DNA of 14,100 nucleotides, taken from Elusimicrobiota bacterium (GTDB lineage: Bacteria > Elusimicrobiota > Elusimicrobia > UBA1565). The DNA lies in NCBI GenBank assembly GCA_043819795.1, contig JBDREN010000094.1, positions 1 to 14,100 on the forward strand. The letters run 5' to 3'. A model generated the notes under the pieces. That model was not told the origin of the DNA and did no database searches. It saw only the letters and a list, made by a program, of their open reading frames with translations. The translations under genes and the position numbers were made by a program. Below, piece by piece: positions 1 to 14,100 of this stretch (position 1 is the first letter of the stretch; every line of letters begins with the position of its first letter).

Positions 1-38
1 GTCTCGCCGCTCCGTTATGTCCGGCCGTGTCAAGCCGC
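1..38 (-). repeat. Start of a pentamer-periodic (NN-RRC)n tract directly downstream of the RAMP gene; candidate guide/ncRNA, truncated by the window edge
   Basis: After the TGA the minus strand reads GCCAT GC-GGC TT-GAC AC-GGC CG-GAC AT-AAC GG-AGC GGC GA-GAC. That is six consecutive in-phase NN-RRC units, then one more after a 3-nt slip. Only 43 nt are visible. Confidence 0.5.
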
Positions 39-43
39 ATGGC

Positions 44-769
44 TCAGTCCACCTCCGCGCTCACGAGCTCGAATCGCCCATACCCGAGCGACAGGCAACT
101 CCCGATCCCTATCTTCGTCGCCGCCGCCAGCGTGCGCTTCAAGTCGTCCTTCGAGAACTTCCTCGCGGGCCAGGAGAACGCGAATGTGAACTCGCCGCCT
201 TCCTCGGCCGTCTCCGTGTGATGCTGGATGCTCTTCTTCCCCTGCGGCGTGCGAACGCTCCCGGAGATGAGCGCGTAGCTCGTCCCCACCGGACGGCCGT
301 TCCTGCGGAGGTAGATCTCCCAGGGGCGGACGAGGTCCTGCAAGCTCTCTCCGGCCGCCTCGACGGTCCCCATCTCCGCCACGTCTCCCTTCGCGCCGGG
401 TTTCGCCTTGAAAATCCCCATGCGCGAGGCCGCCTGTTTCAGCAGCGCCTTCACCATGTGCTCCAGGATGTACGGGCCTTTCTCGCCACGGCGAATCACG
501 TTGACCGCGTAGACGGACTCTTCCTTCACCTCCCCATCCTCGGGGGTCGTCTCGCGCTCCCCGATCTCCTCGCTCTGAATCCGGGCGAGGGCGGCGTCGA
601 ACTCCGCCGTGCCCGGGGCGAGGCCCAGGTGGTGCTCGGCGAACGCCCGAAGCGCCTTCTCTCCCGCCGGCTGCCCCCCGGCCAGGGGGCGTAGCAGTCG
701 GCACCGCACGACCGCGCGCTCCCGCTCAGCATCCAGCACGGCATCCAGGTCCCGCTGCGTCCAGCCCAT
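44..769 (-). CDS. Stand-alone RAMP superfamily protein, Cas7-group (Csm3/Cmr4-like), 241 aa
   Basis: RAMP motifs occur in the expected order: N-terminal strand RAVVRCRLLRPLAGG; GPYILEHMVKALLKQAA (cf. PYIPGSSxKGxxR); ETAEEGGEFTFAFSW (cf. E.v..Gt.F.f.i); C-terminal glycine-rich loop GIGSCLSLGYGRF (nt 71-109). SD GGGAGG precedes the ATG at 769. Confidence 0.8.
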   Translation of the reverse strand: MGWTQRDLDAVLDAERERAVVRCRLLRPLAGGQPAGEKALRAFAEHHLGLAPGTAEFDAALARIQSEEIGERETTPEDGEVKEESVYAVNVIRRGEKGPYILEHMVKALLKQAASRMGIFKAKPGAKGDVAEMGTVEAAGESLQDLVRPWEIYLRRNGRPVGTSYALISGSVRTPQGKKSIQHHTETAEEGGEFTFAFSWPARKFSKDDLKRTLAAATKIGIGSCLSLGYGRFELVSAEVD

Positions 770-820
770 TGTTCTGCCCTCCCTTTTCTTGCCTCGCGGC
801 TCAACGGCCCCCTTTCTCGT

Positions 821-1354
821 CTAGAACGGGACATCCGCCTCTTCCGGGGCGCCACCGAATGCGCGCTCCGCCTCCTCGTCCGAGATGCCCGTCTCCTCTT
901 CCGGCGCGGGGGCCGTGGCGGCCGCGCGCGGCGCAGGCGTACCCTCCTCTCGCCCCGGAGCGGCGTAGCCCGAGAACGGTACGCGGCGGCGTAGGCGACC
1001 CTGTTCAAGCTCCTCGGCGATAGTCACCATCGCAGACTTCCCCTTGACGCTATCGAAGATGATTCTCGCAAGGTGCCGTGCGGCCTCCTCATCATCGTCG
1101 GGTAGCGAGTGGTCTTTTGCCACTCCGCAGACACGCTGCGCTACGCAAGCGAGCCGGGGCAGAGTATTCCCAGTCACGAAGAGGTCGTCCTGGATGTTCT
1201 CGCCGGACGTGGCGACCCAGCCGAGGCGAACAAAGGGGGTTCCCTTCTTCGCCGACTTTCCTGCCGCGACCCGGACGCACTTGCACTGATAGGTTCCCGG
1301 CGGGGGAAGTTCCACATTCCCCCACGACTGTACGTCTTCGAGCGTTCGTACCAT
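821..1354 (-). CDS. Phage single-stranded DNA-binding protein, DUF669-like OB-fold, 177 aa
   Basis: N-terminal LPPPGTYQCKCVRV..KSAKKGTPFVRL resembles DUF669-type proteins. Ala/Pro linker and acidic tail ending EEADVPF, like the SSB DDIPF tip. Sits right after recT. Start reassigned to ATG 1354, just past the recT stop. Confidence 0.7.
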   Translation of the reverse strand: MVRTLEDVQSWGNVELPPPGTYQCKCVRVAAGKSAKKGTPFVRLGWVATSGENIQDDLFVTGNTLPRLACVAQRVCGVAKDHSLPDDDEEAARHLARIIFDSVKGKSAMVTIAEELEQGRLRRRVPFSGYAAPGREEGTPAPRAAATAPAPEEETGISDEEAERAFGGAPEEADVPF

Positions 1355-1355
1355 G

Positions 1356-2192
1356 TTACTTTTCCTTTTTCTCCGGCTCCTCCACCGCCTCCGGCTCCGC
1401 CGCGCGGATCGCCGAGGCCGGGATGGTGGCAACGTCCGGCTCTTGCCTCGCCTCGAAGTTCGGGCCGATGGTGGTGTCCTCTCGCGCGAGAAGGCCGCGG
1501 ACATCGGGCGACCACGCGCGCTTCGGGAGAATCTTGTAGAGCGCCCGGATTGCGGTCTTCTTCATCATTTCCTCCTCCCAGAGGTGCCACGGGGAATCTC
1601 TCGCTCCGGTCTTTTCTGCGTACTGGAATGCCTGGGAGCAGACCCGGCGCTTCGAGATGTCGTCGAGGGTCATCACGATGAACTGCGGGCGGCCGGTCGC
1701 AAGGTGTGCAACGGCGTAGACGAGGCGCGGCGCTCCTCGCTTCCAGGGGGCCAGTTCCGGCGTGTGCTCGATGCAGGAATCCGTCCCCTTCCGCACGCAG
1801 AACGTATCGTGCTCATAGACGATCTCCGCCTCGATGTTTGTGACAACCGAGCGCTCCACCAGATCTACCATGCCCTGGTAACCGAGCTGCAACACAATGT
1901 CGTTCTTGTACGGCACCAGATGCGCCTGGGCGAGCGGCCCGCCGATTTCGAGGTCGAGCGCCGCGGCCTCCAAGAGCGCCCCCATGAACATCGAGGGATT
2001 CGCGCGCGCCGCGGCCATGAGGCGCGGTTGTTGTCGTAAGAGCGTCAAGGTCACGCGCGCGAACCTGGAGGCCATCTTTAGCCGTTTTTCCTCGTCTCCG
2101 GCGACTGGCAACGCCCGGGCGATCTGCCGGACGAACTCCCCGTCGTCCTCCTCCGCGAGCGCAAGGACGACGTCCCGCTTACTCTCCGCCAT
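1356..2192 (-). CDS. recT: RecT-family single-strand annealing recombinase, 278 aa
   Basis: Typical RecT motifs: SMFMGALLEAAALDL, AHLVPY, LQLGYQGMVDLVERS, AEIVYEHDTF, VYAVAHL, PWHLWEEEMMKKTAIRALYKILP. Start reassigned to ATG 2192 with SD AAAGGAGG 8 nt upstream; overlaps the end of the nuclease gene. Confidence 0.93.
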   Translation of the reverse strand: MAESKRDVVLALAEEDDGEFVRQIARALPVAGDEEKRLKMASRFARVTLTLLRQQPRLMAAARANPSMFMGALLEAAALDLEIGGPLAQAHLVPYKNDIVLQLGYQGMVDLVERSVVTNIEAEIVYEHDTFCVRKGTDSCIEHTPELAPWKRGAPRLVYAVAHLATGRPQFIVMTLDDISKRRVCSQAFQYAEKTGARDSPWHLWEEEMMKKTAIRALYKILPKRAWSPDVRGLLAREDTTIGPNFEARQEPDVATIPASAIRAAEPEAVEEPEKKEK

Positions 2193-3024
2193 CGTCGTTT
2201 CCTCCTTTCGTCGGCCTCGTCCTTCCCCGACCCCCATAGGGGCACTGGCCCCAGTACCCGCACCAGCGCGGGCTGCAACACCATGACGCCGGGTCACACG
2301 GCGGGAACACGCCAGCCTCGATTTGTTTCAGCGCGGCGGCGATTCGCTCGAGCATCGCCGCAAGGTCCTCTTCGTCCCTCGTGGTCGAGAGGGTCATCGC
2401 CTTCGGGTTCTTCAGCGCAACGAGGTAGTCCAGGTGAATCGCCTCGGGCAGCGCCCCCCGGACGTACTTGTCCGCGAGCGCGTACATGGAGAGTTGTAGG
2501 CTCGTGTCCGCGGCGTTCCCCGATGGGGACTTCGCGGAGGTCTTGGTGTCGCGGATCGCGCGCGCCTCCAGGATGTCCGTCGTGCCCGCGAGGTCGTGCG
2601 AGAACCCCGTGAGTTCCAGCCGCCAGGACTTTTCCACGGCCACGGGCGCGAGGCTCGGCGCGACCTCGGCGTGATGGAGCGTCGCCAGGGTCACCGCCTT
2701 GTCCACCGCCTCGCCGCGGACCTCCGCCTCCGGCCGCTCGCGCTCGTCGTCGGTGAGAAGCACCCCCTCGTTCCAGGCGAGGAGCACCCCGTCTCGCGCG
2801 ACCTCGCGCACGGCCTCCTCGGCCAAGAGCGCGCCCCCCTCGATTTTGGCCGTCAGGTCCGCCGCGACGGCCCGGTGTGTGCCACTACCCACATGGGCCG
2901 CGCTCCCGGGCGGCATGATGAGGCCGCGGACGTACCGCCACTCGTACTGCTTCGGGCAGCGGTACAGCATCCCGAGGCCGGATTGGTGGAGTGTCGGCTT
3001 TGCGCGCCTGAAGGTCACTGGCAT
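2179..3024 (-). CDS. PD-(D/E)XK exonuclease (PDDEXK_1, RecB/Cas4/AddB-like, probably Fe-S), likely the RecT partner, 281 aa
   Basis: Motifs QSGLGMLYRCPKQY, GSGTH, E..W...LAGTTD...IRDTKT and QLSMYA. C-terminal Cys cluster CDPASWCCSPRWCGYWGQC. Directly upstream of recT. Confidence 0.88.
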   Translation of the reverse strand: MPVTFRRAKPTLHQSGLGMLYRCPKQYEWRYVRGLIMPPGSAAHVGSGTHRAVAADLTAKIEGGALLAEEAVREVARDGVLLAWNEGVLLTDDERERPEAEVRGEAVDKAVTLATLHHAEVAPSLAPVAVEKSWRLELTGFSHDLAGTTDILEARAIRDTKTSAKSPSGNAADTSLQLSMYALADKYVRGALPEAIHLDYLVALKNPKAMTLSTTRDEEDLAAMLERIAAALKQIEAGVFPPCDPASWCCSPRWCGYWGQCPYGGRGRTRPTKGGNDDGGE

Positions 3025-3242
3025 GGTCTGTCGCCTTTCTCTTCTTTATGCCACTGTATAGCCTGGCGCACCTCCTGCTCAACGCCGTACTGAAACGCCT
3101 TATCTGCAAGTGCAGTTATTTCCGTCGCAGCCTCCCGATAGCGACGCACCGCCCTGTACCAATCATCCGGCTTCCCGCTTCGACAGGCGTCCTCCTCCGC
3201 TTGGTGCGCCTCGGCTAGGATTTCCTTCAGTTCCATGCACAT
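3015..3242 (-). CDS. Hypothetical helical protein, 75 aa (MCMELKEILAEAHQ...)
   Basis: SD AAGGAG 7 nt before ATG 3242. Protein-like amphipathic composition; stop overlaps the nuclease start. The frame is also open up to ATG 3449, but that extension is Arg/Pro/Gly-rich and crosses a terminator hairpin. Confidence 0.65.
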   Translation of the reverse strand: MCMELKEILAEAHQAEEDACRSGKPDDWYRAVRRYREAATEITALADKAFQYGVEQEVRQAIQWHKEEKGDRPCQ

Positions 3243-3279
3243 GTTCTCTCTCCTTTTCCCTACCCGCGCCCGCGCGGGC

Positions 3280-3339
3280 CTACCCCGCCGCCGCTCGCCG
3301 CGCGACCACCCGGACGTCCTCATCCGTCGTCGTCCGCAT
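3280..3339 (-). CDS. Possible 19-aa micro-ORF MRTTTDEDVRVVARRAAAG
   Basis: Purine-rich SD (GAGGAGGGG) just upstream of ATG 3339, immediately after the leader terminator. Too short to confirm. Confidence 0.3.
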   Translation of the reverse strand: MRTTTDEDVRVVARRAAAG

Positions 3340-3360
3340 TTCTCTCCCCTCCTCGCCGAC

Positions 3361-3432
3361 AAAAAGGGCCTGGGCGTCTTTGGCAGGACCGTCCTTGCGG
3401 GAGGAGGTCGAGAGCCTTGACGGCCCAGGCCC
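3361..3432 (-). terminator. Long bulged hairpin plus U5: intrinsic terminator/attenuator in the leader of the recombination operon
   Basis: Minus-strand pairings: GGGCCTGGG/CCCAGGCCC (9 bp), CGTC/GACG, GGC/GCC, GACC/GGTC, TCCT/AGGA. Immediately followed by TTTTT. Confidence 0.7.
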
Positions 3433-3475
3433 AGATTCATGCGCGCCATGTCTCGTTCCTCCTCCCGCTACTTGC

Positions 3476-3525
3476 ACCTTACAACGCGCGCGGCCGGTTG
3501 TCAAGAAGTATTTTTCTTTTTCTTG
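3476..3525 (-). promoter_or_regulatory. Sigma70-type promoter driving the leader and recombination/RAMP operon
   Basis: TTGACA (3504-3499), 17-bp spacer, TAAGGT (3481-3476). Upstream A-tract AAGAAAAAGAAAAATA resembles an UP element. Predicted start near 3469. Confidence 0.8.
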
Positions 3526-3565
3526 CATGTTATGTTGGAATTAGCGTACGCGCCGAACGAAGAAT

Positions 3566-3625
3566 CGTCACTATACAGCACTATACGCTTCTTCTGAATG
3601 CTATGCATTGCTATGCGTCACTACC
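3566..3625. repeat. AT-richer intergenic tract with 5-bp/10-bp periodicity
   Basis: Plus-strand pentamers: cgtca ctata cagca ctata cgctt cttct gaatg ctatg cattg ctatg cgtca ctacc. 11 of 12 start with C; CTA recurs at 3571, 3581, 3601, 3611 and 3621; CGTCACTA is repeated 50 bp apart. Confidence 0.7.
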
Positions 3626-3626
3626 G

Positions 3627-3659
3627 ATAAACCCGGCCGAGTCCGAAGACCCGGCCGGG
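3627..3659 (-). terminator. Intrinsic terminator ending the virion operon
   Basis: Minus strand CCCGGCCG-G-GTC-TTCG-GAC-T-CGGCCGGG-TTTAT: 12-bp stem including one G-U pair, cUUCGg tetraloop and a short U tail. Begins 35 nt after the giant gene's stop. Confidence 0.75.
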
Positions 3660-3694
3660 CGGCCCAGCGGGAAAGGGAGACTAACCCGCCAGGT

Positions 3695-6600
3695 CTACTC
3701 CCCCTTTCGCGTCGCCAGGTGCTTGTTCAGGCGTTGCATGCGTTCCCGGAAGGCGGCCCCGTCGAGCCGAATCGCGCGCTTTGGTGACTCCTCCCTGAGC
3801 CACGCCCGTAGCGTCTCCTCGGACTGGTCCGCCAGCAATTCTCCCGCGCGCGCCTGCGCCTTCTCCCACTCGCTCACCCTCTTCTCGTAATTCTCCTCCG
3901 TCTCCGGCTCGACTCCGCCGCCGCCCTTCCGGCGCTCGGGCCGAGGAGAGACGAGCGCCATGAGGCGCGAGCGCAGGGCCTTCTCCGAAAGCGCGCTCGG
4001 AGGAATGAGCGGGCGCGCAAGTTGTTTCGCCCCCTGATACGGTACGCCGCCGAAAACGCTTGCGCCGCTGGCGAGGCGGTCCAGGGCGCGCCAGATGCCG
4101 ACCTTCCACTTTTTCTCGCCGGCGTGCGAGCCGCGCTCGTACTCCTCGCCGGTCCCTGCCTGCACCCCCGCCCTGACGGCGTCCACCGCCCCCGTGATGG
4201 TGCTCAGGGTCGCGCTGGAGAGAACGTTGGTCTGCGGATCGAAGTACGGCCGACGATAGTACTGCGCCGCGGCGTAGGTGATGTCACGAAGGACCAGCAC
4301 GTTCCCGAAGATGGACAGGATGATATCGTAGACTGCATCCTCGACAATGGACTTGTCCTTCTCGTCGTCATCCCCGCCGCCGTAGAGCAGGCTGTGCAAC
4401 CCCTTGAATCCGGCCCTGACGCCATACGAAATCAGCCACACCCCCAAGGCGTTCACGACGGTAGGGTACAGGACCCGGGCGGTGAGCTTCTTCTTGTCCT
4501 CCAATGTGCGGGCGCTGTGTCCGTACTCGAAGAGGCCGCGCACCACCATGTTGTGGTACTTCGAGACCTGGCCGGAGAAGATGGCGAAGGCAACCCTGAT
4601 CAGCGGATTGTGCCGACCCGCGCGCTGGATGGCGTTGAGGGATTGCGGAGAGTAGGACGACTGCGTTAGCTCGACCAACTCTTCCGCCCGGAGGGCAGTC
4701 GCCTCCATGAGCGCCTCGCCTGTCAAGCCCCGCTCGGCTTGTTCCAGCTTCGCCGCCCGCCAGAGGCGGTCAATCGTCCACTGGTCGAGCACATGGATGG
4801 GCTTCATGCCGGCGTTCTGCGCCCGCGTGAACCAGCCTCCACTCTGGCCCGCGAACTCGGCCACCGTTTTATCCGTGAGGAACGGCGTCACGATGCGATG
4901 CGTAGAACCCTGCGCCCGCGCGTGCAGGATGGGCGAGTACCGATGCATCTCCTCGCGCGCCTGCGCCTTTTTCCCGAACATCGCGCGCGAGATGTGCCGG
5001 AGGTTTATTTCCGCCGCCGCCGGGACCAGGGATAGCAGCTGGAACAGCAGGACCCTGGCCTTGCCCACGAGGAGCGCGACGTTCGCGTTGCGCGAGAATT
5101 TGTGCAGCGCGCGTTCCAGGCCAGTCAAGGACCTCGTGGTCGGCTGCTCGTACTGCCGCAGGCCGTCCGCGAGGGTGCGCAGGATGTCAGGCCCGTACTT
5201 GTACCCATGCGTGACGGAGTTGCGGAATGTCGGGTCGTTGAGGAGCGTCCGCGCCTTTTTGATCGGGACGGCGAAGGCGGCGTAGGCGGAAACCTCGTGG
5301 ACGTGCCGCATGAACTCTTCCACGGCGTCGCCAATGATGAAGGGATCGTTGCTCGGCTCGCGCTCCTGTAGCCGGCCCGCGTCCTCCAGGTGTCGCTCGC
5401 CCCGCTGCGCGACGAACTGGTTGAAGGTGAACTGCTCCGCCTTCCCCTCGCCCCGCTTCCTGTGTCGGGGCCAGTGATGCTTTCGCAGCGGGACCTTGAC
5501 GCCCTGGTCCTCCAGCCAGGTCGCCTGATAGGCATGCGCGATGGGGCCGTCCGACAGGTAGTCCCCGATGGCGTCGGCGAACTTCCGCTCGTTCTCCGGC
5601 ATGGACTCGATGATGGCCTCGAAGTCCGCCGGGAAGAGCTTGATGGGAGTGATGCTCCGCGCCCCGGCGGCCACGATGCCCTGATGGCCAGCGCGAAGTA
5701 ACTCGTCCCTCGTGCTCGGGTCGCGCCAGTTGAGGTAGTAGCCCACGCGCTGAAAGGCGGTCATCTGGATTTTCGGCACGACCTGCATTCCCGCGCTGCT
5801 GCGCGCGAGCGGGAGAGCGATATCGAGAATCTTGGTATACGCCTTCCACCACGCCTTCCCAGTAAGCCCGGCGTCCTTCTCCGCCTGCACAAGGAACTCC
5901 TTTGCGTCCTGGAGGAATCTCGCCTGGACGCGCTCCGCCAGCCGGGGGGCCTCGCTCAAAGTCCGGTACGTCGCCGAACCCTCCGGCGCAAGGCGCGAGA
6001 CAGCTGTGAGGTGGTTGAACTGATCGCTGAGGAGAAGCCGCGCGACGAAGTTTTGCGCCTTCGCCTCGTCCACCAATCCAGGCTCCTTGGCATAGCGGGC
6101 GGGCGCGTTCTTCGCTACCTCCGCCGCCGCCTTCTCCACGACGGCCGGGAAAGACACCCGACGCCAGATGTGCGGGAGGTAGTCGCGGACGTTGTTGCCG
6201 AAAGTCTCGACCATTTTCGCCGTCCAGGCCGCGAGCGTGCGCAGGCCCTTGGCGAAGTAGTGCGCCCCGACGATGGTGGCGTTCTTCAAGACGCGCGGTC
6301 GCAGGCCCGCGAACATCGTCGTGCCGCCGAGGTCCTCGCGCAGCTCCCGCAGGGCCTTCTCCACCATGCCCTCGGTAGGCTTCCCGGGAACGATGTCCTC
6401 GGCGATGTACGCCTCGGGCGCGCCGAACTCCGCCCCCTCGCGCTCCTCTACGATGATGTCTTCAAGCTCAACGACGGCGTAGGCGGCCGGGACGCCCTCG
6501 GCCGGGAGGTCCGGGGCCGCGACGGCCGTCGCCGCGCCGCGCGTCATGGGCTTCGTCGGGAGAGCGGGGGCCGGGGGGGCCGGGGCGGCCGGAACGACAG

Positions 6601-9600
6601 GGGCCGCCAGGGCCGCCTTTTTCAGTTTTTCCGCCGCTTCCCTTGCCGCCCTCGCCTTTTCCTCTGCTTTCGCTGTCGCCCGTCTCCAACTCGGCTCCAA
6701 GCCACGCGCCCAAGCCTCCGCCTCCGTGGCCGCGCGCAACTCCTCGTATGCCTTACCCTTTTCCTTTCTCGACCCCCCCTTCTCCGCCTTTGCTGACGCC
6801 TCGCGCGCCCGCGCTAGTCTCTCCTTTGCTTTTTCCCACGACTTCTTCTTTTCGACCAACCCCGCTTGAACTCTTACCGATTCCGCCTCCCCTTCCGCTT
6901 TCACCGCTGCCGCTTCCGCCTCCGCCAGGGCCGCTTTCGCGGCCTCTGGCGCGACTTCCGCCGGGGCTGGCGCTGGGAGAGGGGGGGCCGGTTTCGGGGC
7001 CTCTGGCGGGGCTTCTACGGCCTCTGGCGCACGTGCTGGCGGGACTGGGGCGGCCGGGGCAGGGATCGCCGGGGCGGCCGGGCGCTCGGGGAGGAAGGCT
7101 TCCTTCCCGATGCGCTCCGTGATGTCCGCCGCCAACGTCCTCACCCTCTCGCTCTCGCTGAACAGCAAGGGCGTCACCTTCCCCAAGAGCGCCCTGTCTG
7201 TAAGCTTCCGCGCCGCAAGCTCTTCCAGCACGGGTAGCTCCATGCCGGGTTCCGAGAGAGCGTCCGCGAGCGCTGTATCCGGCAGGCCCTTCGCCGCCGC
7301 GCGCTGCTCCTCGCCCTTCGCCCTGGAGGCCCGTATGCGTTTCAGAAGAGCCATCTTGTTCATCCCGCCGGTCTTTATATCGTATTCTTCCGCTATCTCC
7401 CGGAGTTCGCCGAAGGACAGCGTCTCCAAGTCCTCGCCCTCGCCCGGTTTCTCGGGCGCAGCCTCCGCCGCTGGGCCGATTCGGCCAAGCGCCCGGGCGG
7501 CGTCCTCGCGCACGTTCCAATCCGCGTCGCGGAGCGCCTCGGCGAGCGCGGGGACCGTCGCCTTCGCCGCCGGGCCGATCAGGCCGAGCGCCCAGGCGGC
7601 GCCCCGGCGCACCCTCGCATCCTCATCGCCGAGCGCCTCGGCGAGCGCGGGGACCGCCACCTTCGCCGCTGGGCCAATCGAGCCGAGCGCCCGGGGGGCG
7701 TCCTCGCGCACGTCCGCATCCTCGTCGCGGAGCGCCTGGCCCCAATCCTCCGGCGTCCCGCTGAGCAGTGCCCTTTTCCACGCTTCGTTCGCCGCTAGGC
7801 CCGCGTCCTCGCCCTCGACCGGTTTCTCGGGCGCAGCCTCCGCCGCCGGCCCCGGGGGCGGGGCCTTCGACACAGGGGCCGAAACTGGCGCGAGGGGCGG
7901 GGGTTTCTCCACTGCCGGGGCCTCTGGCGACACCGGTGTCCCGGGGGACACCACCGGCGCTTGCCTCTCTGGCCCGACGAGCGCCCTTGCGACCATCTCC
8001 GCCTGGCCGGTCGGGAGTTCGGCGCGGGCTTTGGCAGCGATCTCCCGCACCGCTGGGCTGGGATGGTGGAGCGCTTCGGAAACCGCCGCCAGCGGTTCCT
8101 CCGCGAATTCCGGCATTTCAAGAGCCCGCCCGACGGCCTCCGCAAACAGCCTCCGGTTCGCTTCCTGCGTCACGTCGAATCCGAGGGCGCGCCGCGCGGC
8201 GAGCCGGCTCAACTGCCCCTTGCCCCTTCTTGCGGCCTCGACGACATCGAGCGCTTGTTCCTCGTGCGTCTGCACCCACGCCGCGACCTTTTCGGGGTCC
8301 AGCAAGTCCTCCCGCGCGATTTCCGCCGGGGCGGCCTTCGGCCGCTCCATCGGCCAAAGCCTCCGCCCTTCCACCTGCACGTAGCCCCCTTCAGGCGTGC
8401 GGACCGGGACCGCTCCGGGGGTCCAACCGGGCGCCCGAATCCCCGCAGCCGCGAGGAGCCGCCCGGTCTTTGTCTTGCCTTCCTCCTCCCACTGAACCAT
8501 CTGCCCGATGCGTAGATGCCGAACGTTCGAGGGCACGCCTTCCGCCGGGGCCGCCTCGGCCTCGACGGGAGGCAGGCGGCCTCCCTCTTCGGCTAGGATC
8601 GCCTCTGCGGGGGGCACCTTTGCTTCAAGAAGGTCCGACAAGGCTTTTGCTTCCTCGGCGTCCCCATGCCTTGCTTTACTGAGAGCCGAGACGGCTCCGG
8701 GGAAGGAAAAGATGCCAACCTCTTCCATCAGACGCTCGCGGTCGGGCCACTCTGCGACGAGCCGCTCGATGATGTTTTTGTCCTTGTGGCCGGAGATGTT
8801 GAAGACCGCGCGGAGAACGTCGGCAAGCCGCTCCTCACCGATTTCCTCCAGCATTCCGTGGAACCCGAGTTTCCGCAGCGCCGTTCTCCAGGGGCCGATC
8901 TTCCCCGGGGTCTCTTTCCACGCCTTGCCGAGAACCTTCTGCAGGACCGCCCTCTCCCCGGCCCGAAAGTACGTTCCCGCCTCTTCGGTCCCGTACTCGA
9001 TCATCTCGCCTGCAAAGGCGCGGAAGAACTCCGTCGCCGCCCCGGGGCGCGTGACGACCAGCTTGCCGTCCTGCAATTCAAGGCCGGGCGTCGTTCGCTC
9101 GGCGAACTCCGCTCCCACGCGGGGCGCGCCTACGGTCGCCGCGCGCGCGCCGGCAACGGTAGTCTCCGCAAGGGTGGCGGCCCCGAGGCGCCCGAGCCGA
9201 CTGCCTGCGACACTCTTTCCGAGAAGCTTTGTAGCGCCCTCGCGCACACCTTTGCGCACGCCCGCCGCCAGACCGCCAGTCGCCCATATCTCCGCCGCGA
9301 AGGGGACGAGACTTACAACTCCCCCGACGATGCGGGCAGCCATCGTGGTTTTGATTTCCCCCGCTCGCGCCTTGTCCTCCGCCCAATCCCGGACGAACGC
9401 GGCGGCGGCCACGGCCCGATACATGGGCACACTCCCGGGGTCCTGGCTTGCCTTCTCCAGCGTCGTCATGGCATACGTGAGCTTGTCCTTCGTGCCGAAA
9501 TTTTTTTCCATAGCCAAAATCGTTCCGAGAAAGGGAATGTCCTCTCCCCACTCTCGCGCGGCGAGCGACCCCAACACGCCCTTTGTCGGCGTGATGTCCG

Positions 9601-10111
9601 TCCAGGTTTTCTCCGGGTTGCTTTTCAAGTATCTATACAACCGGCCGTCATGTGTGCGCTTGTAGACGTATTCTCCGCTTTTGCTGTCCATCTGCTGGCC
9701 CGGTTCGAGGTACAACCATGGCGACTGCCTCTGACGGGCGGCTTCCTCTGCGGCTCGGGACCGCGCATCGCCACGGACTCGCACAAGCTCCCTTCGCAAC
9801 GACTCTCCGAGGCTTCCATGAAACGGAAGATTGAAACTGTAGCGCATCCCGGAGGGCCGTTCGTATTTCTCCGCGAGGCGATAGAGCGCGTTCCATTCGG
9901 CGTCACTGAAACTGGTGTCGTGCAAAACCGGACGCCCGCGCTCGATGTCCACTACCACGTCATTGAAAATCGGGCGCATGCGCTCCCGCACGTCCTCCGG
10001 TTTTTCTTCCCACGACGACGGCTCGAAATTCTCAAGTTCTTGCAGGGCCGAGAGGGGAGCTTCCGGTGCCTCGTTCAAAAGCTCGCCCAGCGCCGTCAGC
10101 GTTTCCGGCAT
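3695..10111 (-). CDS. Giant phage virion/ejection protein (large polyvalent-protein-like), 2138 aa, with internal HEAT repeats and a Rho-N/HeH-like motif
   Basis: 6.4-kb ORF. ATG 10111 overlaps the upstream stop (TGATG) with SD GGAGG. Last and largest gene of the virion cluster. Helical Ala/Gly-rich N-terminal part, Pro/Ala linkers, HEAT repeats, coiled coil, and C-terminal hydrophobic segments (nt 4289-4333 and 4418-4474). ORF is near certain; function is inferred from synteny and composition. Confidence 0.7.
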   Translation of the reverse strand: MPETLTALGELLNEAPEAPLSALQELENFEPSSWEEKPEDVRERMRPIFNDVVVDIERGRPVLHDTSFSDAEWNALYRLAEKYERPSGMRYSFNLPFHGSLGESLRRELVRVRGDARSRAAEEAARQRQSPWLYLEPGQQMDSKSGEYVYKRTHDGRLYRYLKSNPEKTWTDITPTKGVLGSLAAREWGEDIPFLGTILAMEKNFGTKDKLTYAMTTLEKASQDPGSVPMYRAVAAAAFVRDWAEDKARAGEIKTTMAARIVGGVVSLVPFAAEIWATGGLAAGVRKGVREGATKLLGKSVAGSRLGRLGAATLAETTVAGARAATVGAPRVGAEFAERTTPGLELQDGKLVVTRPGAATEFFRAFAGEMIEYGTEEAGTYFRAGERAVLQKVLGKAWKETPGKIGPWRTALRKLGFHGMLEEIGEERLADVLRAVFNISGHKDKNIIERLVAEWPDRERLMEEVGIFSFPGAVSALSKARHGDAEEAKALSDLLEAKVPPAEAILAEEGGRLPPVEAEAAPAEGVPSNVRHLRIGQMVQWEEEGKTKTGRLLAAAGIRAPGWTPGAVPVRTPEGGYVQVEGRRLWPMERPKAAPAEIAREDLLDPEKVAAWVQTHEEQALDVVEAARRGKGQLSRLAARRALGFDVTQEANRRLFAEAVGRALEMPEFAEEPLAAVSEALHHPSPAVREIAAKARAELPTGQAEMVARALVGPERQAPVVSPGTPVSPEAPAVEKPPPLAPVSAPVSKAPPPGPAAEAAPEKPVEGEDAGLAANEAWKRALLSGTPEDWGQALRDEDADVREDAPRALGSIGPAAKVAVPALAEALGDEDARVRRGAAWALGLIGPAAKATVPALAEALRDADWNVREDAARALGRIGPAAEAAPEKPGEGEDLETLSFGELREIAEEYDIKTGGMNKMALLKRIRASRAKGEEQRAAAKGLPDTALADALSEPGMELPVLEELAARKLTDRALLGKVTPLLFSESERVRTLAADITERIGKEAFLPERPAAPAIPAPAAPVPPARAPEAVEAPPEAPKPAPPLPAPAPAEVAPEAAKAALAEAEAAAVKAEGEAESVRVQAGLVEKKKSWEKAKERLARAREASAKAEKGGSRKEKGKAYEELRAATEAEAWARGLEPSWRRATAKAEEKARAAREAAEKLKKAALAAPVVPAAPAPPAPALPTKPMTRGAATAVAAPDLPAEGVPAAYAVVELEDIIVEEREGAEFGAPEAYIAEDIVPGKPTEGMVEKALRELREDLGGTTMFAGLRPRVLKNATIVGAHYFAKGLRTLAAWTAKMVETFGNNVRDYLPHIWRRVSFPAVVEKAAAEVAKNAPARYAKEPGLVDEAKAQNFVARLLLSDQFNHLTAVSRLAPEGSATYRTLSEAPRLAERVQARFLQDAKEFLVQAEKDAGLTGKAWWKAYTKILDIALPLARSSAGMQVVPKIQMTAFQRVGYYLNWRDPSTRDELLRAGHQGIVAAGARSITPIKLFPADFEAIIESMPENERKFADAIGDYLSDGPIAHAYQATWLEDQGVKVPLRKHHWPRHRKRGEGKAEQFTFNQFVAQRGERHLEDAGRLQEREPSNDPFIIGDAVEEFMRHVHEVSAYAAFAVPIKKARTLLNDPTFRNSVTHGYKYGPDILRTLADGLRQYEQPTTRSLTGLERALHKFSRNANVALLVGKARVLLFQLLSLVPAAAEINLRHISRAMFGKKAQAREEMHRYSPILHARAQGSTHRIVTPFLTDKTVAEFAGQSGGWFTRAQNAGMKPIHVLDQWTIDRLWRAAKLEQAERGLTGEALMEATALRAEELVELTQSSYSPQSLNAIQRAGRHNPLIRVAFAIFSGQVSKYHNMVVRGLFEYGHSARTLEDKKKLTARVLYPTVVNALGVWLISYGVRAGFKGLHSLLYGGGDDDEKDKSIVEDAVYDIILSIFGNVLVLRDITYAAAQYYRRPYFDPQTNVLSSATLSTITGAVDAVRAGVQAGTGEEYERGSHAGEKKWKVGIWRALDRLASGASVFGGVPYQGAKQLARPLIPPSALSEKALRSRLMALVSPRPERRKGGGGVEPETEENYEKRVSEWEKAQARAGELLADQSEETLRAWLREESPKRAIRLDGAAFRERMQRLNKHLATRKGE
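7430..7846. repeat. 42-bp direct repeats (7430-7471 and 7805-7846, one mismatch) enclosing about three 99-bp HEAT (PBS-lyase-like) repeat units
   Basis: gtcctcgccctcg(c/a)ccggtttctcgggcgcagcctccgccgc occurs twice, 375 bp apart. GAGCGCCT recurs at 7532, 7631 and 7730. Protein unit LxDxDxxVRxxAxxALGxIGPAAKxxVPALAEA (33 aa). Confidence 0.9.
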
Positions 10112-11763
10112 CACTGGCCTCCTGCAAGTGCAAGAGCCTTCCGAAACGAGTCCCGAATCGTACCAAACTCGCCGTCAATCGCTCGGAGCGCGGCGATGAT
10201 TTCCCGCCGTTCCTCCCCCGTGGCATGAGGAAGGAGACCTTCCAGTCGCGCCCTCTCCGCCTTCAGCACAGGCACACGCTCGTTCGCCTTCCGGGCGTCG
10301 TCTTGAAACTCCGGGGGGAAGTCGCTAACGTCTGGCGGTCGCGGGGCGGCCGGGGCCGCCGGGGCCTCGCCGGATGCCGGGGCCGGAACGCCAGCCCCGC
10401 CGGGGGTCGGGACCGCCGCCCCACCGGGGGCCGCGGCCGCTGCTCCTCGCGGCTCCGGGGCCTGCCCGGCCATGAGAGCAACGTTGTCAACCAAGTTCGC
10501 CGCTGCGGCGGCAGCCATCTCCGGCGAGGAGTATATTGGGTTTCCCTTGTAGTCCGTCAGCTTCATATTCATAAGGTTTAGTGCAAGCGCAAGAATCCGG
10601 TCTGCGCGGTCCCGCGTCATTTGTTCATTGCGGTACTCGATGTCCATCTGCCGCCGACGATTTCCAAGTTCCTTCCCCTCCGCTTGAAGGGGGGCCAAGA
10701 TAGCCCGCCTGTCGTTCTCGATGTCCGCAAGGTTGTTGGCGTGTGTCTGTCTCTCCTCCGTCAAAGCCGTCTGCTGCTGCGCCACGGCGAGGTTTCCGCT
10801 ACGGATTTTCTCCATCTCCCTGTTGGTACGCTCGATCTCATTCTGCTTGCGCTCATCCATAACGGCATTCTCGGCGCTTGTCTTCTCGTCCAAGGCGCGT
10901 TTCGCCTCGTCCAACTCCGCCTTGCGTTTGGCTTCCTCCGTCTCGCGCTGCTCCGTCCGCTTCTTTCGCGCCGCCTCTTCCCGTGCCTCCTCCGCCTTGA
11001 ACTTCTCCGCTTCGTACTTCTGCTCCGCCTCCTTCTGCCCGGCTTCGATCTCAGTCCTGTTGAAAATGGGCTTTGGCAGCGGGGCGCCGTTCTCGTCTAT
11101 CCCGAAGACGTTGCCCTGGTCGTCCGTATAGGTCTTCTGCGCGAAAAGCTCCTCTGGCGTCGGCTCGCGCTTCCCCTGCGCCGTCTCCATGATGCCTTCC
11201 TCTTGCCCGTCCAGAACGGCAATCATCTGGCGGCCCCACTCCGGGCGGTATTGTCCACTGTACACCCTGGTGGCGATGCTCCGGCGGGCGAAGTTGATTT
11301 GACCGAGGGCGCGCTGAGTGTCCGGGGAGAGCCGAATCGGGGCAGGCATCGGCGTGGGAAATTGAAGCTGGCTCGCCGCCATCTTGGCATCTTCTGCCGC
11401 CATGCGCGCCTGAAGGGCAGCAAGCTCGTTCTGCGTACTCTGCGCTTCCTCAGGCTCTCCCTTTGCTTGTCGCCGCGCCAATTCTTCCATCAACCCCTGC
11501 TCGACGACCGCCTCGCGCTCCCACGCGATGGCTTCGTCCTGCGCGGCCTGCGCGATGCCCATCCGGTCGAAGCTGGTGATTCCCCCAGGCGTCCGAGGGA
11601 CGACCCCGAGGCTCGATGTCGTCCGCCCCATCGTCATCCCGGAGCCGGACGCCTCCGGCGGCTCGCCCCCCCCTCCACCGCCGCGCGGCGCGTTCGCCAA
11701 CCCCGCGAGAAGCGCGAGTTGCAGCAAGGCGCTCGGGTCACCGTATCGGACTTCTATCGGCAT
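10111..11763 (-). CDS. Putative ejection/internal virion protein with long coiled coil, 550 aa
   Basis: SD AGGAGG overlapping the upstream TAG. E/K/R/A/Q-rich central coiled coil and Pro/Ala linker. Lies between a small Gly/Gln-rich gene and the giant gene, as in podovirus ejection clusters. Confidence 0.6.
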   Translation of the reverse strand: MPIEVRYGDPSALLQLALLAGLANAPRGGGGGGEPPEASGSGMTMGRTTSSLGVVPRTPGGITSFDRMGIAQAAQDEAIAWEREAVVEQGLMEELARRQAKGEPEEAQSTQNELAALQARMAAEDAKMAASQLQFPTPMPAPIRLSPDTQRALGQINFARRSIATRVYSGQYRPEWGRQMIAVLDGQEEGIMETAQGKREPTPEELFAQKTYTDDQGNVFGIDENGAPLPKPIFNRTEIEAGQKEAEQKYEAEKFKAEEAREEAARKKRTEQRETEEAKRKAELDEAKRALDEKTSAENAVMDERKQNEIERTNREMEKIRSGNLAVAQQQTALTEERQTHANNLADIENDRRAILAPLQAEGKELGNRRRQMDIEYRNEQMTRDRADRILALALNLMNMKLTDYKGNPIYSSPEMAAAAAANLVDNVALMAGQAPEPRGAAAAAPGGAAVPTPGGAGVPAPASGEAPAAPAAPRPPDVSDFPPEFQDDARKANERVPVLKAERARLEGLLPHATGEERREIIAALRAIDGEFGTIRDSFRKALALAGGQ

Positions 11764-11772
11764 GATATCCTC

Positions 11773-12525
11773 CTACTTTTTTGCCGCCGCCGCCTTCGCC
11801 GCCGTCTCCGCCGCCGTCTCCGCCGCCGCCTCGGCAAGCTGCTTTTCCGTCAGGATCGCGCCGTGGTGCGCGCTGAAGAGATTGATGAACGGCGATGCCA
11901 CCTTCTGCGGGGCATTGATCCCCCCGCCCCAACCCCCGCCTCCGCCCCCGCGCCCGAGCATCGTCGCCAACTGCGCCAAGAGGTTCATGTCCGGGTAGGC
12001 GTCCGTCCGCCGCTCCATGAAGCCCAGCTTTTGGCCCGTCAGGCCCGTGTCGTAGCCAATCTGCTCCCGCCGCAGCGTTTCCGCCAGCTGCGCCAGGACT
12101 CCCTCCTGTTCGCGCGCCAGCCCTTGTTTCACCGACGGCGCGATGGTCGTTCCCCGCAGACCCCGGCTCACGAGGTCTTGCATGGAATCCGACGTGCGCT
12201 CCGTGAAGCGCTGGCCGATGTTTTTCCTCTCCTGCTCGCCGAGTCCTTGCAGGTTCGCCATGACGCGCTTGTACATGTCCCCGTACTGGCCGAGGATGTC
12301 GCCGTACCGGGACTCGTTCGCCGCCCGGGCCTGCTGCCAGGCGTCCGCGAACTGCCCGAAGAGGCCGCCCATGCCACCGACCCCGCCACCGGCCCTCGCC
12401 GCCTGCTGGTTCCGCAGCGCCACCCGCGCCATGTACTGCGCGGCGAAACTGCCCTCGCCTCCGGCTCCCCCGGCGATGATGCCCGGGGTCGTCGGCCAGC
12501 GCCAGCCGCCCATCTGCATCGTCAT
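11773..12525 (-). CDS. Putative DNA-transfer/pilot (ejection) protein, 250 aa
   Basis: SD AGGAGG overlapping the upstream TAG. Gly/Ala/Gln-rich, helical and Cys-free. DLVSRGLRGT resembles the 'sRGl..S/T' motif common in small phage ejection proteins. First of three genes of increasing size. Confidence 0.55.
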   Translation of the reverse strand: MTMQMGGWRWPTTPGIIAGGAGGEGSFAAQYMARVALRNQQAARAGGGVGGMGGLFGQFADAWQQARAANESRYGDILGQYGDMYKRVMANLQGLGEQERKNIGQRFTERTSDSMQDLVSRGLRGTTIAPSVKQGLAREQEGVLAQLAETLRREQIGYDTGLTGQKLGFMERRTDAYPDMNLLAQLATMLGRGGGGGGWGGGINAPQKVASPFINLFSAHHGAILTEKQLAEAAAETAAETAAKAAAAKK

Positions 12526-12536
12526 GGTCTTTCCTC

Positions 12537-13607
12537 CTACACGCCCACCGGATTCCCCGCTATCGGAAGCGTCGCCAGCGTCGTCCAGGCCGTCAAGTCC
12601 GTTACCGCGGCCCGCTGCACCTTCGCGTCGCTCGTCACGAGGTAGACGTAGCCGTCGCGCTCCACGGCGTCGCCGACGGCGTAAACGGTGTCAATGACCC
12701 TCACCCACTCGGTAGCCTCGTCCGCGCGGTACCAGATGCCGGGATCGGTGCCCTGTTTCCCGTTCCCCAAGAGTTCCTCCCCGCTGGCCCACAGAAACCG
12801 ATCCATGAACTTCGTCGAGGGAGAGACGGGCACCCACGACAGCGCGTCTCCATTCGACGCGCTTTTCCGCAGCCCGTCCCCGCCCCAGCCGGAGGGGTCT
12901 CCGCAAGCATAGACCGTCGTTTCGGAGAGGCGCACGTCCAGTATCGTCATGCCCGGAGAGGTCCAGGAGGTCGCTTCGTCGTCGCTGTAGCGGGAGACCG
13001 CGACCGCGTTCTTCCCCACGATCCACAAGCGCCCGCTCGCCGTGACGCGGAAGACAGAAATCCCAGTCCCGAGGTTGAGCGTCAGCGCCGCCAACTCCGC
13101 GCCCGTAACTCCGCCGGTCGTGGACTTGTAGAACCTATAAACGTTCCCCCCCTCCGCCCGCACCCAGTAGAGCACGTCGCCCGTGACGAGCGAGGAGTAC
13201 ACATTGTCCGTCTCCGCGGCCCCCGCCCTTGCTCCTACCGCCGCCCCGCTATCGAATGAGCCGCACTTGTCCACGCTGTACTGCACAGGGTTGCCGTCCA
13301 GCCCCGGCAAGGCGTAGTAGGGCGAGCCTGAGATGGTCGCCTTGTGGAAGCCGAGGTCCACGATGGACGGCTGCGCGAGCTCCCCCCAAGTTCCGTCGTG
13401 GAAGACGACGAAGACGCGCCCGTCCGTCCCGACGACGAAAAGCTCCGCCTCCTTCACCTCGCCGTCCGTCCACGGCTCCCACCCCGGAGCCCATGGATCA
13501 TCGGGATAGTCGTAGGGCGGCCAGGGCCAGCCCTCGGGCCAGTCCGAGGGCTTCGTGACCGCTGCCGCCGTCACGCCGAGCGCCGAGTAGGCGAAGCCCA
13601 TCATCAT
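12537..13607 (-). CDS. Asp-box/BNR-repeat beta-propeller protein, probable tail or receptor-binding component, about 356 aa
   Basis: Repeated degenerate SxDxGxTW-like boxes: YSVDKCGSF, KSTTGGVTG, YSDDEATSW, KSASNGDALSW, YRADEATEW. Beta-rich. Three tandem ATGs; SD spacing favours 13601. Confidence 0.6.
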   Translation of the reverse strand: MMMGFAYSALGVTAAAVTKPSDWPEGWPWPPYDYPDDPWAPGWEPWTDGEVKEAELFVVGTDGRVFVVFHDGTWGELAQPSIVDLGFHKATISGSPYYALPGLDGNPVQYSVDKCGSFDSGAAVGARAGAAETDNVYSSLVTGDVLYWVRAEGGNVYRFYKSTTGGVTGAELAALTLNLGTGISVFRVTASGRLWIVGKNAVAVSRYSDDEATSWTSPGMTILDVRLSETTVYACGDPSGWGGDGLRKSASNGDALSWVPVSPSTKFMDRFLWASGEELLGNGKQGTDPGIWYRADEATEWVRVIDTVYAVGDAVERDGYVYLVTSDAKVQRAAVTDLTAWTTLATLPIAGNPVGV

Positions 13608-13617
13608 CCCTCCACGT

Positions 13618-14100
13618 TTACGTGGCGTCCACCGTCCATCCTACGACCGTAATCCTGATGAGCGTGAAGGCCCCGACTGCCGGGTTCCCCAGGTATTCTA
13701 TTACTCGGTCGGCGTCGCAGAAAACTCCGCACATTGACGACATCTGCTGATTTGCCACCGGCGTTCTTACCCCTGTCGAGACACGCTCGTTCGCGTTTCC
13801 GTTCTTTCGGAAGTAAAACTGGGCGCCGGCAGCACTGCACGTAACTTCTACGCGGAGCAAGACAAACTTGTTTGCCGCCTCCGCCGGCACAATCGCTGCC
13901 AGGCTAAGGTCGTGCCAGCCGCTGTCTATGGTCAGGTCTGCCTCCGTGAAGTCGTGCTCCGCCGGGTCCCCCCGGTCTACGCACTTCTCGGCCGGGGACA
14001 CGGCGGCAATCTGCGTATCCACGTAGTTCTTCGTCGCGCCGTCCTGGGCCAGCGCGGGGTCGGCAACGCCCGTGAGCTTCTGCGCGTTGAAGGCCACGTC
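13618..14100 (-). CDS. Tail-fibre-like protein, C-terminal part (5' end lies outside the window)
   Basis: Frame is open to the window edge. QKLTGVADPALAQDGATKNYVD (nt 14017-14082) matches the trimeric fibre/adhesin neck motif DAATKxYVD, followed by a beta-rich C-terminal domain ending IRITVVGW. Confidence 0.65.
   Translation of the reverse strand, partial: DVAFNAQKLTGVADPALAQDGATKNYVDTQIAAVSPAEKCVDRGDPAEHDFTEADLTIDSGWHDLSLAAIVPAEAANKFVLLRVEVTCSAAGAQFYFRKNGNANERVSTGVRTPVANQQMSSMCGVFCDADRVIEYLGNPAVGAFTLIRITVVGWTVDAT

Follow-up and report, generated by a model that had tools for sequence, protein, structure and literature searches.

A likely divergent VIPR branch on an Elusimicrobiota contig: a solo RAMP gene followed by a punctuated array of NN-NRY pentamers

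VIPR systems were first described in 2026 in a study that distinguished seven types and reported alternative repeats of the forms NNNGG, YNNNG and NNNNG as well as staggered vrRNA arrays (10.64898/2026.04.26.720920). An anti-satellite function is shown in the accessible part of a second preprint (10.64898/2026.10.15.759431), and the portion available of a third describes non-canonical arrays (GAC/NN, CAC/NN, WGT/NN and TGH/NN) beside Vipr-like folds, in 21 clusters (10.64898/2026.10.21.760802). According to the part of the structural study at hand, the SUSP1 Vipr reads G1 through H17 and D177 and stacks W178 on G2 (10.64898/2026.04.26.720927). Again within the sections available, the motif substitutions assayed in SUSP1 included GGY>GAY and GGY>AAY, and perturbing GGY abolished silencing. 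The system analysed here is likely a divergent VIPR branch, of a kind, and with non-GGY repeats, that the 2026 preprints had already published.

The window comprises contig JBDREN010000094.1 (C94) of the source assembly in full (14,100 nt); this assembly is 90.3% complete. The features under study lie at its left end and are all read on the minus strand:

1-38, minus: first (5') part of the predicted guide array, which the contig end truncates (from the sequence)
6-13, minus: second junction, an NN-AGC/GGC register break (the slash marks the break), followed by one pentamer at 1-5 (by clade grammar)
11-38, minus: one complete predicted unit with junction GCGGC, four NNN-RC pentamers and a terminal NNA, giving five NN pairs (by clade grammar)
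44-769, minus: Vipr-like solo RAMP gene, 241 aa (from the ORF, predicted fold and profile comparison; Pfam RAMPs match at E 0.0053, under the cut-off)
71-109, minus: G-loop GIGSCLSLGYGRF, residues 221-233 (from sequence and alignment)
777-783, minus: GGGAGGG resembling a ribosome-binding site before the ATG (from sequence)
821-3024, minus: 177-aa ORF, RecT and PD-(D/E)XK exonuclease, apparently in the same operon as the RAMP gene (context only)

Because the contig ends at base 1, only 38 nt of the array are left. No other contig of the source assembly overlapped the window start and no continuation of the array was found on one, while in four public runs examined one public contig continues 224 nt beyond base 1. 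RecT (E 1.6e-32) and the exonuclease (E 2.3e-17) are both encoded 5' of the RAMP gene on the same strand, and virion-like genes with PHROG matches lie farther upstream of these recombination genes. An apparent phage recombination operon, as proposed in the preliminary description, is thus present in the window, but this setting is not conserved, as the nine window neighbours gave 0 tblastn matches in 46 homologous loci. No cas family was detected in the 10 window proteins scanned, which cover the DNA up to base 1, in agreement with the earlier claim of a locus with neither cas genes nor a CRISPR array.

Several other elements of the window were recorded. The 177-aa ORF (821-1354, minus), which sits between RecT and the RAMP gene, has no Pfam or PHROG match and carries an acidic tail terminating in VPF; we take it to resemble phage single-strand binding proteins. 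A 2139-aa virion-like protein (3695-10114, minus) contains an internal HEAT-repeat insert (790-881) and has a weak DarB-like match. At 3476-3504 (minus), 5' of the exonuclease-RecT-RAMP run, TTGACA-17 nt-TAAGGT was picked out by eye; it was absent from the consensus scan list and is a candidate promoter for the RAMP gene and array. Between this promoter-like site and a strong hairpin (about 3633-3660) lie twelve pentamers (3567-3626, plus), mostly RC-ending, with TATAC/TATGC at a 10-nt period and without the junction motif. Out of 9.95 million positions in the genome, 50 reach the score of this tract, with about 0.14 to be expected on C94, and the tract is a candidate for operator repeats or an orphan guide.

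The 241-aa protein had been described as a solo Cas7-like RAMP with a G-loop, and the proposed structure prediction and Foldseek search bore this out. The AlphaFold2 model, built from 66 sequences, has a pLDDT of 94.8 and consists of a single RRM, with no second RRM, a two-helix bundle after strand 1, a long thumb hairpin (163-188) and the G-loop. Type VII Cas7 (E 2e-9) and type III-A Csm3 took the top Foldseek ranks and are the best solved structural matches; VIA-align placed the model on Csm3 (9g9a_D) with Z 12.0 and rmsd 4.1 over 159 aligned residues. Identity to solved Cas7 and Csm3 proteins is just 10-19%, a PDB sequence search gave no match, and no Vipr chain was among the PDB fold matches (library to April 2026). 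NCBIfam returned 0 matches for the protein and weak ones (E 0.002-0.007) for 2 of 66 family members. Three uncharacterised viral models match at E 4e-13 to 6e-9, with best TM values of 0.63 and 0.55. The protein differs from Csm3 and Cas7 in that it has no accompanying cas operon or CRISPR array, its clade has a step of 5 nt compared to 6 nt (the latter figure from the VIPR papers), and it lacks a catalytic Asp after strand 1. In Csm3 the catalytic Asp presumably lies after strand 1; residues 30-35 at this place are AGGQPA, conserved in the family and free of Asp, as the preliminary description had noticed. Four basic residues (R63, K111, R116, K127) are nearly invariant in the family and may grip the backbone.

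The homologue searches gave 65 sequences at 36-65% identity and, with E values no higher than 0.001, 144 representatives; the Atlas clusters nearest to the family are 88-100% viral. No match was found among 50,697 phage records, and a survey of the phylum detected the family in one of 401 genomes, namely the source assembly. The representatives include the very long proteins P0153 (1336 aa) and P0175 (4517 aa), which show repeated short matches and might be RAMP fusions. A distant homologue (prob 97.7) is encoded unannotated in the isolated Microcystis phage Mae-JY09 (PP395641.1, region 37713-38900), for which the literature search found no paper under its name.

Profiles were compared for the window family (143 sequences), SUSP1-type Viprs (107) and Csm3 (12, a shallow alignment). 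The SUSP1 Vipr was located at KT454805 28474-29061, and its H17, K33, R138, D177, W178 and R179 agree with the structure paper. By hhalign the window family matched SUSP1-type Vipr with a probability of 82.7, over only 49 columns around the G-loop, compared to 57.9 for Csm3. A bridging clade, itself matching the window family at 100, scored 94.9 against SUSP1-type Vipr and 14.9 against Csm3. These profiles favour a position somewhat nearer SUSP1-type Vipr than Csm3, as a comparison with only type II-like Viprs and 12 Csm3 sequences and not as a phylogeny. The likeness to VIPR suggested in the preliminary description agrees with this profile result and with the pentamer array that is tied to the family.

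The protein shares with the SUSP1 type II Vipr the RRM, the helical bundle after strand 1, the thumb and the G-loop, and the window clade has GGY at its unit starts, but the SUSP1 protein is 195 aa long compared to 241 aa, and its H17, D177, W178 and R179 are replaced in the window RAMP. Among 107 SUSP1-type proteins, H17 is kept in 97, D177 in 93 and W178 in 68 (plus 34 with Y). In the window family the site aligned to H17 is G32 in 133 of 143 members (manual alignment on the RP motif), the site aligned to D177 is S224 in 134 of 143, and residue 225, aligned to W178, is A, C or V (C225 in the window); S224/C225/L226 thus align to D177/W178/R179 of SUSP1. Judged by this alignment, the residues that read G1 and G2 appear to have been lost in the window family.

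The 43 nt after the RAMP stop read GCCAT, then GCGGC TTGAC ACGGC CGGAC ATAAC GGA GCGGC GAGAC. A 5-nt periodic tract starting 5 nt past the stop had been reported, and it does start there, with GCGGC. Six RRC triplets recur there at period 5 (nt 36-9), an arrangement that a search of 9.98 Mb (both strands of the source assembly) found 4 times, and a stricter unit pattern derived from the homologues occurs once, at the window site. Two parts of the earlier reading need correction. The period is not unbroken, since it shifts by 3 nt at nt 11/10 (AGC/GGC), which is the conserved unit junction of the clade, and the fixed RRC triplet alternating with NN was a small-sample reading of what is N-R-Y, mostly NAC, over 1781 pentamers.

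These pentamers came from 349 units at 31 loci, a composition set from which further duplicates and paralogous units had been removed. Positions 1-3 carry 1.96, 1.99 and 1.93 bits, and the first triplet base is nearly free (G 38%), with GAC the commonest triplet. Position 4 is A in 73% and G in 19%, and position 5 is C in 77% and T in 21%; because the parser demanded mostly RY, positions 4-5 are partly filtered and positions 1-3 are not. The repeat grammar is one of NN-N-RY pentamers, mostly NN-NAC. Units take the form GGY-(NN-NRY)n-NN-AGC and directly adjoin one another, GGY opening each unit, and 312 of 349 have 4-8 repeats. In windows chosen by AC periodicity alone, 125 of 157 intervals between junctions were 3 mod 5. 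Written in VIPR notation, the junction corresponds to a YNNGG repeat that lacks NN. Whole single units have been duplicated and shuffled, both within and between arrays. A scan with the unit pattern gave two viral loci, one of them new and adjoining a bridging-clade gene. In Mae-JY09 the homologue is followed by C-rich NN-NNC pentamers with extra GAC punctuation, and 8 of 14 spacings are 3 mod 5.

The gene and the array are linked family-wide. After 8 near-duplicates were removed from the 46 homologous loci fetched, 38 non-redundant loci were searched for GCGGY followed by three NNN-RY pentamers, required at least twice; 29 of 38 loci carried this motif on the strand of the gene and 2 of 38 on the opposite one, so that the repeat association in homologues, a check set out beforehand, was found. 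The nine loci without it comprise six with at most 185 nt downstream, two AT-rich array variants and one with an array 41 kb away. In this last case (L144 350-1250, genome G403) the array lies about 41 kb from the RAMP gene in a 163-kb phage, and GCAGC is the commoner junction. By a looser count 23 loci have the array downstream of the gene and 10 have it upstream, and the number of junctions reaches about 50. In provirus locus L001 (4721-5247) tmRNA and tRNA genes occur about 2 kb downstream of the array.

The system is mostly viral or proviral and stands in a phage context. The 92 ORFs neighbouring the homologues match integrases, excisionase-type HTH proteins, DnaB, SSB, AAA proteins, SLT, ParB and a methylase, with no cas genes among them, and no accessory, vap or nuclease partner was conserved, since no neighbour was common beyond closely related phages. 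These cas-free, unshared neighbourhoods indicate that the unit is the gene plus the array, inserted in various phage early regions. RecT and the exonuclease were considered as guide-diversifying partners and rejected because they are not conserved beside homologues.

The linkage also bears on the alternative raised in the preliminary description, a Cas7 mimic with anti-CRISPR activity. Such a mimic would act on the type III-A complex of the presumed host, and the repeat would serve as a decoy or be incidental. The source assembly does encode type III-A csm genes on another contig (C192, about 14500-17800; Csm3 E 7.8e-59), Csm3 and Cas7 are the best solved folds, and viral inhibitors derived from cas genes have reportedly been published (10.1101/2023.06.24.545427). 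Since array and gene family go together, this alternative is nevertheless weak, and a mimic has no need of arrays that are retained next to the gene family-wide and reach about 50 variable units. Its identity to solved Cas7/Csm3 is low and its profile nearer to Vipr, and C94 has no link to the CRISPR of the presumed host, for which no array is assembled (simple finder); the source assembly also gave no Cas1 match. We regard an inhibitor of this kind as very unlikely. That the window copy is a decayed or non-functional remnant of a real family is highly improbable. Just one full unit is visible in the window, but the ORF is intact and preceded by a motif like a ribosome site, all 14 invariant family residues are present (by construction of alignment A1), the window unit fits the clade grammar exactly, and the DNA goes on past base 1 in the public contig.

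The family-level features of VIPR are present, namely the RAMP fold, a cas-free locus, a viral setting and pentamer repeats. The window system is not a member of type II VIPR, which in SUSP1 has GGY throughout, 9-16 repeats with a structured 3' tail, and vap1, features that do not characterise the window clade. It resembles the alternative-repeat and staggered systems in its solo phage RAMP, lack of cas genes, pentamers and degenerate first triplet base (YNNNG), and its back-to-back guides, one ending where the next starts, resemble the staggered arrays (10.64898/2026.04.26.720920). It differs from the alternative repeats in that the window clade has a YNNNR repeat whose conserved purine is A in 73%, and its register shifts by +3, compared to the 1-nt overlap given in the legend of Fig. 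S18 of that study, the part of it that bears on this point. The AC-ending triplets beside a Vipr-like fold recall the GAC/NN and CAC/NN arrays (10.64898/2026.10.21.760802); in the portion of that preprint available, however, the triplet is treated as fixed and no junction or unit structure is given, whereas in the window clade the first base is nearly free. Since GAC is the commonest triplet here, the clade may be one of those 21 clusters, as far as the accessible text describes them. No text on an NAC array split by AGCGGC was found in the literature, and figures S17-S18 (720920) and S10 (760802) and the data files may show the clade.

The most probable explanation, which we hold with fair confidence, is a divergent VIPR system in which the array would be transcribed together with the RAMP gene and the transcript likely cut at every AGC/GGC register break, as the geometry suggests, into short guides of 4-8 repeats. 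The RAMP would polymerise on each guide, one subunit per repeat, and in every NRY triplet it would hold no more than the RY. The predicted role of the NN pairs is to bind, skipping one base each time, the dsDNA of a mobile element that competes with the phage, so that the bound element would be silenced without cutting. This explanation builds on the fold, array grammar, linkage and phage context described above and on the loss of G-reading residues by alignment; expression, filament, skip rule, silencing and target class are modelled on the SUSP1 work by analogy. Under NN reading, 4-8 repeats correspond to 8-16 read bases per unit. Counting against this explanation are the shortness of such units compared to the 9-16 repeats of type II, the negative target searches described below, and a third base that changes no faster than NN in related units.

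A quite unlikely alternative is that the junction is an internal register step, with one long RNA or tandem short filaments reading adjacent target segments. Such multi-unit guides would solve the specificity problem of short units, and the arrays of 11 sources contain no ribozyme or other Rfam family, hammerhead included, for cutting, nor is there a conserved nuclease partner. However, the NN-less triplet would misfit the filament of SUSP1 with its one subunit per 5 nt, as extrapolated from the part of the structural study available (10.64898/2026.04.26.720927), and duplication and shuffling, both inside an array and from one array to another, involve single whole units.

Searches for targets gave none, with all results at chance. 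A comparison of 199 units with 0.54 Mb of pooled loci under seven codes remained at chance level, as did that of the first 70 of 118 long units with the source assembly. The window unit has four chance-level exact sites in the source assembly under the 2+1 rule, none of them on the csm contig. Three single-unit patterns gave 36, 10 and 14 matches in viral_contigs, none extending beyond chance; no self-targeting was detected in Mae-JY09 and one provirus, and 216 units had no target in two phage genomes. In an order test on 339 units, six non-canonical codes gave z of 0.2-1.7 compared to 2.0-7.7 in simulations, which are optimistic because guides were assumed to be undrifted; for the 2+1 rule the observed value was 0.62 against -0.8 to 2.7 simulated, a range in which the test is without power. 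A compact 2+0 code was rejected, since its z of about 3 dropped to 1.67 with more training DNA against an expected 6-7. Codes that depart from the canonical two-read, one-skip rule are disfavoured by the composition tests, which do not amount to proof of that rule.

Among six phases, it is positions 1-2 of sense codons that agree best with the composition of NN (r 0.77-0.79; 996 of 1000 locus bootstraps; 10 of 21 loci). On this reading the guides would be mRNA-like and would pair with the template strand of the DNA. The codon signal comes from purine enrichment at the first base of NN, which a binding pocket could also produce, and the residual part of the signal is unspecific. An in-frame order test gave z of 0.0-0.1 compared to 0.2-2.2 if true and was underpowered.

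An unlikely alternative reading is a three-base code, in which the third base, no longer fixed, takes part in target pairing as well, so that three bases would be read and 0-2 skipped. It would give 15-21 read bases per typical unit, units being too short for genome-unique reading by NN only, and it agrees with the loss of the G1-reading residues and with a third base at 1.93 bits compared to 1.96 and 1.99 for NN. In related unit pairs the third base is also no more variable than NN, with changes in 19 of 172 compared to 25 of 172 and 33 of 172 for the first two bases (about 12 of 34 such pairs are expected by chance). Against this, the third base as a wobble copy gave z of 1.1-1.8 compared to 6.6-9.3 simulated, stop codons are not avoided, and order z for 3+0, 3+1 and 3+2 was 1.35, 0.36 and 0.21 compared to 3.5-7.7 simulated. 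The dinucleotide bias at N2-N3 recurs at N3-scaffold and therefore reflects physical adjacency; it was discarded as proof that three bases are read. Mae-JY09 shows a drift to C at positions 3-4 (24 of 39 and 21 of 39) whereas NN is near-even, and no three-base target was found in the source assembly. A bolder version, which we consider a long shot, is a VIPR branch moved towards CRISPR, with a two-base scaffold, pairing of the third base and a RAMP that cuts the precursor at AGC/GGC as its own Cas6. If true, its three-read code would lie between the two-plus-one of VIPR and the five-plus-one of CRISPR, and the RAMP would process a precursor that contains many guides, as many as about 50 units.

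As a likely divergent VIPR system, the locus would represent a branch in which the protein pocket and the RNA scaffold appear to have changed together, the G-reading residues being lost and the scaffold being NAC, and in which many short predicted guides are held in one punctuated array without an accessory gene or ribozyme. If it works, a one-protein, multiplexed DNA binder with 30-nt guides would be a compact tool. The system lends itself to testing how arrays without a tail undergo processing and whether a scaffold base, once freed, joins in reading the target.

Follow-up and report, generated by a model that had tools for sequence, protein, structure and literature searches.

A tract of six pentamers, in each of which a variable dinucleotide (NN) precedes a more constant triplet, lies at the very edge of a 14,100-nt stretch of Elusimicrobiota DNA (hereafter the window) and raises the question of whether it is the start of a guide-RNA array, the start of an ordinary protein gene or a chance pattern. 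A natural comparison is VIPR, a system put forward in 2026 as ancestral to CRISPR effectors, which combines the protein Vipr with a vrRNA, as described for the type II systems of SUSP1 and P. fulva (Yoon et al. 2026, bioRxiv 10.64898/2026.04.26.720920; structures in 10.64898/2026.04.26.720927). Characterised VIPR systems are GGY-based and carry 9–16 repeats, while the family definition permits a related consensus; NNNGG, YNNNG and NNNNG are given as alternative units, and staggered arrays are also described (10.64898/2026.04.26.720920).

The tract and its surroundings

The first-pass annotation had described six pentamers truncated at the window edge, and both observations held. The pentamers lie at 38..9 of the minus strand, and since base 1 of the window is also base 1 of contig C94, the window edge coincides with the contig end. 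Two contigs from public DNA runs extend 224 and 92 nt beyond base 1, which marks the edge as a break in the assembly. Among the other contigs of the host genome (G000), none overlaps the base-1 end of C94. An ATG at 40..38 on the minus strand opens a stop-free frame of 13 codons up to the edge. The 30-mer had zero exact matches in the metagenome collection, and no homolog was present in 60 relatives or in a 400-genome sample of the phylum (two partly overlapping sets). No RNA holder was listed for the tract, a blank that is uninformative as to expression. Taken alone, the 30-mer is rare though neither unique nor decisive, as a scan of both strands of the 4.99-Mb genome returned (NN-RRC)6 four times, including the window, and (NN-RRC)7 not at all; it is the neighbouring gene that settles its identity.

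That gene, here called vipr-like, encodes the protein P0001 and has its stop codon at 46..44, with the tract beginning 4 nt downstream on the same minus strand. When the tract was parsed with the grammar of homologous arrays described below, several details of the first description changed (Table 1). A constant RRC triplet had been read in phase up to the edge, with a variable string starting with GC. In relatives the scaffold is N-A-Y; GC belongs to a fixed junction and the string starts with TT (TT, AC, CG, AT, GG, with triplets GAC, GGC, GAC and AAC); and a second junction (11..6) shifts the phase, leaving one pentamer (5..1) that is 3 nt out of register. The full grammar (junction, four pentamers, NN, junction, pentamer) had one match in the host genome, namely the window tract, and a single junction-bounded segment of any length from 3 to 9 had eight. 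No promoter-like or terminator-like site was found near the spacer between stop codon and tract.

Table 1. Features of the vipr-like locus and the adjoining recombination block, in window coordinates.
Feature	Coordinates	Strand	Basis or remark
PD-(D/E)XK exonuclease	3024..2179	-	upstream recombination block
RecT	2192..1356	-	upstream recombination block
Unannotated 177-aa ORF	1354..821	-	upstream recombination block
vipr-like gene (P0001, 241 aa)	44..769	-	predicted RAMP/RRM fold: N-terminal helical bundle, thumb hairpin, C-terminal glycine-rich loop
4-nt spacer, stop codon to first junction	40..43	-	sequence; without space for a separate promoter
First xGCGGY junction, T form (the 'GC-GGC' unit of the first-pass annotation)	34..39	-	sequence and junction classes in relatives
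Segment 1: four pentamers and last NN	12..33	-	sequence; grammar as in 305 segments of relatives
Second junction AGCGGC, the commonest form (202/305)	6..11	-	sequence; 28 nt past the first junction (5n+8)
Segment 2, first pentamer (NN = GA), cut by contig end	1..5	-	sequence

The ORFs of the window are phage genes, with virion-type genes beyond those for RecT and the exonuclease, and the GC content (66.3%) is close to that of the genome (66.8%). The recombination block (821..3024, minus strand) is likely co-transcribed with the vipr-like gene and serves as context only; apart from one PD-(D/E)XK match, at locus L025, it is not conserved beside homologs. No cas gene was present within the window, which lacks its left flank because of the contig end, and Cas1 was absent from the host genome (90% complete). 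There was no cas1, cas5, cas6 or cas10 nearby, and no conserved cas-like neighbour across 44 loci. Similarly, no non-Vipr protein family that might represent a vap gene recurred in more than two locus groups (ORFs of at least 70 aa, blastp, many short contigs). The P0001 locus thus stands alone, outside CRISPR-cas and in a mostly viral setting, and has neither the cas operon nor the repeat-spacer array with contiguous spacers of a Class 1 CRISPR-Cas locus.

Elsewhere in the window, a 2139-aa ORF (10114..3695), the C-terminus of which matches PHROG 28077, contains three 99-nt HEAT-repeat units on the minus strand (7430-7852), bounded by two direct copies of a 48-nt sequence (7430-7477 and 7805-7852, 94% identical). 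These units look like a cassette inserted into a large virion-type protein; no similar DNA was found elsewhere in G000.

The neighbouring gene and its predicted fold

By sequence, P0001 had zero PDB matches, belonged to no NCBIfam or PHROG family and had no tblastn homolog among 50,697 GenBank phages; its match to the Pfam RAMPs family (E=0.005) fell below the cut-off. Its AF2 model (pLDDT 94) matched type VII Cas7 and Csm3 in Foldseek (E 1e-9) and Cas7/Csm3/Cmr4 best in VIA (Z 11.4–11.9, range 11–12), the top VIA match having a Z of 11.9 and an rmsd of 4.2 over 159 aligned residues. Identity to solved Cas7/Csm3 chains was 10–20% (12–19% for the VIA matches). A Vipr chain was absent from the fold-search matches, the Foldseek library ending on 8 April 2026, before the VIPR preprints. 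The model contains the RRM core, thumb and G-loop of a RAMP homolog, and the G-loop (P0001 221-231) is conserved in the family alignment. The family comprises 66 close members and 101 representatives (50% clustering) at E below 1e-30, and the atlas clusters nearest to P0001 are 88–100% viral.

SUSP1 Vipr was located in NC_028808 by its position and from residues named in the structural preprint (10.64898/2026.04.26.720927). The hhalign comparison of the P0001 clade with the SUSP1 Vipr family gave 77% over 59 columns only, in the G-loop region, and 91% over 141 columns when made via a sister clade. The latter (P0165-P0211, alignment A5) consists of RAMP-like proteins of 200-315 aa with KRGSK and TPQG motifs in common, and bridges the P0001 clade to SUSP1 Vipr. 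According to the structural text, D177 and W178 of SUSP1 Vipr read G1 and G2, and D177/W178/R179 together read three scaffold bases (10.64898/2026.04.26.720927). These residues align to S224, C225 and L226 of P0001 in a weak alignment (probability 5%), the G-loop register of which agrees with hhalign. The replacement of D177/W178 by S224/C225 is consistent with a free first triplet base and with a change from G to A at the second, which is the pattern seen in the arrays.

Arrays in homologous loci

Homolog searches yielded 44 loci, or 37 after removal of seven near-duplicates. An array of at least three segments was found in 27 of the 37, starting within 250 nt of the stop codon in 20, 1.1 kb downstream in one and upstream in six. 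Among the closest loci with at least 150 nt of downstream sequence, all 11 had an array within 250 nt of the stop. The remaining 10 loci comprised three with short arrays (L022, L028, L044), three cut after an array-like start (L010, L012, L018), two in which the contig ends inside the gene (L008, L016), one with its array 21 kb away (L027) and one without an array (L024). Clusters of at least three segments were all on the strand of the gene. L024 is a full-length homolog (40% identity) on a 26-kb contig, and the 5 kb to each side of it contain no array; it is either an orphan or has its array elsewhere along the contig.

Several loci showed individual features. The array of L001 comprises 18 segments. 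The distant array of L027 (G414, a 163-kb virus record; L117:1-1420) is 1.4 kb long, has mostly xGCAGC junctions and lies between two phage genes, ~21 kb from vipr. In L013, the main array is upstream of vipr and a one-segment remnant with a terminator-like hairpin follows the stop codon (3533-3620 and 1514-2340), which suggests that the array moved. A phage tmRNA and a tRNA (L041:4721-5247) lie 2 kb downstream of the array of L041, and a second stretch of raised period-5 similarity lies 1.7 kb upstream of the main array in G413 (L113:2700-3000).

The arrays of relatives followed the grammar [NN-N-A-Y]n NN xGCGGY, with NN-N-A-C as the unit, which is neither NN-RRC nor the canonical GGY-NN. They are tandem pentamers adjacent to the gene, with hypervariable NN and fixed positions, in which a fixed xGCGGY junction interrupts the phase every 5n+8 nt. 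Information by pentamer position was 0.04, 0.01, 0.10, 0.95 and 1.14 bits (1427 pentamers, scaffold bases unfiltered). Junction spacing was 3 mod 5 in 268 of 345 intervals compared to 38 of 216 in the flanks, a comparison that is partly circular because 5n+8 segments had served to delimit the spans in the first place. AGCGGC closed 202 of the 305 unique segments; 213 had 5–7 NN, with some reaching 10–12, and the last NN was biased towards CG, GG, GA and AG (165 of 305). Internal triplets (n = 1604) were mainly GAC (460), AAC (234), CAC (203) and TAC (137), with GGC and GGT together accounting for only 92; the clade arrays depart from the canonical GGY/NN consensus in 9–16 uninterrupted repeats. 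The free first triplet base was G in 41%, A in 22%, C in 22% and T in 15%. In AT-richer arrays (L009:955-1590, L019:640-1590 and L023:940-1300), nothing but the junction (AGCGGT, AGCAGT) and the last pyrimidine of each pentamer was kept; these sequences suggest that the scaffold can erode to NNNNY.

Comparison of homologous segments (17 pairs, with ~2.6 pairs expected by chance) showed changes at 20/112 N1, 27/112 N2, 11/95 t1, 3/95 t2 and 2/95 t3 sites, or 0.18, 0.24, 0.12, 0.03 and 0.02 per site, such that NN changed faster than the scaffold. The first triplet base, with its low information content, changed 4–5 times more than the last two, and the Asp that reads G1 is replaced in P0001 (by the weak alignment). 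Both observations would fit a three-base code, in which the unit is NNN-AC, the free base pairs with the canonically skipped base and each segment specifies ~17 contiguous bases. We consider such a code quite improbable: as expected of a relaxed scaffold, the first triplet base changes less than NN (0.12 vs 0.18–0.24), keeps its G bias, depends little on NN (mutual information ≤0.023 bits) and does not clearly avoid stop-codon triplets.

Both within a locus and between loci, duplication and variation of segments involved whole units from junction to junction. This behaviour bears on whether the junction is a mere register break in what is still a VIPR array, so that two or more segments jointly specify ~20–26 bases, or the arrays are of the 'staggered' type in Fig. 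S18 of Yoon et al. Either arrangement would solve a problem of specificity, as 10–12 bases per segment is little, and would be in line with the 9–16 repeats of characterised vrRNAs (10.64898/2026.04.26.720920), with the 10–12 NN of some segments and with the 1-nt overlap in the legend of Fig. S18, which could fit the shared C at the junction. However, duplication as whole units argues against it, and read-through would require a subunit on a 3-nt unit lacking NN, for which the text of the structural preprint gives no precedent (10.64898/2026.04.26.720927). We therefore regard this reading as unlikely.

Stop codons interrupted all three frames in 20 of 26 arrays, lag-5 similarity exceeded lag-3 similarity in all 26, and an ATG lay near the stop codon in only seven. 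No conserved downstream protein was found at homolog loci. These results count against an ordinary protein gene at ATG-40, which the first-pass annotation had offered as the alternative to a guide RNA, and against a chance GC-rich pattern. What speaks for such explanations is the stop-free frame to the edge, the occurrence of (NN-RRC)6 at three other genome sites and the single open frame in a few relative arrays (six loci: L001, L002, L005, L007, L021 and L032), yet the full grammar is unique in the genome to the window. Coding or chance is already largely refuted, and we give it very little weight. NN frequencies correlated weakly with those of sense codon positions 1–2 (one of four comparisons; rho 0.51, p 0.043), a correlation that we do not count as support, and a test for a single codon orientation within segments fell short of significance (p=0.29).

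Arrays started a few bases past the stop codon and ran up to the following ribosome site or a promoter-like site. Inspection of array ends revealed no shared 3' tail, and hence none of the conserved structured kind; folding did not exceed that of shuffles in two arrays (z +1.25 and +0.74), and no Rfam ribozyme was found in 11 sources. The arrays thus look like parts of mRNAs, from which guides would need to be cut or delimited. A Csm3-type RNase was rejected as a processing route: the acidic residue of Csm3, which we take to sit just before the 'VIK/VIR' strand (S. thermophilus Csm3 position), corresponds to A88 in P0001 and is non-acidic across the family alignment. By eye, a sigma-70-like promoter (TTGAC[AT], 17 nt, TA-like box) was seen no more than ~50 nt past the last segment in L001, L002, L005, L006, L019 and L025, and the stretch that follows it in L005 and L006 is one that we take to be excisionase-like. 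Integrases occur near the arrays of L021 and L039.

Relation to known systems and proposed mode of action

It is very likely that P0001 and the tract form a VIPR-like protein-array pair, and their system probably works like VIPR as a member of that family. Like SUSP1 VIPR, the locus has a stand-alone phage RAMP gene without cas genes or a CRISPR array, an adjacent fixed-plus-variable pentamer array ending in a pyrimidine, with the canonical GGY held in the clade junction, and a protein with profile similarity to SUSP1 Vipr. In contrast to SUSP1 VIPR, the internal triplet is N-A-Y rather than GGY, units are parted by a 6-nt junction rather than by tails and promoters, a shared structured 3' tail is lacking, no conserved vap gene was seen among ORFs of at least 70 aa, and the clade protein is longer (~245 vs 195 aa) with S/C/L in place of D177/W178/R179. 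Units also hold 5–7 NN instead of the 9–16 of characterised systems. For SUSP1, GGY>GAY is reported among the tested substitutions, and perturbation of GGY abolished silencing (10.64898/2026.04.26.720920, 10.64898/2026.04.26.720927).

The Evo-PIN/COMPASS survey describes, computationally only, GAC/NN and CAC/NN arrays beside Vipr-like folds (10.64898/2026.10.21.760802). The clade shares these GAC and CAC triplets and may be among the 21 clusters of that survey, but the modelling in its sections 2.3 and 4.22 is confined to tandem XYZNN units and leaves the free first base, the phase-breaking junction and segment lengths unmentioned (10.64898/2026.10.21.760802). According to the legend of Fig. 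S18, successive vrRNAs of a staggered array overlap by 1 nt, each starting where the previous one ends (10.64898/2026.04.26.720920). The clade arrays resemble them in placing putative vrRNAs back to back, each delimiting its neighbour; by the legend alone, they differ in having a 3-nt extra triplet (5n+8) instead of a 1-nt overlap. The free first triplet base, periodic junction and tail-less mini-segments are undescribed in the consulted text of the 2026 preprints, although figures S17 and S18 of Yoon et al. and figure S10 of the COMPASS survey may show them. Overall, GAC/NN, CAC/NN and 'staggered' arrays are already in the 2026 preprints, whereas the junction-segmented N-A-Y architecture is undescribed in their consulted text. 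With Class 1 CRISPR-Cas, the clade has in common the Cas7/Csm3 fold family and a fixed element alternating with variable units in one long transcript; however, the fixed element is 6 nt and not 25–40, the variable units are pentamer-coded and not contiguous spacers, and cas1, cas5, cas6 and cas10 are not nearby.

Searches for targets remained at chance. No excess of matches under skips of 0–3 nt was observed for 265 segments with at least 5 NN (301 parsed) in the pooled loci and host genome; 0-nt-skip matches of 7-NN segments in G000 numbered 7 vs 3.4 ± 1.3, as one of 32 comparisons. Three array-bearing virus records likewise showed no excess against their own arrays. A 3-nt-skip excess in G414 (10 perfect matches) was an artefact of one of two array blocks being unmasked, and no second array copy existed elsewhere. 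Three IMG/VR motif scans returned 5, 50 and 6 matches, which on extension agreed at best in 17, 18 and 19 of 20 bases and never over the full length. In the host genome, segment 1 had four matches vs 4.2 for permutations, its contiguous 14-mer had none (an uninformative result), and the pattern of six NN with 1-nt gaps suggested in the first-pass annotation had none vs 0.28 for permutations. The power of these tests is low, since a segment specifies 10–14 bases and environmental targets are unsampled; the proposed recognition code is therefore carried over from SUSP1 by homology.

Chance-level searches are also what would be expected if the array were a binding scaffold or decoy, for example one through which Vipr regulates its own operon, or a sponge that takes up RAMP subunits from rival VIPR or host CRISPR systems. 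The position of arrays inside operons, near stop codons, ribosome sites and promoter-like sites, would suit such a role, and use of a vrRNA as a decoy has been reported (10.64898/2026.10.15.759431). A scaffold or decoy would not need hypervariable NN, however, yet NN change ~8 times faster than the fixed bases, and one array lies 21 kb from its own vipr gene; we consider this role improbable.

On balance, we favour the reading in which the tract is the start of the guide array of a divergent VIPR, where Vipr would coat junction-bounded segments and their NN, skipping one base at a time, would bind and silence rival DNA. The idea of a guide-type RNA is well supported; the recognition code and the processing are what we infer. 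The first-pass proposal of the 5' end of a repeat-encoded guide RNA therefore stands as regards a non-coding array beside a predicted RAMP-fold gene, homologs of which have long arrays in the same place, but a chain of short segments replaces the one guide envisaged. By analogy with SUSP1 VIPR, the array would be co-transcribed with vipr, and one Vipr subunit per pentamer would coat the RNA, flip out the triplet (N-A-Y) and present NN. NN would pair with DNA, with one target base skipped per unit, and binding would repress transcription of a competing phage or element. Cutting of the target would not be expected because no nuclease partner is conserved. From clade anatomy, the junction may be the last triplet of one unit (NGC) directly abutting GGY, the canonical opening triplet of its successor, with NN omitted, and might mark an RNA cut site or a filament boundary. 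Each 23–43-nt segment would then be its own guide for ~10–14 target bases, with 4–26 guides per locus.

More tentatively, the arrays could be multiplex and CRISPR-like, that is, a tail-less transcript in which the 6-nt junction serves as the 'repeat' between 4–40 mini guides of ~30 nt, used by a Vipr whose N-A-Y pocket is orthogonal to SUSP1 VIPR; this is possible, but we would not presume it. If this is true, we know of no smaller guide array of repeat-spacer style, and the clade would serve as a living model of the transition between single vrRNAs and processed CRISPR arrays. Arrays of the N-A-Y type would be missed by GGY-based array callers, e.g. that of Lopez et al. (10.64898/2026.10.15.759431). 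The clade raises the questions of the minimum number of NN, of how multiplex vrRNAs are processed without Cas6, a tail or a ribozyme, and of whether the freed scaffold base has a role in targeting. Comparison of its arrays and proteins also suggests that the scaffold code can shift in step with the G-loop residues responsible for reading it, and such joint change predicts an orthogonal Vipr-RNA pair.
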